This document shows, piece by piece, positions 1 to 49,502 of a stretch of 49,502 nt of DNA. The position numbers and the translations under genes are program-made. The notes under the pieces were generated by a model that saw nothing but the letters and a program-made list of their open reading frames with translations, was not told where the DNA came from and did no database searches. The DNA is from a virus, in the IMG/VR virus record IMGVR_UViG_3300042273_000055; one strand, 5' to 3'. Each line of letters starts with the position of its first letter. Within the stretch, counting starts at the first letter, position 1.

Positions 1-127
1 ATCGGAACCGGCCGCCTGCACGAGGGCGGCCTTGACTGCCGGAATCTCTGCGAAATCTGCGGTACCAGCCGCACCACTCGCCGGCACCAAGCCTGCGCGC
101 AGATCCGCAAGGCCATCTACTCCGCGC
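1..127. repeat. Exact 127-bp terminal duplication (1-127 = 49376-49502). This is a circular-contig overlap.
   Basis: I compared both ends base by base. They are identical over all 127 nt, up to the window end. Confidence 0.97.
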
Positions 128-282
128 CAGCCGCTCAGCGCCTAGAGGTTCAGGCACTCCAGCGCCAGGGCTACCGCCCCCAGGCAATCACCGGGGCAGG
201 CATAGGCCTATCCCGCGGCAATGACCATCGCGTCGTCTGTGCTGACGGAAGCACCCAGCGCGGCGTAGGAGCGAGAAAATGA
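1..282 (+). CDS. 3' part of a junction-spanning gene whose ATG is at 49364. Cys-rich hypothetical protein of about 98 aa.
   Basis: Frame 1 is open from position 1 to the TGA at 280-282. It continues the ORF that starts at 49364, and its stop overlaps the next ATG (ATGA). Confidence 0.6.
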   Translation: MGTGRLHEGGLDCRNLCEICGTSRTTRRHQACAQIRKAIYSAPAAQRLEVQALQRQGYRPQAITGAGIGLSRGNDHRVVCADGSTQRGVGARK

Positions 283-545
283 CGGACTACATGGAAATCA
301 CCGAAGCCTACGAGCAGGCCCGCACAGCCCCCGACGTAACAGATCGCGCTACTGGCCTAGAGGAGGCAGATCGTATCGGTGGCGTGCAGAGCGTGCGCGC
401 CAGGCTGCAGGGGCAGGGCGCTGAGTTCTGCATCGACTGCGACGAGGTTATCCCGGCCAAGCGTCGCGCCGCTGCTCCGTGGGCAGAGCGCTGCATCTCC
501 TGCCAGGACGACCACGACAAGCGGGAGGCGCGCCGTCATGGCTGA
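279..545 (+). CDS. DksA/TraR-family C4 zinc-finger protein
   Basis: 88 aa with CIDCDEVIP...CISCQ (CxxC-N17-CxxC), typical of phage TraR. Confidence 0.85.
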   Translation: MTDYMEITEAYEQARTAPDVTDRATGLEEADRIGGVQSVRARLQGQGAEFCIDCDEVIPAKRRAAAPWAERCISCQDDHDKREARRHG

Positions 546-714
546 TTCCCGAATGACTGCACGCGAACGCGCATATGTCCGGCGCCTGGAGCTGGAGAAT
601 GCCCAGCTGCGCGCGCAGAACGACAAGCACATCGATATCTACCGTGAGCAGACCGTCGAGCTTATCGAACTGCGGGCGAAGCTGGACCTGCTGCGGGAGG
701 TGGCCAATGGGTGA
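538..714 (+). CDS. Small coiled-coil hypothetical protein
   Basis: The ATG at 538 overlaps the TraR stop. The sequence is heptad-like (LELENAQLRAQNDK...LRAKLDLL). Confidence 0.55.
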   Translation: MADSRMTARERAYVRRLELENAQLRAQNDKHIDIYREQTVELIELRAKLDLLREVANG

Positions 715-1174
715 AGTAATCCATAAGCCTCGCCACTTCTGGACCGCTGGCCGCAACCGTGTCCGCGACGTGTTCAAGCTGGCCTACCTGTTCGCCTTCG
801 AGCTGTCCGCTGAATCGGCCGTCGAGATCATCGTGCGCCCTGTCAAGAGCCGCCGCACGCTGCAGCAGAACGCAAAGCTCTGGTCGATGCTGGCCGACAT
901 AGCCCGTCAGGTTGAATGGCCCGTAAACGGCGTTATGCAGCGCCTGGACGCTGAAGACTGGAAAGCCCTGATGACTGCCGCGTGCCGCCAGGAAGTCCGC
1001 ATGGCGGCCGGCATCGGTGGCGGCGTTGTGATGCTAGGCGTTTCGACCCGTCGCATGACCGTAGCCGAGATGGGCGACCTCATCGAGTTCATGTACTCCT
1101 TCGGCGCCGAGCGTGGCGTGGAGTGGCGCGAGCCCAAGGACGAGATGCCCGAGCAGTGGGAGGCCGCAGCATGA
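707..1174 (+). CDS. ninB: NinB-like recombination protein
   Basis: RTLQQNAKLWSMLADIARQVEW...DAEDWK...STRRMTVAEMGDLIEFMYSFGAERGVEW aligns by eye with lambda NinB (SLDQNRKLWACLGDVSRQVEW...STSRMRVGEFAELLELIQAFGTERGVKW). Confidence 0.85.
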   Translation: MGEVIHKPRHFWTAGRNRVRDVFKLAYLFAFELSAESAVEIIVRPVKSRRTLQQNAKLWSMLADIARQVEWPVNGVMQRLDAEDWKALMTAACRQEVRMAAGIGGGVVMLGVSTRRMTVAEMGDLIEFMYSFGAERGVEWREPKDEMPEQWEAAA

Positions 1175-1473
1175 CCAAGGCCGAGAAGCAGCATCTCAAC
1201 CGCGTCGCCGCCCTGGGCTGCATTGCCTGCTACCTGCAAGGCACGCCGGGTACGCCTGCTGAGATCCATCACCCGCGCGCCGGTCGCGGCAAGGGGCAGC
1301 GCGCAAGCCACATGGACGGCATACCTCTCTGCCCAATGCATCACCGTGGCACCGTACACCCGGCCATCCCAAGTATCCACCTGGCAAAGCGGGCATTCAT
1401 CAAGCGCTTCGGCACCGAGGAGGAGTTGTTGCAGTTGGTGCAGCAGCTGATCGATGGGAGCGCTGCTGCATGA
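1171..1473 (+). CDS. HNH/Ref-like (DUF968-like) putative nuclease
   Basis: CIAC...EIHHPR...CPMHHRG motifs. ATGA overlap with ninB. Confidence 0.55.
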   Translation: MTKAEKQHLNRVAALGCIACYLQGTPGTPAEIHHPRAGRGKGQRASHMDGIPLCPMHHRGTVHPAIPSIHLAKRAFIKRFGTEEELLQLVQQLIDGSAAA

Positions 1474-1646
1474 CCGACTCACCACTAGGCCGCGCCTGCC
1501 CTGACTGCGGCGAGCCCATGAGCAATATGCCAAGCCTGAACGCCCGCCAATGCGCCACCGGATGCAAAGAGACATTCGCGTGGAACCTGGCGCCCGGCCA
1601 GCTCCCCCTGATCGCAAACAACAGAGCCACAAGGAAGCCGCAATGA
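1470..1646 (+). CDS. Small zinc-ribbon-like protein (58 aa, below the ORF-track cutoff)
   Basis: My own translation is MTDSPLGRACPDCGEPM...CATGC. Both ends have ATGA-type overlaps with neighbouring genes. Confidence 0.45.
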   Translation: MTDSPLGRACPDCGEPMSNMPSLNARQCATGCKETFAWNLAPGQLPLIANNRATRKPQ

Positions 1647-1966
1647 CCATCAAACCGAAACACGTATTTTCCGACCTGCTGTCTGTCGGCCTCAGCGCGG
1701 CGCTCGTCTTTGGCTCCGGGGCGCTGCATGACTTCGCCTATTACGTCCTGCTGGTGTTCGTTTCGCTGGGCTGGCTGGACTTGCTCTGCGTGGGCGTGAA
1801 GGGAGAGGCCGCCGAGACGATTCGCGACCGCGTGTGGTGGAGCGGCTTTCTATCGGTGGTGCAGATATCGGCCTTGATCTTTTCCGGTCACTCGGTACTT
1901 GCGGCATTCAGCCTGGTTCTGTCGATGCTCATTGTGGCGTCGGCGCTCAAGGAGCAGCAGGCATGA
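1643..1966 (+). CDS. Small integral membrane protein (about 3 TM)
   Basis: The ATG at 1643 overlaps the upstream stop. Hydrophobic segments include LLSVGLSAALVFG, YYVLLVFVSLGWL and VLAAFSLVLSMLIVA. Confidence 0.6.
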   Translation: MTIKPKHVFSDLLSVGLSAALVFGSGALHDFAYYVLLVFVSLGWLDLLCVGVKGEAAETIRDRVWWSGFLSVVQISALIFSGHSVLAAFSLVLSMLIVASALKEQQA

Positions 1967-2418
1967 GCCACGAACACTACTTTATCGACGTATCGCACAT
2001 CGACCGGCTCGACGTGTACCGCCTGCTCGACCTGTTCAAGGTCACCTGTCCGGTCGCTCAGCACGTGGTCAAGAAGGCATTGGCGGCCGGCCAGCGAGGC
2101 CACAAGGACACTCGCCGGGACTGGCAGGACATTGCCGATAGCGCCGCTCGCCGTCTGCAGATGATCAGTGAGGACGAGGCGACCTTCGGCCAGCAGAACA
2201 CCATCGACTGCCGCACGGATGAGCAGAAGGGATTCAACGACCCGCGCACCGTTGCCGGCGTAGACGTGTCGTTCCCGACTGAGCGCCACCTCAGCTTTGC
2301 GCCAACCGAGAGCGCATACGAGTCCGGCATCTGTAAGGGGTGCGGCGTCTCGGTGCTCTTCCCGCATAAGGAAGGGTGCGATTTCCGCTACGACGCTCAG
2401 GAGGCGAACCATGCATGA
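1963..2418 (+). CDS. Hypothetical protein, possibly DUF3310-like
   Basis: Coupled ATG at 1963. There is a weak resemblance (HVVKKALAAGQRGHKD..DWQDI) to the DUF3310 motif. The family call is low confidence. Confidence 0.5.
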   Translation: MSHEHYFIDVSHIDRLDVYRLLDLFKVTCPVAQHVVKKALAAGQRGHKDTRRDWQDIADSAARRLQMISEDEATFGQQNTIDCRTDEQKGFNDPRTVAGVDVSFPTERHLSFAPTESAYESGICKGCGVSVLFPHKEGCDFRYDAQEANHA

Positions 2419-2636
2419 ACCACTCTGCGGCTCCTGTTGGATTGAACTTGGCGGAATTGACTGCCGATGCTCGGGCGCTGATCGAAGCGGACAAGAAAGC
2501 GTGCTGGATCCGGTGGAAGTGTCGCGGCCTGCCGGAGAAGGAGAAGCAGAGGCTCGGGCCGCAGCTGCTGGCCGCTGTTCCGGAGAGTGCGCGACCTGCC
2601 GTTGTGCAAGCGCTGAAGGCGAGGGGGAGTAGATGA
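2415..2636 (+). CDS. Hypothetical protein
   Basis: The ATG at 2415 overlaps the upstream TGA. The reading frame is GC3-rich. Confidence 0.5.
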   Translation: MNHSAAPVGLNLAELTADARALIEADKKACWIRWKCRGLPEKEKQRLGPQLLAAVPESARPAVVQALKARGSR

Positions 2637-3106
2637 TCATCGGAATCGACCCTGGCTGCACTGGCGCCATCGTAGTGATGACCGAGAGCCGCAACTACGT
2701 GGCTCACCTCAACATGCCGACAATCAAGGTAGGCACGAAAAGCCGAGTGAACGGCGCCGCCGTCGCTGCCTTCCTGCGCGAGACGGTCGGGGAGTTCACC
2801 GCTCATGCCTATCTGGAGCAGGTCGGCGCCATGCCTGGCCAGGGCGTTTCCTCGATGTTCACCTTTGGCCATGCCGCTGGCGTGGTCGAGGGCATCCTGC
2901 AAGGAGCGTGCATCCCGTACACATTGGTCACCCCGCAAGCATGGAAGAAGAGAGCGGGCCTCATTGGGGCCGACAAGGATGCCGCACGCTCCCGCGCAAT
3001 CCAGCTCTACCCGGACCTCCGCATTCTCGACCTGAAAGGGAAGGGGCAAGCGGTGGCCGACGCCATTTTGATCGCCCGATTTGGGGATAAAGGGGAGGCA
3101 GCCTAA
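2633..3106 (+). CDS. RuvC-like Holliday-junction resolvase
   Basis: The N-terminal MIIGIDPGCTGAIVV is the RuvC/RNase H-fold signature. A C-terminal acidic residue sits in the AVADAILIA context. Confidence 0.8.
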   Translation: MIIGIDPGCTGAIVVMTESRNYVAHLNMPTIKVGTKSRVNGAAVAAFLRETVGEFTAHAYLEQVGAMPGQGVSSMFTFGHAAGVVEGILQGACIPYTLVTPQAWKKRAGLIGADKDAARSRAIQLYPDLRILDLKGKGQAVADAILIARFGDKGEAA

Positions 3107-4248
3107 TGGCCGCACGCAAAGCGACAGACGACGAAATCAAGGCCGCGCTGACGGGCCGTACTGTGGCAGAGGCTGCGCAGATCCTCGGGCTGCACGAGCG
3201 CAACGTCTACACCCACAAGGCGCGCCTGGCTCGGCAGGGATGGAGCCCGGAGCACGACATGACCAAGAGCGTGCCGGATGGCTTCCGCCTCAAGGGTACG
3301 TCGACCCTGTACGACGAAGACGGCAAGGCCAAGCTCCAGTGGGTCAAGACCACCATCGACCAAGAGCGCCAGGCTGAACTGATTCGTGAAGCGTGCCAGG
3401 CAATGTCTGAGGATCTGCCGCAGGTCGAGCCACGCAAGGCCGGCAATAGCTACCTGTCTCATCTGCTGGCTGCCTACCCGATCGGCGACGCCCACATCGG
3501 AATGCGCGCCTGGGGCGAGGAGACACAGGGCAGCGACTGGGACCTGTCCATTGCCGAGCGCGTTCAGTGTGGCGCTATGGCCGCCCTGGTCGATATGGCG
3601 CCGGCCTGTGAGCAAGCGCTGATCATCAACTGCGGCGACTGGTTCCATGCCGACAACATGGAAGGCACCACGAGCCGCTCCGGTCACATCCTGGACGTAG
3701 ACGGTCGCTACGCGAAGATGATCCGCGTTGGCGTGAAGGTGATGCGGCAGTGCATAGAGTCCGCCCTCATGAAGCACGCCCGGGTGCGCGTCTGCAACGT
3801 CATCGGCAACCACGACGACACTGGGGCCATCTGGCTGAGCATCGCCCTGAGCCACATCTACGCCAATGAGCCGCGCGTCCAGATCGACACCTCACCGGCG
3901 CCGTTCATGTATCACGAGCACGGCAAGGTGCTGATCGGGATGCACCACGGCCACTCCTGCAAGCCTGACCGCCTCCCCGGCGTAATGGCAACCGATCAGG
4001 CGCAGGCATGGGGCCGCACCGAGTTTCGCTACTGGTACATCGGCCACGTCCATCACCAGAGCGTCAAGGAGTACAGCGGCGTCACCGTCGAGTCCTTCAA
4101 CACCCTGACCGCCAAGGATGCCTACTCCGCATGGGGTGGCTACCGGGCTCAGCAGAACATGAAGTGCATCATCCATCACGCGGAGTTCGGCGAGGTCGGC
4201 CGGCACACGGTGAATCCGAACATGCTCAAGGGGGAGGTAGCAGCATGA
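3106..4248 (+). CDS. N-terminal HTH fused to a calcineurin-like metallophosphoesterase
   Basis: HTH: TVAEAAQILGLHERNVYTHKARL. MPE motifs: GDAHIG, GDWFHADN, GNHDD, GMHHGH, GHVHH. Confidence 0.8.
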   Translation: MAARKATDDEIKAALTGRTVAEAAQILGLHERNVYTHKARLARQGWSPEHDMTKSVPDGFRLKGTSTLYDEDGKAKLQWVKTTIDQERQAELIREACQAMSEDLPQVEPRKAGNSYLSHLLAAYPIGDAHIGMRAWGEETQGSDWDLSIAERVQCGAMAALVDMAPACEQALIINCGDWFHADNMEGTTSRSGHILDVDGRYAKMIRVGVKVMRQCIESALMKHARVRVCNVIGNHDDTGAIWLSIALSHIYANEPRVQIDTSPAPFMYHEHGKVLIGMHHGHSCKPDRLPGVMATDQAQAWGRTEFRYWYIGHVHHQSVKEYSGVTVESFNTLTAKDAYSAWGGYRAQQNMKCIIHHAEFGEVGRHTVNPNMLKGEVAA

Positions 4249-4790
4249 CCTATCGCAACGTGGTTTCCGCAGTAGTCCGAGCCCTGGCGTCGGAGGTGAT
4301 CAACTCGGCTGGTGGCTGTGACTTCCAACCGAAGGTGCAGGCCGCTCGTGTGCCGGGTGCGATCTGCGGCAAGGAAGAGGCGTTCCTGACTGACTGCTGG
4401 GTGTTCTCACGCCTGCACACGATGCTGAGCCCTGAGCACTGGCGCGCATTGGTAGCGCAGTATTCGACTCATGCAGACCGCAAGCGCATTGCCATCACTG
4501 AGCTGGTCGGCACGATCCAGTCCCCGGCGCCGGTTCGGTTCATCAACTGCTGTGTGGTGACGTGGGCCTATCCGAAGCTTCCGGGCGCAGAGGGCAAGCG
4601 GTCAACCAATGTGCTGCCGGCCGGGTGGTACAACATGGACAACTGGAGCGATGACCCGGTGCCTGTGAAAACGCAAGAGCGCTGGCGTCGTGACATCCGC
4701 AAGGGGCTGAAGCAGGCCGTTGACCAGGCGCTGATCGAGGCGCACGAGATCTTGGCTGCTGAGGGATTGGTGGCAGGCGAGGCGGCGTGA
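4245..4790 (+). CDS. Hypothetical protein. It is the last gene of the early-right operon and only a positional candidate for a late regulator.
   Basis: ATGA-coupled ORF of 181 aa with no motif I recognise. The suggestion rests on its position before a promoter-like site. Confidence 0.6.
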   Translation: MTYRNVVSAVVRALASEVINSAGGCDFQPKVQAARVPGAICGKEEAFLTDCWVFSRLHTMLSPEHWRALVAQYSTHADRKRIAITELVGTIQSPAPVRFINCCVVTWAYPKLPGAEGKRSTNVLPAGWYNMDNWSDDPVPVKTQERWRRDIRKGLKQAVDQALIEAHEILAAEGLVAGEAA

Positions 4791-4810
4791 AATAAATTTG
4801 CGAAAGGGTG

Positions 4811-4838
4811 TTGCGTTAGTTACCTAACGCTGTATACT
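4811..4838 (+). promoter_or_regulatory. Sigma70-like promoter: TTGCGT, 16-nt spacer, TATACT. A 7-bp inverted repeat GCGTTAG-N4-CTAACGC (4813-4830) lies in the spacer.
   Basis: Hexamers and palindrome read directly. The site lies in the only AT-richer gap after the 4245-4790 gene. Confidence 0.45.
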
Positions 4839-4902
4839 AACACCCATGGAAGCGAAACAGCCTCCACTGCATCCCCGGCAGCTTCCGGGTGAGGATTCAA
4901 CC

Positions 4903-5199
4903 ATGCGCACATTCAATGCACGTATCTACTCAGGCAAGGACGTTGTCGAGATCCGCGAGAATCTGTCAGCTAGCCAAGTCTGCGATTTTGCCCGCGAGGT
5001 TTCAGGGCGTGGCGTCGAAAAGAACACTTCGCTGCTGATTGAACAGCTCTGGAACGGCGAGAACGAGCAGCAGTATCTAGACCGCGAAATTCCAGGCGCA
5101 GTGGCAAGCGGGTTCGTATTTCGCGCCAATCATCTGCGTGCCGACTCGGTTGAAGACCGTTGCCAGGATTTCTCTGACGTGTTCGGTTGTGCGCAATGA
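4903..5199 (+). CDS. ORFan A (98 aa), first gene of the cassette
   Basis: ATG at 4903 preceded by GGTGAGGA. Lower-GC segment. No recognisable motif. Confidence 0.55.
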   Translation: MRTFNARIYSGKDVVEIRENLSASQVCDFAREVSGRGVEKNTSLLIEQLWNGENEQQYLDREIPGAVASGFVFRANHLRADSVEDRCQDFSDVFGCAQ

Positions 5200-5741
5200 G
5201 CGTCGGCACCCTGACACTGGTACAGGCCGCGATGTTCGCGGCCCTTGGCCAGCAAACCAAACTTAGCCGGTCCGGACACAGTATCGTTTTTGTAGAGCCT
5301 CAGTGCGGCCGGCATGACCTATCCGATGATGAGGGTCGCGCAACAGCGCAGGCGCGTAGTGCGGGGCTGAATATAGAGGCCATAACGCCTGAACAGGTCG
5401 AGGCATACCAGTCGTGGTACACCGCCATGTATGAGGCGCGCAGGATTGGCGAGGCGCGGATTCAGATCACTGCCCCCTACGTCATGCAGTACAGGAATGA
5501 GTTAGTTCCAGTAAATGGCGTTCGCCTGATCGATGGCTGGGGTTGCGTGGTTAGTTCGCGCGCTGTGCGTATGGAGATGTATTTAGACCCCGCCAGGAAG
5601 AATCGCATTGGCGAGCTAGGAGCGTACTGCCACCGCCCCGATTACGCAAAAATAACGGATCGCGTAAAGAAAATTCTTGCGAAACATCCTGAGTTCGAAA
5701 GTGCACGCATTCAAGACAACAACCATAGGGGCCGCAAGTGA
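5196..5741 (+). CDS. ORFan B (181 aa)
   Basis: ATGA overlap with ORFan A. No recognisable motif. Confidence 0.6.
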   Translation: MSVGTLTLVQAAMFAALGQQTKLSRSGHSIVFVEPQCGRHDLSDDEGRATAQARSAGLNIEAITPEQVEAYQSWYTAMYEARRIGEARIQITAPYVMQYRNELVPVNGVRLIDGWGCVVSSRAVRMEMYLDPARKNRIGELGAYCHRPDYAKITDRVKKILAKHPEFESARIQDNNHRGRK

Positions 5742-6154
5742 ACGAGAAGGAATTCAAGCAGCTGATGCTGAAGGCTAAGCAGATAGGCGGCGATTACGGT
5801 GCGGGTTATCAGCGAGGGTTGCGTCGCTGCTACCACGGCGAGCAGTTCGGCACTGCTGCCGAGCATGAGACGTGGATGACCATGAGCGGACATCGTCAGG
5901 AGCAGGGCGACGGCTACCGTGACGGGTTCGCTGGATTGAAACCGAATGCAAGCTGGTCGCCGAAAACCACGGCTGAGCGTGTAGCTGAGCACGATGCCAG
6001 GCTGGTGAGCAATGGGGGGCGCAAGCTCAGCGGGATTCGTCTAACGCCAGATGCTGCTGCTGCGCTAGCTGATCTGGAGGCGGCCGGAGAGTCTGCCACC
6101 GCAGCGATAAACAGGCTGCTCACGGAAAGCCTAGCGTCATGCAAAGGTAGTTGA
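5738..6154 (+). CDS. ORFan C (138 aa) with a C-terminal ribbon-helix-helix-like segment
   Basis: GTG start overlaps the upstream TGA. The C-terminus LSGIRLTPDAAAALADLEAAGESATAAINRLL fits a strand-helix-helix RHH pattern. Confidence 0.6.
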   Translation: MNEKEFKQLMLKAKQIGGDYGAGYQRGLRRCYHGEQFGTAAEHETWMTMSGHRQEQGDGYRDGFAGLKPNASWSPKTTAERVAEHDARLVSNGGRKLSGIRLTPDAAAALADLEAAGESATAAINRLLTESLASCKGS

Positions 6155-6179
6155 CACGAATGAGCTAGTGAGCCATTCT
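6151..6179 (+). promoter_or_regulatory. Candidate promoter: consensus TTGACA (6151-6156), 17 nt, CATTCT (6174-6179)
   Basis: Perfect -35 hexamer and a -10 with the conserved A2 and T6. About 125 nt downstream is a strong terminator. Confidence 0.4.
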
Positions 6180-6283
6180 ATGCCTATCTTGGTCATTTCA
6201 CGCGTTGAGATGGCCGAGACAGCCCTACGACCGCCCAGCGCCGGCATGACCTGCGCGCCAACAGGCTAGGGCACCAATCCAAG

Positions 6284-6311
6284 AGCCCTGACTTCGGTCG
6301 GGGCTTTTTTA
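6284..6311 (+). terminator. Rho-independent terminator (8-bp stem, UUCG loop, T6)
   Basis: GCCCTGAC-TTCG-GTCGGGGC followed by TTTTTT. Confidence 0.8.
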
Positions 6312-6553
6312 TTCCCATCGAATTCGATGTGTTTGCGCGAACGGCTGATTAGGGCTCGACCACCCGGCGCCCAATTCAATACATCCGCCATGCCTCTGAT
6401 CATTTTCCTGGCGTCACGCAAATGATCATGCACAAATCGCGCGGATTTTCATTCGCCTCACGGCAACCCTCTTCCGGCCCCATGCCTGCCTCCTTGCCCC
6501 GAGCGGATCGCACGCGCATGTGAGGCCGGACCAAACACCAACGAGACTCCACT

Positions 6554-6868
6554 ATGACCGACAGCCATGAGGGCAGGACAGTGCATGAGCGAGTCGGCGC
6601 CCTGGAGCAAGAGGCAGCCGTAACCCGGCATCGCCTGGACAGATTCGACCGCGACCACGCGCAGTCACCCAACCGCCTCACCAAGCTCGAGCAGCAGTTC
6701 GAGCACATGACCCGCCAGCTCACCGCAATCGGAGAGAGCCAGGACGAGGTAGCCGGGAAGGTGGACACACTGAGCAACAAGCTCACCTATGGGATTGGCG
6801 CCGGCGTGGTGATGGTTGCTGTGTTCGACAAGCTGTGGCCGTTCCTGGCTAAGGGGTTTGGCTCATGA
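6554..6868 (+). CDS. XhlA-like coiled-coil protein with a C-terminal TM (holin-associated type)
   Basis: Long N-terminal coiled coil, then the hydrophobic GIGAGVVMVAVFDKLWPFL. Confidence 0.55.
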   Translation: MTDSHEGRTVHERVGALEQEAAVTRHRLDRFDRDHAQSPNRLTKLEQQFEHMTRQLTAIGESQDEVAGKVDTLSNKLTYGIGAGVVMVAVFDKLWPFLAKGFGS

Positions 6869-7080
6869 ACATGATCCCCGAATGGCGCAAGTGCTGGCGT
6901 CTGACCAGTGTGCAGCTCGCCATCCTGACTGCCGTGCTCAACGCAGCAGCCGGTGCATGGGTAGCGTTCGAAGGCCACATTAGCCCGATCGCATGGGCAA
7001 GCGTGAACATGGTCCTCGGCGTGGCAATGGCTATCGCCCGTGTGGTGTCGCAGCCGAAGGTGACTGGAGAGCAGAAGTGA
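6865..7080 (+). CDS. Putative holin (2 TM, 71 aa)
   Basis: MIPEWRKCWRLTSVQLAILTAVLNAAAGAWVAF...VNMVLGVAMAIARVV. ATGA-coupled. Confidence 0.6.
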   Translation: MNMIPEWRKCWRLTSVQLAILTAVLNAAAGAWVAFEGHISPIAWASVNMVLGVAMAIARVVSQPKVTGEQK

Positions 7081-7298
7081 AGCAGCAGCCTCCATGGGTA
7101 CACACGCCAGAAGACGGCCGCGGCGTCCGCAAGGTGCTCATTGATGGGCAAGAGATCAAGATGGCCGTTTTCGTCGACGAGCGGCGCGGCATCGTTGATC
7201 GCTATCGCCAGCCGTTCACTATCGATAAACGCAGCCAGTCCTTGATCACTGAGCGCCTACACGGTCGCGTGGAGGTTGTATGGCAAACGTCCAGCTAG
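7077..7298 (+). CDS. Hypothetical protein (GTG start)
   Basis: The GTG at 7077 overlaps the holin TGA. 73 aa. Confidence 0.45.
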   Translation: MKQQPPWVHTPEDGRGVRKVLIDGQEIKMAVFVDERRGIVDRYRQPFTIDKRSQSLITERLHGRVEVVWQTSS

Positions 7299-7447
7299 TG
7301 GCCGTCGTCAAGATTCGCTGGTGGCTGCGCCTGTATATCGCCGGAGTGGTTGCAGCCTATCGCATCACTGGACTTGACCCAGATTGGCAAAAGGTCAGTC
7401 AGTGGATTCGGCGCGGCACAGTGATTCGCTTTAAGGCGGCACAGTGA
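7280..7447 (+). CDS. Small 1-TM protein (55 aa, below the track cutoff)
   Basis: My own translation is MANVQLVAVVKIRWWLRLYIAGVVAAY... The stop overlaps the next start. Confidence 0.4.
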   Translation: MANVQLVAVVKIRWWLRLYIAGVVAAYRITGLDPDWQKVSQWIRRGTVIRFKAAQ

Positions 7448-7656
7448 AACGCCTCCACGCCGCCCTGATCCTGATATGCCTCGCAGCCTGTGTCGCTGTG
7501 ATGATCGGGAAAGAGGTGTTGGTGTATTGGCGCAGACAACATCGCAAGGCAGATAAACGGGAAAGGGTGAAGGCGAATGACGACCATCGCTTACAAAGAC
7601 GGCGTAATCGCATACGACTCACGCCAGACCCGAGGCAGCTCGATCGTCTCGGATAA
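7444..7656 (+). CDS. Small signal-anchor or lipoprotein-like protein (LAAC lipobox-like)
   Basis: MKRLHAALILICLAACVAV followed by a basic tail. It overlaps the next gene by 80 nt, which lowers confidence. Confidence 0.35.
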   Translation: MKRLHAALILICLAACVAVMIGKEVLVYWRRQHRKADKRERVKANDDHRLQRRRNRIRLTPDPRQLDRLG

Positions 7657-8023
7657 CAGCGTTAAGTGCCAGGTAGTTGATGGCGTCAGCTTCTTCCTGT
7701 CCGGCGCCGTCTGCGACGAGAAGGCCCTGATCGCGGCCTACTTTGGCACGCCACCATCCGCGCCAGTCGAATGCTCCGGCTTCGTGGTAGACGACAACGT
7801 GCTGATGATGGTCGGCGTTGACGACAATACTGGTGTCTGGAAGCAGCCGCTAGATCCGGCGAACCCTGACGCCATCGGCAGTGGATCGGCATACGCCCTG
7901 GCCGCGATGGATATGGGAGCAACCGCCGAAGAGGCCGTCCGCGCCGCCATGAAGCGCGACGTATACACGGGCGGAACAATCCGCACGTTCACCATTGGCC
8001 AGGAGGCTGGTCTGGCGGTGTAA
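7577..8023 (+). CDS. HslV/proteasome-beta-like Ntn-hydrolase peptidase (148 aa)
   Basis: The N-terminus is MTTIAYKDGVIAYDS, against E. coli HslV MTTIVSVRRNGHVVIAGDG. AIGSGSAYALAAM..A..AV..AMKRDVYTGG resembles AIGSGGPYAQAAA...DICIYT. Confidence 0.75.
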   Translation: MTTIAYKDGVIAYDSRQTRGSSIVSDNSVKCQVVDGVSFFLSGAVCDEKALIAAYFGTPPSAPVECSGFVVDDNVLMMVGVDDNTGVWKQPLDPANPDAIGSGSAYALAAMDMGATAEEAVRAAMKRDVYTGGTIRTFTIGQEAGLAV

Positions 8024-8043
8024 ACGCAATAGAGGTTCCTGAT

Positions 8044-8562
8044 ATGTCAAAGCAACCCGACTGGGAGGGCATTGAGCGCGCCTACCGGGCGGGGCAGCTC
8101 TCCATTCGCGTGATAGCTGAGCAAAACGGCATCGCGCACAACACCATTCTGAAGCGAGCCAAGAAAGAAGGCTGGCAGCGCGATCTGTCCGATCATGTTC
8201 GGGCCGCGGTGAAGGAGAAGGTGACCAGGGCGGTGACCACTGGCAGTGACCAGTCGCGTGTGGTCACTGAAGCCGAGATTATCGAAGAAGCCGCAGAGGC
8301 AGGCGCCGCTGTAGTGCTGGCTCATCGTTCCGGCTTGGCTCAGTGGCGTGGCATAGCCAATAAGCTGTGCGTTGCCCTGGCTGAGATGGAAGTGACCGAA
8401 GACAACCACGACAAGTTTGCCCGATCCCTAAACGCTGGCGTTGACGCTCAGCTGAAGGTCATCAAGGGCGAGCGCCAAGCCTACAACCTCGACACCGAGG
8501 AGGGCGACAAGACGGTCAGCGACCTGGCCGCACTGATGGACGAGCTATCGACTGAGGCCTGA
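8044..8562 (+). CDS. terS: Terminase small subunit
   Basis: N-terminal HTH (SIRVIAEQNGIAHNTILKRAKKEGWQRDL). The gene sits immediately upstream of TerL. Confidence 0.8.
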   Translation: MSKQPDWEGIERAYRAGQLSIRVIAEQNGIAHNTILKRAKKEGWQRDLSDHVRAAVKEKVTRAVTTGSDQSRVVTEAEIIEEAAEAGAAVVLAHRSGLAQWRGIANKLCVALAEMEVTEDNHDKFARSLNAGVDAQLKVIKGERQAYNLDTEEGDKTVSDLAALMDELSTEA

Positions 8563-8565
8563 CAG

Positions 8566-10050
8566 ATGAAACCCGAGCACCTTGCGAAGCTCCGGGACAA
8601 GCTGTGGCGCCTGAACAACCTGTATTCCATTACCGACAAGGCAGGCAAGAAGACCCGCTTCCGCATGACGGCGGAGCAGCTGGAGTACTTCGAGGGCCTG
8701 CACACTCGGAACATCATCCTGAAGGCTCGCCAGCTCGGATTCACGACTGAGCAGTGCATCATCCAGCTCGACGCGGCCCTGTTCGAGTCGGCCAGGTGCG
8801 CGCTGATCGCTCACACGCTGAATGATGCCAAGCGGCTGTTCAGGGAAAAGATCAAGTACGCCTACGACAATCTTCCGAACGAGATCAAGGCGGCCAATCC
8901 TGCACGCAACGATGCGGCCGGCGAACTGGTATTCGCCAAGGGTGGCTCGCTGTACGTCAGCACGTCATTCCGTGGCGGCACGCTGCGTTACCTGCACGTC
9001 TCCGAGTTCGGGAAGATCTGCGCCAAGTTTCCGCATAAGGCGCGGGAGATCGTCACCGGTGCGTTTGAGGCGGTGGCTACTGACTGCTTCGTCACCATAG
9101 AGTCGACGGCAGAGGGGCGAGCCGGGTACTTCTTCGACTACTCGCAGGCCGCAGAGAAGCAGCAGGCCGCAAAGCAGCCGCTCGGCAAACTGGACTGGAA
9201 GTTTTTCTTCTTCAGCTGGTGGAAGAACGCCGACTACTGGCTAGACCCGGCCGGAACGGTCCTGCCTCAGCGCCTGACAGATTATTTCGCCGAGCTTGAG
9301 GCAAAGCACGGCATCAAGACGAACGAAGGCCAGCGCGCCTGGTACGCCGCCAAGGAGAAAACCCTAGGCGGCGACATGAAGCGGGAATACCCGTCGATCC
9401 CTGCCGAGGCGTTCCAGCAGAGCATCGAGGGCGCCTACTACGCCAAGCAGTTTGCCAAGCTGTACGCACAGCAGCGAATCGGCGTGTTGCCCGACAACAG
9501 CCACCAGCCGGTGCACACCTTCTGGGACATCGGCGTGGGTGACTCGACGGCGATCTGGTTCGTTCGGATCGTGGGCGATGAGTTCCATGTCGTCGACTAC
9601 TACGAGAACAGCGGCGAAGGCCTGCGGCACTACATGAAGGTGCTGAAGGATCGCGGCTACACGTACGGCGATCACTGGGGACCGCACGACATCGACAACC
9701 GCGAGTTCGGTAGCGACGGCAAGACCCGGCGAGAGATTGCCAAGGCGGGCTACGAGATCGACGGCCATCGCTACAGCGTCCGATTCCAGGTAGTACCGAA
9801 GCTGGGCGTAGACGATGGCATTGACCACGTCCGCGAGATCCTGCCTCGCTGCGCCTTTGACGAATCGAAGTGCGAGACGGGAATTGCCTGCCTTGAAAAC
9901 TACCGCAAGGAATGGGATGACAAGCGCGGCTGCTGGAAAGACAAACCGCTGCATGACTGGTCGTCTCACGGCTCCGATGCATTCCGCTATTTCGCTGTGG
10001 CCATGAGTCGCAGAAAGCCTGTAACCGAAACCAAACCTCTACGGATGTGA
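8566..10050 (+). CDS. terL: Terminase large subunit
   Basis: 494 aa with a Walker-A-like ILKARQLGFTT and a C-terminal nuclease region (WDIGVGDSTAIWF ... HDWSSHGSDAFRY). Confidence 0.93.
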   Translation: MKPEHLAKLRDKLWRLNNLYSITDKAGKKTRFRMTAEQLEYFEGLHTRNIILKARQLGFTTEQCIIQLDAALFESARCALIAHTLNDAKRLFREKIKYAYDNLPNEIKAANPARNDAAGELVFAKGGSLYVSTSFRGGTLRYLHVSEFGKICAKFPHKAREIVTGAFEAVATDCFVTIESTAEGRAGYFFDYSQAAEKQQAAKQPLGKLDWKFFFFSWWKNADYWLDPAGTVLPQRLTDYFAELEAKHGIKTNEGQRAWYAAKEKTLGGDMKREYPSIPAEAFQQSIEGAYYAKQFAKLYAQQRIGVLPDNSHQPVHTFWDIGVGDSTAIWFVRIVGDEFHVVDYYENSGEGLRHYMKVLKDRGYTYGDHWGPHDIDNREFGSDGKTRREIAKAGYEIDGHRYSVRFQVVPKLGVDDGIDHVREILPRCAFDESKCETGIACLENYRKEWDDKRGCWKDKPLHDWSSHGSDAFRYFAVAMSRRKPVTETKPLRM

Positions 10051-10052
10051 CC

Positions 10053-11405
10053 ATGAGCAACGACCCGTCCAAAACAATCCCGGCCGTGGACGCCATGCGC
10101 GAGGATTGGGCCATCGTTGCGCCGCTGATGGGCGGCACGAAGGCTATGCGGGCCGCCGGGCGTGCTCTGCTGCCTCAGTACCCGGCCGAAGAGGACGAGA
10201 CCTACAGGGAGCGCCTGCGCCTCTCCACGCTGCTGCCAGCCTACGCTGAGACGGTCAATAATATGACCTCTCGTGTGTTCGCTGAGCCGCTGCAGTTGGG
10301 TGACGACGTGCCGGAGCGCCTGGTTGAGCTGTGCAAGGACATCGATCTTGCCGGTAATGACCTGAACAGCTGGTCGGTTGACCTGTTCCGCCACGCGCTG
10401 AGCCACGGCCTCTGTCACGTGCTGGTTGAGTACCCGCGCGCCGAAGGTCTCCGCACTCGCGCAGACGAGATCGCTGCAGGGGTTCGCCCTTATGCCGTGC
10501 TGATCCGCCCCGAGCAGGTGCTTGGCTGGCGTGTCGACGGCGGCAAGATCGGCCAGTTCCGTTACATGGAGTCGATCGAGGAGGATGACGGCGAGTTTGG
10601 CGTTAAGTCGGTCGCCCAGGTGAGAGTCCTGGAGCCTGGCGTGTGGCGCACCTACCGCAAGGCCGACAATGGCGGCGCATGGGTCCAGCACGACGAAGGC
10701 ACTACCAGCCTCGGCTACGTGCCGCTCGTATCGTTCTACACCGGCCGCACGGGCTTCCTGACGGCAAAGCCTCCGCTGCTCGAACTGGCGCATCTCAACG
10801 TCAAGCATTGGCAGTCCCAGAGCGATCAGGACAATCTCTTGCACGTTGCCCGGGTGCCTCTGTTGTTCACCTTCACCGACGATGATCAGTTCCAGTTGGT
10901 CATCAGTTCCGGCAGCGCGACGCGGATGCCGAAAGACGGTGATGCCAAGTACGTCGAGCACACCGGAGCAGCTATCAACGCTGGCCGGGAGTCGCTGCAA
11001 GACCTGATCGAAGAAATGCGGATGGCCGGCGCCAAGCTGCTGCAGAAAGAAAAGCAGCAGACCAAGACGGCGACCCAGGCGAACGAGGAGGCAGCGCAAG
11101 AGCTGTCCCCGCTGGCTCGCATGGCCAACCAGTTCGCTGATGCCCTCGCGCAGATGCTGCAGGTCATGGCCGACTATCTCGCGCTGCCAGACGGCGGCAT
11201 GGTCGAGATGCGCGGCAACTTCGATCAGGATTGGGCCCCGGAAGTATCGGTACCTCAGCTGCTGCAGATGGCCAACTCCGGCAAGCTCAGCGATGAAACC
11301 CTGTTCGCTGAGATGCAGCGGCGCGGGATCATCAGCGATGAGTACGACTGGGACGCTGAGAAAGAGAAGATCGAGGCGCAAGGGCCTGGCATTGGGGTGA
11401 TCTGA
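10053..11405 (+). CDS. Portal protein (DUF4055-type). An alternative GTG start is at 10047.
   Basis: About 450 aa directly after TerL, with an acidic C-terminus. Size and position are typical. Confidence 0.88.
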   Translation: MSNDPSKTIPAVDAMREDWAIVAPLMGGTKAMRAAGRALLPQYPAEEDETYRERLRLSTLLPAYAETVNNMTSRVFAEPLQLGDDVPERLVELCKDIDLAGNDLNSWSVDLFRHALSHGLCHVLVEYPRAEGLRTRADEIAAGVRPYAVLIRPEQVLGWRVDGGKIGQFRYMESIEEDDGEFGVKSVAQVRVLEPGVWRTYRKADNGGAWVQHDEGTTSLGYVPLVSFYTGRTGFLTAKPPLLELAHLNVKHWQSQSDQDNLLHVARVPLLFTFTDDDQFQLVISSGSATRMPKDGDAKYVEHTGAAINAGRESLQDLIEEMRMAGAKLLQKEKQQTKTATQANEEAAQELSPLARMANQFADALAQMLQVMADYLALPDGGMVEMRGNFDQDWAPEVSVPQLLQMANSGKLSDETLFAEMQRRGIISDEYDWDAEKEKIEAQGPGIGVI

Positions 11406-12520
11406 TGGCAACCGTCAACGAGCGATTGCTTGATGCCGCGATCAGTCATGCCATAGACCTGCAGCAGCTGAGCAACGGCGAGGCGCGCAAGATCATTGCG
11501 TTGCTGAACCGTGCCGACGCAGACCTTCGACGGCGCCTGGTTGCCGCAGTTGAGCGCATGGGAACAGATCGTTTCACGGTCACGCACATGAATAGCGTGC
11601 TGGAGTCGGTGCGCGAACTTAACAAGGCCATTTACGCCGAGATTGGCGAGGAGGTTGTGAAGGTCGTCGACGAGCTGGCCGCTTATGAGTTGGGCTACCA
11701 GCAGACGCTGTTTACGGCCACGCTGCCCAATCAGGTGCTGGTTGCCGTGCCGCTGGCAAATGTGAATCTCGGCCAGGTTCGTGCCGCCGCTTTCGCTAGG
11801 CCATTCCAGGGGCGTCTGCTCAAGGAGTGGCTTAGCGATCTAGAGTCGACCCGCGCGGCGCGCATTCGGGACGCCATCCGTATCGGCATCGTGAACGGCC
11901 AGACGACCGACGAGATCATTCGCGGGATCATGGGGATTCGCGCCGAGGGCTACGCGGACGGCCTGCTACAGCGCAGCCGGCTCGATATCGACGCGATGGT
12001 TCGCACGGCGATCAGTCACACGGCAGAGACGGCACGCGATGCGTTCTACAGCGCGAACGCCGACATCATCGCGGCGCTGACTTGGACCAGCACGATTGAC
12101 GGACGCACAACGCCAGAGTGCCGCATTAGAGACGGGCTGCGCTATGAGGCTGAGACGCATAAGCCGATCGGCCACAAGGTGCCTTGGCTGGCTGGTCCTG
12201 GCCGCATTCACTGGCGCTGCCGATCTACCAGTGTCACGGTGCTGAAGGGCTGGGAAGAACTGGGGTTGTCGCCTGACGAGATCGATCCCGGCACGAGAGC
12301 AAGCATGGACGGGCAAATCCCAGCCGACAAGACCTACGGCCAGTGGCTGTCCGAGCAGAGCGCCGCGCGGCAGGATCAAATCCTCGGCCCGGCACGCGGC
12401 AAGCTGATGCGCCAAGGCGGGCTGAAGATGGATCGCTTCTACAACGACAAGGGCATCTACCTGTCGCTCGACGAACTCCGCGAAAGAGACGCTGCTGCCT
12501 TCGCCAAGGCTGGGCTATGA
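11405..12520 (+). CDS. Mu gpF / SPP1 gp7-like head morphogenesis protein
   Basis: TWTSTIDGRTTPECRIRDGLRY motif. Position directly after the portal gene. Confidence 0.88.
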   Translation: MATVNERLLDAAISHAIDLQQLSNGEARKIIALLNRADADLRRRLVAAVERMGTDRFTVTHMNSVLESVRELNKAIYAEIGEEVVKVVDELAAYELGYQQTLFTATLPNQVLVAVPLANVNLGQVRAAAFARPFQGRLLKEWLSDLESTRAARIRDAIRIGIVNGQTTDEIIRGIMGIRAEGYADGLLQRSRLDIDAMVRTAISHTAETARDAFYSANADIIAALTWTSTIDGRTTPECRIRDGLRYEAETHKPIGHKVPWLAGPGRIHWRCRSTSVTVLKGWEELGLSPDEIDPGTRASMDGQIPADKTYGQWLSEQSAARQDQILGPARGKLMRQGGLKMDRFYNDKGIYLSLDELRERDAAAFAKAGL

Positions 12521-12527
12521 TGGAGAA

Positions 12528-12782
12528 ATGAGCGACCAGAAGCCGAAACTCCACGTCATCGACGGCACACCTGCACCGGATAGCCCGGCAGAGCAAGTGC
12601 GCAAGCGAATGCGCGCCATGCCAAAGCCGGCGAGCATGATCCAGTGCGGGCGATGCGGTTCGCGCGAAGTGCTGGAAACCAAAATCGGCATGCTCTACAA
12701 GAACGGCAAGGCCAGCGGAGGCACGAAGCAGATCCTGTGCGCGTCATGCTTCATGCGTGGCGAGCGCGTAGTGCTTTGCTGA
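12528..12782 (+). CDS. Small zinc-ribbon protein
   Basis: CGRCGS...CASC pairs in 84 aa. Confidence 0.55.
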   Translation: MSDQKPKLHVIDGTPAPDSPAEQVRKRMRAMPKPASMIQCGRCGSREVLETKIGMLYKNGKASGGTKQILCASCFMRGERVVLC

Positions 12783-12801
12783 CCTGATAGCGATACCCAA
12801 G

Positions 12802-12824
12802 ACCCGGCCAAGCGCCGGGTTTTC
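12802..12824 (+). terminator. Rho-independent terminator 1
   Basis: ACCCGGC-CAAGC-GCCGGGT followed by TTTTCC. Confidence 0.65.
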
Positions 12825-12833
12825 CATTTCTAG

Positions 12834-12860
12834 AGCCTCGCCATCGTGCGGGGCTTTTTA
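12834..12860 (+). terminator. Rho-independent terminator 2 (tandem)
   Basis: GCCTCGC-loop-GCGGGGC (one G-U pair) followed by TTTTT. Confidence 0.6.
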
Positions 12861-12941
12861 TTGCCCGCAGTTTCGGATGGGACGGGGCGCCACCGGGCCG
12901 GATGGCTCAACGCAATGGCCGGATGGCCGGAGAAAGACGAG

Positions 12942-13679
12942 ATGAAACTGAAGCTTGACGAAAACGGCAACGCAGTCCTGCAAGAAGGCAAGCCGGTCTA
13001 CGTGCACGATGATGGCAAGGAGCTGGCGGTGGATGTCGCCCAACTCACTAGCCGTGCGCAGTACCTGGCAGGCGAGGCAGAGAAGGCTTTCCAGCAGCGC
13101 GACGAAGCCAAGAAGGCCCTCAAGGCTTTCGAGGGTCTTGAAGACCCGGCAGCTGCACGCAAGGCGCTGGAAACCGTCGCAAGCCTCGACCAGAAGCGGC
13201 TGATCGATGCCGGCGAAGTCGAGAAGGTCAAGTCGGAGATCAGCAAGGCCTTCCAAGCCCAGCTGGACGAAGCCAACACCAAGGCGCAGACCCTTGAGCA
13301 GCAACTGTACGGCGAGAAGATCGGCGGCAGCTTCGCTCGCTCCAAGGTCATCGCCGAGAAGCTGGCTGTCCCGGCAGACATGGTGCAAGCCACCTTCGGG
13401 AATCGCTTCAAGATCGAGGACGGCAAGGTCGTCGCCTATGACGCCAACGGCAACAAGATCTTCAGCCGTGCGCGCCCAGGTGAGCTGGCCGACTTCGATG
13501 AAGCGCTGGAAACCCTCGTCGAGCAGTACCCCTACAAAGACCACATCATGAAGGGTTCCGGTGCCAATGGCGGCGGCGCTCCGAATGGAAACGGTCAGCC
13601 CCCCAAGCCTAAGGGCAATCTCGGCGGCAGCAAAGAAGAGCGCCTGGCCGCGATCAACGCCCAAATCCAGAACGCGTAA
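12942..13679 (+). CDS. Head scaffolding protein
   Basis: ATG at 12942. Highly charged, Ala/Glu/Lys-rich helical protein directly upstream of the capsid gene. Confidence 0.8.
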   Translation: MKLKLDENGNAVLQEGKPVYVHDDGKELAVDVAQLTSRAQYLAGEAEKAFQQRDEAKKALKAFEGLEDPAAARKALETVASLDQKRLIDAGEVEKVKSEISKAFQAQLDEANTKAQTLEQQLYGEKIGGSFARSKVIAEKLAVPADMVQATFGNRFKIEDGKVVAYDANGNKIFSRARPGELADFDEALETLVEQYPYKDHIMKGSGANGGGAPNGNGQPPKPKGNLGGSKEERLAAINAQIQNA

Positions 13680-13692
13680 GAGGAAATAGCCA

Positions 13693-14682
13693 ATGGCACT
13701 GTCCGACATGAAGGTGTTCAACGAGTACCTGAAGAACACCACCGTCGAAACCATCGCCCAGATGGTCGAGAAGTTCAACGCCGCGTCGAATGGCGCGATC
13801 CGCCTGACCCCGCAGGGCATCGATGGCGACTTCCTGCAGGAATCCCTGTGGGCTGGTCTGCACTCCGCTCAGCGCCGTGTTGACCGCTACGCTGCCAACG
13901 GCGCGCAGTCGGCCACCGCCCTGGCGCAGGTTCAGGCCAACAGCGTCAAGGTTGCTGGCGGCTTCGGCCCGATCCTGTGGGAGCCGTCCCAGCTGTCGTG
14001 GATTCAGAAGAACCCTGCAGAGGCGCTGGAGGTCATCTCCCGCAACCTGTCCGAAGCCATCATGGCCGACCAGCTGAACACCGCTATCGCCGCCCTGGTT
14101 GCCGCGATCAGCAACGTGGCCGGCGCCACCAACGACGTGTCCGCCACTGCAGGCGTGACCTACGGCGCGATCAACGGCGCTCACGCCAAGTTCGGCGACG
14201 CCTCCGGCCTGCTCGTGGCCCAGGTGATGACCGGCGAGGTGTTCCATAAGCTGGTCGGCCAGAACCTGGCCAACGCGCAGCAGCTGTTCAACAGCCAGTC
14301 GGTCAACATCGTCGACATCCTGGGTCGCCCGGTGATCGTTACCGATGCCCCGGCGCTGTTCGCCGCTGGCGACCCTGCGGCGACTCCCGCTGTGCCTGCC
14401 AAGCAGAAGGTGCTGTCCCTGGCCGACTCCGCGGCCATCGTCCACGACGGCAGCGACGTGGTTACCAGCGTCCAAACCAGCAACGGCAAGGAGCGTATTG
14501 AGACAACCTTTCAAGCGGATTATTCGTTTGGTCTCGGCCTTAAGGGTTTTGCCTGGGACATCGCCAACGGCGGCAAGTCCCCGACCAACGCCGAGCTGGC
14601 GACCGGTTCCAACTGGGACCTGTTCGTCAACAGCGTGAAGTCGAGCGCTGGCGTGATCACCATCGGCGACGCTTCCAAATAA
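13693..14682 (+). CDS. Major capsid protein
   Basis: 329 aa after the scaffold gene, with a strong RBS (AGAGGAAATAGCC) and very high GC3. Confidence 0.88.
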   Translation: MALSDMKVFNEYLKNTTVETIAQMVEKFNAASNGAIRLTPQGIDGDFLQESLWAGLHSAQRRVDRYAANGAQSATALAQVQANSVKVAGGFGPILWEPSQLSWIQKNPAEALEVISRNLSEAIMADQLNTAIAALVAAISNVAGATNDVSATAGVTYGAINGAHAKFGDASGLLVAQVMTGEVFHKLVGQNLANAQQLFNSQSVNIVDILGRPVIVTDAPALFAAGDPAATPAVPAKQKVLSLADSAAIVHDGSDVVTSVQTSNGKERIETTFQADYSFGLGLKGFAWDIANGGKSPTNAELATGSNWDLFVNSVKSSAGVITIGDASK

Positions 14683-14688
14683 CCGATA

Positions 14689-14718
14689 GGGGCGGGCTCC
14701 GGCTCGCCCCGTTTCTCT
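14689..14718 (+). terminator. Hairpin or partial terminator after the capsid gene
   Basis: GGGGCG-GGCTCCGGCT-CGCCCC followed by GTTTCTCT. Confidence 0.5.
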
Positions 14719-14728
14719 GGAGACTGAA

Positions 14729-15001
14729 ATGTCCGAACAGAAGATTGCATACGAAAAACACCCGGTGTCGCCGGAGCGCAAGGCCGAACTGCGCAGCCAG
14801 GGCTTCAAGATAATCGATATCCAGTTCAAGCCTAAAGATGCTGATGGCGAGCCGGAAGCAGGTGGCACTGGCCGCAAACCTTCCCATGGCCTTCGCGTCG
14901 ATGACATCAAGGCCAAGTTGACCGAGAAGGGCATCGCCTTCAATGACGGCGCAGAGCGCGCCGAACTGGCCAAGCTGCTCGATGAAGCTCCTCAGGAATA
15001 A
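14729..15001 (+). CDS. Hypothetical protein with a HeH/SAP-like C-terminus
   Basis: LRVDDIKAKLTEKGIAFNDGAERAELAKLL resembles a HeH/Rho-N-type motif. Confidence 0.55.
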   Translation: MSEQKIAYEKHPVSPERKAELRSQGFKIIDIQFKPKDADGEPEAGGTGRKPSHGLRVDDIKAKLTEKGIAFNDGAERAELAKLLDEAPQE

Positions 15002-15004
15002 GTC

Positions 15005-15376
15005 ATGACCGAGTACATCACCATCGCGCAGGTCGACGGCCTGCTGGGATCCGACTGGACCACCGAAGACAAGAAGGCCCGCGCGGTGCTGATGGCTAAC
15101 ACTTGGCTCAGCGCAAAGCCGCTGCCGGCGTTTTCAGAGGTTCCGGCTGCCGTGGTGCAGGCAGGCGCGGAAATCGCACGGGAGGCCGCCGCAGGGGCGC
15201 TGTATGGCGCAACTGAAACCGGCGTAACGAGCAAGTCCGTGACGGCTGGCGAGGTGAGCAGCAGCAAGTCCTATTCGGCTAGTTCGCGCAAGCTGACTGC
15301 CGGCGAGGTGTTTGCAGAGGCTTTGCTGCTGCCCTATCTGGGCAGCGCTAATCAGGTTCGACTGGTGCGCGGCTAA
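15005..15376 (+). CDS. Head-tail connector (DnaT-like / gp6-like adaptor)
   Basis: Position, and an N-terminus (ITIAQVDGLLGSDW...KARAVLMANTWLSA) typical of adaptor proteins. Confidence 0.65.
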   Translation: MTEYITIAQVDGLLGSDWTTEDKKARAVLMANTWLSAKPLPAFSEVPAAVVQAGAEIAREAAAGALYGATETGVTSKSVTAGEVSSSKSYSASSRKLTAGEVFAEALLLPYLGSANQVRLVRG

Positions 15377-15759
15377 TGGGGTTGCGCGACGAGCTGACCG
15401 CAGACATTGCGGAGGCATTCGACGAAGACCTGGCTGATGCAGTGACAGCATTCACTGGCACGCAGCAGGGTGAAGACGATTACGACCCGGTTACGGGGGC
15501 AATGACGCCATCGGTGACAGCCTACGCCGGGCGCGGAGTATTTGGCAGCTACTCGAACGACGAGATAGACGGCTCTTCGATCCTCGCGACAGACGAGCGA
15601 CTTACAGCTCTGCAGGCTGAGGTGATGGTAACTGAGGCTGGAAATCCGACCGAAACCAGGGCGACCCCAAAGGTCGGCGACATGATCGCAGGCAAGCGCG
15701 TCATTCAGCTTGGGAAAGACCCCGCCGGAGCAACTTGGATAATTCAGCTGAGGGCGTAA
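15376..15759 (+). CDS. Putative head-closure or neck protein
   Basis: Called on position and coupling (TAATG). No specific motif. Confidence 0.5.
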   Translation: MGLRDELTADIAEAFDEDLADAVTAFTGTQQGEDDYDPVTGAMTPSVTAYAGRGVFGSYSNDEIDGSSILATDERLTALQAEVMVTEAGNPTETRATPKVGDMIAGKRVIQLGKDPAGATWIIQLRA

Positions 15760-15761
15760 CG

Positions 15762-16157
15762 ATGTCGTTCTCTGATGATGTTCGTCGGTTTGCGGTCAAG
15801 GCCGCGGAGGCGCACGACAAGATCGCGCGTACCGCAGCCCTTGAGTTGTTCTCCAGCGTGATCCGATCGACTCCGGTCGATACCGGCCGAGCCCGCGGTA
15901 ACTGGCAGACCTCGGTCGGCCAGCCAACGCCAAACGAGATCGACCGAGACGACAAGAGTGGCGCGCAGGCGCTGACAGAGGTTCAGGCGAAAACGCCTGA
16001 GGGCGCAGGTCAAGAGGTGTTTTTGACAAATAACCTTCCCTACATTTACTCGCTCGAATTCGGGAGCAGCAAGCAAGCCCCTGCCGGGATGGTCAGGATC
16101 AACTTCGCCAGGGTGCAGAAGATGGTCGCCGTGGCCGTCGCCAAGAACAAGGTGTGA
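15762..16157 (+). CDS. HK97 gp10-family tail-completion/neck protein
   Basis: TPVDTGRARGNWQ motif and LPYIYSLEFG. Confidence 0.78.
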   Translation: MSFSDDVRRFAVKAAEAHDKIARTAALELFSSVIRSTPVDTGRARGNWQTSVGQPTPNEIDRDDKSGAQALTEVQAKTPEGAGQEVFLTNNLPYIYSLEFGSSKQAPAGMVRINFARVQKMVAVAVAKNKV

Positions 16158-16567
16158 CCATGTCTCATAAGCTGATTCGTTCGCTGCTCCAGGGCAGGCT
16201 GAACGCCTTCGCGACTGCGCGCACGATCCCGGTTGCGTGGGAAAACGTTCAATTCGTGCCTCCTGCAGGGCAATACCTTCGCTTCAACCTGCTCAAAGCG
16301 CCGACCGACAGCGCCGACCTGGCCGGAGCGCACCGCGAGTACAGCGGCGTGTGCCAGATCAGCGTGTTCGTGCCGAAAGGCAAGGGGCCGACAGAGGCGG
16401 AAACGCTGGCCGCTGACATCGCCGAGCTGTTCCCGCTGAACGATCGCCTCACGTCCGGCAGCTTCGCCCTGCAGATCACGAGCCCCTGCAGTGAAGGCCC
16501 GCCGATCAATGAAGACACCCATTTCATGCTCCCGGTTAGCTTCACCTACCGGGCCGACACGATTTAA
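16154..16567 (+). CDS. Tail terminator-like protein (DUF4128-like). An alternative ATG is at 16160.
   Basis: Position immediately before the major tail gene. About 135 aa. Confidence 0.65.
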   Translation: MTMSHKLIRSLLQGRLNAFATARTIPVAWENVQFVPPAGQYLRFNLLKAPTDSADLAGAHREYSGVCQISVFVPKGKGPTEAETLAADIAELFPLNDRLTSGSFALQITSPCSEGPPINEDTHFMLPVSFTYRADTI

Positions 16568-16587
16568 CCGCCCGTTGGGCAATCCAG

Positions 16588-16611
16588 AGCCGCCGAAAGG
16601 CGGTTTTTTTA
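16588..16611 (+). terminator. Rho-independent terminator
   Basis: CCGCC-GAAA-GGCGG followed by T7. Confidence 0.8.
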
Positions 16612-16629
16612 TACCCAGAGGAAAAATTC

Positions 16630-17277
16630 ATGAGTGTGAGCCTACCCAACGGCGCCGTAGTATCCATCGCTTCCGCGTATGCCGCGCCGATCACAGTCAC
16701 CGCCGTATCGAACGCCAACCCGGCCGTTGCTTCTGCAGTTGGCCACGGCCTAGCCAATGGCGATATCGTCGAGGTCACATCCGGCTGGTCGCGTCTGAAT
16801 AGCCGAGTCGCTCGAGTCGCCAACGTGACCGCCGACACCTTCGAGTTGGAAGGCATCAACACCACCTCGACCAACCTGTACCCGGCTGGCGGTGGCGCCG
16901 GCTCCGTGCGCAAGGTCAGCACCTGGCAGCAGATCACCCAGGTTCTGGAGTTCACCACTTCTGGCGGTGAGCAGCAGTTCGTCACCTACTCGTTCCTCGA
17001 GGAGGATGTCGAGCACCAGATCCCGACCGTCAAGAGCGCGTCCAGCTTCGCCATGACCATCGGCGACGACGCCGAGCTGCCCTGGTACAGCATCCTGTCC
17101 GATGCAAACGACGACCGCATTCCGCGTGCTGTGTCGGTCGTGCTGCCTTCCGGCTCCGCGATCTTCTACAACGGCTACGTGACCCTCAACAAGACCCCGA
17201 CGCTCACCAAGAACGAGCTGATGGGCCTGCAGAGCACCGTGTCGCTCACCTCCGAGCCCATGCGTTACGCCGCCTAA
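16630..17277 (+). CDS. Major tail (tube) protein
   Basis: 215 aa between the terminator protein and the G/GT chaperones. It has its own strong RBS and flanking hairpins. Confidence 0.85.
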   Translation: MSVSLPNGAVVSIASAYAAPITVTAVSNANPAVASAVGHGLANGDIVEVTSGWSRLNSRVARVANVTADTFELEGINTTSTNLYPAGGGAGSVRKVSTWQQITQVLEFTTSGGEQQFVTYSFLEEDVEHQIPTVKSASSFAMTIGDDAELPWYSILSDANDDRIPRAVSVVLPSGSAIFYNGYVTLNKTPTLTKNELMGLQSTVSLTSEPMRYAA

Positions 17278-17330
17278 CGCAGCAAGGCCCGTCACTCGGC
17301 GGGCCTACTCTTTCCAGATAGGGACGATCC

Positions 17331-17642
17331 ATGAGCGTGAAATTCACCCTGACCCCGAATCCAACCTTCAAGGCGCCGGTAGAAATCCCGCTGCCTGACG
17401 GCCAGGTCGCCAAGCCGGTATTCGAGTTCAAGCATCGCGACAAGGACAGCCTCGACGCGCTGATCAAGAACAAGAAGATCAGCGACCCCGACCTGCTCTG
17501 TGAAATGCTCGCCGGCTGGGATCTCGAAGAAGAATTCTGCGCCGCCAGCATTGAGCTGCTGTGCAAGAACTACGTCATGGCCCCGAAAGCCATCTTCTCC
17601 GCGTACATCACCGCCCTGGTGGACGGCCGCCGGGGAAACTAG
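17331..17642 (+). CDS. Tail assembly chaperone (gpG analogue)
   Basis: 103 aa. The ORF ends 3 nt after the slippery heptamer. Confidence 0.85.
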   Translation: MSVKFTLTPNPTFKAPVEIPLPDGQVAKPVFEFKHRDKDSLDALIKNKKISDPDLLCEMLAGWDLEEEFCAASIELLCKNYVMAPKAIFSAYITALVDGRRGN

Positions 17643-17953
17643 AGGGGGCGGTCGAGCGGCTTTTCAGGAAGGACGCCGACCCCGAAGAGATGGCCCGCTT
17701 CGGCCTTCGCCCCGAAGACTTCCCGGAAGAGCGGTTCGGAATCTGGCCAGAGAACTGGCAGGTGTTCGACATCTTCCTTTCGATGCAGACCCAGTGGCGC
17801 ATGGGTATGAATGGGCCGACAGGGCTTGACTACTCGGCCCTTGAGTCGCTGTTTCGAATGAACCGCGTCAAGCGCAAGCAGCAACGCGACCACCTGGAGG
17901 CGATCCAGATCATGGAGCGCGCCGCACTGAAGGCGATGGCTGAGAATCGGTGA
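17331..17953 (+). CDS. Tail assembly chaperone fusion (gpGT analogue) made by a -1 frameshift at 17633-17639
   Basis: The -1 frame is open from the slip site to 17953. Its product (..GKLEGAVERLFRKD...FGIWPENWQVFDIF..) has a gpT/DUF1799-like character. Confidence 0.8.
17633..17639 (+). promoter_or_regulatory. -1 programmed frameshift slippery heptamer G GGA AAC
   Basis: X XXY YYZ in the zero frame (cgG GGA AAC tag). Lambda uses GGGAAAG at the same gene junction. Confidence 0.8.
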
Positions 17954-17985
17954 TAATCTGGCCCTTTCAAACAGGGAGGGGAACC

Positions 17986-18363
17986 ATGCGCAAGATTCTC
18001 ATCGTTGCCGCGCTGCTCATCATCGCAGGCTGCGCCAACAATCGTATCGATTACAACCGGCAGTCCATGAATTTGTCGCTGGGAATGTCAAAAGCTGACG
18101 TACAGGCGACCATGGGCCTCCCCCGAAGAACTGATGTTAACGAAGATCGCGAGCGTTGGATCTACTGGAACCCGGTCGTGATGGGCCTCACCCCGGTAGA
18201 TAACGAGCAGCTCGCCCAGGATCGACTGGTGGTCACTTTCGAGAACGGGAAGGTTGCGCGATGGGGAAACCAGACGCTGACAACCGATATGATGGAGGCA
18301 AGCCAGAAAACAATCGAAGCCTCTTACAAAGTCATGCAGCAGTCTTCGCCGCCAAAGCAGTAG
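17986..18363 (+). CDS. BamE/SmpA-OmlA-like outer-membrane lipoprotein (moron)
   Basis: Signal peptide plus lipobox (LLIIAGC), then the BamE-like LSLGMSKADVQATMGLPRR...RERWIYW. RBS is AGGGAGGGG. Confidence 0.8.
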   Translation: MRKILIVAALLIIAGCANNRIDYNRQSMNLSLGMSKADVQATMGLPRRTDVNEDRERWIYWNPVVMGLTPVDNEQLAQDRLVVTFENGKVARWGNQTLTTDMMEASQKTIEASYKVMQQSSPPKQ

Positions 18364-18377
18364 TAAATGACCTTACG

Positions 18378-18402
18378 AAGCCCGCCTAGTGCGGGCTTTT
18401 TC
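18378..18402 (+). terminator. Rho-independent terminator after the lipoprotein gene
   Basis: AGCCCGC-CTAGT-GCGGGCT followed by TTTT. Confidence 0.8.
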
Positions 18403-18418
18403 ATGCCTGGAGAAAAGC

Positions 18419-21400
18419 ATGACCGAATACGCCCGCCTTGTCCTGAGCGTGGACAGCACGAGCGGCCTGAAGGCTGAGAGCGACCTGGATCGCCTGGAGG
18501 CTGCCTCCCGCAAGGCTGAGGGCGGATTTGATCAGCTGGAGCGCCAGACTCGCCGTAACGTGACGGCCGCCTCTCAGCTGAAGACCGCAGTTGCTGCTCT
18601 AGGCACAACCTTGGCTGCCGCTGTTTCCGTTACCGCGCTTCGCTCCGCTGCTGGCCTGGTGCAGACCTACCAGGAAATGGCCGAGCGCGTGCAGATGGCC
18701 ACGAGCAGCCAGGCCGAGTTCGAGCTTGTGCAGCGCCGTCTGCTGGCCACCGCAAATGGCACTTACCGTTCGCTGCAAGAGGCGCAAGAGCTCTACATCC
18801 GCACCGCTGACAGCCTGCGGAGCATGGGATACTCAACTCAGCAGGCTCTCGACGTAACCGACTCCATGTCTTTCGCGTTCGTAAAGAACGCAACCAGCGC
18901 CGAGCGTGCTGAGACTGCGATCAGCGCTTTTTCCAAGTCGATGAACACCGGCAAGGTGGCCGCCGATCAGTGGGAAACCATCACCAGTGCCCTGCCATCG
19001 GTGATCAATGACATCGCAGCGGCAACAGGTCGTTCCGCCGCCGAGATCCGCGCAATGGGCGCCGCCGGGAAACTCTCTGCGCGTGATCTGTCCGAAGGTC
19101 TGCGCAAGTCCCTGGACGAGAACGCCAAGGCCGCCGCCAACATGGCGAGCAACCTGACCGATGCAGGTGTTCGCGCCAAGACAGCAACAACCGCGATTCT
19201 CGTCGCATTCGAGAACCAGAGCGGGGCGATCCAGAGCGTCACCAACAGCATCATCTCGGCCGCTGACTCAGTACTCGCGTTCAGCGAAGACACGGAAGCG
19301 ATGAAGGGTGCGCTCGACGGCATCAGCACTGCGGCCGAGTATCTGGCTGTTGCGGTTGGTGCGCGTCTTGTCACGGCCATGCTTGCCTACACCGCCACCC
19401 AGGGCCAAGCGGTCACTGCAACAGTTATTCGCATCGCCAAAGAGCGCGAAGCGCTGGCTGTTTCGGCTGCTCGTGCTACCGCTGAGCGCCAATCGGCCAT
19501 GGCAGCGCTTGCGGTGGCTAAGGCTGAGTTCGAGGCCGCCAAGGGCACCAATGCCCACGCCATCGCCGCCCGCAACCTGTCGGCTGCACAAGCCTTGGCG
19601 CTTCAGGCGGCAGCGAACCAGGCCGCAGCGCAGAACGCGCTCAACAGCGCAATGCGTGTCGGCACCATCGTTGCCGGCGGGCTGCGTAGCGCCATGGCCT
19701 TGCTCGGCGGGCCGGCTGGCGTGGTCTTGCTTGCTGCGGGCGCGCTCTACACCTTCGCAAGCAACGCCCGCGACGCCAAGCAGCCGGTCGACCTGCTTAC
19801 CGAGTCGGTTAACGACCTCGGCGATGCAACGCTTCGGGCTCTGCGCGCGGATCTGCTGACCAAGATCGAAACCGAGTCCAGCGGCGCCGCCGGCGAGCTG
19901 ACTGCGCTGAACGCCCGCGTCGAGACGCTGAAAGGCAACCTCGAGCGCTACCCGGGCAGCGCCAAGGCCCAAGAGTGGCGTGAGGAGCTGGAACGCACCG
20001 CAGAGAAGGCGCTGATTGCTGATGAGGCGCTGGAGAAGTACCGCAAGCGCCTTCGCGCCGTAGACGACGAGATCGCCAAGCGTAGCAAGGCGCCCGAGCT
20101 GAGCGACCCGGAAGAGCCTACGACGAGCGCTGAAGGGCAGAAAGCAATCGCCCGCATGCGCGAGCAGCTGGACCTGGCGAAGCTGCAAGGGGAGGCGCGC
20201 GCCCGCCTTGCGGCAATTCAGTCGCTTGGCGCTGAAGCCACCAAGGAAGAGCGGGAAGAGGCCGAGCAGCTGGCCACGCAGCTCTACCGGCTGGAAGAAG
20301 CAGAGCGCGCTCGCGGCAAGACCTCGGAAAAGAACCTGAAGCAGCAGGTTTCAGCGCTCGAGCTGCAAGCCAAGATGCTTGGCATGAACACCACCGAGGC
20401 GACGCTTTATAAGCTCGCCATGGACGGAGCGTCTGAGTCGCAGCTGGCCAGCGCACGCACCGCATTGCAGGCGGTTGAAGCCTACGAAAAGCAGGCTGAG
20501 GCAATTCGGAAGGTCAACGAAGCCGAGGAACAGACCAACCGCGACGCGGTGTCGATCATCGATGCGCTGATGACTGAGGAGGAGGCGATTAAGGCCTCTT
20601 ACGAGCGGCGCCGTCAGGTCATCATGGACGCAACGCTACTCACGGCAGAAGAGCGCAACGAGGCGCTGATCCGACTGGAAACGGAGGTGAGCGAGCAGCT
20701 GCTGGAGATCAACGGAAGCTTCTGGGAGCGGTACCTGCTTGCTGCAGAGAGCAACCTGACGAACTTCGACGAGCTGGCCGGCAATATGCTGGAGAACTTC
20801 AGTCGTCGCTTCGGTGATGCCTTCGAGTCGATGGTGTTCGACGCTGAGTCGCTGGGAGATGCTGCGCGCGGGATGTTTGAGGGGCTGGCCCGCTCCGCAG
20901 TCAATGCGCTGGGTGAAATGGCCGCACAGTGGTTGGCATATCAGGCGGTGCAATTGCTCGTCGGCAAGACTACGCAGGCGAGCGCTGCATCGGCAATGAC
21001 CTTCAACGCAATGGCCTCGCAGCAGATGGCTGCAATCAATGCATTCGCCTCGACGGCGGCAATTCCGATTGTTGGGCCTGCAATGGCTCCGGCGGCCGCT
21101 GCTGCCGCCATAGCGGCCACAACGCCAATGGTCGGTGCTGTTTCAAGCCTGGCGTTGGCCGGCATGGCGCACGACGGCATCGACAACATCCCCAAGGAAG
21201 GCACCTGGCTTCTGGACCGCGGCGAGCGTGTCGTGGACCGCCGCACAAACTCCGACCTGAAGGATTACCTGGCAGACCGGAAGGGCGGGGGCGGCGCACC
21301 GCAGATCACGATCCACGCACCGGTCACGGTCGAGGGGCAGGCGGGCATGAGCGAGCAGGAAATGCGCAAACAGGGGCAGGTCACGGCTGACACGATCAAC

Positions 21401-21478
21401 GCCGTCGTTATGACCAAGATCGAGCGTGAATCTCGCCCAGGCGGCCTGCTTTGGAACCTCTATGGAGCAGGACGATGA
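18419..21478 (+). CDS. Tape measure protein
   Basis: 1019 aa, Ala-rich and helical, with a hydrophobic block near the C-terminus. Position directly after G/GT. Confidence 0.93.
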   Translation: MTEYARLVLSVDSTSGLKAESDLDRLEAASRKAEGGFDQLERQTRRNVTAASQLKTAVAALGTTLAAAVSVTALRSAAGLVQTYQEMAERVQMATSSQAEFELVQRRLLATANGTYRSLQEAQELYIRTADSLRSMGYSTQQALDVTDSMSFAFVKNATSAERAETAISAFSKSMNTGKVAADQWETITSALPSVINDIAAATGRSAAEIRAMGAAGKLSARDLSEGLRKSLDENAKAAANMASNLTDAGVRAKTATTAILVAFENQSGAIQSVTNSIISAADSVLAFSEDTEAMKGALDGISTAAEYLAVAVGARLVTAMLAYTATQGQAVTATVIRIAKEREALAVSAARATAERQSAMAALAVAKAEFEAAKGTNAHAIAARNLSAAQALALQAAANQAAAQNALNSAMRVGTIVAGGLRSAMALLGGPAGVVLLAAGALYTFASNARDAKQPVDLLTESVNDLGDATLRALRADLLTKIETESSGAAGELTALNARVETLKGNLERYPGSAKAQEWREELERTAEKALIADEALEKYRKRLRAVDDEIAKRSKAPELSDPEEPTTSAEGQKAIARMREQLDLAKLQGEARARLAAIQSLGAEATKEEREEAEQLATQLYRLEEAERARGKTSEKNLKQQVSALELQAKMLGMNTTEATLYKLAMDGASESQLASARTALQAVEAYEKQAEAIRKVNEAEEQTNRDAVSIIDALMTEEEAIKASYERRRQVIMDATLLTAEERNEALIRLETEVSEQLLEINGSFWERYLLAAESNLTNFDELAGNMLENFSRRFGDAFESMVFDAESLGDAARGMFEGLARSAVNALGEMAAQWLAYQAVQLLVGKTTQASAASAMTFNAMASQQMAAINAFASTAAIPIVGPAMAPAAAAAAIAATTPMVGAVSSLALAGMAHDGIDNIPKEGTWLLDRGERVVDRRTNSDLKDYLADRKGGGGAPQITIHAPVTVEGQAGMSEQEMRKQGQVTADTINAVVMTKIERESRPGGLLWNLYGAGR

Positions 21479-21828
21479 TTGAGACCTTCGACTTTCCGAT
21501 CGACAGCTCGGCCTCCATCGACGTGTCCCAGCGGGCGCTGCGTACTGACTTCGGCGACGGGTATTCGCAAGAGGCCGGTGACGGCATCAATACCCGCTCC
21601 GAGGCCTGGCGGATCTCGGCCATGGGGCACTGGGAGACCGGTGGCGGGATGCCGGTTAAGGCGATGGCCGAGTTCCTGGACCGGCAGGGCGGCTACAAGG
21701 CGTTCCAGTGGGTGACTCCGATGGGCGCGACGAAGCTGTTCAAGTGCCGGTCCGGTTACAGCCTCACATCGAAGGGGGCGGGCTATTTCCAGCTGTCGGC
21801 CAGCTTTGAGGAGGTGCATGCGACATGA
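21475..21828 (+). CDS. Minor tail protein (lambda gpM-like)
   Basis: 117 aa directly after the tape measure. FGDGYSQ motif. ATGA-coupled. Confidence 0.88.
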   Translation: MIETFDFPIDSSASIDVSQRALRTDFGDGYSQEAGDGINTRSEAWRISAMGHWETGGGMPVKAMAEFLDRQGGYKAFQWVTPMGATKLFKCRSGYSLTSKGAGYFQLSASFEEVHAT

Positions 21829-22487
21829 CGTTAGCGACAGACGTTCAACGCCTGGAGCCGGGCCAGATCGTGACGCTCTACACCCTAGACGCTGAGGCGA
21901 TTGGCGCGGAGGTTTACCACTTCCACAGCCACGATGCCGGGCCGATCAGCTTCAAGGGCGTGCAGTACGACCCATGGCCGCTTGAGGCTAGCGGGTTCGA
22001 GATGAGCGGCAGCCGCAACCCGTCGCCGAGCCTGAAGATGGGCAACGTCGGCGGGTTCATCACGGCGCTGTGCCTTGAGTTCGACGACATGGTTGGCGCC
22101 AAGCTGACCCGCCGTCGGACGCTGGCCAAGTACCTGGACGGAATGCCAGATGCCGACCCGGACGAGGAGTTTCCGCCGGAGATCTGGTTCATCGAGCAGA
22201 AGGTCGGTGAGACATCCGAGGCAGTGGAGTTCGAGCTAGCCAGCGCCATGGACTTCCAGGGCGTTCAGCTGCCGCGGCGGCAGATCATCGCGAACCACTG
22301 CCCGTGGCGGTACCGGAGCGCGGAATGCGGCTACACCGGCCCGCCAGTGGCGGATGAGTACGACATCATCACGACGGATGCGGCGCGGGACAAGTGCGGC
22401 AAGCGGCTGCAGAGCTGCAAGCTGCGGTTCGGGGCGAACAATCCCATCTCGTTCGGGGGTTTTCCAGCAGCCGCCCTGGTCAGGTAA
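21825..22487 (+). CDS. Minor tail protein (lambda gpL-like)
   Basis: C-terminal Cys cluster CPWRYRSAECGYTG...CGKRLQSCKLRF, as in gpL. Confidence 0.9.
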   Translation: MTLATDVQRLEPGQIVTLYTLDAEAIGAEVYHFHSHDAGPISFKGVQYDPWPLEASGFEMSGSRNPSPSLKMGNVGGFITALCLEFDDMVGAKLTRRRTLAKYLDGMPDADPDEEFPPEIWFIEQKVGETSEAVEFELASAMDFQGVQLPRRQIIANHCPWRYRSAECGYTGPPVADEYDIITTDAARDKCGKRLQSCKLRFGANNPISFGGFPAAALVR

Positions 22488-22503
22488 GCCTGTCCAATCC
22501 AAC

Positions 22504-22528
22504 AGCCCGCCACGCGCGGGCTTTTTTG
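22504..22528 (+). terminator. Rho-independent terminator between the L-like and K-like genes
   Basis: AGCCCGC-CACGC-GCGGGCT followed by T6. Confidence 0.75.
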
Positions 22529-22540
22529 TGGGTGCATATC

Positions 22541-23302
22541 ATGCGACTACCAGCAGCGGCCAAGCGGCACGCCGAGTCCTGCTACCCGGTCGAATCGTGC
22601 GGCTTGATTGTGGACGGCCAGTACCGCCCGTGCCGGAACGCGGCTTCTACGCCATCCGAGCACTTCATCATCGACCCGGCCGACTACAAGGCAGCCATGC
22701 GCGAGGGAGAGGTTCAGGCGGTGGTCCACAGCCACCCAGACCACCCAGCGCAGCCAAGCGTGGCGGACCGGGTCGCCTGTGAAGAGTCCGGCCTGCCCTG
22801 GGCAATCATCCCGGTGGAGCAGGGCAAGGCGGGCAGGCACGTCTGGCTCAAGCCAGAAGGCTGGCAGGCGCCGCTGATCGGCCGAGAGTTCGTGCATGGC
22901 GTGCATGACTGCCTGTCCATCGTTCTCGACTTCTACCGGCGCGAAATGGGCATCGATCTCGGCCACTACGAGCGCGAGGACGGCTGGTGGGATCAGGGCA
23001 AGGACTATTACCGGGAGCTGCTGCCGAAGGCCGGCTTCCACCCGGTGAGCAACCTGCAGCACGGCGACGTGGTGCTGATGCAGATTCGGTCCCCGGTACC
23101 GAACCACTCCGGCATTTATCTCGATTCGGGCGTGCTGGCTTCCGAGCCTGAGCACTACCCGGCCCCGCAATCAATCCTCCATCACCTCTACGGGCGCGAC
23201 TCAAAGCGCGACCCGTATGGCGGCTATTGGCTGGAAAAGACAGTGAGCATCTGGCGCCATGAAACTCAAGACAATCAGGCTCTACGGGAAGCTGGGGGCT
23301 AA
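22541..23302 (+). CDS. Tail tip assembly protein (lambda gpK-like, MPN/JAMM + NlpC/P60)
   Basis: HSHPDHPAQPSVAD (JAMM) and HGVHDCLSIV...NHSGIY (NlpC/P60 Cys/His). Confidence 0.9.
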   Translation: MRLPAAAKRHAESCYPVESCGLIVDGQYRPCRNAASTPSEHFIIDPADYKAAMREGEVQAVVHSHPDHPAQPSVADRVACEESGLPWAIIPVEQGKAGRHVWLKPEGWQAPLIGREFVHGVHDCLSIVLDFYRREMGIDLGHYEREDGWWDQGKDYYRELLPKAGFHPVSNLQHGDVVLMQIRSPVPNHSGIYLDSGVLASEPEHYPAPQSILHHLYGRDSKRDPYGGYWLEKTVSIWRHETQDNQALREAGG

Positions 23303-23813
23303 GTTCGGCCGCGTTCATCGCCTGGCCGTAGCGAATGCCGCCGAAGCCGTGCGGGCGCTGTGCGTAATGCTGCCTGGCTTCGAGAGCCACATGTCCAATG
23401 CGCCGGGTGGATACGCGGTGTTCTACGGCCGCGAGAATGTCGGCGCTGAGGCTCTAGGGCATCCGGCGGGAAAGGATGACATCAGAATCGCGCCGATTCC
23501 GGCAGGCGCCAAGCAGGGCGGGCTGTTTGCTGTGATCGTCGGCGTCGTCCTTGTGGTGGCCGGCGCAATCACGGCCAACCCGGCGCTGATGATGGCAGGC
23601 GCCGCCATGGCAATCGGCGGGGCGGTGATGATGCTCTCTCCGCAGCCAAGCGCCGCAGAGTCTGCAGACTCGGCCAACAACCGTTCCAGTTACGCATTCA
23701 ACGGCCCGGTCAACACCGAGGCCCAAGGCAACCCTGTGCCGCTGCTCTACGGTGAATTGATCGTCGGGTCTGCGGTGATTTCTGGCGGCGTTTACGTTGA
23801 GGACCGGGCATGA
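23259..23813 (+). CDS. Tail assembly protein (lambda gpI-like)
   Basis: MKLKTIRLYGKLGAKFG... with a central hydrophobic block. It overlaps the K-like gene, as in lambda. Confidence 0.85.
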   Translation: MKLKTIRLYGKLGAKFGRVHRLAVANAAEAVRALCVMLPGFESHMSNAPGGYAVFYGRENVGAEALGHPAGKDDIRIAPIPAGAKQGGLFAVIVGVVLVVAGAITANPALMMAGAAMAIGGAVMMLSPQPSAAESADSANNRSSYAFNGPVNTEAQGNPVPLLYGELIVGSAVISGGVYVEDRA

Positions 23814-26800
23814 CAGCAATGATCAAGGGCGCAAAGGGCGGCAGCTCAAAGCCACGCACCCCCAAGGAGTCGCCGGACAGCCTCGTCAGCATCGCCTATG
23901 CCCGCCTGATCGACCTCATATCCGAGGGGGAGATCTACGGGCTAGTCAATGGTGCGGCATCGATCTACCTAGACGAAACGCCGGCATCAACCAGCGGCGG
24001 CTCGTCCTTCAGTGGCTTTAGCTGGGAGCAGCGTACCGGCAGCCAGGATCAGCCTTACCTGGCCGGCTTCCCGCAGGTCGAAAACGAAATCAGCATCGGC
24101 GTTGAGCTGCAGGCCTCTACGCCCTGGGTTCGCTCGGTCACGAACTCCGACCTGTCCGCTGTTCGGATCAACTTCTCCGTTCCGCGCCTGGCGAAGCAGA
24201 ACGCCAGCAACGGCGACACTACCGGCTACCGGGTCGACTACGCCATTGACGTAGCGATTGGCCTGGGTGCTTACCAAGAGGTGCTGACGGGTGCCTTCAA
24301 CGGTAAGACCACTGGCGGCTACGAGCGCTCCGTGCGGATTGACCTGCCGGAAGGCTCTGGCGGCTGGCGTGTGCGCGTGCGCCGGCTGACCCCGAACAGT
24401 ACGTCGTCGGCCATCGCAGATACGGTAAACATCAAGTCGTTCACCGAGATCATCGACGCCAAGTTCCGCTATCCGAATTCGGCCATCGTTGGCGTCTCCT
24501 TCGATGCGGAAACGTTTGGCGGATCGGTGCCGCGCCGTGGCTACCATGCCCGCGGCCGGATCATTCGCGTGCCGAGCAACTATAGCCCGGAAACTCGCAC
24601 CTACACCGGCATCTGGGACGGCACGTTCCAACTGGCGTACAGCAACAACCCGGCGTGGATCTACTACGACCTGCTGCTGCACCCGCGCTATGGTCTCGGT
24701 GACCGCATCGATGCAAGCCAGGTGGACAAGTGGGGGCTGTACCAGATCGGCCAATACTGCGACCAGCTGGTCAGCGATGGGAAAGGCGGGCAGGAGCCGC
24801 GCTTCGTCTGCAACCTCTACCTGCAGAAGCGCGCTGATGCCTACAAGGCGCTGCAGGACATCGCAGCAGTGTTTCGCGGCATCACCTATTGGGGCGCCGG
24901 CCAGGCGATCGTCTCGTCCGATATGCCAGCTGACCCGGTCTACACCTACACCAACGCCAACGTCAAAAACGGCAAGTTCAGCTACAAGGGCAGCAAGCGG
25001 AGCACCCGCTACAGCGCCGTTCTGGTTGGCTGGAACGACCCGTCCGACATGTATCGCCGCAAGGTCGAGTACGTGCAGGATGACGACGCCATCGCTCGTT
25101 TTGGTGTTCAGACTACCGAGATCACGGCGCTCGGCTGTACGTCGCAAGGTCAGGCTCAGCGCGCCGGCCGCTGGGCGCTGCTGACCAACCTGCTTGAGAC
25201 GGAGACGGTCACGTTCTCTGTCGGGCTTGACGGAATCCGTGCGCGCCCAGGTCAGATCATTCGAGTGGCTGACAATGCTCGGGCTGGGCGCCGGATTGGC
25301 GGCCGGTTGAGCGCTGCAACGACAACCGTCGTCACCGTGGATAAGGTCGAAGGCGTGCAGAGCGGCGACGAGCTGACCTGCATCCTGCCGAGCGGCGTCG
25401 CGCAGACCCGCAGCATCGTCGCGGTAGACGGGCATCAGCTGACCGTCGCGCCTGCATTCGACGCAGCGCCTGTCGCGCAGAGTGTGTGGGCGTGGGAATC
25501 GACCAGCCTGGCAGCCCAGCGCTACCGGATTGTCAGCATCGCCGAGTCTGGTCCGCTGGAGTATGCCATCACGGCGAGCAAGTACGTCGAGGGCAAGCAC
25601 GCCGCAGTCGACAGCGGGGCGATCATCAGCCAGCGCCCGATTACGGCAATCCCCTCCAGCGTGCAAGCAGCGCCGCAGAACATCCGCGCTATCAGCGACT
25701 GGATGATCGAGCAGACCCTGGCTGTCACCACAATGACGATCCTTTGGGATGCAGCGCCGGGCGCCACCCGCTACGACGTGGAGTGGAAGCGCGGCGATGG
25801 GGCCTGGGTCTATGCAGGGCGCGTTGGCGGTACCGAGATTGACGTGGTCGGCATCTACGCCGGTACCTACCAGATCCGCGTCCGCGCACTGAACAGCCTG
25901 GACGTGGTGAGCCCGTGGGGCTACAGCGAGGCGATCGATCTGGCCGGCAAGGCCGGAACCCCGCCCGCAGTGGCTTTCCTGAATGCCGTGCCTGAGGTAT
26001 TCGGCATCCGTCTGGAGTGGGGGTTTCCCGCCGGCGCAGAAGACACGCTGCGCACCGAGATTCAGTATGGATCGGCGCAAAGCGAGCAGGACGCGCTGCA
26101 TCTCGGCGACTACGCCTATCCGGCCAACACGCACACCATGACCGGCCTGGCCGCTGGCGTGACGTTCTGGTTCCGGGCTCGGCTGATCGACAGGACCGGC
26201 AACATTGGCCCGTGGTCTGATTGGGTGATGGGGCAGTCCAGCGCTGACGCAACGGCAATCCTCGAGTACATCACTGGCCAGATCAGCGAAACCGAACTCG
26301 GGCAGAACCTGCTTGCTCGGATCAACCTGATCGATGGCGATGGCCCTGGCTCGGTCAATGACCGTATCAGGGAGCTTGCCGACGCGATCGAGTACTCGCC
26401 GAACAATGCCTATCTGGCCGGTGATTCGGTTCGCGATGGGCAGCGGCTGTATCAGGCAAAGATCGATGTGCCGGCCGATCCGGATGGCGCGAACGCCCCG
26501 CCGAATGCGACTTACTGGCTCGACATCGGGCAAGTGGTCCAGTCGGCGAACGGCCTTGCGCTGCAGGTCGAGCAGAACACTGCGAGCCTTGAGCTGCTGG
26601 ACGGCAAGGTCACTGCCGCGGCGTCGAGCCTGGAAGTGCTGCAAGCAACCTGGCGCGACGATGACGGAGAGGGTGAGCTGGCGGATGCGCTGCGCGGATG
26701 GCAAACGCAGGCTCAGTACGCGCAGGAGGTCAAAACCCGCGCGTCTCAAAGCGAGGCTTCGGTTGAGCGAGACACGCTGCTCGGCGCTGACCTGGCGAGT

Positions 26801-27379
26801 AACGCGGCCCGGCTGTTAATCGAGGAGCAGACCCGCGCCTCTGCTGACTCGGCTCTGTCACAGCAGATCACAACGCTTACCGCAACGGTTGGGGATAACT
26901 CGGCAGCAATTCAGACGACGCAGCAGACGGTTGCCAGCCTGAATGGCGATCTGTCCGCGATGTACTCGGTGAAGCTGCAGCTGACCCAGGATGGCAAGTA
27001 CTACGCCGCCGGCATGGGCATCGGCATCGAGAACACGCCGCAAGGCATGCAATCGCAGGTCCTGTTCCAGGCTGACCGGTTCGCAGTGATCAACACCGCC
27101 AATGGCGTAATCACCTCTCCGTTCGTTATTCAGGGAGGCCAGGTGTTCATCAACTCGGCGGTGATCGGAGACGGCACCATCACCATGGCGAAGATCAGCG
27201 GCGCCATCCAGTCAGACAACTACGTGGAGGGCATGAGCGGGTGGAGGCTTACTAGGGCAGGGGATTTCGAGATCAACGGAAGTGTGGCCGGGCAAGGAAG
27301 AGTGAAGATTACCAACCAGTTGGTTGAGGTCTTCGACTCGAACGGCGTGAGACGTGTTCGATTGGGGATATGGGCATGA
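23810..27379 (+). CDS. Host-specificity / central tail fibre protein (lambda gpJ-like)
   Basis: 1189 aa. The N-terminus KGGSSKPRTPKESPDSL..SIAYARLIDLISEGEI is gpJ-like. Confidence 0.93.
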   Translation: MTAMIKGAKGGSSKPRTPKESPDSLVSIAYARLIDLISEGEIYGLVNGAASIYLDETPASTSGGSSFSGFSWEQRTGSQDQPYLAGFPQVENEISIGVELQASTPWVRSVTNSDLSAVRINFSVPRLAKQNASNGDTTGYRVDYAIDVAIGLGAYQEVLTGAFNGKTTGGYERSVRIDLPEGSGGWRVRVRRLTPNSTSSAIADTVNIKSFTEIIDAKFRYPNSAIVGVSFDAETFGGSVPRRGYHARGRIIRVPSNYSPETRTYTGIWDGTFQLAYSNNPAWIYYDLLLHPRYGLGDRIDASQVDKWGLYQIGQYCDQLVSDGKGGQEPRFVCNLYLQKRADAYKALQDIAAVFRGITYWGAGQAIVSSDMPADPVYTYTNANVKNGKFSYKGSKRSTRYSAVLVGWNDPSDMYRRKVEYVQDDDAIARFGVQTTEITALGCTSQGQAQRAGRWALLTNLLETETVTFSVGLDGIRARPGQIIRVADNARAGRRIGGRLSAATTTVVTVDKVEGVQSGDELTCILPSGVAQTRSIVAVDGHQLTVAPAFDAAPVAQSVWAWESTSLAAQRYRIVSIAESGPLEYAITASKYVEGKHAAVDSGAIISQRPITAIPSSVQAAPQNIRAISDWMIEQTLAVTTMTILWDAAPGATRYDVEWKRGDGAWVYAGRVGGTEIDVVGIYAGTYQIRVRALNSLDVVSPWGYSEAIDLAGKAGTPPAVAFLNAVPEVFGIRLEWGFPAGAEDTLRTEIQYGSAQSEQDALHLGDYAYPANTHTMTGLAAGVTFWFRARLIDRTGNIGPWSDWVMGQSSADATAILEYITGQISETELGQNLLARINLIDGDGPGSVNDRIRELADAIEYSPNNAYLAGDSVRDGQRLYQAKIDVPADPDGANAPPNATYWLDIGQVVQSANGLALQVEQNTASLELLDGKVTAAASSLEVLQATWRDDDGEGELADALRGWQTQAQYAQEVKTRASQSEASVERDTLLGADLASNAARLLIEEQTRASADSALSQQITTLTATVGDNSAAIQTTQQTVASLNGDLSAMYSVKLQLTQDGKYYAAGMGIGIENTPQGMQSQVLFQADRFAVINTANGVITSPFVIQGGQVFINSAVIGDGTITMAKISGAIQSDNYVEGMSGWRLTRAGDFEINGSVAGQGRVKITNQLVEVFDSNGVRRVRLGIWA

Positions 27380-27684
27380 GTCAGGGACTGCAGGTTTGGG
27401 ACGACAGTGGAAACCTTGTATTTTCCGATGAGTTCTTTGCAATTAGGATACTAGGCAGTATTACAACCGGCGTGTCAAATGGGTCAATTTACATACCGGA
27501 ACTAGCAGAGGATCCGTCACCTGCGTTCGTATTTTCAACAGAAGCTCCAGCCAATCTATCAGTTTTTACTATAACCCCTGATGTTTCCGTGTCGGGGGCA
27601 ACAATTTCCTGGGTCTTCAACGCTTCGTCTACTGGGATATTTAAAAGAGTCTCTATGAAGGTTTATTACGGGGTGTCTGCGTGA
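27376..27684 (+). CDS. Post-J hypothetical protein 1 (low GC)
   Basis: ATGA overlap with the J-like gene. The N-terminal motif GLQVWDDSGNLVFSDEF is shared with the next ORF. Confidence 0.55.
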   Translation: MSQGLQVWDDSGNLVFSDEFFAIRILGSITTGVSNGSIYIPELAEDPSPAFVFSTEAPANLSVFTITPDVSVSGATISWVFNASSTGIFKRVSMKVYYGVSA

Positions 27685-28358
27685 TGGCTGGCCTTGAAGT
27701 CACTAGGGACAACGGCTCAATCTTACTGTCAGATGAGTACGTGTCTACGGTTCTTATGACTACCCTTATTGCCAGCCAGTGGTCAAACGGCGAGGCCATA
27801 ACCTCTCAGGTTAAAACGGCTAACTACTGCGACATATATATCCCATTAGAAGCTGGTATTTTGGCCTTTGAGGATACAGCTGGATTTTATGTTTGTGCTA
27901 TATATGGTGAGCAAGTAGGGGAAAGTAGAAGGGTCAGGCTCTATTGTTCAGGTAAGCCATCAATTAAGCTCCATTGTTTTGGCACCGTGCTACCTTCAGC
28001 TCGTGGTGATTATGGTCTCCAGTTGTTCAAGCAGGATGGCAGCCTGGCCTTCGACTCCTCTCATAAACATATTAGGGTCAAAACAAACGTACTGTCGTCC
28101 GGCGGGTCGGTATCACTACCAAACGACGGAGTATACGGGGTGGCCGTCGGAAGTTTTCCGTACTCTTATGGGGTATATGTTGGGTCGGTAGGGTATGGGT
28201 ACACTTTCTTCAGAGTTGGGGTGAGGGTTAGAGGTGGGATAGACGCCTCTTTTTCTAATGTACTGGTGGCCGCCAGCGGACAGCAGCCTAACATCGGACC
28301 TACGCCGGCCGGCGGTGGGGGGGCATCGTTTTCAGTGATGGCGATGAAAATCGCATGA
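27681..28358 (+). CDS. Post-J hypothetical protein 2 (low GC)
   Basis: Contains GLEVTRDNGSILLSDEY and GLQLFKQDGSLAFDSS repeats of the same motif. There is a G7 tract at 28317-28323. Confidence 0.6.
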   Translation: MMAGLEVTRDNGSILLSDEYVSTVLMTTLIASQWSNGEAITSQVKTANYCDIYIPLEAGILAFEDTAGFYVCAIYGEQVGESRRVRLYCSGKPSIKLHCFGTVLPSARGDYGLQLFKQDGSLAFDSSHKHIRVKTNVLSSGGSVSLPNDGVYGVAVGSFPYSYGVYVGSVGYGYTFFRVGVRVRGGIDASFSNVLVAASGQQPNIGPTPAGGGGASFSVMAMKIA

Positions 28359-28403
28359 ACTTTGTTATCATTAACCCATATTTGCAGGAATGCTTATACC
28401 ATT

Positions 28404-28574
28404 ATGGCAGCCGCAACCAACTTCCCCGAATTCAACGCCGCCGTCATCAACCAGGCCGACATCGTGAACCTGATCGTGACTGGGGAGTTGCGGTCGGGGA
28501 ACTTGGGTGGACTGGGTGGGATAATTGGGGGCCTGGCTATTACCGTAGATTCGGTGGACCGCCTCCGACAATAA
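28404..28574 (+). CDS. Short ORF (56 aa), possibly a remnant of another fibre gene
   Basis: Third-position GC is high only in its first half (GCC GCC GTC ATC AAC CAG GCC GAC ATC GTG AAC CTG). The RBS is weak. Confidence 0.3.
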   Translation: MAAATNFPEFNAAVINQADIVNLIVTGELRSGNLGGLGGIIGGLAITVDSVDRLRQ

Positions 28575-28632
28575 TTTTCATTGACACGTCAAGCATTTGA
28601 AACCTGATAGTTAAAGTCTAATGGAGAACCTC

Positions 28633-29457
28633 ATGCCCTGGTACAGCACCGGCACCGTATCCGTAACAAACAACAGCGCCACGGTCACCGGAACTGGCAC
28701 GGCGTTCTCAGCCAACGCCCGCACCGGCGATGCGATACGCCTCGTCGATGGGCGCTGGTACGAAATCACCAATATCGCCAGCGCGACCGTGCTGTCGATT
28801 AAGCCCAACTATCAGGGCGCAACCGCTAGCGGGCAGACGTACGCCATCGCGCCGATGCAGGGCTATGTCAAGGAGTCGGCTGACCGGCTGCGGCAGCTTG
28901 TAGATCAGTTCGGGTCGCAGCTCGCGGCACTTCAGCCTTGGGCGACATCAGCGACACCGGCAGCTGCGCGTGAGGCGCTTGGCACCAACGACGCAGCGAA
29001 CCTGACGGCTGGCCTGCTCAATGTTGAGCGTATTCCTGCGACGCTCACGCCTGATAAAGCGTTCAGGCGCGGCAACATCCTCGGCACCGTCTCCCAATCC
29101 GGCGGCGTGCCCACGGGCGCGATCATCGAGCGCGGCAGTAATGCCAATGGGGAGTACATCAGATGGGCGGACGGGACGCAGATTTGCAGCCGCTTTGTGA
29201 CGTATGCGGCTTGGCCATTCTCCGGTACAGAAGGGGCTGTGTACTCGCGATCTCCCGAGGGGGCTATTCCGTATCCTGCCCCATTCATAGCCCCGCCTTT
29301 TGTCGCTTCCAGTTGTGTCGGCTCTGGCTCTGGCGTGTGGTCTCCGTTGTCCGGCGCCACGACTACGACCGAGTGGCCAGTCCAGCGGCTTTATGCAGCC
29401 TCCCCGGCCGAGCAAGCCCTGATGATATCAACCATCGCGGTCGGCCGCTGGTTCTAA
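28633..29457 (+). CDS. Tail fibre protein
   Basis: The N-terminus MPWYSTGTVSVTNNSATVTGTGTAF and C-terminus NGEYIRWADGTQICS...AVGRWF are typical of fibre tip domains. A GGAG RBS lies 6 nt upstream. Confidence 0.8.
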   Translation: MPWYSTGTVSVTNNSATVTGTGTAFSANARTGDAIRLVDGRWYEITNIASATVLSIKPNYQGATASGQTYAIAPMQGYVKESADRLRQLVDQFGSQLAALQPWATSATPAAAREALGTNDAANLTAGLLNVERIPATLTPDKAFRRGNILGTVSQSGGVPTGAIIERGSNANGEYIRWADGTQICSRFVTYAAWPFSGTEGAVYSRSPEGAIPYPAPFIAPPFVASSCVGSGSGVWSPLSGATTTTEWPVQRLYAASPAEQALMISTIAVGRWF

Positions 29458-29466
29458 GGAGTACCC

Positions 29467-29811
29467 ATGCACATAACCATTTCCCCCGTCCGCATGGACG
29501 AAACCCTAGCCGCTTCCCTGTCGGGAGACGTGCTGACCCTCAACGGCGAGGCCTTCGATTTCTCCGCGCTACCGGAAGGCGCCACGCTGCCGGCCGAGGC
29601 GATTGATTCGGACTGGATCGTCGGCCCCGTGTCGCGCATTGACGGCGATCTGCACCTGACCCTGCGCCTGCCGCACGGGCCGAACCCAAGCCAGGCCGTG
29701 GCCTTCCCCAAGCCCCTGGTGGTGATGGTGGACGGTGAGATTGACTTGCCGTTCGACCCGCCTGCCGAGCCGGAACCGGTGCCCGACATGTCCGAGGAAC
29801 TGCCCGCATGA
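29467..29811 (+). CDS. Hypothetical protein (fibre-associated by position)
   Basis: 114 aa, GC3-rich, with an acidic, Pro-rich C-terminus. Confidence 0.55.
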   Translation: MHITISPVRMDETLAASLSGDVLTLNGEAFDFSALPEGATLPAEAIDSDWIVGPVSRIDGDLHLTLRLPHGPNPSQAVAFPKPLVVMVDGEIDLPFDPPAEPEPVPDMSEELPA

Positions 29812-30140
29812 ACATCGACTATTCCCAGCTGATCACCGCTGACGACAAGGCCCAGCAGGCCGCGGCAGCCAAGCGCGAGGCGTGGAAGGCGCGCCGCGCC
29901 GAGGCGGTGCGCGCTATCAAGGTGACCACCGCCAGCGGCCGGGTATTCGACGGCGACGAGATCAGCCAGGCGCGCATGGCTCGCGCCATCCTCGGGCTGC
30001 AGCAGGCCGGCGAGGGGGCGACCGTGACCTGGGTGCTGGCAGACAACACTCAGGTGTCTGTGACCGCCGCCGAACTGTCCGAGGCACTGAAGCTGGCCGG
30101 CGCCGAGCAGGCGCGGCTATGGGTGGCCAGCCATGAATAA
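29808..30140 (+). CDS. DUF4376-like protein (fibre-assembly-associated)
   Basis: The pattern VFDGDEISQARMARAIL and its position after the fibre gene. Confidence 0.55.
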   Translation: MNIDYSQLITADDKAQQAAAAKREAWKARRAEAVRAIKVTTASGRVFDGDEISQARMARAILGLQQAGEGATVTWVLADNTQVSVTAAELSEALKLAGAEQARLWVASHE

Positions 30141-30450
30141 GCTGGACCTGACCACCTACGTGGCCCGCTACGGCCGACGGCCTTACTGGCTGGCCCTGCT
30201 GATCGCCATGGATCAGCTCGCCAACGCGCTGCTGTGGGGCTACGTCGATGAAACGCTGTCGAGCCGGGCCTACCGTAGCGCCCAGCTGCGCACGCCGGCG
30301 AAACGCCGCTGGCGGCTGGCTGAACGGCTGATCAATGCGCTGTTCTGGCGCGACCGTGTGGGCGAGCTGCGGCATTGCCAGCTGGCGTACCTGGGCGAAC
30401 TGGCGCGCGAGCATTCGCCGCCGATTGAATTTGGCGCGATCTCTACCTAA
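30133..30450 (+). CDS. Hypothetical protein with one hydrophobic helix
   Basis: RRPYWLALLIAMDQLANALLWGY. Function unknown. The idea that it is a holin is not supported beyond its position. Confidence 0.5.
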   Translation: MNKLDLTTYVARYGRRPYWLALLIAMDQLANALLWGYVDETLSSRAYRSAQLRTPAKRRWRLAERLINALFWRDRVGELRHCQLAYLGELAREHSPPIEFGAIST

Positions 30451-30451
30451 C

Positions 30452-30477
30452 AGCCCCGCCAGTCGGGGCTTTTTTTC
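30452..30477 (+). terminator. Rho-independent terminator
   Basis: AGCCCCG-CCAGT-CGGGGCT followed by T7. Confidence 0.8.
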
Positions 30478-30491
30478 GCCTGGAGTTTCTC

Positions 30492-30566
30492 ATGACCCTC
30501 TCTGAACTACGGGAGCGAGCCATAGCGCCCGCTCTCGCGCCTCTTCCTGCCTGGAGAAAAACATGA
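30492..30566 (+). pseudogene. 24-codon upstream ORF (MTLSELRERAIAPALAPLPAWRKT), possibly a remnant of a displaced lysin gene
   Basis: My own translation. It has its own GGAG RBS, and its stop overlaps the endolysin ATG (ATGA). Confidence 0.3.
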
Positions 30567-30898
30567 CTCTCGGACAAAAGCAGCGTGCGTTCACTCAGAT
30601 GATCGCGCGGTTGATCGACTTCGCCTACGCGAACGGCTACGAACTGACCTTTGGCGATGCCTACCGTGACCCGCGCGTGCATGGTGCCGTGGGCGAAAAG
30701 AAGTCCTATAGCTCGGCCGTCTCCCTACATAAAGAGCGACTAGCGGTTGATTTCAACCTCTTTAAGGGCGGCCAGTACATGACCGCCAGTGAGGATTACC
30801 GGGAGCTAGGCGAGTTCTGGGAGTCGATCGGCGGCGCATGGGGTGGGAGATTCAACGACGGGAATCACTTCTCGCTTGAGCATGGCGGCCGGAGATGA
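30563..30898 (+). CDS. Endolysin, peptidase M15 (VanY / L-Ala-D-Glu peptidase type)
   Basis: Zn ligand pattern: DAYRD, SLHKERLAVDFNL (SxHxxxxAxD), NDGNHFSLEH. Confidence 0.85.
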   Translation: MTLGQKQRAFTQMIARLIDFAYANGYELTFGDAYRDPRVHGAVGEKKSYSSAVSLHKERLAVDFNLFKGGQYMTASEDYRELGEFWESIGGAWGGRFNDGNHFSLEHGGRR

Positions 30899-31410
30899 CC
30901 GCCTGGCTGAAGTTGGTCCCTACCTGGTCCTACTGGGTCCTTGCCTTGGTCCTTGTAGCCGGTGGGCAACAGATCAGGGTGCTATCGGCTCAGTCTGACG
31001 CCGCTCAGGCTAGAACCGATCTTGCCTCCTACCGCACCGAAGTCAGCGAGCGCGATCGCCGCGCTGCGCTGTTCGTGATTCAGGAAAACCAGCGGCGCCA
31101 GGCCGCGACGGAGAAAGCAGATGCAGAGGCACAGGAACAACTGGCTGCAGCGCGTACTGACGCTGAGCGCGCTGGCAGTGCTCTTGAGCGGCTGCAGCAG
31201 CGCCTCGCCGCAGCTGAGCAGCGCAGTCGTGACGCCGGCAATGCCATCACTGCCCAGCTCAGCCAGGCAGCCGAAAGCGCCGCCCGAGTGCGAGCCGACG
31301 TGCTCGGCAGGGTTGGAGAGGCTGCTCAACTCTATGCTGGAGTCGCCGACGAGCGAGGAATAGCTGGGTTGGCGTGTGAGAAAGCTTATGACGCGGTGAA
31401 GGGGGATTGA
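30895..31410 (+). CDS. i-spanin (Rz-like)
   Basis: N-terminal TM (WSYWVLALVLVAGG), then a coiled coil rich in A/E/R/Q. ATGA-coupled to the endolysin gene. Confidence 0.8.
   Translation: MTAWLKLVPTWSYWVLALVLVAGGQQIRVLSAQSDAAQARTDLASYRTEVSERDRRAALFVIQENQRRQAATEKADAEAQEQLAAARTDAERAGSALERLQQRLAAAEQRSRDAGNAITAQLSQAAESAARVRADVLGRVGEAAQLYAGVADERGIAGLACEKAYDAVKGD
31121..31363 (+). CDS. o-spanin (Rz1-like), embedded in the +1 frame of the Rz-like gene
   Basis: Lipobox LLSGC after a signal sequence, with a Pro-rich mature part. The ORF is entirely inside 30895-31410. Confidence 0.8.
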   Translation: MQRHRNNWLQRVLTLSALAVLLSGCSSASPQLSSAVVTPAMPSLPSSARQPKAPPECEPTCSAGLERLLNSMLESPTSEE

Positions 31411-31445
31411 GATTGCCCGGACGGGCGAGGAGGGGAAACAAAAAA

Positions 31446-31468
31446 GGTTGCTGAAATGTTGCTGAAAC
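31446..31468 (+). repeat. 23-bp direct repeat copy 1 (GGTTGCTGAAATGTTGCTGAAAC). Candidate integrase arm-type sites.
   Basis: Identical to 31608-31630. Internally it is a tandem GTTGCTGAAA x2. Confidence 0.9.
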
Positions 31469-31489
31469 CGGGACTAACCGGGACATATT

Positions 31490-31509
31490 TTCAGCAACTT
31501 TCAACAACC
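31490..31509 (+). repeat. Imperfect inverted copy of the TTGCTGAA motif pair
   Basis: TTCAGCAACTTTCAACAACC, against the reverse complement TTCAGCAACATTTCAGCAACC. Confidence 0.6.
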
Positions 31510-31544
31510 TTTTCCGCTAGAGGCCCCGTATTTAGGGGCTTGTT

Positions 31545-31573
31545 TGGTGGAGCCGGGGGGATTTGAACCCCCG
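31545..31573 (-). other. attP core: 29-nt 3' end of a tmRNA (ssrA)-type gene (T-arm + acceptor + CCA)
   Basis: The reverse complement reads CGGGGGTTCAAATCCCCCCGGCTCCACCA. The acceptor CGGCTCC pairs with GGGGCCG to give a G3:U70 pair (alanine identity). A hairpin, GCCCC-N7-GGGGC at 31523-31539, follows downstream on that strand. Confidence 0.75.
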
Positions 31574-31607
31574 GTCATGCTGCGGAATCATTGGGCTGTA
31601 GCGTGGT

Positions 31608-31630
31608 GGTTGCTGAAATGTTGCTGAAAC
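31608..31630 (+). repeat. 23-bp direct repeat copy 2
   Basis: Identical to 31446-31468. The two copies flank the core. Confidence 0.9.
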
Positions 31631-31646
31631 GGCTGTCTCTTCCGCC

Positions 31647-31856
31647 TTATTGAGCGTCCAGAGCGGGGCTAACAAGGTCCGCCTCGGAATCTATCCAGCC
31701 GGATGGGCTGCCGGTCTTGCCGCTGCGCAGATACGGCCTGAACCCGTCGCTGGGAATCCAAAAGTCCCATACCGTATCGCAGATCTTTATCACTGGCCCG
31801 ACAATACGGCCATCCCGTCGAGCGTAGTAGCGGCCATGCTCAAGTTGAATGCTCAT
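31647..31856 (-). CDS. Hypothetical protein between int and attP
   Basis: 69 aa. ATGA-coupled to the integrase stop. Confidence 0.5.
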   Translation of the reverse strand: MSIQLEHGRYYARRDGRIVGPVIKICDTVWDFWIPSDGFRPYLRSGKTGSPSGWIDSEADLVSPALDAQ

Positions 31857-33025
31857 GCTGACTCCTCATTAGGGATTTGAACCGGCGTCCCGAACAGCTC
31901 CGCCGCCTTGCTGCCCGACGTGTCGCCATCGTTCGGAATGTATCGGCCATAGACGCGGGCGATCATCACCCAACTACTGTGCCCCATTTGTTTTGCTACC
32001 CACATTGGATGCTCGCCCGCTGACAGCATCATCGATGCGTAAGTGTGTCGGGTCTGGTACGGGTTACGGTACCGCACCTTTGCCTTACGGATGGTCGGAA
32101 TCCAGAATGACTTCCGGATAGCTTGGTCGCCGTCAAAGGGTTTGCCGTATCGCGGATCATGGAAGACCGGCCCGCCGACTATATAGGTGTGTGCCTTCTG
32201 CTCTTCGAGCGCGGCCAGCGCCATCGGCAGCAGCTTCACATCCCGCAAACCTGCCGCCGTCTTCGGCAGTTCCGCCTCCTTGGCCGCCTTGGTCAGCCCC
32301 CGGCTAATCCTTGCCTCCCCCCGAAGCCAGTCAATATCCCCCCATTCCAACGCGACCAATTCCGACGTGCGAAGCCCGGTCCAGAACGCGAACTGCAACA
32401 GGTTCCGGTATTGCCCTGACGCTGCCGCCAGGATTGCCGCCTGTTCCTCCTTCGTGAACGGGTCGATCTCGTCTTCCGCCTTGGGCTTGCCCTTTACTGA
32501 GTAGGTCCAGCCAGCCAGCGGGTTCGATTCGATCAACTCATCATCTACAGCATCATTGAGCGCCGACCGCAGGCAGCTTTGCACGTTGGCGAGCCGCTTG
32601 TTCGAGGCGTCCATATTGGCCAGCTCATCTCGCACCATCTTGCGCGTAAGCGTCACCAGTGGCGCATGGCCCAGCCTCGGCACCAGTACGCCGCTGATGA
32701 TCTTGCGGTAGCCGTCCAGGGTCGACGCCTTCAGATGCGCCTCCTTTCGGGCCAGCCACTTGTCGAGATAGTCGGAGAGGGGAATCAGCCCGGTCTGATG
32801 CCCGAGCTTTACAGCGCGCTTTGACTTGGGGAAAGTCGCCGCGTAGTCGAAGGTTCCGTTGTAGATGGCAAGCTCTACCGCTGCCTTGTGCTTCTCGGCG
32901 CGCTTTAGATTAGCGGGGGTGGGCTCAAGTGGGAGACGTTCGCGGCACTGCGCCCCCTCATACATGAAACTGATTTCAATGCTGGACGTCGACGCGCGCC
33001 GGACTCCATTCCGCTTTCCACCCAT
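31853..33025 (-). CDS. int: Tyrosine integrase
   Basis: N-terminal arm-binding motif (GVRRASTSSIEISFMYEGAQCRE). Catalytic region: GLRTSELVAL, HTYASMM, GHSSWVMIARVYGRYI. Confidence 0.93.
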   Translation of the reverse strand: MGGKRNGVRRASTSSIEISFMYEGAQCRERLPLEPTPANLKRAEKHKAAVELAIYNGTFDYAATFPKSKRAVKLGHQTGLIPLSDYLDKWLARKEAHLKASTLDGYRKIISGVLVPRLGHAPLVTLTRKMVRDELANMDASNKRLANVQSCLRSALNDAVDDELIESNPLAGWTYSVKGKPKAEDEIDPFTKEEQAAILAAASGQYRNLLQFAFWTGLRTSELVALEWGDIDWLRGEARISRGLTKAAKEAELPKTAAGLRDVKLLPMALAALEEQKAHTYIVGGPVFHDPRYGKPFDGDQAIRKSFWIPTIRKAKVRYRNPYQTRHTYASMMLSAGEHPMWVAKQMGHSSWVMIARVYGRYIPNDGDTSGSKAAELFGTPVQIPNEESA

Positions 33026-33183
33026 GCTTCGTACCCTTCCACGCTGATCAGCACATGCCCGTCTGGCGCCTTGATCCAGACTTCGCCCAGGGGCCAGACT
33101 CCTTTCGAGAGCTTGGACCGGATTGCGTGCTCAGTGTAGCCGGTTGCTTCTGAAAACTTCTTGATGGTCTGATATCGTGCCAT
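32905..33183 (-). CDS. xis: Excisionase-like DNA-binding protein
   Basis: MARYQTIKKFSEATGYTEHAIRSKLSKGVWPLGEVWIKAPDG (winged-helix Xis pattern). The 3' end overlaps the int start. Confidence 0.7.
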   Translation of the reverse strand: MARYQTIKKFSEATGYTEHAIRSKLSKGVWPLGEVWIKAPDGHVLISVEGYEAWVESGMESGARRRPALKSVSCMRGRSAANVSHLSPPPLI

Positions 33184-33186
33184 CTC

Positions 33187-33432
33187 TCACCCCCTCACCG
33201 TTACGCCGGCTGCTTCGATGGCGTCGATCGCCTCGCCGCGCATGTCGTTCCAGCCGCCCTCATAGCTCGCGTATGGCTGCGCCTTCATCGGTTGCGGCAT
33301 CTGCACGACCAACTCCCGCCGCGACGCCAGCCAAACATTCCGCATCTGGTCCTTCAAATCCTCGAACTGCTCGCGGTGAGGCTGCCTGTCCCACCACGCC
33401 TCGAACTCTGCTATCGCCTTGTCTGTGTGCAT
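33187..33432 (-). CDS. Hypothetical protein
   Basis: 81 aa, GC3-rich. The RBS context GGAGATAGAC-ATG is identical to that of the next gene upstream. Confidence 0.6.
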   Translation of the reverse strand: MHTDKAIAEFEAWWDRQPHREQFEDLKDQMRNVWLASRRELVVQMPQPMKAQPYASYEGGWNDMRGEAIDAIEAAGVTVRG

Positions 33433-33441
33433 GTCTATCTC

Positions 33442-34137
33442 CTAGTGCCTGACTGGCTCGAGTGTGTGAAGGTCCAGCAGCGTGAAGCGCCCGGACGGAT
33501 GCCAGCCGGCCGTATCGATGTGCAGCACGTTGCCCAGCTTCACCGGGCCGCTCGGTAGTGGCGTGTGGCCTACGACTAGGGCCAGAATGTCAGGCACTCC
33601 CGACTCGTCGTCATCTTCCATGCGCTTGCGCGACCACATACAGCTGTTCTTGACCAGCTTCAGGCGCTTCGGTGATTCCGGCTCTGTCAGTTCCGCTACC
33701 ATTTGCGCCCAAGTCGCGGTCGGGCAGTCGGCGTGAACGATGCCAACCAGGCCGGCGTCCGTCTCCAGCTCAATGGCTATCGGCAGCTCGCGGAACTGCA
33801 CGGCGTGCTCGGCCTGCTCGTCGCTGTTGAGCGAGAGGAACCAGCCGCCACCATTGATGAGCCAGTTGCCCAGCTCGCAGCTGTCGTAGCGGCAAACGTA
33901 GTCGTCGTGATTGCCGCGCACCGGGTGGAACCAAGGCTTGGCCAGCCACTCCAGCGCCATCTCGCATTCCGGCCCTCGGTCTACCAAATCACCGACCGAG
34001 AACAGCCGATCGACTGCCGGGTCAAAGTAGATCCCTTCCAGCGCCTGCTGCAGCTTCGTGAAGCATCCGTGAATGTCGCCCACGGCAAAGTCCCGGCCCG
34101 CCGTGTTCTTGGCGAACCGTTTGATGAGTTCGGGCAT
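33442..34137 (-). CDS. Ser/Thr protein phosphatase, lambda PP (NinI)-like
   Basis: GDIHGC, GDLVDRGP and GNHDD motifs in the canonical order. Confidence 0.9.
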   Translation of the reverse strand: MPELIKRFAKNTAGRDFAVGDIHGCFTKLQQALEGIYFDPAVDRLFSVGDLVDRGPECEMALEWLAKPWFHPVRGNHDDYVCRYDSCELGNWLINGGGWFLSLNSDEQAEHAVQFRELPIAIELETDAGLVGIVHADCPTATWAQMVAELTEPESPKRLKLVKNSCMWSRKRMEDDDESGVPDILALVVGHTPLPSGPVKLGNVLHIDTAGWHPSGRFTLLDLHTLEPVRH

Positions 34138-34196
34138 GTCTATCTCCTGCTGCGTGTGGGGTTAGGCCGTGGCTACCTGGCGGGAGATGCAGGCGC

Positions 34197-35096
34197 TCAT
34201 TGCTCGCTGGCTCCTTGGGTGGGCTTGGCGGCGCGTCGAGATGTTATTACCTCCGACCCGGCATTCCACGCCTGAGAAATCCATGCGTGCGGCGCAGCAC
34301 GCCGATCCAAGGCGTCTGTTGCGGCCTGCAGGACTTTCCATGCGAGTTCTTCACTCTGCTCCGGCTGCGGGGCGGTCTGCGCGACGGGGGCGGCGTACAG
34401 GTCTGTTCCAGGCTCCAGCTTGCAGAGGTGCGCAATGAGCTGCTGCTGCGCGTTCCAGTCTGTGCCCATCCATGTCGCTACCGGCTGCTGCTCGGTCTGC
34501 GCGACGGGGGCGGCGTAGAGTGGGAATGTCCAGTGCGCACAAGCCTTGCGCGACCATGTAAGCCCGCCAGGTGACGGCTTGCGCCTCCCTTCAAGTTCAT
34601 CGACGACCATTGGGTTGATGAAAATGAGCGGCTGCTGCTCGGTCTGCGCGGGGCGTGTGCGCAACGCTTCTTGGATCATGCGCAGATGCTCGTCGCTGGG
34701 CTCGTGACGAAGGTACAAAACAACAGCGCGAGGGTGCCCACTATCCCGGCCTATGCCCGCCAAAGCAGGCCACGCCTTCGCCTCCCGCTCATCCTTCGCC
34801 GGGGCTGGCTTATCGCGCCTTGCGGAGCAGCCAGGGTTATCGCACGGGCCTGGCGAGAAGTCTCCGCAAGCGCTTCGGTCGCAATCAGGCTCTACCGGCT
34901 CGGCCTGCTGGGATAGGGCGTCCTTAATCCGTCCAGCCAGCGTGATCATGGAAAGGTGCAGGCCGCAGCCATCGCCGTAGTGTTCGGCTTGGCAATCGAC
35001 CACCTGCTGCAACAACCCGCGCAGCCTCTCGATCTCAGCCTTCGCAGCCCCCAGCTCAGCGCCGATTCGCCCGGCCGCTTTCAGTGTGTCGTTCAT
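34197..35096 (-). CDS. Hypothetical protein with internal LYAAPVAQT(E/A)(Q/P)QP repeats. An alternative start is at 35108.
   Basis: Long GC3-rich ORF. A 25-nt DNA repeat occurs at 34373-34397 and 34494-34518, with a partial third copy. Confidence 0.6.
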   Translation of the reverse strand: MNDTLKAAGRIGAELGAAKAEIERLRGLLQQVVDCQAEHYGDGCGLHLSMITLAGRIKDALSQQAEPVEPDCDRSACGDFSPGPCDNPGCSARRDKPAPAKDEREAKAWPALAGIGRDSGHPRAVVLYLRHEPSDEHLRMIQEALRTRPAQTEQQPLIFINPMVVDELEGRRKPSPGGLTWSRKACAHWTFPLYAAPVAQTEQQPVATWMGTDWNAQQQLIAHLCKLEPGTDLYAAPVAQTAPQPEQSEELAWKVLQAATDALDRRAAPHAWISQAWNAGSEVITSRRAAKPTQGASEQ

Positions 35097-35126
35097 GCTC
35101 GACTCCATAGTTCCGAATTGTTCAGT

Positions 35127-35363
35127 TCAGCCTGTAAACAGGTCGCTTTGGCTGGCTTGCGCAACTTGCACTGGCGCGGCCTCTGGCTCTCGTGGCGTCG
35201 GGCTATCAATGTGTCCTGCCATAAACAGGCACTTCTCTTCGATACCGTGCTCCCTTTGTGTCGCCGGGTGAACGATGGTCAGGACGCCGCCGAATCCTTG
35301 AGCAATCAGGGCGTGCTCAGCTGCGATCTTGGCCACCTGGTCGTAAGCTTCTTCGCGGGTCAT
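35127..35363 (-). CDS. Hypothetical protein (78 aa)
   Basis: The ATG at 35363 overlaps the upstream TGA. The part of the ORF upstream of that ATG is Arg-rich and looks non-coding. Confidence 0.55.
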   Translation of the reverse strand: MTREEAYDQVAKIAAEHALIAQGFGGVLTIVHPATQREHGIEEKCLFMAGHIDSPTPREPEAAPVQVAQASQSDLFTG

Positions 35364-35764
35364 GTTGGTTGCTCCACAATCTTCGCAAGCGGCAGCCCGC
35401 TCATTGCCAGCGGCTCGTCGTAGCAGACGCCCATCATCTCGGGCCATTTGCGCGGCTCGCCGGGCTGGATGACGCCTTGGTCGTGTGCGCGATCCCATGA
35501 CAAGCGATGCCGGATGACCTGGTACAGATCCCACGCAACGCCATCCTCGCGGCGCTTAGTGGCTTCGGGCATCAGTGTGTTGGCCAGGCGCTGTATCTCG
35601 TGCCTCGTGGCGTGGACCTGCTCCCAGTCGCGCCGGTCGTAGAACCCCGGCAGCCGCTCAATGGCGTGGTCGATCTGGCCGATCTTGATCCGCGCCAGTA
35701 GCTCGCAGGCCTCTTGCAGCTCGGCGGCCTGGCGCTCGGTTACGGTGATGGTGTAGGTGCGCAT
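35360..35764 (-). CDS. Hypothetical protein (134 aa)
   Basis: ATG at 35764 preceded by GGAGG. Confidence 0.6.
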   Translation of the reverse strand: MRTYTITVTERQAAELQEACELLARIKIGQIDHAIERLPGFYDRRDWEQVHATRHEIQRLANTLMPEATKRREDGVAWDLYQVIRHRLSWDRAHDQGVIQPGEPRKWPEMMGVCYDEPLAMSGLPLAKIVEQPT

Positions 35765-35855
35765 GGCGCCTCCTTGTGCGGCTCCGGCGGGCGGCAGCGG
35801 AAACAGGCGCATTGGCCGATCCGCTTGCCGTCCGTGCGGCAGTAGGTTGGTGCGC

Positions 35856-38366
35856 TCATGCCGCCTCGTCGCCGAGAACGCTGAACAGATCGGGCATGGC
35901 CATCTCCTTTTCTGCCGCTTGCAGGTACTGCACGCCGTCAAAGAAGTAGCCGGTGTTCAGCTCGCTGGCGCTACCTTTGCGGCCCTTCATCACGGCGCGA
36001 TAGGGGACGGTCATGAGCCCGCCAAACGGGTCGTGCACCAATTCGCCTGGATTGCTGTAGCGCTCGATCAGCCGGTCAACGATGTCGATCTGCAGGGGGC
36101 AAACGTGGTTTTGCAAACCCTTCTGCGTCTGCTTGCCGTTGAGCGTGATCATCCGGTTCACGTCATGCCACACGTCACTGTCGTGGCTTCCTGGCGCCAG
36201 GCTCATGAAAGTGGACGGCAGTGCGCCGCGGGCCTCCAGTTCCTCGCCGATCTTGATGTGGAACTCGTAGTCGTAGACGTTCTGCAGGCTGTATTCGGTG
36301 AATGCCTTGGCCAGCTTGTCCGGGCCAAGCGTGGCGAGCTCGTCGGCTGTCAGCTGGCGGTTGCCGCTGCTGCGCCAGAACGCGTGCGCATCCACCTGCC
36401 AGCGTGCGCGGGTGTAGTCGGCCTTATCCTTGCGCACCGGCTCGTCGGCATAGCCCTTGGAGCGGTCTGTCTGCGGCTTGCGCAGCAGCAAGATGTACTC
36501 AGGCGAGCCGACACCCATCTTCGTGCCGTCCTTACACTGCTCCGACCAGCCGAGCCGGTAAGTCTGGTTGTTCTCGCGCACTACATCGGTCACGACCGTG
36601 ATCATGCCCATGTAGTCGAAGCCGTGTTTCATGGCGTGGAATGCGGCTTCCATGTGGAACGGGGAAACGGTCGGTGCACCTGCGCCAGTCACGTTGCCGA
36701 ACAGAATGCGATCCTTGACGTGGCAGCAGTACATGCGCCCCGGCTTCAGCACGCGCTTCAGTTCAGGCGTCAGGAAGTCCATCTGCTGCCAAAAGTGATT
36801 GTTGTTCTCGGTGTGCCCGAAGTCGTTGTAGCTGGGCGTGTACTCGTAGTGGTTGGCGAACGGGATGCTGGTGACGATAAGGTCAACGGAGTTTTCCGCC
36901 ATGCTCTGCGCTTCCAGAACGCAGTCATTGTTCGCCACGCGGTAGTTTTCGCCACGCACTTCCAGGCGTTCAACGCCGATGGTGCGCGCCAGAATGTCGG
37001 CCATGCTCAGGTGATTAAGGCCGTGCTCTTTGATGATTGCCGTCATGGTTTCCACCATCTCCGTATGTTGGCGCCACTTATCCATGAGGGTGCGCAGAAC
37101 CTCGCGCTCGGCCTCGGAATGGATGATGTGAATCTCCACCGGCTGCGCCTGTAGAAAGCGCTGGATGCGGTGGATCGCCTGGATGAAATCGTTGAACTTG
37201 AAGCCAATGCCGACAAAGATCGCCTTGTGGCAATGGCGCTGGAAGTTACAGCCGCTGCCGGCTATGACCGGCTTGGCGGAAAGGTACTTGAACTTGCCGT
37301 CGCTGAAATCGACGATGGCCTGTTCGCGGGCGTCCAGGTCTTGCGAGCCGTAGACGCTAACCGCCTCCGGTACCGCTTTCTGGATAGCGTGGCGCTCGTC
37401 TTCGAGGTCATGCCAGAGGATGTAGTGGCTTTCGGGATCGTCGCGCAGGATTTGCGCCATCTTCTCGACGCGCGCTGGCAGGCTGTCGCGCTTTTCGCCG
37501 CTCGCCTGGCTGACTCCTAGGCTGACGTTCTTGAACAACAGCGCCTGGCCGTCCTTTTCTTCGCCGGCCGCGCTGTGGTCGCTCTGCACCTCGTGAAATA
37601 CAACCTCTAGCGGCGGCAGGTCGTAACCCTCGTCACTGAAGCCGAGGTCGGAAGGCCGCTGCAGGAAGATTGCCCAGCTATTCAGCCATAGCCAGAACTC
37701 GCGCTCCTTATGCGGATAGAGCGTCAGGTTGTTGGCCTTGGTGCTGTCGCGCTGGAAGAACCGCGTCAGGGCCTGCCCGGTATCCATGATCCCGAGAAAT
37801 CCGGCGTAGTGGATCAGTTCCTTGTAGCGGTTCGGACTAGGCGTGGCGGTGGCGACGAACCGGTACCGGACGGAGCTGAACAGGTCAAGGAAGGTCTGAT
37901 AGGTCTTACTGCCGAAACTGCGTAGCACGCTCGCCTCGTCAAGGCTGACGGCGGTGAACAGGTTCGGGTCCAGCTTGCCATCACGCACAGACTCATAGTT
38001 GGTCAGGTAAAAATCCTGGCCTTCCTCGAACTCGTCGGCGCTGCGGATGAACTTGAATTCAACGCCAAGCATCAGGCCGTCTCGGCGAAACTCCTGGCGA
38101 ACGCCAAGCGGGCAAACGATCAGCACCTTTCCGCCTGCGCGCTCGTGAACCAGGCGAAGCGTCTCGATCTGCATAACCGACTTACCCAAGCCGAACGCCG
38201 CGAACATGGCGCGATTTCCGCCGCGCACCGCCCATTTTACGATGGCCCGCTGGTGAGGCTTGAGGATTGGATTGATATCGCTGTCTTCGACTTCGAATCC
38301 GCCGAAGTCGGCCAGCTTGATCTTGCCGCGCAGGAAGTCGTGATATGCGGCGATGTTCGGCGTCAT
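35856..38366 (-). CDS. Fusion of an SNF2/DEAD-like helicase and a beta-class N6A/N4C DNA methyltransferase
   Basis: Helicase: AFGLGKS (motif I), LDEASVLRS (II), QAIHRIQR (VI). MTase: DLIVTSIPF (motif IV-like), then VHDPFGGLMT (motif I). ATG at 38366 with a GGAGAAGC RBS. Confidence 0.88.
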   Translation of the reverse strand: MTPNIAAYHDFLRGKIKLADFGGFEVEDSDINPILKPHQRAIVKWAVRGGNRAMFAAFGLGKSVMQIETLRLVHERAGGKVLIVCPLGVRQEFRRDGLMLGVEFKFIRSADEFEEGQDFYLTNYESVRDGKLDPNLFTAVSLDEASVLRSFGSKTYQTFLDLFSSVRYRFVATATPSPNRYKELIHYAGFLGIMDTGQALTRFFQRDSTKANNLTLYPHKEREFWLWLNSWAIFLQRPSDLGFSDEGYDLPPLEVVFHEVQSDHSAAGEEKDGQALLFKNVSLGVSQASGEKRDSLPARVEKMAQILRDDPESHYILWHDLEDERHAIQKAVPEAVSVYGSQDLDAREQAIVDFSDGKFKYLSAKPVIAGSGCNFQRHCHKAIFVGIGFKFNDFIQAIHRIQRFLQAQPVEIHIIHSEAEREVLRTLMDKWRQHTEMVETMTAIIKEHGLNHLSMADILARTIGVERLEVRGENYRVANNDCVLEAQSMAENSVDLIVTSIPFANHYEYTPSYNDFGHTENNNHFWQQMDFLTPELKRVLKPGRMYCCHVKDRILFGNVTGAGAPTVSPFHMEAAFHAMKHGFDYMGMITVVTDVVRENNQTYRLGWSEQCKDGTKMGVGSPEYILLLRKPQTDRSKGYADEPVRKDKADYTRARWQVDAHAFWRSSGNRQLTADELATLGPDKLAKAFTEYSLQNVYDYEFHIKIGEELEARGALPSTFMSLAPGSHDSDVWHDVNRMITLNGKQTQKGLQNHVCPLQIDIVDRLIERYSNPGELVHDPFGGLMTVPYRAVMKGRKGSASELNTGYFFDGVQYLQAAEKEMAMPDLFSVLGDEAA

Positions 38367-38427
38367 GATGCTTCTCCAGGCAATACGCCGCCTGGCCGCG
38401 ATTGCAGCCGGTGGCAAAGTGGTTGGG

Positions 38428-38625
38428 TTATGCGTACCGGGTGCGGTACTGAACGATGTCGCGCACGGTGCTCATGCCGCACCCGTATCGCTTGGCTAGA
38501 GCGGGATAGCCGCCGATTCCGGCTGCGTAGTCGGCACGTATCGCGGCGACCTGGGCGTCAGTGAGCTTGGCGCGCTGATGCCACTCGCCGACGCGATGGC
38601 CGGTGTGGTTGCGCTTTCCGTTCAC
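38428..38625 (-). CDS. Small HTH protein (GTG start)
   Basis: AKLTDAQVAAIRADY...YPALAKRYGCGMSTVRDIV is a Hin/sigma-region-4-like HTH. GTGA overlap with the upstream stop. Confidence 0.55.
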   Translation of the reverse strand: MNGKRNHTGHRVGEWHQRAKLTDAQVAAIRADYAAGIGGYPALAKRYGCGMSTVRDIVQYRTRYA

Positions 38626-39074
38626 GCTGCCACCTCGTGCACCTTCCAAGCCCCGCACGCCTCGAAAATCCGCGCGGCCTGCGCCTCGTCCAGCGACGTG
38701 CCGCCAGGCATGGCTATCCAGCCAGAGCCGACCAGGTGGTTCGGGTTGCAGCCGGCCAACAGCTCCCGGTAACAGTGCTCAAGCACTTCCGAGAGGCTGT
38801 CGGATCGGTAGATTCCTTCAGGCGCAATCTCGGTCGACTTCATGTAGCGCTTGCCCTGTGCGTCTAGGCAGAACGCGCCGATGTAGATAACCCAGCGGTG
38901 CGAGATGTCGCAGAGGGCGCCCATGACCTGCCGGCTTGGCGCGATGGCCCGGACCTCTCGCCAGTCGATCAGATACTGGTCGTCGTTCTCCATGCGCACG
39001 ACGGCGACACGATGCAGGCGCAGCAGCGATCGACTGACCTTTTCAAGCCTGGCCCTGGGTATGTTGCTTTTCAT
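38622..39074 (-). CDS. Hypothetical protein (150 aa)
   Basis: ATGA overlap at 39071-39074. GC3-rich. Confidence 0.6.
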   Translation of the reverse strand: MKSNIPRARLEKVSRSLLRLHRVAVVRMENDDQYLIDWREVRAIAPSRQVMGALCDISHRWVIYIGAFCLDAQGKRYMKSTEIAPEGIYRSDSLSEVLEHCYRELLAGCNPNHLVGSGWIAMPGGTSLDEAQAARIFEACGAWKVHEVAA

Positions 39075-39466
39075 GGCCACACCTCGCGCAGCGCCTCATC
39101 GGTGATGATGCGGCGCACTGATCGCGCGTCGATGCCGATCCGCTCGGCGATCTGCACACTGTTTAGCCCCTGCTTGAGTAGCGGCATGATCGAGTCGATG
39201 TTGCGCTGCCGCTGGGCTCGGTGCTTGTCCGTGTTGCCGCCTGCCCGCTTGTTAGCGGCGCTGCGTTGCGAGCCTCTGCGCCGGCTCGCGTCCTCGGCTG
39301 CACGGTTGCCCTGGTTGTTGTTCCAGGTGCGCTCAGGCATCGGGCGGTACTGGAAGCTTTCGATGATTTGGATGCGCCCGCCTGCATTGAGGAACGCATC
39401 AGTGGCCGCGTTGATTCGCGCGCGCAGAGCCTCGCCCTGCGCTATGGCATGGTTGTCTATGAGCAT
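39071..39466 (-). CDS. Hypothetical protein with a C-terminal HTH
   Basis: LLKQGLNSVQIAERIGIDARSVRRII. Confidence 0.6.
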   Translation of the reverse strand: MLIDNHAIAQGEALRARINAATDAFLNAGGRIQIIESFQYRPMPERTWNNNQGNRAAEDASRRRGSQRSAANKRAGGNTDKHRAQRQRNIDSIMPLLKQGLNSVQIAERIGIDARSVRRIITDEALREVWP

Positions 39467-39510
39467 GGGTGTGTACCGGGGAGGAGGGCGCGCGGGGCGC
39501 CCGGGGTGGA

Positions 39511-39978
39511 TCAGATCAGCAGCGAGCGGGCGCCGCGGTAGGGGTCGGCGAAGGGGATGTCGTCGTCGAAGTTGTCGGCCTGAGCGGGCGCTGCCTGCCG
39601 TTGCTGCGGTGCGGATTGGCGCTGCGGTGCTGCCTGACGCTGTTCCTGCGGCGCTCCGCCGATCAGGCTGATTGCCGACACAGTGCCGACTAGCTTGTTA
39701 CCGCTGCTGCCGTCGCGCTTCTGGAACTCCTCGACGTGCACGTCATCCAGGGTGACGCTGACCCACTGGCCCTTGACGAGATACGGAGCCAGCGCTTCGG
39801 CGCGCTTCGCCCACAGGGTTGCTTGGACCCACTGAGTCGGCTTGCGGCCAGTGGCCGGGTCTTTGCGGCCGTAGTCGCACGGCAGGGCCAGTTCGAGCAC
39901 GGCCTGCGAATTCTGGCCTTGGGTGTAGCGCAGCTCCGGCTCGTTTCCGATGCGTGCTGCGGTGAAAAGCTGGGCCAT
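39511..39978 (-). CDS. ssb: Single-stranded DNA-binding protein with a 12-aa extension after the DDDIPF motif
   Basis: OB-fold N-terminus (GNEPELRYTQ...), a Gln/Pro-rich linker, then DDDIPF followed by ADPYRGARSLLI. Confidence 0.88.
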   Translation of the reverse strand: MAQLFTAARIGNEPELRYTQGQNSQAVLELALPCDYGRKDPATGRKPTQWVQATLWAKRAEALAPYLVKGQWVSVTLDDVHVEEFQKRDGSSGNKLVGTVSAISLIGGAPQEQRQAAPQRQSAPQQRQAAPAQADNFDDDIPFADPYRGARSLLI

Positions 39979-40853
39979 TAACGGCACTCCTTGACTGAAT
40001 AAACAACGGTGGATTTCTTCTTGAATGCCGACAGGTCGGCGCCGGGGGCAAATTGGTCGATTGCTTTGGCGTAGTCATAGCCGCCAGAACGCTCAGACCG
40101 AATCACTTGAACAAGCCGGCCTTTCTGGCTCTGCTCGCCAGCCTCAGCGATGAGCGCCTTCTTGGCTGCCTCAAGCCTGGCGCAAGCCTTGTCGGCTTCT
40201 GCCTTGGCGTCGGCATACTCAGCTTCGAGCGCCGACCATGTGAGGTCTTCGCGGATCAGCGGGATCAGGTGCCGCGCCGACTTCTCTTCGCTGGCGATGG
40301 TTGCCAGATACTCGGCCCGGAACGCCTCAAGGGCCGGCATGTGCTGGAACAGCCAGAACGGATCAGCCTCGACACGCTCAACGATGATTTCACCGTCGCG
40401 CCAGATCACGAAGTCGCACCAGTCGCGCATGGTCACGGCCAGTTGCAGTTGAATCTGCGCGGCGTAGTGCGGCACTTCGGCTAGGGTCGTATAGGTGGCG
40501 CGGAACGGGCATTTCACCTCGATCAGCCCGTCATGGCCAACCAGCCCATCAGGCGATGCCGCCAGCCAATCATGTTCGGCGTGAACATGCAGGCCGGTGG
40601 AGATGACCAGGCACTCGGCCTGATCCTCGTATGCCGCGATGGCTTCCGGTTCGTGCTCATGCCCGAACGCAGTCGCCTCGTTGCCACTGAACTCTGACTC
40701 GGCCCCGTGATACTCGCGAACCATGTCGCGCAGAACGCCATCGGGCGTTTTGTATTTGTCCAGCCCAAGAATCGCGGCGACCCGCGACCCGGTGATGCGG
40801 CCGACCCGTTGCGCGAGCCAGTCATCGCCCTGAAAGGCATTGAGCGAGGTCAT
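39978..40853 (-). CDS. YqaJ/lambda-Exo-like recombination exonuclease
   Basis: WLAQRVGRITGSRVAAILG...; DGL..HDGLIEVKCP motifs. Confidence 0.88.
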   Translation of the reverse strand: MTSLNAFQGDDWLAQRVGRITGSRVAAILGLDKYKTPDGVLRDMVREYHGAESEFSGNEATAFGHEHEPEAIAAYEDQAECLVISTGLHVHAEHDWLAASPDGLVGHDGLIEVKCPFRATYTTLAEVPHYAAQIQLQLAVTMRDWCDFVIWRDGEIIVERVEADPFWLFQHMPALEAFRAEYLATIASEEKSARHLIPLIREDLTWSALEAEYADAKAEADKACARLEAAKKALIAEAGEQSQKGRLVQVIRSERSGGYDYAKAIDQFAPGADLSAFKKKSTVVYSVKECR

Positions 40854-41449
40854 GCGGCCTCCTTCTTCTGCTGTTGCAGATAGGCCAGCGCGCCATTGAA
40901 ACGATCCGCTGTCAGCGCCTCAAGGGCATCCAGCCGCACACTGGCGCACCATGTCGCCTCGTCCAGTTCGGCGGCCTGCAGGGCGGCACGCAGCTCCGCG
41001 GCCTGCTTGGCGCTGATCGCCGGCTTGGCCTGCTTTGGCTGCTGGCGCGGCGCGTGGCCGACTGCGCTGTTAGCGTCGTCATCCTCCTGGGCAATGCCGG
41101 CAACCGCAGCCAGCGAGTAGCGGCGGCAGTAGGTGATGGCGGAGCCAACGCTCTGCGCGTCCAGCTTGCTGATCGGCGCGCTGATAACGCTGCTCATCCA
41201 TTGCCCCGAGCTGTGCATTAGGACTGTCTCGACGCTGACGATGCCCTGCTCATAACTCGGGCATTGCGAGACGGACAGGCCGTGCGAGGCGAATACCGGG
41301 CGAACCGTGTTCAGCACCTCGGCCAGATCGGCATACCGCGATTTGAAGTGCGGGTTGTTGCTCGACTTGCTGGCGTTCTCGATTTCGCCCTGCGCCTTTG
41401 CAAGCGCCGTGGCGAGTTCGTTGATCTGTTCTGACTTGTTCATGCTCAA
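40850..41449 (-). CDS. ERF-family single-strand annealing protein
   Basis: LATALAKAQGEIENASKSSNNPHFKSRYADLAEVLNTVRPVFASHGL is the ERF signature. Confidence 0.85.
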   Translation of the reverse strand: MSMNKSEQINELATALAKAQGEIENASKSSNNPHFKSRYADLAEVLNTVRPVFASHGLSVSQCPSYEQGIVSVETVLMHSSGQWMSSVISAPISKLDAQSVGSAITYCRRYSLAAVAGIAQEDDDANSAVGHAPRQQPKQAKPAISAKQAAELRAALQAAELDEATWCASVRLDALEALTADRFNGALAYLQQQKKEAA

Positions 41450-41598
41450 CCTCCGAGGAAGTAAAAGATCGCCGCCTCACCAATGAGGCCGAAAGCGAGC
41501 GTTGCGGAAAGGACGCCGAAGCCTGAAAGGGTCCACCAAGCAGCTGCGAATGAGTGGCCAGTGGGGGTGTCGTCGTAGTCGATGACTTCGGTTCTCAT
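41446..41598 (-). CDS. Tiny 1-TM peptide (50 aa)
   Basis: ATGA-coupled at both ends. FAAAWWTLSGFGVLSATLAFGLIGEAAIFYF. Confidence 0.45.
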   Translation of the reverse strand: MRTEVIDYDDTPTGHSFAAAWWTLSGFGVLSATLAFGLIGEAAIFYFLGG

Positions 41599-41726
41599 AG
41601 CGGCGCCCCGTTGGTGATTCGATCTGCAAGGCCGTGAGCGAGAGCCCAGCCGGTGAGTAGTGCAAGGGTCACTGCGAAGCCCCGCCACCATGCGTAGCGC
41701 AGGGATCGTTGTCTTTGGCTAGCCAT
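41595..41726 (-). CDS. Tiny 1-TM peptide (43 aa, below the track cutoff)
   Basis: My own translation is MASQRQRSLRYAWWRGFAVTLALLTGWALAHGL... It is coupled to its neighbours. Confidence 0.4.
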   Translation of the reverse strand: MASQRQRSLRYAWWRGFAVTLALLTGWALAHGLADRITNGAPL

Positions 41727-42336
41727 GGGCGGCCTCCTTTGGTGCGCGGCACTCCTCGAGGTAGTCCCACTGGGCTTTGTCGCCTTGGGCCACGAACCAC
41801 TTCAGTTCCCCGTCGCCCTCGTCTCGCACACTTCCGCCGTACTTCGCGCCGTCAAACATGAATTCGCCCGTCATTGTTCGATACGGGTATTTGCCGCGGA
41901 ACGACGTGAACTGGAGGTCTGGCCGAGCCTCGCGTGCGCGCTTTTCGAAGGCCGCAAACTTCGCATTCTGCTCGGCGACCTTAGCGTCGTGGGTTGCCTG
42001 GCAATCCATGCAGCAGAACACGTGCTCGCCGCGGTACACCGGCTCGTGCGGCGTCTCGTTTTCGTCATCGTCCCAGCCATACGAATCCTCACCGACCATA
42101 TCGCCGCAGTTGGTGCAACCGACCCGCCATCCGTTGTCGATGTACGCCTTCGCGGGAATCAGCTTGCCGGCATACTCATCCGCCCATGGCAGGCGCTTAC
42201 ACGACACGCATTGGAAATCGGCACCTATTTCGTCGGCACCCTGACGGCGTGCTGCCACATTTGTTGTGGCGAACTGGATGCTTGAATCTTCAGGAGCGTC
42301 GGTCTCGACGATGAATGCTTTCACTGGCTTATCCAT
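41719..42336 (-). CDS. Cys-rich (zinc-binding?) hypothetical protein
   Basis: CVSC, CTNC and CCMDC motifs. Start at MDKPVKAF. Confidence 0.6.
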   Translation of the reverse strand: MDKPVKAFIVETDAPEDSSIQFATTNVAARRQGADEIGADFQCVSCKRLPWADEYAGKLIPAKAYIDNGWRVGCTNCGDMVGEDSYGWDDDENETPHEPVYRGEHVFCCMDCQATHDAKVAEQNAKFAAFEKRAREARPDLQFTSFRGKYPYRTMTGEFMFDGAKYGGSVRDEGDGELKWFVAQGDKAQWDYLEECRAPKEAAHG

Positions 42337-42440
42337 CACACACCCCCCAATAGCGCCACGTAGGCGAGAGTTCCGATAAGCGATCCGGCTACGGTGATGC
42401 CTAGGGCGCCGGCCAGCTCCTTGAGTACGTAGGCGTTCAT
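42336..42440 (-). CDS. Tiny 1-TM peptide (34 aa, below the track cutoff)
   Basis: My own translation is MNAYVLKELAGALGITVAGSLIGTLAYVALLGGV. ATGA-coupled at both ends. Confidence 0.4.
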   Translation of the reverse strand: MNAYVLKELAGALGITVAGSLIGTLAYVALLGGV

Positions 42441-42631
42441 GGCTGCTCTCCTTGCGCGCCCAAAATGGCGCTGCGAATGAATGCCCACTCCTCATCTGTG
42501 CAGTGCTGCGCGAGGGGCTTGCTTGCTGCCAGCGTGAGGGCTTCGAGGAGGGTGTCGTAATGCTTGGCGAGGACGACCGTTCGGTAGACGGCGCCGACCT
42601 GAACGACGAAGTGGCGTGCGTGATCGCTCAT
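42437..42631 (-). CDS. Hypothetical protein (64 aa)
   Basis: The ATG at 42631 overlaps the upstream TGA. Confidence 0.5.
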   Translation of the reverse strand: MSDHARHFVVQVGAVYRTVVLAKHYDTLLEALTLAASKPLAQHCTDEEWAFIRSAILGAQGEQP

Positions 42632-42987
42632 GCTGCCTCCTGCTTGATCTGCTCTGCGGTGCTGCGCAACTGCGCCGCATGGTGCTCGATGAATTCCGCC
42701 TGCAGCTTGTCGATGCTCCAGACGATCTCGTTCAGGGCCTCGTCTAGCCATTCGTTCGAGTAGCCGATGCGGCTGCGCATGGCGTCCCACTTGCCGGAGC
42801 AGATGGACAGGATCAGCGCCTTGGCCAGCGCGGCCGGCACCTCAAGCTTGTCCTCGCAAAACTCGGCGTAGGCCTGCATGGTTGGTTCGTGGAGGCTGTC
42901 GAGCGCGGCCAGCACCTGCTCTGCCTCGGAAACGCTGTCATCCGGGCACGGCTGTTCGCGGCGCCCTGTGGGTCCGTAGTGCTTCAT
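42628..42987 (-). CDS. Hypothetical protein (119 aa)
   Basis: GC3-rich ORF. It is the first gene after the non-coding spacer. Confidence 0.6.
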   Translation of the reverse strand: MKHYGPTGRREQPCPDDSVSEAEQVLAALDSLHEPTMQAYAEFCEDKLEVPAALAKALILSICSGKWDAMRSRIGYSNEWLDEALNEIVWSIDKLQAEFIEHHAAQLRSTAEQIKQEAA

Positions 42988-43452
42988 GGTGGATACCTCG
43001 GTTGCCCGGATGGGCGGGGGAAGGGGTGATGCAGTGGCCGGGCATCACTCCGGCGCGCCTTAACAATGCGGTGGCTCCGCAAGAGGGCTCCCGACCTTTC
43101 GGCCCGCAAGGAACTCCCTCTGACGACTTTCTTCCCCGGTGCGCCTGGCTCCGGCATTTCTTCTGTTTGCGTGTCTATGGCTGCCACGCCGCACTGCATC
43201 GGGGGTCGGCCTGGACGCGGAGCTTTCACCGCGATCTGCCAATTTGCCGGCCGGGCTGTCGAGCAAGCCGACCTCCGATGCAGGCTCGTTACGTGAGCCA
43301 TTCGGCCTGCTACCGATACCCGGCAGGCGCTAGGCAGGAGTTGTCTTCCGTGACGCCGGATCGGCTCCAGCTGAGGGTCATGGCGCTACCAGCACCGCGC
43401 GCCGTACGGTTATCGCAGACCTGTGGGTCTGGCCTGGCTGGTTCAGGCGGGG
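42988..43452 (-). ncRNA. Candidate structured non-coding RNA or cis-element (465 nt) inside the early-left operon
   Basis: No ORF has gene-like third-position GC. There is a 17-bp long-range inverted repeat (43194-43210 / 43267-43283, 1 mismatch), several local hairpins, and GGAGCC x4 on the - strand. Confidence 0.3.
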
Positions 43453-43644
43453 TTATTTGGTGCGGGCCTGTGCTGATGTCATGGCATCTCGTGATGCCTC
43501 CCAGCCGGCGCAAAAGTTGTTATAGCTAACCAACTCATCAGCGGCTTTGAACGCCCGCCTCCAGTGAGCATCTGTTTCGCCTTCGAGCAGCCTGCTGGCT
43601 ACTCTGTAGCGGTAATGCTTAAAGGCTTTCTCCATCTCTTCCAT
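43453..43644 (-). CDS. Hypothetical protein (63 aa)
   Basis: ATG at 43644 preceded by AAGGAGAG. Confidence 0.55.
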   Translation of the reverse strand: MEEMEKAFKHYRYRVASRLLEGETDAHWRRAFKAADELVSYNNFCAGWEASRDAMTSAQARTK

Positions 43645-43726
43645 CACTTCTCTCCTTTCTCTCTCCACCACTCCCACCCCCACAGCGCAGCTAGTACGCT
43701 GATGAGGAGGAGGGTTTGGGGTAGGG

Positions 43727-44026
43727 TTAGCATGGGGCGCCGCGGGCCTTGGCGATGGCCTCGGCAAGCCCGCGCATGTGCGGGCAAGTGAGCCCGTCAG
43801 CGGCGATTCCGTAGCGCTGCATCACGTCAGCTAGCAGCGCCTCGGCGTGCGTGTAGAGTTCCTTAGCGGCAGCCAGCAGACGAGCGTCATTCATGTCGTG
43901 CTCGCCTGTAACGCTTCGCTCAATGACGGCCACGCCTGGCTCAATGAAGATGTAAAACTCCGACTTCTGCCCGGTCGTTTCAAGTTCGCTGACGTACCAG
44001 TCTCCTGGCGTAAATCCTTCGCTCAT
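43727..44026 (-). CDS. Hypothetical protein (99 aa)
   Basis: GC3-rich ORF with AGGAGGAT upstream. Confidence 0.6.
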   Translation of the reverse strand: MSEGFTPGDWYVSELETTGQKSEFYIFIEPGVAVIERSVTGEHDMNDARLLAAAKELYTHAEALLADVMQRYGIAADGLTCPHMRGLAEAIAKARGAPC

Positions 44027-44064
44027 CTCATCCTCCTATGTGCTGATGTGGGACAGTGGGGCGG

Positions 44065-44277
44065 TTAGGCCTCGATGCCGAAGTGCTTCCTGGCTACTTG
44101 CTCGCCGATCTCATCCAGCAATTCGCCGGCCCCGAAGTAGTTCACGATCTGCTCGATGTCGAAGTTGTCCAGCACCGTGGCGCCGTCCGCGTCGTATGCC
44201 GAGACGCCCATCAGCGTGCGGCTGGCTGGGTTTACGTCGATCTTGTAGGCTTCGAAATTCAAAACGCTGATGTTCAT
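44065..44277 (-). CDS. Acidic hypothetical protein (70 aa), first gene of the PL operon
   Basis: GC3 above 80% by my count. RBS is GGAAGGAG. Confidence 0.65.
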   Translation of the reverse strand: MNISVLNFEAYKIDVNPASRTLMGVSAYDADGATVLDNFDIEQIVNYFGAGELLDEIGEQVARKHFGIEA

Positions 44278-44666
44278 TGCTCACTCCTTCCAGTGGATTC
44301 CTCCTGATGCGCCCCGCTTGAGGCGCACCGAGGAATCGTCTGTCTTGCTGGCCTCCGTTACTTGCCACGGTGGGCTGGGCTGAACTGTCAAGGAATCCTT
44401 GGTAGTTCGATCTCGTTGCGCGTCTGCCGGAGTCATCTCTCTGCCCGCTGCCGCTACTGGCGTCGCATCGGGTGGCTGCGCAACTTCGCGTGGCTGCATG
44501 TGGAGCCACGGCCAGTTCCAGAGCTGGCATGGGGCGGGGAATTTGTAGAGCGCGCTGTTTGCCGAAGCAGACCCCGCCGCGCTGATCTCAATTTGTTAAA
44601 GAGTTTCCGGGGATTCACCCGAGGCCCCTTTCGAGGCCCTGAAGCGTGTCTCGCTTCGATGGGTGA

Positions 44667-44695
44667 ACTATGAACCGTGCGTTCACATTGGTCAA
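44667..44695 (-). promoter_or_regulatory. PL-type early-left promoter: TTGACC, 17 nt, CATAGT, with an A/T-rich UP-like tract upstream
   Basis: On the - strand: GAAAAATATGTACTTTTGGTTC-TTGACC-AATGTGAACGCACGGTT-CATAGT. Confidence 0.6.
44671..44685. promoter_or_regulatory. OL operator, a 15-bp palindrome TGAACCGTGCGTTCA inside the PL spacer
   Basis: A perfect TGAAC-N5-GTTCA. The same architecture appears at 45653-45667 and 45677-45691. Confidence 0.55.
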
Positions 44696-44765
44696 GAACC
44701 AAAAGTACATATTTTTCGAATAGGCGAACGAAACCGCCCCGAGGCTCCGCCGAGGCCCTCTTGAG

Positions 44766-44822
44766 GGAATCAGGAATCAGGAATCAGGAATCAGGAATCA
44801 GGAATCAGGAATCAGGAATCAG
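44766..44822. repeat. Tandem heptamer repeat (GGAATCA) x8
   Basis: Counted directly: 8 perfect copies at 44766-44821, plus a trailing G. Confidence 0.95.
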
Positions 44823-44835
44823 CCGGGCTCGACAT

Positions 44836-44856
44836 GGCCTAGGACAGTCCTAGGCC
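44836..44856. repeat. Perfect 10-bp-arm palindrome GGCCTAGGAC-A-GTCCTAGGCC (hairpin downstream of the repressor gene)
   Basis: Read directly. There is no U-tract on either strand. Confidence 0.7.
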
Positions 44857-44901
44857 CGTACATTGGCTGGATGGTGCGGAATAGAAGGGTTTGCGGCTAT
44901 T

Positions 44902-45627
44902 TCAGCCGAGTGCGCCACCGCGCCAGATCACTCTGCCGATGATAGGTACATCGTGCATTGATGCCGGAGAGACTTCCTCGTCCGGGTAGCGCGCTTTGTC
45001 TGGGTTGTCGCTGCGAATCAGCCAATTGCCAGATATCTGCTGAGCCATTCGCTTGATGCTTATGCTGCCGTCTGGTCGCCGGATCGCATACACCTGGCGG
45101 TCACGCGGAATGGTGTCTGCGCTATCGAACAGCACTACGTCACCGTCGAATATGAACGGCTCCATGCTGCTGCCGCTGGCGTAGATGACGAACAGATGCT
45201 GGGGTTTGGCGCCCATTCGGCGCAGCCAGTCCCTCTTGAATGCCAGGCCGCCGTTGACCTCAACATGATCGTTCAGCAGGCCTTCGCCGCAATGCCCCTG
45301 CGCGCTGTACTGCGGGATGAGGGCGTAGTCGTCGGAGCTGGGGGATTGGCCAGTATTGGGCGAGGCTGGCTGGTCGCCCACTGAAAGCATCGAGCCTTCG
45401 CCGTACTGAAGCCATTCGATGCGGACTTTCAATGCGGACGCTATAGCCTTCATGTTCTCGCGGCCCGGCATCGTCTCGGCGTTAAGCCATTTACTCGCGG
45501 CCTTCGCTGTCTTGCCCGTAATTTCGGAAAGGCGAGCGCCGGCGCCCCACTCAGGAATTCCCATTTCTGAAAGGGCTTTCTTGAGGCGGCTGGCGAATTC
45601 GGTGCGTAAATCTTGTGATTGAACCAT
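44902..45627 (-). CDS. cI: CI-type repressor (N-terminal HTH + S24 LexA-like peptidase domain)
   Basis: HTH: [21 protein letters not shown]24: ASGSSMEP...SIKRM. I placed the start at MVQSQD (45627) because the 45699 start would leave no room for promoters. Confidence 0.88.
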
Positions 45628-45647
45628 CCGTTCATGTTCGCACTTGC

Positions 45648-45677
45648 TTGCATGAACATTCAGTTCCGGCTTAACAT
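45648..45677 (+). promoter_or_regulatory. PR-type promoter: TTGCAT, 18 nt, TAACAT
   Basis: Hexamers read directly. Operators overlap the spacer and the start region. Confidence 0.5.
45653..45667. promoter_or_regulatory. OR operator candidate TGAACATTCAGTTCC
   Basis: Matches TGAAC-N5-GTTCA at 14 of 15 positions of the palindrome frame. Confidence 0.5.
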
Positions 45678-45691
45678 GTACCGTAAGTACA
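45677..45691. promoter_or_regulatory. OR operator candidate TGTACCGTAAGTACA
   Basis: A perfect TGTAC-N5-GTACA. It shares TGNACCGT..GTNCA with OL. Confidence 0.5.
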
Positions 45692-45713
45692 GAATTCATA
45701 GCCGGAGGCCTCC

Positions 45714-45944
45714 ATGAGTGCTCTAAAGGAATCGATCGATAAGGTCGGCGGGGTCGCTAAGGCCTCCGCGATTTGTGGCGTAAGTCAGCGGGCTATTTAC
45801 AAGTGGCTGGCAGCTGCTGCCCTGCCGCGCACCGAATACACGGGCGAGACGTGTTACGCCCAAATACTTGCAGAAGCATCTGGTGGCGAGTTCACGGCTG
45901 AATGGCTGCTCGCCGAGTCAAGCCCCAAGAAAACGGCTGCATAA
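45714..45944 (+). CDS. cro: Cro-like HTH regulator
   Basis: Divergent from c[20 protein letters not shown] is the HTH. Confidence 0.8.
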
Positions 45945-45955
45945 GGAAATCGACC

Positions 45956-46150
45956 ATGTACCACGACCCCAAACATCTGCGTGACCACATCACGAAGGTG
46001 CGTCTCGACGAAGACACAGACGAGCTTCTGCAGTCGCTGGCGAAGTTCCATCGCACCCAGAAAGCCGTACTGGCTCGCGAGCTGCTGGAAGCCAGCCTGC
46101 GGGACATGCTTTCGCGTCTTGAGGATACCGAAGCAGAGCAGATGGCCTGA
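45956..46150 (+). CDS. Ribbon-helix-helix protein 1
   Basis: ITKVRLDEDTDELLQSLAKFHRTQKAVLARELLEASL. RBS is AAGGAAA. Confidence 0.65.
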   Translation: MYHDPKHLRDHITKVRLDEDTDELLQSLAKFHRTQKAVLARELLEASLRDMLSRLEDTEAEQMA

Positions 46151-46169
46151 AGGCCTCAAAGGGGGCCTC

Positions 46170-46382
46170 ATGGCTGAACAAGAAGTCGCTCTTGATGAGC
46201 GCTACCAGCGCGCATTGCATGAGCTAGCAAGGCAGGAAGGCAAGTCGCCAGAAGACCTGGGCGGCGAACTGATCAGGGATCAACTGCGGAAGATCACTGA
46301 GCCGAAAGGCAATACCGGAAAGGTGCAGCCGTTTCGGAGGAGGGCAGGCCCTAAGAAGGGACCGAAATCGTCAAGGCACTGA
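46170..46382 (+). CDS. Ribbon-helix-helix protein 2 with a basic tail
   Basis: EVALDERYQRALHELARQEGKSPEDLGGELIRDQL, then KVQPFRRRAGPKKGPKSSRH. Confidence 0.6.
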   Translation: MAEQEVALDERYQRALHELARQEGKSPEDLGGELIRDQLRKITEPKGNTGKVQPFRRRAGPKKGPKSSRH

Positions 46383-46566
46383 ATCAGCTCGGCGTGCGCT
46401 GCACCTTGGACAAGGTGTTTCCACCCTCATCGGTGCGTTCGAGCGAAGCGGCATAAGAGACATCCCTGTCAGTGGTTTCCATGGTTCCCATCTTAGGGCC
46501 AGCGGATCGGACAGGTAAGCGAAGCGCAGATGGTGTTGGTTTATCCAGTACCTGCCGGGAGTAGAG

Positions 46567-47076
46567 ATGAAGAAGCAGCTGACGTACGAAAGAGCACACG
46601 AGCTTTACCAGTACATGGACGGCGTCCTAGTCAACAAGATCGGAAGGCAGCGAGCCCCTAAGGGCGCTGTAGTCGGTACTCCTGACGGGAATGGCTACCT
46701 GATTGCGATGGCGGATGGCGTACGGATCAAGGTGCATCGGATTGTTTGGCTGATGCACTACGGGTCATGGCCAGCCAAGGCAATCGATCACGTAAACGGC
46801 GACCGCTCAGACAACCGAATCGAGAACCTGCGTGACGTAGACCAGCTGGAGAACAGCCGGAACCAGCAGCGGCGATCCACAAACAGCTCTGGGGTCACTG
46901 GTGTTTTTTGGAACTACATCCACCGGAAGTGGCAGGCAAGCATTTCCGTGGAAGGAAAGAAGATTTTCCTAGGCCGGTTTAGCGACATCTGCGCAGCCGA
47001 GAAGGCTAGGAAAGATGCAGAAGCAAAGTACGGGTTTCACCCGAACCACGGCAGAAATCCAGTTCCAAGGCAATAA
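46567..47076 (+). CDS. HNH (HNH_3) + AP2-domain homing endonuclease
   Basis: IDHVNGDRSDNRIENLR (HNH) and SGVTGVFWNYIHRKWQASISVEGKKIFLGRF (AP2-like). Confidence 0.85.
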   Translation: MKKQLTYERAHELYQYMDGVLVNKIGRQRAPKGAVVGTPDGNGYLIAMADGVRIKVHRIVWLMHYGSWPAKAIDHVNGDRSDNRIENLRDVDQLENSRNQQRRSTNSSGVTGVFWNYIHRKWQASISVEGKKIFLGRFSDICAAEKARKDAEAKYGFHPNHGRNPVPRQ

Positions 47077-47106
47077 AAAACCCGGTGGGAAAGACCGGGT
47101 TCTTCA
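47075..47106 (+). terminator. Hairpin terminator after the HNH gene
   Basis: AACCCGGT-GGGAAAG-ACCGGGTT, flanked by an A-run upstream and TTCTTC downstream. Confidence 0.65.
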
Positions 47107-47132
47107 ACAGCATGTTGCGAGGTAGAGAGATC

Positions 47133-47858
47133 ATGACACATCAGATAATTCCTTTCAACTTCCAGGGCTCTGACGTTCGAGTAATCGATTCCGATGGCGA
47201 GCCTTGGTTTGTGGCGGTCGACGTCGCCGAGGCGCTTGGCTACTCAAAGCCGTTCAACGCTGTCTCGCGCCACTGCAAGGCTGCGACCACTACCCCGAAA
47301 CAGGGTGGTGGCACGATGACCATCATCCCGGAGCGCGACGTCTACCGGCTTGTCATGCGTTCGAAGATGCAGGCGGCTGAGCGATTCGAGGAGTGGGTAG
47401 TCGGCGAGGTTCTTCCAAGTATCCGCAAGACCGGAAGCTACCAGCACCAAGCTGTCTCACCCGCGAGCATTTCCCATCTTGAAACTGCGCGCATGCTGGT
47501 TGCCGCCCTTGAGATTCAAGAGCAACAGGCCGCCCAGCTGGCAATCGCAGCGCCGAAGGTTGAGTTCGTTGATCGCTACGTAGAGAACACCGGAACGCTG
47601 ACCTTCCGCCAGGTGGCCAAGCTGCTTAAGGCCAATGAGCGCGTGCTGCGTCAGCTGCTCATCAACGGCCATGTCATGTACCGCCTGAATGGCGTGATGA
47701 CCCCGTACCAGAACCATATCGACGCCGGCCGCTTCGAGGTGAAGACCGGCACATCCGAGCGCAATAACCACGCCTTTGCACAAGCCCGCTTCACTCCAAA
47801 AGGCGTCCAGTGGATTGCTGGCCTGTGGGCGTCGCACACCATGCAGGAGGCCGCATGA
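47133..47858 (+). CDS. Antirepressor (BRO-N + KilA-C domains)
   Basis: IPFNFQGSDVRVIDSDGEPWFVAVDVAEALGY (BRO-N). PKVEFVDRYVENTGTLTFRQVAKLL (KilA-C). Confidence 0.85.
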   Translation: MTHQIIPFNFQGSDVRVIDSDGEPWFVAVDVAEALGYSKPFNAVSRHCKAATTTPKQGGGTMTIIPERDVYRLVMRSKMQAAERFEEWVVGEVLPSIRKTGSYQHQAVSPASISHLETARMLVAALEIQEQQAAQLAIAAPKVEFVDRYVENTGTLTFRQVAKLLKANERVLRQLLINGHVMYRLNGVMTPYQNHIDAGRFEVKTGTSERNNHAFAQARFTPKGVQWIAGLWASHTMQEAA

Positions 47859-48574
47859 TGGCCAGATCGCGCAATATCAAGCCAGGCTTCTTTCAAAACG
47901 AAGACCTGCAAGAGCTCGACTTCGCCACTCGCCTGTTCTTCATCGGCCTCTGGACTGAAGCTGATAAGGAAGGCCGCCTCGAAGACCGCCCGAAGAAGCT
48001 GAAGAACGCGCTCTTCCCGGCTGACGACGTTGAAGTCGAGCAAATGCTGGAAGGCCTGGCCGCATACGGCTTCATCAGCCGCTATGAGCGCGCCGGCAAA
48101 AAGATCATCCAGATCGTGAAGTGGGCGAAGCACCAGAACCCGCACCGCCGCGAAGCGCCGAGCACTCTGCCTGCCGAGAACGATGAGGTCGTGGAGGAAG
48201 AGCAGCAGGCCGAATCAGGGCCTCAAAAAGCTGACACTGAGGCTGCATTCGAAACCTTCTGGAAGCTGTACCCGCGCAAGACCGCCAAGGACAACGCCCG
48301 CAAGGCCTTCGCGAAGATCAATCCAGATGCCGAGCTGCTGGCTCAGATCCTCGAGTCTCTGGCCAAGCACTGCACCTGCCAGAGCTGGCTGAAGGACGAC
48401 GGGCAGTTCATCCCGCACGCCTCGACTTGGCTGAATCAGAAGCGCTGGAACGATGAAGTGAAGCCGGCAGGCAATGTCCACCAGTTCCCTGGCGCCTCGC
48501 GTCACACCGGCTTCGATCAGCGCGACTACAGTGCCGGCCTGGTACAGCGGGAGGATGGCACCTATGGCATCTAA
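47855..48574 (+). CDS. Replication initiator/organiser (O-like, DUF1376/DnaD-like)
   Basis: SRNIKPGFFQNEDLQELDFATRLFFIGLWTEADKEGRL. It is followed by the helicase loader. Confidence 0.7.
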   Translation: MMARSRNIKPGFFQNEDLQELDFATRLFFIGLWTEADKEGRLEDRPKKLKNALFPADDVEVEQMLEGLAAYGFISRYERAGKKIIQIVKWAKHQNPHRREAPSTLPAENDEVVEEEQQAESGPQKADTEAAFETFWKLYPRKTAKDNARKAFAKINPDAELLAQILESLAKHCTCQSWLKDDGQFIPHASTWLNQKRWNDEVKPAGNVHQFPGASRHTGFDQRDYSAGLVQREDGTYGI

Positions 48575-49367
48575 CGCTATGGCTAACGTTGAGCCAATTG
48601 GCGGCGGCAACGAGAAGGCCCGCCAAGCCACGTGTGAGAAGCACGGTGAGTTCGTCCAGCGCGTGACGTCCATCCTTGGAAAGGAGTTCACCACCGCGTG
48701 TCCTGAATGCCAGAAGGAGCGGCGCGAGAAAGAAGAAGCGGAAGAGCGTGCACGACAGGTTCGCCTTGAGCGCTATCACCTCGAATCGAAGCTGGGCGCG
48801 GCCATGATCCCTCCGCGGTTCGCATGCAAGACCTTTGACGACTACCAGGCGAAGACCCCTGAGCAGAAGAAGGCGCTTCAGGTCTGCATGGACTACGTCA
48901 AGAACTTCGAGGAGAACGCGAGGGCCGGGCGCTGCCTGCTCATGTTTGGCAAGCCGGGTACCGGCAAGACGCACCTCGCGTCCGCAATCGCCAATGACGT
49001 TAACGGCTTCACCGATAGATCGGCGGTGTACCGCACGGTCGGCGGGATGTTGCAGGCGCTCAAGGCGACGTACTCGAACGGCTCAAGCCACACCGAAAGC
49101 CAGATCATGGAAGGGCTCACTTCGCCAGACCTCCTCATCCTGGATGAGATAGGCGCGACCAAGGCGACCGAGTTCGAGCTTGCCGTTCTGTTCGCGGTCA
49201 TCAATGCCCGATACGAGAAAGTCCTTCCGACCCTGATCGTCTCAAACCTGATGCCTGCAGAGCTGGCCGGCGCCATCGGTGAGCGCTGCGTCGATCGTTT
49301 GCGCGAGGGTGGCGCAATCGCGCTGGTATTTGATTGGGAATCGGCGCGCGCGGGGCTTAAAGCATGA
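48564..49367 (+). CDS. DnaC/IstB-like AAA+ helicase loader
   Basis: Walker A: GKPGTGKTHLA. Walker B: LLILDEIG. Confidence 0.85.
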   Translation: MASNAMANVEPIGGGNEKARQATCEKHGEFVQRVTSILGKEFTTACPECQKERREKEEAEERARQVRLERYHLESKLGAAMIPPRFACKTFDDYQAKTPEQKKALQVCMDYVKNFEENARAGRCLLMFGKPGTGKTHLASAIANDVNGFTDRSAVYRTVGGMLQALKATYSNGSSHTESQIMEGLTSPDLLILDEIGATKATEFELAVLFAVINARYEKVLPTLIVSNLMPAELAGAIGERCVDRLREGGAIALVFDWESARAGLKA

Positions 49368-49502
49368 GCACCTCAATCGGAACCGGCCGCCTGCACGAGG
49401 GCGGCCTTGACTGCCGGAATCTCTGCGAAATCTGCGGTACCAGCCGCACCACTCGCCGGCACCAAGCCTGCGCGCAGATCCGCAAGGCCATCTACTCCGC
49501 GC
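49364..49502 (+). CDS. 5' part of the junction-spanning gene, which continues at 1-282
   Basis: The ATG at 49364 overlaps the loader's TGA. The frame continues through the 127-bp overlap. Confidence 0.6.
   Translation, partial: MSTSIGTGRLHEGGLDCRNLCEICGTSRTTRRHQACAQIRKAIYSA

Follow-up and report, generated by a model that had tools for sequence, protein, structure and literature searches.

Among the described systems closest to the locus reported here are the acr–aca operons controlled by Aca14, an Aca of the ribbon-helix-helix (RHH) type (Feussner et al., bioRxiv 10.64898/2026.07.27.740549). Aca1 and Aca2 are cited in the same preprint (bioRxiv 10.64898/2026.07.27.740549) as binding hairpins in 5'-UTRs, and AcrIE10, in which an RHH is fused to an Acr, acts as the repressor of its own promoter (PMC13530269). 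AcrIE10, AcrIF25 and AcrIIA1 are bifunctional Acr–Aca proteins in which a conserved domain that does not bind DNA is joined to a small DNA-binding module and self-repression proceeds through an inverted repeat, and for AcrIF25 this module (RHH or HTH) is reported to be exchangeable among homologues.

The cassette described here occupies about positions 4795–6170 of a 49,502-nt stretch of viral DNA, the whole of which is referred to below as the window. We read it as a mobile, self-repressing accessory unit of the acr–aca type whose cargo likely counters host immunity, and would put the probability of this reading at roughly one in two. As in the Aca14 operons, small variable genes stand behind an inverted-repeat promoter, the last gene (ORF3, which closes a short run of small genes carried by a mobile element) is predicted to encode a dimeric RHH-type repressor, and one regulator type is combined with many upstream genes on phages, prophages and plasmids. 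The inverted repeats are regulator-specific, with four repeats for four domain types, and the acr–aca-like arrangement suspected in an earlier sequence-only reading, with variable small genes before a conserved regulator, does recur in related loci. The cassette differs from the Aca14 operons in that Pfam, PHROG, NCBIfam and PDB-sequence searches found no validated Acr or anti-defence gene in it, in that its putative operator covers the −35 hexamer and spacer where theirs covers the −10, and in that ORF3 carries an additional conserved N-terminal domain of 70 aa (Aca14 being compared here by description only).

The ORF3 family also resembles the bifunctional Acr–Aca proteins, having a conserved domain fused to an exchangeable DNA-binding domain, of which there are at least four RHH types as well as HTH, and a predicted self-repression through an inverted repeat. 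However, the order of the domains is reversed, with the DNA-binding domain of ORF3 at the C-terminus, and there is no likeness in sequence or fold (AcrIF25 was reached at E = 0.26 over the RHH part only, and Foldseek returned none of these proteins).

Extent, composition and mobility of the cassette

The window derives from a temperate, Pseudomonas-type phage with an integrase (31853–33025) and a CI-like repressor (44902–45699), and the features of the cassette are listed in Table 1. The cassette is inserted between the Q-position gene (phrog_3412, whose protein gave no informative match in a PDB search) and the holin gene, in agreement with the earlier suggestion of a Q–lysis hotspot, and when this slot was compared across related phages its content was found to differ in each of D3, JBD44, MR15 and PS-1. 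The nearest relative, PS-1, lacks the cassette and has an HNH endonuclease gene in the equivalent slot.

Table 1. Features of the cassette and of its right-hand flank, with positions in the window.
Feature	Position	Strand	Basis
Sigma-70-type promoter, TTGCGT-N16-TATACT	4811–4838	+	Read in sequence; conserved in related loci
Putative operator, GCGTTAG-N4-CTAACGC, perfect inverted repeat	4813–4830	.	Arms conserved across loci
5'-UTR core CCACTGCATCCCCGGCAGCTTCCGGGT, ultra-conserved	4864–4890	+	27/27 identical to L014
ORF1, 98 aa, acidic (pI 4.8), variable cargo slot	4903–5199	+	Homologues; exchange between loci
ORF2, 181 aa, basic (pI 9.2), conserved cargo	5196–5741	+	Motifs DGWG and (Q)DNN invariant
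ORF3 N-terminal four-helix domain (aa 1–70)	5738–5947	+	38-sequence alignment; AlphaFold
ORF3 C-terminal RHH-like domain (about aa 93–138), putative operator-binding module	6014–6154	+	AlphaFold topology; relatives' domains
Backbone box TGCCTATCTTGGTCATTTCACGCGTTGAGATGGCC, right end of insertion	6181–6215	+	PS-1 homology resumes, 93% identity
Intrinsic terminator, UUCG loop and U-tract, backbone element	about 6281–6314	+	−19.4 kcal/mol, z = −3.7

The cassette is foreign, horizontally mobile and self-contained at its 5' end. The foreign origin proposed earlier is upheld by the presence of its own promoter and operator, by its lower GC3 and by its absence from PS-1. Both GC and GC3 are indeed lower than in the surroundings, with a GC content of 56.6% compared with 61.3% for the window (only 5% of segments of the same size are as low) and GC3 values of 0.60–0.64 compared with 0.72–0.85 in backbone genes (n = 13). 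The combination of promoter, leader, ORF2 and ORF3 recurs in an unrelated lambdoid phage (L006/L016), in a P2-like prophage 3' of gpD (L010), beside integrases (L014 and L067), and on a contig with a Tn3-type mercury transposon (L007). The family is a rare one: a motif scan matched only 2 of 185,579 species-representative genomes. Moreover, tblastn found neither ORF2 nor ORF3 among 50,697 GenBank phages, and a literature search found no mention of the locus tags of the homologues. We note, as a point against the acr–aca reading, that a prophage position beside integrases and lysis genes and a low GC content fit defence morons expressed during lysogeny equally well.

At the right-hand end, the insertion stops at a 35-nt box common to L006 and to PS-1, which is without the cassette. 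The terminator found beyond this box, some 130 nt 3' of the ORF3 stop codon, is the first that transcripts of the cassette would reach, and was missed by the scanner that we used despite its hairpin and U-tract. It had been taken earlier to close the cassette; the hairpin and U-tract are real, but we assign them to the backbone because they lie past the box shared with PS-1, which has a terminator without having the cassette. Terminators of other sequence are found in the equivalent position in PS-1 and L006, and the copies of the cassette in L007, L010 and L014 lack the one seen here. Classical morons carry their own terminator, and in this the cassette differs from them, as it borrows that of the backbone and its cargo families are undescribed. 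It otherwise resembles the morons of the lambdoid Q–lysis region and the P2 hotspots in its (predicted) independent transcription from its own promoter, deviant composition, variable site between conserved modules, and absence from close relatives.

Promoter, putative operator and leader RNA

The promoter sequence proposed earlier was confirmed on reading, with a TTGCGT hexamer at 4811–4816 and a TATACT hexamer at 4833–4838 separated by 16 nt, and a transcription start predicted near A4846. Support for it comes from its conservation in at least ten related loci and from the consensus-like promoters which more distant cassettes have in the equivalent place (L014, L011, L013, L061 and L063). In L010 it is identical at 27 of 28 positions, compared with 72–76% identity for the coding DNA there. 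The −35 hexamer is poor, which speaks against the acr–aca reading; it matches the consensus at three of six positions only, and for this reason a consensus scanner called no promoter between 4000 and 8000.

The palindrome GCGTTAG-TTAC-CTAACGC is a perfect inverted repeat, as had been claimed, but it is not confined to the promoter spacer and also covers four bases of the −35 hexamer. A 7+7 palindrome is expected by chance in about 7% of 100-nt intergenic stretches (an estimate), so that its significance rests on the comparative data: the arms never change, but the 4-nt centre may be TTAC, ATAA, TTAA or TTAT (L006, L007, L010, L016, L017, L036, L044 and L055). The window contains one operator-like site, at 4813; the sole other match was rejected as a second operator, having three mismatches and being of the kind expected by chance.

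An ultra-conserved part of the cassette lies in the leader, where the 27-nt core is identical between the window and L014, in which the DNA for ORF2 and the ORF3 N-terminal domain is 63% identical. This core contains a hairpin (CCCGG-CAGCTT-CCGGG, 4874–4889) that stands immediately 5' of a Shine–Dalgarno sequence (GAGGA, 4891–4895), and the hairpin is present in 13 loci at 12–16 nt upstream of the start codon. Compensatory stem variants number only two, CCCGA/TCGGG in L011 and GCCGG/CCGGC in L063. An Rfam scan of the region assigned no family to the leader and gave a sub-threshold match to the abiF motif in the backbone only, and an exact-pattern scan for the leader in the species-representative genomes gave no match. 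An ATG at 4846 was considered as the start of a 117-aa form of ORF1 or of an upstream ORF, and was rejected because, although the nucleotides are conserved, L010, L014 and L067 have a different frame and stop.

As described in the citing preprint, control by Aca1 and Aca2 through a 5'-UTR hairpin offers a parallel for a leader hairpin beside the ribosome-binding site that is better conserved than the genes. The differences from that description are that the hairpin of the cassette is also found in loci without a nearby ORF3-type gene (L005 and L008), which in addition speaks against the acr–aca reading, that it shows two compensatory changes, and that it belongs to no Rfam family.

The three proteins and the exchange of their modules

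The three overlapping ORFs proposed earlier (4903–5199, 5196–5741 and 5738–6154) are borne out by the sequence, and they are joined by overlaps of 4 nt each, ATGA between ORF1 and ORF2 and GTGA between ORF2 and ORF3. It was too strong to call them ORFans, since homologues were found for ORF1 (three in 5.8 billion proteins, plus one that is 49% identical in L010), ORF2 (17 in a word search, and 88 cluster representatives when the search was exhaustive) and ORF3 (37). The earlier failure to recognise motifs in them (the RHH-like tail apart) agrees with the libraries: none of the three has a Pfam, PHROG or NCBIfam match, and PADLOC-DB 2.0 gave no matches at E values of up to 1. Sequence and profile searches of the PDB with ORF1, ORF2, ORF3 and the ORF3 C-terminus produced only chance matches, such as vanillyl-alcohol oxidase and adenosylhomocysteinase, and the sequence search with ORF1 gave no match. 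Judged by these comparisons, ORF1–ORF3 belong to undescribed families, and homologues of ORF2 and ORF3 are rare.

The first gene is exchanged between loci, and its place is taken elsewhere by unrelated proteins of 76 aa (L006 and L014), 138–143 aa (L067) and 262 aa (L008), so that the slot holds three unrelated types plus the 262-aa protein. ORF2, in contrast to this variable slot, is conserved cargo, and when it was scanned with Pfam together with 83 of its exhaustive-search relatives (84 sequences in all), no common domain emerged. Its AlphaFold model is a confident one (pLDDT 93.8) for which Foldseek found no match in the PDB (best E 0.13, TM at most 0.32) and nothing at E < 0.04 in either the PDB or BFVD; the faint echoes at TM about 0.3 of the RNase-H-like cores of glycerol kinase, Argonaute PIWI and endonuclease V are far below significance. 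On plasmids and contigs ORF2 also occurs without an ORF3-type gene and with intergenic regions of its own (L002/L003, L005, L008 and L023), and its plasmid occurrences are amid genes for partition and transfer. One plasmid homologue has an ArdB-type antirestriction gene and a methylase about 3 kb away. It should be noted that ORF2, being basic and 181 aa long, exceeds the typical size of an Acr and could bind nucleic acid or have another role, which counts against the acr–aca reading.

ORF3 consists, as judged from sequence alignment, of a conserved N-terminal domain and a C-terminal DNA-binding domain that is swapped between relatives. The N-terminal domain has the motif GGDYxAGYQRGLRRHYHGExFGT...GDGYRDGFAG, with 23 residues that are kept in at least 90% of the 38 aligned sequences, and is modelled by AlphaFold as four helices with pLDDT 93–97; it has no Pfam or PDB match, and none by Foldseek against the PDB. 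Its identification as RMF, considered because of GYxxG motifs and an RMF-like gene beside the L011 homologue, was rejected with an hhalign probability of 0.2%. For the C-terminus, AlphaFold predicts a strand (100–102) and two helices (104–115 and 120–136) with block-mean pLDDT values of 76–92, and in the relatives Pfam recognises this region as NikA-like (8), TacA1 (4), CopG (2), HicB (2) or RHH_10 (1), or as HTH. We call the C-terminus of ORF3 putatively RHH-like because of the predicted beta-alpha-alpha topology and a position that matches the RHH domains of the relatives. The ribbon-helix-helix tail suggested in the sequence-only reading is thus supported in its predicted topology but not at the level of sequence, where hhalign against the relatives' Pfam-recognised RHH C-termini gave a probability of 0.5% and both Pfam and a PDB profile search were negative, which counts against the acr–aca reading. 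A profile of the ORF3 family found no significant chain in the PDB, with AcrIF25 reached at the E value given above; several Aca structures are expected to be included in that database.

Members of the ORF3 family are also found without ORF2 (L011, L013, L061, L063 and L064), and the genes which precede them are many, unrelated, small and mostly acidic in their products (examples are a protein of 60 aa with pI 4.3, one of 86 aa with pI 4.2, and a family of 106–113 aa). At least eight unrelated partner genes adjoin the family, often at loci that also adjoin orphan C5 methylases, and scans of the family libraries with ten partner proteins from related loci came back empty.

The exchange of the C-terminal domain is accompanied by an exchange of the operator, each of four types of DNA-binding domain having a palindrome of its own in the promoter. 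The type present in the window pairs with GCGTTAG-N4-CTAACGC, and this module also exists as a stand-alone gene of 66 aa (L022, 57–65% identical) with a cognate operator, CGTTGG-N4-CCAACG, which is present twice and in which the same position is altered in both arms compared with the window operator. The CopG-like type pairs with TTATTG-N6-CAATAA, and the NikA-like type with TTGTTTG-N6-CAAACAA over the −35 hexamer (L011, L013, L061, L063 and L024). This covariation of operator and DNA-binding domain across loci strongly suggests that ORF3 represses its own promoter, and likewise gives strong support to the earlier view that the last protein binds DNA and regulates its own operon.

Possible roles of the cassette

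We propose that when the DNA enters a cell without ORF3, host RNA polymerase would fire the promoter and yield a transcript in which the conserved, structured leader precedes three genes coupled in translation. Of these, ORF1 (acidic and exchangeable) and ORF2 (basic and with no detectable structural neighbour) would be the cargo, most likely counteracting a host immune system. As ORF3 builds up it would dimerise through its RHH-like domain and bind the inverted repeat across the −35 and spacer, turning the promoter down, and the leader hairpin beside the ribosome-binding site probably adds a post-transcriptional level of control. The N-terminal domain of ORF3 may act as a further effector or may sense a partner, comparable with the bifunctional Acr–Aca proteins. 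Counter-defence is a function that we infer, as we found no validated anti-defence or defence gene linked to the three proteins in Pfam, PHROG, NCBIfam, PADLOC or the PDB, or by Foldseek with ORF2 and ORF3.

A bolder form of this proposal, which we regard as tentative and rather unlikely, is that the cassette represents a new counter-defence family spread among proteobacterial plasmids and temperate phages, in which ORF3 is a bifunctional effector-repressor, ORF2 an inhibitor with a new fold, and the first slot a series of swapped small acidic inhibitors. The four-helix domain of ORF3 would then target either the host or the leader RNA, with the RHH or HTH module reading the matching operator.

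A role in defence or as a toxin–antitoxin module is less likely than counter-defence and, taken by itself, improbable. The cassette would in this case be a moron for defence or superinfection exclusion expressed during lysogeny, or a toxin-first toxin–antitoxin or abortive-infection module in which ORF2 is the effector or toxin and ORF3 both antitoxin and repressor, neutralising through its N-terminal domain and carrying an RHH at the C-terminus, as do HicB, BrnA and MqsA. Such a role is in keeping with the temperate nature of the host phage (integrase and CI-like repressor), with the cassette's own promoter, and with its occurrence at known moron sites (Q–lysis, after P2 gpD, and beside int). 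The toxin-first type II systems HicAB and BrnTA share with it the order of effector and regulator, the overlapping stop and start codons (4 nt between ORF2 and ORF3), an operator in the promoter, and a regulator with an N-terminal domain and a C-terminal RHH (predicted, and RHH-like, in ORF3); the C-termini of ORF3 relatives match antitoxin-type RHH models (TacA1, CopG_antitoxin and HicB). Promiscuous antitoxin domains also exist, PanA being the partner of many toxins. However, ORF2 and ORF3 are not obligately linked as the HicAB and BrnTA pairs are, each standing without the other in the loci listed above, and a variable third gene lies upstream. ORF2 has no recognisable toxin family or fold in Pfam or at E < 0.04 by Foldseek against the PDB and BFVD, where its model matched no toxin or nuclease, and PADLOC was empty. 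The upstream partners, mostly tiny and very acidic, fit inhibitors better than toxins.

Next in order, and also doubtful, is an autoregulated accessory operon with cargo for the establishment of the element or for host physiology and not for immunity, in which ORF2 might, for example, bind nucleic acid during DNA entry, replication, recombination or host gene expression. The basic nature of ORF2 (pI 9.2), its RNase-H-like fold echoes, its presence on plasmids amid partition and transfer genes, and the lack of any link between the proteins and immune components are all compatible with this. Against it, the fold echoes do not approach significance, the hypervariable first gene and the variety of small acidic partners seen with the ORF3 family point to an arms race more than to housekeeping, and the family is extremely rare. 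Finally, that these are ordinary early (nin-type) or late genes of the lineage with a palindrome and promoter arising by chance is already contradicted and has next to no probability, as although they share the orientation of the flanking operons, are not separated from the upstream gene by a terminator and had no promoter called by the scanner, the cassette is missing from PS-1 and all the GenBank phages searched, occurs in unrelated phage types and non-phage contexts, has a promoter and operator better conserved than its coding DNA, and deviates in GC3.

If the acr–aca-like reading is right, the leader would add a new family to the anti-defence operons for which dual control, through DNA and RNA, has recently been described. 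In the bolder form of the proposal, the N-terminal domain of ORF3, the family of ORF2 and the hairpin of the leader would each give a new anchor from which anti-defence genes could be discovered through guilt by association. Aca genes have already been used as bait for such genes, and, if the acr–aca-like reading holds, a new regulator family composed of this N-terminal domain and an exchangeable RHH or HTH module would serve in the same way. ORF2 itself offers a confidently folded model of 181 aa without a structural neighbour in the PDB or BFVD. Whatever the role of the cargo, the operators paired with their domains form a natural series for studies of RHH specificity.

The insertion slot and the boundaries of the cassette

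The genome in the window, at ~61% GC, is that of a temperate phage; it also encodes terminase, portal and tail genes, and its closest GenBank relative is Pseudomonas phage PS-1. The cassette lies between the last early-right gene, a phrog_3412 member whose homologues hold the Q-like position in D3, JBD44, F10, MR15 and PS-1, and the lysis genes (key features are listed in the table below). Each phage compared has its own content between the holin and the phrog_3412 gene: D3 has tRNAs and small ORFs, JBD44 a small gene in reverse orientation and PS-1 an HNH endonuclease. We therefore regard this slot as a variable hotspot between conserved flanks.

Features of the window and of compared loci (L-numbers)
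Locus	Coordinates	Strand	Feature
Window	4245-4790		Last early-right gene, phrog_3412, directly before the cassette
Window	4811-4838		Promoter
Window	4813-4830		Inverted repeat
Window	4864-4890		Leader core CCACTGCATCCCCGGCAGCTTCCGGGT
Window	4903-5199	+	ORF1
Window	5196-5741	+	ORF2
Window	5738-6154	+	ORF3
Window	6181-6215		35-nt backbone box TGCCTATCTTGGTCATTTCACGCGTTGAGATGGCC, common to PS-1 and L006
Window	6281-6314		Intrinsic terminator
Window	6384-6446	+	Sub-threshold Rfam match to the abiF RNA motif (E 0.01; 29.5 bits against a gathering score of 37), backbone intergenic region preceding the lysis genes
Window	6554-7080		Lysis genes
Window	27000-28600		GC minimum of the whole window (0.49-0.51); may be another acquired module
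Window	27370-27684		phrog_2427 ORF in the low-GC stretch
Window	27681-28358		phrog_4062 ORF in the low-GC stretch
Window	28621-29457		Tail-fibre gene, just downstream of the low-GC stretch
Window	31853-33025	-	Integrase
Window	33442-34137	-	NinI-like phosphatase
Window	35856-38417	-	853-aa helicase with methyltransferase-like matches
Window	44902-45699	-	CI-like S24 repressor
Window	46567-47076		HNH endonuclease ORF (PS-1 has an HNH endonuclease in place of the cassette)
L011	4395-4574		RMF-family (PF04957) gene directly 3' of the ORF3 homologue, phage contig
L022	3870-4190		Stand-alone 66-aa gene, between P2-type gpD, which it follows, and a Rha-family regulator
L061	3681-4004		Partner of ORF3-family regulator
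L062	2446-3078		Partner of ORF3-family regulator
L063	3688-4008		Partner of ORF3-family regulator
L064	2715-3056		Partner of ORF3-family regulator
L067	2568-3907		Chromosomal prophage copy, Halopseudomonas formosensis

Much of the sequence-only reading was upheld, including the promoter (TTGCGT-N16-TATACT), the three ORFs joined by ATGA and GTGA overlaps, and the lower GC (56.6% compared to 61.3% for the window) and GC3 (0.60–0.64 compared to 0.72–0.85 in 13 backbone genes) of the cassette. It had also found no recognisable family, and none of the ORFs has a match in Pfam, PHROG, NCBIfam or PADLOC models. The perfect inverted repeat GCGTTAG-TTAC-CTAACGC is present in the promoter spacer as claimed, but it also overlaps the −35 hexamer. 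It should be noted that a consensus scanner called neither the promoter (the −35 has 3/6 consensus matches) nor the terminator.

This terminator had been taken to close the cassette, and while a hairpin with a U-tract exists (−19.4 kcal/mol, z = −3.7), it is not part of it. Homology to PS-1 ends with the phrog_3412 gene and restarts exactly at 6181 with 93% identity, and in both PS-1 and L006 the backbone box is followed by a variable stretch (70–170 nt across these two and the window), an intrinsic terminator of different sequence, and more conserved DNA, with GCGCGAACGGCT..AGGGCTCGACCACCCGGCGC conserved 3' of the terminator in all three. As PS-1 and L006 have their own terminator at the matching place, we assign it to the phage backbone; cassette copies elsewhere lack such a terminator. 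The cassette proper runs from ~4795–4811 to ~6155–6180. The following region (6181–6560), downstream of the Q-position gene, resembles lambda pR'-6S-tR' in arrangement and looks like a backbone late-control region to which the terminator may belong, as in lambda pR'-tR'.

Operator, DNA-binding domain and leader

Across 38 aligned ORF3 sequences, the N-terminal 70 aa are strongly conserved and include 23 nearly invariant residues, and the C-terminus is exchanged between relatives; in these C-termini Pfam recognised NikA-like RHH (8), TacA1 (4), CopG antitoxin (2), HicB (2), RHH_10 (1) or HTH domains. The RHH-like C-terminus proposed for the window ORF3 holds as a predicted topology, as the AlphaFold model (pLDDT 90.6) has four helices followed by a strand (100–102) and two helices (104–115 and 120–136), but it gained no support from Pfam, a PDB search or an hhalign profile comparison to the Pfam-recognised RHH C-termini (probability 0.5%). 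A P. monteilii phage-plasmid (L022, pSTW0522-72-1) carries the same C-terminal module as a stand-alone gene.

The strongest result of our analysis is the covariation of operator and DNA-binding domain. In loci whose C-terminus is of the window type, the arms GCGTTAG/CTAACGC are retained around a varying centre (TTAC, ATAA, TTAA or TTAT), and the stand-alone L022 relative has the same −35 (TTGCGT) and two CGTTGG-N4-CCAACG operators, in which both arms carry a change at the same position. In the CopG-like variant (L014) the promoter is TTGACG-N17-TATAAT and the palindrome TTATTG-N6-CAATAA, and in the NikA-like variants (L011, L013, L061, L063 and L024) palindromes of the TTGTTTG-N6-CAAACAA type lie over a consensus TTGACA. 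Judged from sequence, this is the pattern that a dimeric repressor binding its own promoter would produce, and the cassette is quite probably autoregulated. We note that in copies from IMG/VR and metagenomes (L018 and L054; ORF3 95% identical) one arm is mutated from CTAACGC to CTAACTC, and these may be partly derepressed.

The leader core is 27/27 identical to that of L014, where ORF2 and ORF3 N-domain DNA is only 63% identical to the window and the promoter is unrelated. Within it, immediately upstream of the Shine-Dalgarno sequence, is a hairpin with the stem CCCGG/CCGGG and a 6-nt loop; in 13/13 loci examined, a hairpin of this type precedes the first start codon by 12–16 nt, with compensatory stem variants in two (CCCGA/TCGGG and GCCGG/CCGGC). 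It also occurs in loci lacking an ORF3-type gene (L005 and L008), and an Rfam search of the leader returned no matching family. An ORF from the ATG at 4846 was rejected as its frame and length are not conserved across loci.

Exchangeable genes, mobility and rarity

The first gene is swapped between unrelated proteins across cassette copies: type A is found in the window, L007, L017 and L018 (the L010 version is 49% identical), L006 and L014 carry type B (76 aa), L067 an unrelated type C (~140 aa), and L008 and L052 a 262-aa protein. Types A and B have an acidic pI (4.6–4.8). ORF2 is basic (pI 9.2), with invariant residues including DGWG and (Q)DNN, and its confident AlphaFold model (pLDDT 93.8, pTM 0.79) has a helical N-terminal and a beta-rich C-terminal part, which an exhaustive profile search (88 cluster representatives) also found as separate proteins. 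Foldseek searches with this model found nothing significant in BFVD or in PDB (best E 0.13), where there were faint echoes of RNase-H-like cores (TM about 0.3). ORF2 occurs alone on a Shinella plasmid, where it has its own intergenic regions and lies between partition genes and relaxase, with an ArdB-type antirestriction gene and a methylase ~3 kb away. A Ralstonia plasmid and other contigs likewise carry ORF2 alone.

ORF3-family genes without ORF2 are found behind other small genes (60 aa, pI 4.3; 74 plus 86 aa, the latter pI 4.2; a 106–113-aa family; and a roughly 107-aa protein), and often adjoin orphan C5 methylases. Partners in L061–L064 include a small, possibly ADP-ribosyltransferase-like protein starting MKMYHSTS.., a pentapeptide-repeat protein (DNA mimics are among this class), and the conserved 106–113-aa family, which adjoins C5 methylases and HNH genes. 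No relationship was found between the ORF3 N-domain and RMF, its neighbour in L011.

The cassette is both mobile and rare. A mosaic lambdoid phage whose structural genes differ (L006/L016) has the same combination of promoter, leader, ORF2 and ORF3 in the same slot, and in a P2-like prophage (L010, L044) this combination follows gpD. Integrases and convergent lysis genes adjoin the copies in L014 and L067 (the latter with the same type of leader hairpin, a 49% identical ORF2 homologue and an ORF3 homologue), and the copy on contig L007 is next to a Tn3-type mercury transposon and a umuC-like gene fragment (DUF4113). In a set of 5.8 billion clustered proteins there are 17 homologues of ORF2, 37 of ORF3 and three of ORF1, tblastn of ORF2 and ORF3 against 50,697 GenBank phages gave no match, and the ORF2 motif used was found in only 2/185,579 species-representative genomes.

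A putative counter-defence cassette

The variable small genes, conserved last-gene regulator, promoter inverted repeat and spread across phages and plasmids match the anatomy of Aca-controlled anti-defence operons. AcrIF25 is a bifunctional RHH-Acr fusion repressing its own promoter. AcrIE10 is another (PMC13530269), an RHH Aca is known (Aca14), and Aca1 and Aca2 bind 5'-UTR RNA (both bioRxiv 10.64898/2026.07.27.740549). In its architecture of a conserved domain joined to an exchangeable DNA-binding domain, ORF3 comes nearest to these bifunctional fusions, although the domain order is reversed and there is no detectable homology. On the basis of this anatomy and these precedents we favour a self-repressed cassette with a counter-defence role, the latter at a probability of about 0.4–0.5.

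The cargo may instead have a role unrelated to immunity. We consider a toxin–antitoxin system or defence moron less likely because the link between ORF2 and ORF3 is not obligate, ORF2 lacks a toxin fold and there is no PADLOC match, although the temperate host phage and the classic moron insertion sites would suit it. The possibility that the ORFs are core or nin genes is contradicted. The cassette is of an already known kind, an autoregulated accessory operon of acr-aca type, but none of the libraries searched describes the ORF3 regulator family, the family and fold of ORF2, or the leader element.

What the first reader, a model, noticed from the sequence alone, without database searches (positions are those of the whole stretch)
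42988..43452. A 465-nt ORF-free, highly structured spacer in an otherwise gap-free early operon: candidate large ncRNA or cis-acting element
Neighbouring genes overlap or are separated by only a few bases, yet this stretch has no credible CDS. The longest ORFs (105 aa on the - strand, 215 aa on the + strand) have third-position GC near the bulk GC, about two-thirds by my count against above 80% in flanking genes. They also use many rare Arg, Leu and Gly codons and encode Arg/Pro-rich nonsense-like sequence.

The region contains a 17-bp long-range inverted repeat with one mismatch: CTGCATCGGGGGTCGGC at 43194-43210 and GCCGACCTCCGATGCAG at 43267-43283. It encloses nested hairpins, for example CGCGG-N8-CCGCG. 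Other structures (coordinates are + strand; the GTGATGC, AGAGGG and CAGACC stems are written as read on the - strand) are:
- a 7-bp stem GTGATGC/GCATCAC (43025-43047);
- AGAGGG/CCCTCT (43081-43120) around a CCGA-N4-TCGG hairpin;
- GCCTGC/GCAGGC (43305-43328);
- CAGACC-CACA-GGTCTG (43417-43432).

The hexamer GGAGCC occurs four times on the - strand. By a rough estimate, a chance 16/17 complement within 465 nt has an expectation well below 0.01. I do not recognise it as any RNA family I know.
Basis: partly seen in the sequence, partly recalled or inferred. Interest (0 to 1): 0.7.

Follow-up and report, generated by a model that had tools for sequence, protein, structure and literature searches.

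The report
Phage RNA clamp carrying swappable payload
The gene-free gap in this phage's early operon is a string of conserved non-coding modules, and its 112-base core is a previously undescribed RNA hairpin scaffold that carries a small RNA insert which differs completely between related phages and is tRNA-like in some of them.

Summary
The gap is real and non-coding. Its ORFs show no codon-position GC periodicity, and relatives carry frame-breaking indels.

It is not one 465-nt structured RNA. It is five modules on the minus (operon) strand:
- A: 43464-43378
- i: 43377-43300
- core cassette: 43303-43192
- c3: 43191-43056
- C: 43055-42907

Only the core folds better than shuffled sequence (z about -4). 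Only the core has covariation support.

The core has three parts:
- a small hairpin with a CGUAA loop (P2);
- a 50-nt payload enclosed by P3, with its own hairpin.

P2 and P3 recur in more than 100 phage or prophage contigs. In 36 distinct scaffolds, 13 of 25 pairs change on both sides and 94% of cells stay paired. The payload falls into about 27 mostly unrelated types. Two types pass Rfam's tRNA threshold but lack an anticodon loop.

No Rfam family matches the window. Relatives carry the Rfam motif Proteo-phage-1 just upstream.

In relatives the same slot is empty, or holds an unrelated protein gene, or holds this cassette. It therefore behaves as an accessory RNA gene.

My best mechanistic guess is inferred, not shown: host RNase III cuts P3, releasing the payload and punctuating the mRNA.

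The parts
43378..43464 (-). Module A. Conserved block that starts at the stop codon of the upstream gene.
   Evidence: Present in 53 of 71 cassette-bearing loci, although only 4 of 71 share the upstream gene. Pairs are almost invariant, so there is no covariation. z = -1.1. On the plus strand it reads as a terminator-like hairpin with a T-run (43432-43448).
43300..43377 (-). Module i. CGAAT is the 5' edge of the cassette.
   Evidence: Present in 25 of 71 loci. About half of the relatives have, in the corresponding position, Rfam Proteo-phage-1 plus a different stem-loop. Invariant pairs. z = +0.3.
43283..43299 (-). P2. Hairpin GGCUC-ACGUAAC-GAGCC, a 5-6-bp stem with a conserved CGUAA loop, directly abutting P3.
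   Evidence: Five different stems carry the same CGUAA loop: GGCUC/GAGCC, CGCUGG/CCAGCG, CGCUCC/GGAGCG, CGCUGC/GCAGCG and GGCCCG/CGGGCC. More distant contexts have other hairpins at the same place.
43264..43282 (-). P3, 5' strand: UGCAUCGG-A-GGUCGGCUUG.
Evidence: In P3, 97% of cells are paired and 10 of 19 pairs change on both sides across 36 distinct scaffolds. None of 500 shuffles reached this, and slid controls gave 28-41% paired.
43214..43263 (-). Payload of 50 nt. It has an invariant AGCCCGGCCGGCAA segment and a terminal hairpin, GAUCGCGG-UGAAAGCU-CCGCGUC (43236-43214), that abuts the 3' strand of P3.
   Evidence: It is one of about 27 payload types. Among 11 variants of this type, four pairs of the inner hairpin show compensatory changes. 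This payload was found only inside P3.
43195..43213 (-). P3, 3' strand: CAGGCCGACC-C-CCGAUGCA. It is followed by G and UG (43194-43192).
   Evidence: model R1 scores 73 bits, E = 4e-16, the only strong match in the window.
43056..43191 (-). Module c3.
   Evidence: Present in only 11 of 71 loci. At least four other 3' modules, or none, replace it. One-nucleotide indels among relatives break the 105-aa minus-strand ORF. None of 36 predicted pairs shows a compensatory change. z = +1.0.
42907..43055 (-). Module C. A conserved 'gene-start' block holding the GUGAUGC/GCAUCAC stem, the ribosome-binding site, the ATG at 42987 and the first 25 or so codons of the downstream ORF. A 10-bp stem, CAUCCGGGCA (43012-43003) / UGCCCGGAUG (42948-42939), encloses the RBS and start codon.
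   Evidence: Present in 67 of 71 loci, even where the rest of the downstream protein differs. The 10-bp stem is perfect in the window and virtually invariant in 47 distinct sequences, with 1-2 exceptions at its outermost pairs. Short copies of C precede inserted genes in relatives.

Best explanation
The window is a lambdoid temperate siphovirus of the Pseudomonas/Stutzerimonas group. The gap sits about 1.4 kb downstream of the pL-like promoter, in the leftward early operon. It consists of conserved non-coding 'punctuation' modules (A, i, c3, C) that surround one accessory RNA gene.

That gene is the cassette at 43303-43192 (minus strand). A small hairpin (P2) stacks directly on a helix of about 20 bp (P3). 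P3 clamps a payload RNA. The scaffold is constant across phages, and the payload is exchanged among many unrelated types. Some relatives carry tRNA-shaped payloads that lack an anticodon loop. This window carries a 50-nt two-hairpin type.

Proposed mechanism (inferred):
1. The cassette is co-transcribed with the early operon.
2. P3, about two turns of dsRNA, is cut by host RNase III.
3. This releases the payload as a small stem-capped RNA that acts in trans as a decoy or regulator. tRNA mimicry in relatives hints at the tRNA or translation machinery, or tRNA-targeting defences, as the target.
4. The cut leaves P2 as a protective 3' hairpin on the upstream mRNA and creates a new 5' end for the downstream mRNA.

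Shown: non-coding status, conservation, helices P2 and P3 and the payload hairpin by covariation, payload exchange, accessory-slot behaviour.

Inferred: transcription from pL, RNase III cleavage, any trans function.
For: Non-coding:
- Flat GC1/2/3.
- Frame-breaking indels in relatives.
- No annotation in PS-1.

Structure:
- Core z = -4.1, with 0 of 200 shuffles as stable.
- 0 of 1000 shuffles give the inverted repeat.
- Across 36 distinct scaffolds, 94% of cells are paired and 13 of 25 pairs are compensatory. No shuffle of 500 matches this, and slid controls give 28-41%.
- Further compensatory variants: CUGCAUCUGA/UCAGAUGCAG and UGUAUCGG/CCGAUACA.
- The payload hairpin has 4 compensatory pairs.

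Strand:
- tRNA-model hits (45.6 and 42.6 bits) and Proteo-phage-1 hits all lie on the operon strand.
- G.U occurs at 5 P3 positions in this sense, against one A.C position.

Payload exchange:
- About 27 types sit in flanks that are mostly 85-100% identical.
- The same cI (99.6% identical) occurs with a different payload.

Payload is functional rather than junk:
- Compensatory changes occur within payload types (L003 against L190).
- Payloads of five types carry T-arm-like hairpins (UUCGAAU, UUCAAGU, UUCGACU, UUCGAGU, UUCAAAU) that lie directly, or through an acceptor-like stem, against the 3' strand of P3.

Accessory slot:
- 34 of 59 loci found through the downstream protein carry the cassette.
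- The rest have A+i+C only, or an unrelated ORF of 85-184 aa.

Punctuation role:
- In all contexts a hairpin of some kind abuts the 5' side of P3.
- In L132, L163 and L164 the cassette lies in the pL leader, 24 nt before the first gene.
- This layout parallels the lambda N leader and the T7 early RNase III sites (my own knowledge).
- No promoter is predicted inside the gap. A pL-like promoter lies upstream.
Against: - There are no expression, end-mapping or cleavage data. RNase III sites cannot be predicted reliably from sequence.
- The outer 9 bp of P3 and the CGUAA loop are conserved in sequence as well as in pairing. RNase III alone does not explain this. It suggests a sequence-specific partner, or recognition at the DNA level.
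- A recurrent A.C mismatch or bulge at the tenth pair would be G.U on the opposite strand. P3 alone therefore does not fix the strand.
- This window's payload is not tRNA-like.
- No complementary target was found in the phage.
- The modules outside the core have no structural support.
Confidence: 0.4

Rival explanations
1. Purely cis-acting element. P2-P3 is a processing, stability or translation-control hairpin of the polycistronic early mRNA. Its apical region is a permissive site where any sequence, including tRNA gene debris, is tolerated. The payload has no function of its own.
For: - The cassette always lies upstream of a gene start and is tightly linked to block C, which has an RBS-enclosing stem.
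- In three contigs it lies in the pL leader, 24 nt before the first gene.
- No target complementarity was found.
- Payload types are mostly unrelated and vary in length from 40 to about 195 nt.
Against: - Compensatory changes maintain hairpins inside payloads.
- tRNA-like folds with intact D and T arms but excised anticodon loops recur in two independent payload families.
- T-arm-like hairpins are placed, directly or through an acceptor-like stem, against the 3' strand of P3.
- Many relatives manage with no cassette at all in the same slot. This makes an essential cis role unlikely.
Confidence: 0.25
2. DNA-level element. P3 arms are the terminal inverted repeats of a small non-autonomous mobile or recombining cassette, MITE-like or a site-specific recombination cassette. 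The RNA hairpin is a by-product, as with Correia or ERIC elements.
For: - 20-bp terminal inverted repeats flank 40-195 bp of variable DNA.
- The outermost 9 bp are the most conserved.
- The same P3-plus-payload unit (93% identical) occurs in two contexts, the main slot in L006 and the pL leader in L132. Homology ends exactly at the repeat ends.
- Payloads assort independently of flanks.
- Correia elements show that such repeats are cut by RNase III when transcribed (PMC2649163).
Against: - No target-site duplication is visible at any junction.
- There is one copy per contig, or two in L132. Only 30 viral and 17 metagenome contigs carry the commonest arm.
- A hairpin always precedes it, and the orientation relative to the operon is always the same.
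- No payload was found in inverted orientation.
- All arm mismatches are G.U or a single-site A.C.
- Structure is maintained inside payloads.
- No transposase or extra recombinase lies next to it.
Confidence: 0.15
3. Immunity-type or antisense regulatory RNA, like P1/P7 C4 or P4 CI. The constant scaffold presents variable loops that pair with targets in the same phage and define specificity. Alternatively, a plus-strand sRNA is transcribed antisense to the operon.
For: - The constant scaffold with variable, structured loops, the tRNA-likeness and the location in the early or immunity-proximal operon resemble C4/CI RNAs, which are RNase P substrates (my own knowledge; C4 is listed as an RNase P substrate in PMC5499578).
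- A plus-strand terminator-like hairpin lies at 43432-43448.
- The plus strand folds equally well.
Against: - Rfam, which by my recollection includes a C4 family, gives no match.
- The best complementarity within the window is 13 of 14 nt, at chance level.
- Cognate payload/locus pairs score no better than non-cognate pairs: 19.9 against 19.8 bits.
- Payload type does not follow repressor type.
- tRNA-like payloads and Proteo-phage-1 read on the operon strand.
Confidence: 0.07
4. Decayed pseudogene, or a meaningless spacer with chance repeats.
For: Some relatives carry a protein ORF in the same slot. Most modules fold no better than shuffled sequence.
Against: - The slot ORFs share no similarity with the spacer.
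- The modules are conserved at 85-100% identity across dozens of contigs with different neighbouring genes.
- The core has strong covariation and z of about -4.
Confidence: 0.03

Closest known systems
RNase III processing hairpins of phage early mRNAs (T7 early region; lambda N leader) and the processing stalks that flank rRNAs
   Same: - A dsRNA stem of about 20 bp inside a polycistronic early transcript, between genes or in the pL leader just before the first gene.
- An adjoining hairpin could protect the upstream 3' end.
- Flanking complementary strands enclose an RNA to be released, as in 16S/23S precursors.
(Comparison from my own knowledge of those systems.)
   Different: - Cleavage is untested here.
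- P3 is conserved in sequence as well as in pairing.
- It encloses a hypervariable, exchangeable payload.
- It is an optional accessory, absent from many close relatives.
Rfam RF03044 Proteo-phage-1 RNA (Weinberg et al. 2017, PMC5737381; function unknown)
   Same: Same phage group, same intergenic region, same strand. In about half of the relatives it lies 45 nt upstream of P2 (60-73 bits).
   Different: - The window has no match.
- The Rfam model stops before P2-P3.
- Its core loop also occurs upstream of structural genes in unrelated contigs without P2-P3.
It is therefore a neighbouring module, not the same RNA.
P1/P7 C4 and P4 CI immunity RNAs (C4 antisense RNA family)
   Same: Phage-encoded, tRNA-like, cut out of a longer early transcript. 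A constant frame carries variable loops.
   Different: - No Rfam match.
- No co-varying target and no link to repressor type.
- The frame here is a 20-bp clamp rather than a 7-bp acceptor stem with a free CCA.
Correia (CREE/nemis) and ERIC-type miniature inverted-repeat elements
   Same: Terminal inverted repeats of 20-26 bp around 50-150 bp. When transcribed they form hairpins that RNase III can cut or bind, which changes expression of adjacent genes (PMC2649163).
   Different: - Those are high-copy chromosomal elements with target duplications and a conserved core.
- This one is single-copy, phage-borne, always next to a hairpin, has no visible duplication, and has unrelated interiors.
tRNA mimics attached to a long stem (bacterial Y RNA YrlA); tRNAs embedded in or next to large phage RNAs (GOLLD, ROOL)
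   Same: tRNA-shaped modules with D and T arms that cannot decode, joined to a long helix. They are associated with phages or prophages (GOLLD and ROOL context in PMC5737381).
   Different: - YrlA joins its stem through the anticodon side and needs Rsr/Ro. Here the junction is on the acceptor side, and no Ro-like gene was seen among the ORFs scanned.
- The Rfam YrlA score is only 14.6 bits.
- The window's own payload is not tRNA-like.

Membership tests
Any Rfam 15 family (4227 models) | Covariance-model match at or near the family's gathering score | tested here: not met
   Window 42500-44000, both strands, E up to 10. The only hit is a 13-bit chance match to a human lncRNA exon.
Proteo-phage-1 (RF03044) | Two hairpins, with the conserved GAUAAGCCGGnnAGUGC loop and an AAAACACCGGCAGCC tail | tested here: not met
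   Absent from the window. Present at 60-73 bits in relatives, immediately 5' of the cassette.
tRNA | Cloverleaf with an anticodon arm, detected by ARAGORN or Rfam RF00005 | tested here: not met
   - Window: no tRNA by ARAGORN or Rfam.
- Relatives L034 and L190 reach 45.6 and 42.6 bits (threshold 29). The anticodon arm is reduced to a 2-3-bp stem with a 4-7-nt loop.
- ARAGORN, run on L034 but not on L190, called no tRNA there.
C4 antisense RNA (P1/P7 C4, P4 CI) | Rfam C4 model match; loops complementary to targets in the same phage; specificity linked to immunity type | tested here: not met
   - No Rfam match.
- Complementarity is at chance level.
- Payload type is independent of cI type.
- Caveat: only partial contigs were available for most relatives.
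Retron ncRNA (msr-msd) | Adjacent reverse transcriptase gene; a1/a2 repeats flanking msr and msd | tested here: not met
   No RT domain was found in the ten early-operon proteins or the ten large structural and late ORFs scanned. The flanking genes are small hypothetical proteins. Not every ORF in the window was scanned.
RNase III processing site | About two helical turns of dsRNA within a transcript | tested here: met
   P3 has 19-20 bp with one central mismatch or bulge and is maintained by covariation.
RNase III processing site | Cleavage by RNase III in vivo or in vitro | not testable with these tools
   No transcript or biochemical data are available.
MITE / Correia-like element | Terminal inverted repeats | tested here: met
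   20-bp arms whose outer 9 bp are the most conserved.
MITE / Correia-like element | Target-site duplication and many dispersed copies | tested here: not met
   - No duplication is visible at the junctions.
- One or two copies per contig; 30 viral and 17 metagenome contigs.
- Host chromosomes could not be surveyed beyond one genome per species (2 hits).
Invertible DNA switch (inverton) | Both orientations of the enclosed segment occur; a recombinase is nearby | tested here: not met
   All shared payload segments are co-oriented. 50 bp between the arms in the window is very short for inversion (my own judgement). No invertase is adjacent.
N-type nut site (boxA + boxB) | boxA followed within about 10 nt by a small pentaloop hairpin, close to the promoter | tested here: not met
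   P2 is a pentaloop hairpin, but no boxA precedes it. A boxA-like CUCUUUAACAA lies 1.3 kb upstream in the pL leader (44603-44593).

The most novel reading that the evidence does not exclude
P2-P3 is the constant handle of a new class of phage 'RNA cassette' system. A conserved, sequence-specific clamp is recognised by a host or phage protein. The clamp displays, and after processing releases, rapidly exchanged payload RNAs. These include anticodon-less tRNA mimics that serve as decoys against tRNA-targeting or translation-targeting bacterial defences. The system would be an RNA counterpart of anti-defence gene islands, with payloads exchanged between phages at the clamp arms.
Probability: 0.15. 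Interest if true: 0.85.

Novelty: new variant of a known kind. Interest (0 to 1): 0.62.

Why it matters
Phage genomes hold many unannotated gaps. This one shows that an apparent spacer can be an accessory RNA gene with the population behaviour of an arms-race locus. The scaffold is constant, while about 27 mutually unrelated payloads sit in otherwise near-identical phages, independent of immunity type.

Two payload families are tRNA look-alikes whose anticodon loop has been removed. That points to mimicry rather than decoding.

If the payloads are released and act in trans, this would add a modular RNA-based layer to phage accessory and anti-defence repertoires. It would also explain what accompanies the orphan Rfam motif Proteo-phage-1.

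It provides a compact, testable system: a 112-nt element with natural swap variants in an inducible prophage. Even on the conservative cis-only reading, it documents a conserved processing or punctuation signal for early operons of Pseudomonas/Stutzerimonas lambdoid phages.

Tried and rejected
- **Rfam on the window and on 31 related loci.** Nothing matched P2-P3. The only hits were Proteo-phage-1 upstream and tRNA for two payloads.
- **ARAGORN.** No tRNA in the window or in the payloads of the 60 loci scanned.
- **Whole-gap folding.** Not significant.
- **Covariation in modules A, i, c3 and C.** The sequences are too conserved, so the result is uninformative.
- **Strand assignment from wobble pairs in P3.** Inconclusive by energy: -1196 against -1151 kcal/mol summed, with 30 against 27 G.U pairs.
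- **Antisense-target search.** Payload against the whole window and against cognate versus non-cognate loci showed no enrichment.
- **Link between payload type and cI repressor type.** None.
- **Inversion test.** No payload in opposite orientation.
- **Payload origin.** The window's payload core occurs outside P3 only as chance 17-mers in coding DNA.
- **MITE test.** No target duplications and low copy number.
- **Promoter scan of the gap.** None found.
- **Literature.** 'Proteo-phage-1' is absent from the searchable full texts, and the supplement of PMC5737381 is not held.
- **Genome collection scan.** The exact 25-mer gave only Stutzerimonas marianensis and one MAG.
- **A second Pfam batch** failed on a coordinate error and was not repeated.
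Full report
**Context**

The window is a lambdoid temperate siphovirus.
- The minus strand carries integrase, a NinI-like phosphatase, a helicase-methylase, YqaJ exonuclease, ERF recombinase and a CI-type repressor.
- The plus strand carries NinB, portal, major capsid, tape measure and a GpJ-like tip protein.
- Its only relative in the phage collection is Pseudomonas phage PS-1.
- The exact core sequence occurs in Stutzerimonas marianensis among the species-representative genomes.
- A pL-like promoter (44695-44667, minus) lies just after the repressor gene.
- The gap under study sits about 1.4 kb further down the same leftward operon, between a 72-aa ORF and a 119-aa ORF.

**Checking the observation**

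What holds:
- The gap is ORF-free in any meaningful sense. All ORFs inside it have GC1, GC2 and GC3 of about 0.65. Neighbouring genes have GC2 of 0.31-0.47.
- PS-1 leaves the same 440 nt unannotated.
- Relatives carry 1-nt indels that break the 105-aa minus-strand ORF.
No comparable repeat arose in 1000 dinucleotide shuffles.
- Every other listed stem exists.

What does not hold:
- The claim that the whole gap is highly structured fails. The z-score is -1.8 on the minus strand and -0.1 on the plus strand.
- Split into modules, only the 112-nt core 43192-43303 stands out (z = -4.1, 0 of 200 shuffles). The other modules score between -1.6 and +1.0.

**Anatomy from comparison**

PS-1 shares only three blocks with the window's gap. 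One shared block is GGCUCACGUAACGAGCCUGCAUCGG on the minus strand. This 25-mer occurs in 71 IMG/VR contigs. More loci came from the downstream protein, from other patterns and from metagenomes.

Aligning these loci shows that the gap is a mosaic of five modules:

| Module | Coordinates (minus strand) | Loci with it (of 71) |
|---|---|---|
| A | 43464-43378 | 53 |
| i | 43377-43300 | 25 |
| Core cassette | 43303-43192 | 71 (by construction) |
| c3 | 43191-43056 | 11 |
| C | 43055-42907 | 67 |

- The upstream gene is the same in only 4 of 71 loci. Block C, including the first 20 or so codons of the downstream ORF, is nearly always there.
- In about half of the relatives, Rfam's Proteo-phage-1 motif plus a different stem-loop precede the core in place of module i. 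The window has no Rfam match at all.

**The core cassette**

P2 (43299-43283) is a 5-6-bp hairpin with a CGUAA loop. Five different stems carry the same loop.

P3 follows with no spacer. It has 8 bp, then a recurrent A.C mismatch or one-base bulge, then 10-11 bp.

I replaced the payload by GAAA and aligned the 36 distinct scaffolds. Pair counting gave the following:
- 94% of cells form standard pairs, and 97% within P3.
- 13 of 25 pairs change on both sides.
- No shuffle of 500 reaches any of the five measures.
- Sliding the partners drops pairing to 28-41%.

Even the 'constant' outer part covaries in rare variants: CUGCAUCUGA/UCAGAUGCAG and UGUAUCGG/CCGAUACA. A covariance model built from this alignment finds exactly one strong copy in the window (73 bits).

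**The payload**

Between the P3 strands lie 40 to about 195 nt, falling into about 27 types. Only a few types share any sequence, and where they do it is always in the same orientation.
- The window's type (50 nt) is shared by about 25 of the loci held. Among its 11 variants, four pairs of the terminal hairpin (43236-43214) show compensatory changes. The segment AGCCCGGCCGGCAA is nearly invariant.
- Two other payload families pass Rfam's tRNA threshold (45.6 and 42.6 bits). They have normal acceptor, D and T arms, but the anticodon arm is cut down to a stub. ARAGORN, run on one of the two (L034), called no tRNA there.
- L003 and L190, two variants of one such family, differ by compensatory changes in the acceptor and T stems.
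- Three further types place a T-arm-like hairpin (GGUUCGAAUCC-like) directly against the 3' strand of P3, so P3 takes the place of an acceptor stem.

These hits and all Proteo-phage-1 hits lie on the operon strand. Together with G.U at five P3 positions in that sense, this makes the minus strand the likely functional strand. P3 energy alone cannot decide the strand.

**Population behaviour**

- Payload type is independent of repressor type. L025 has a 99.6% identical cI and 93-97% identical flanks but a different payload.
- Among 59 loci retrieved through the downstream protein, and so not selected for the cassette, 34 carry it.
- The others have A+i joined directly to C (a gap of about 185 nt), or an ORF of 85-184 aa in the slot. 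Those ORFs have no similarity to the window's spacer. The gap is therefore not a decayed copy of those genes. The cassette occupies an accessory slot.
- The cassette also occurs elsewhere. In L132, L163 and L164 it lies in the pL leader, after a boxA-like sequence and 24 nt before a LuxR-type HTH gene. More distant contigs have other 5' hairpins (UUCG loop, GC-rich stems) abutting P3.
- L132 holds two cassettes. Its leader copy carries the same payload (93% identical) as L006 has in the main slot, and homology ends at the P3 termini.

**Mechanism**

The helices, the non-coding status, the payload exchange and the accessory-slot behaviour are shown. The rest is inference.
- No promoter is predicted in the gap, so transcription from pL is the simplest assumption.
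- A conserved dsRNA of about two turns, always preceded by a hairpin and always just upstream of a gene, resembles the RNase III sites of the T7 early region and the lambda N leader. It also resembles the processing stalks around rRNAs (my own knowledge of those systems).
- Cleavage in P3 would free the payload with a short stem. It would leave P2 as a 3' protective hairpin on the upstream mRNA and give the downstream mRNA a new 5' end.
- Structure is maintained inside payloads, and anticodon-less tRNA shapes recur. This argues that the payload is itself functional, plausibly as a mimic or decoy.
- For this window's payload I have no target. Complementarity within the phage is at chance level.

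**Rivals**

1. A cis-only processing or translation element with a permissive apical loop explains the linkage to gene starts. It does not explain the conserved payload structures or the fact that the cassette is dispensable.
2. A DNA-level cassette (MITE-like, as in Correia elements, whose repeats RNase III cuts; PMC2649163) is suggested by the sequence-conserved termini and the L132/L006 case. Against it: I see no target duplications, low copy number, constant orientation, and a hairpin always on the 5' side.
3. An immunity-type antisense RNA like P1 C4 or P4 CI fits the tRNA-likeness. It fails the target and immunity-linkage tests.
4. A pseudogene or chance spacer is contradicted.

**Novelty and verdict**

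No Rfam family covers P2-P3. The adjacent Proteo-phage-1 motif has no assigned function that I could find: the paper's main text does not discuss it and its supplement is not held. I found no paper describing the cassette, though the literature search was limited.

I class it as a new variant of a known kind: a phage-encoded structured ncRNA or processing hairpin. The unusual feature is a constant clamp with exchangeable payloads that are partly tRNA-like.

Interest is 0.62. This is a well-supported new RNA element with intriguing population genetics, but its function is unknown and this window's own payload has no recognisable features.

Noticed in passing
window 44278-44695 (minus strand): A pL-like promoter (TTGACC-17-CATAGT, 44695-44667) is followed by an ORF-free leader of about 380 nt. 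The leader contains a boxA-like CUCUUUAACAA (44603-44593) about 60 nt after the predicted start. L132 has the same spacing (CGCUCUUUAAGAA). This suggests N-type or rrn-type antitermination in this phage group.
   Followed up: partly
window 44766-44822: A perfect tandem array of eight copies of the heptamer GGAATCA (minus strand: UGAUUCC) lies between the cI stop or terminator-like hairpin (44756-44736) and the pL promoter. Its function is unknown.
   Followed up: partly
window 43012-43003 with 42948-42939 (minus strand): A 10-bp stem, CAUCCGGGCA/UGCCCGGAUG, encloses the RBS, the ATG and the first 13 codons of the 119-aa ORF. Both arms are virtually invariant in 47 distinct relatives, although the enclosed N-terminal coding sequence and the rest of the protein vary. 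This is a candidate translational control structure or recombination linker.
   Followed up: partly
L075, L081, L085, L088, L089, L110, L126 and others (upstream of position 3001): In relatives, short copies of block C (CCCUUCCCCCGCCCAUCCGGGCAACCGAGGUAUCCACC-AUG) precede each gene inserted in the slot. Modules A, i and C therefore act as reusable boundaries around exchangeable accessory genes.
   Followed up: partly
L134, L139, L141, L142, L144-L146, L148, L156: The core loop of Proteo-phage-1 (GAUAAGCCGGGCAGUGCC) also sits 30-40 nt upstream of a structural-looking gene (MATTVLSGTSGALYYKPAG...) in unrelated phage contigs that lack P2-P3. The Rfam motif may be a more general 5'-UTR or protein-binding hairpin.
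   Followed up: no
L132 6222-6427 and 7605-7760: One contig carries two P2-P3 cassettes with different payloads. One lies in the pL leader, directly before a LuxR/GerE-type HTH gene that is the first gene of the operon. The other lies in the main slot 1.2 kb downstream.
   Followed up: partly
window 43432-43448 (plus strand): A terminator-like hairpin with a T-run on the strand opposite to the operon lies inside module A. It could stop antisense transcription coming out of the gap.
   Followed up: no
window 42631-42437 (minus strand): A probable 64-aa gene (MSDHARHFVV...) has its own GGAGG site, and its ATG overlaps the stop of the 119-aa gene (ATGA). The mechanical ORF list shows it only as part of a longer 117-aa GTG ORF.
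   Followed up: no
L067/L191 payload: One payload type contains the hairpin GCCGGGGAUAAGCGCCGGC. Its loop resembles the GGAUAAGCCGG loop of Proteo-phage-1.
   Followed up: no
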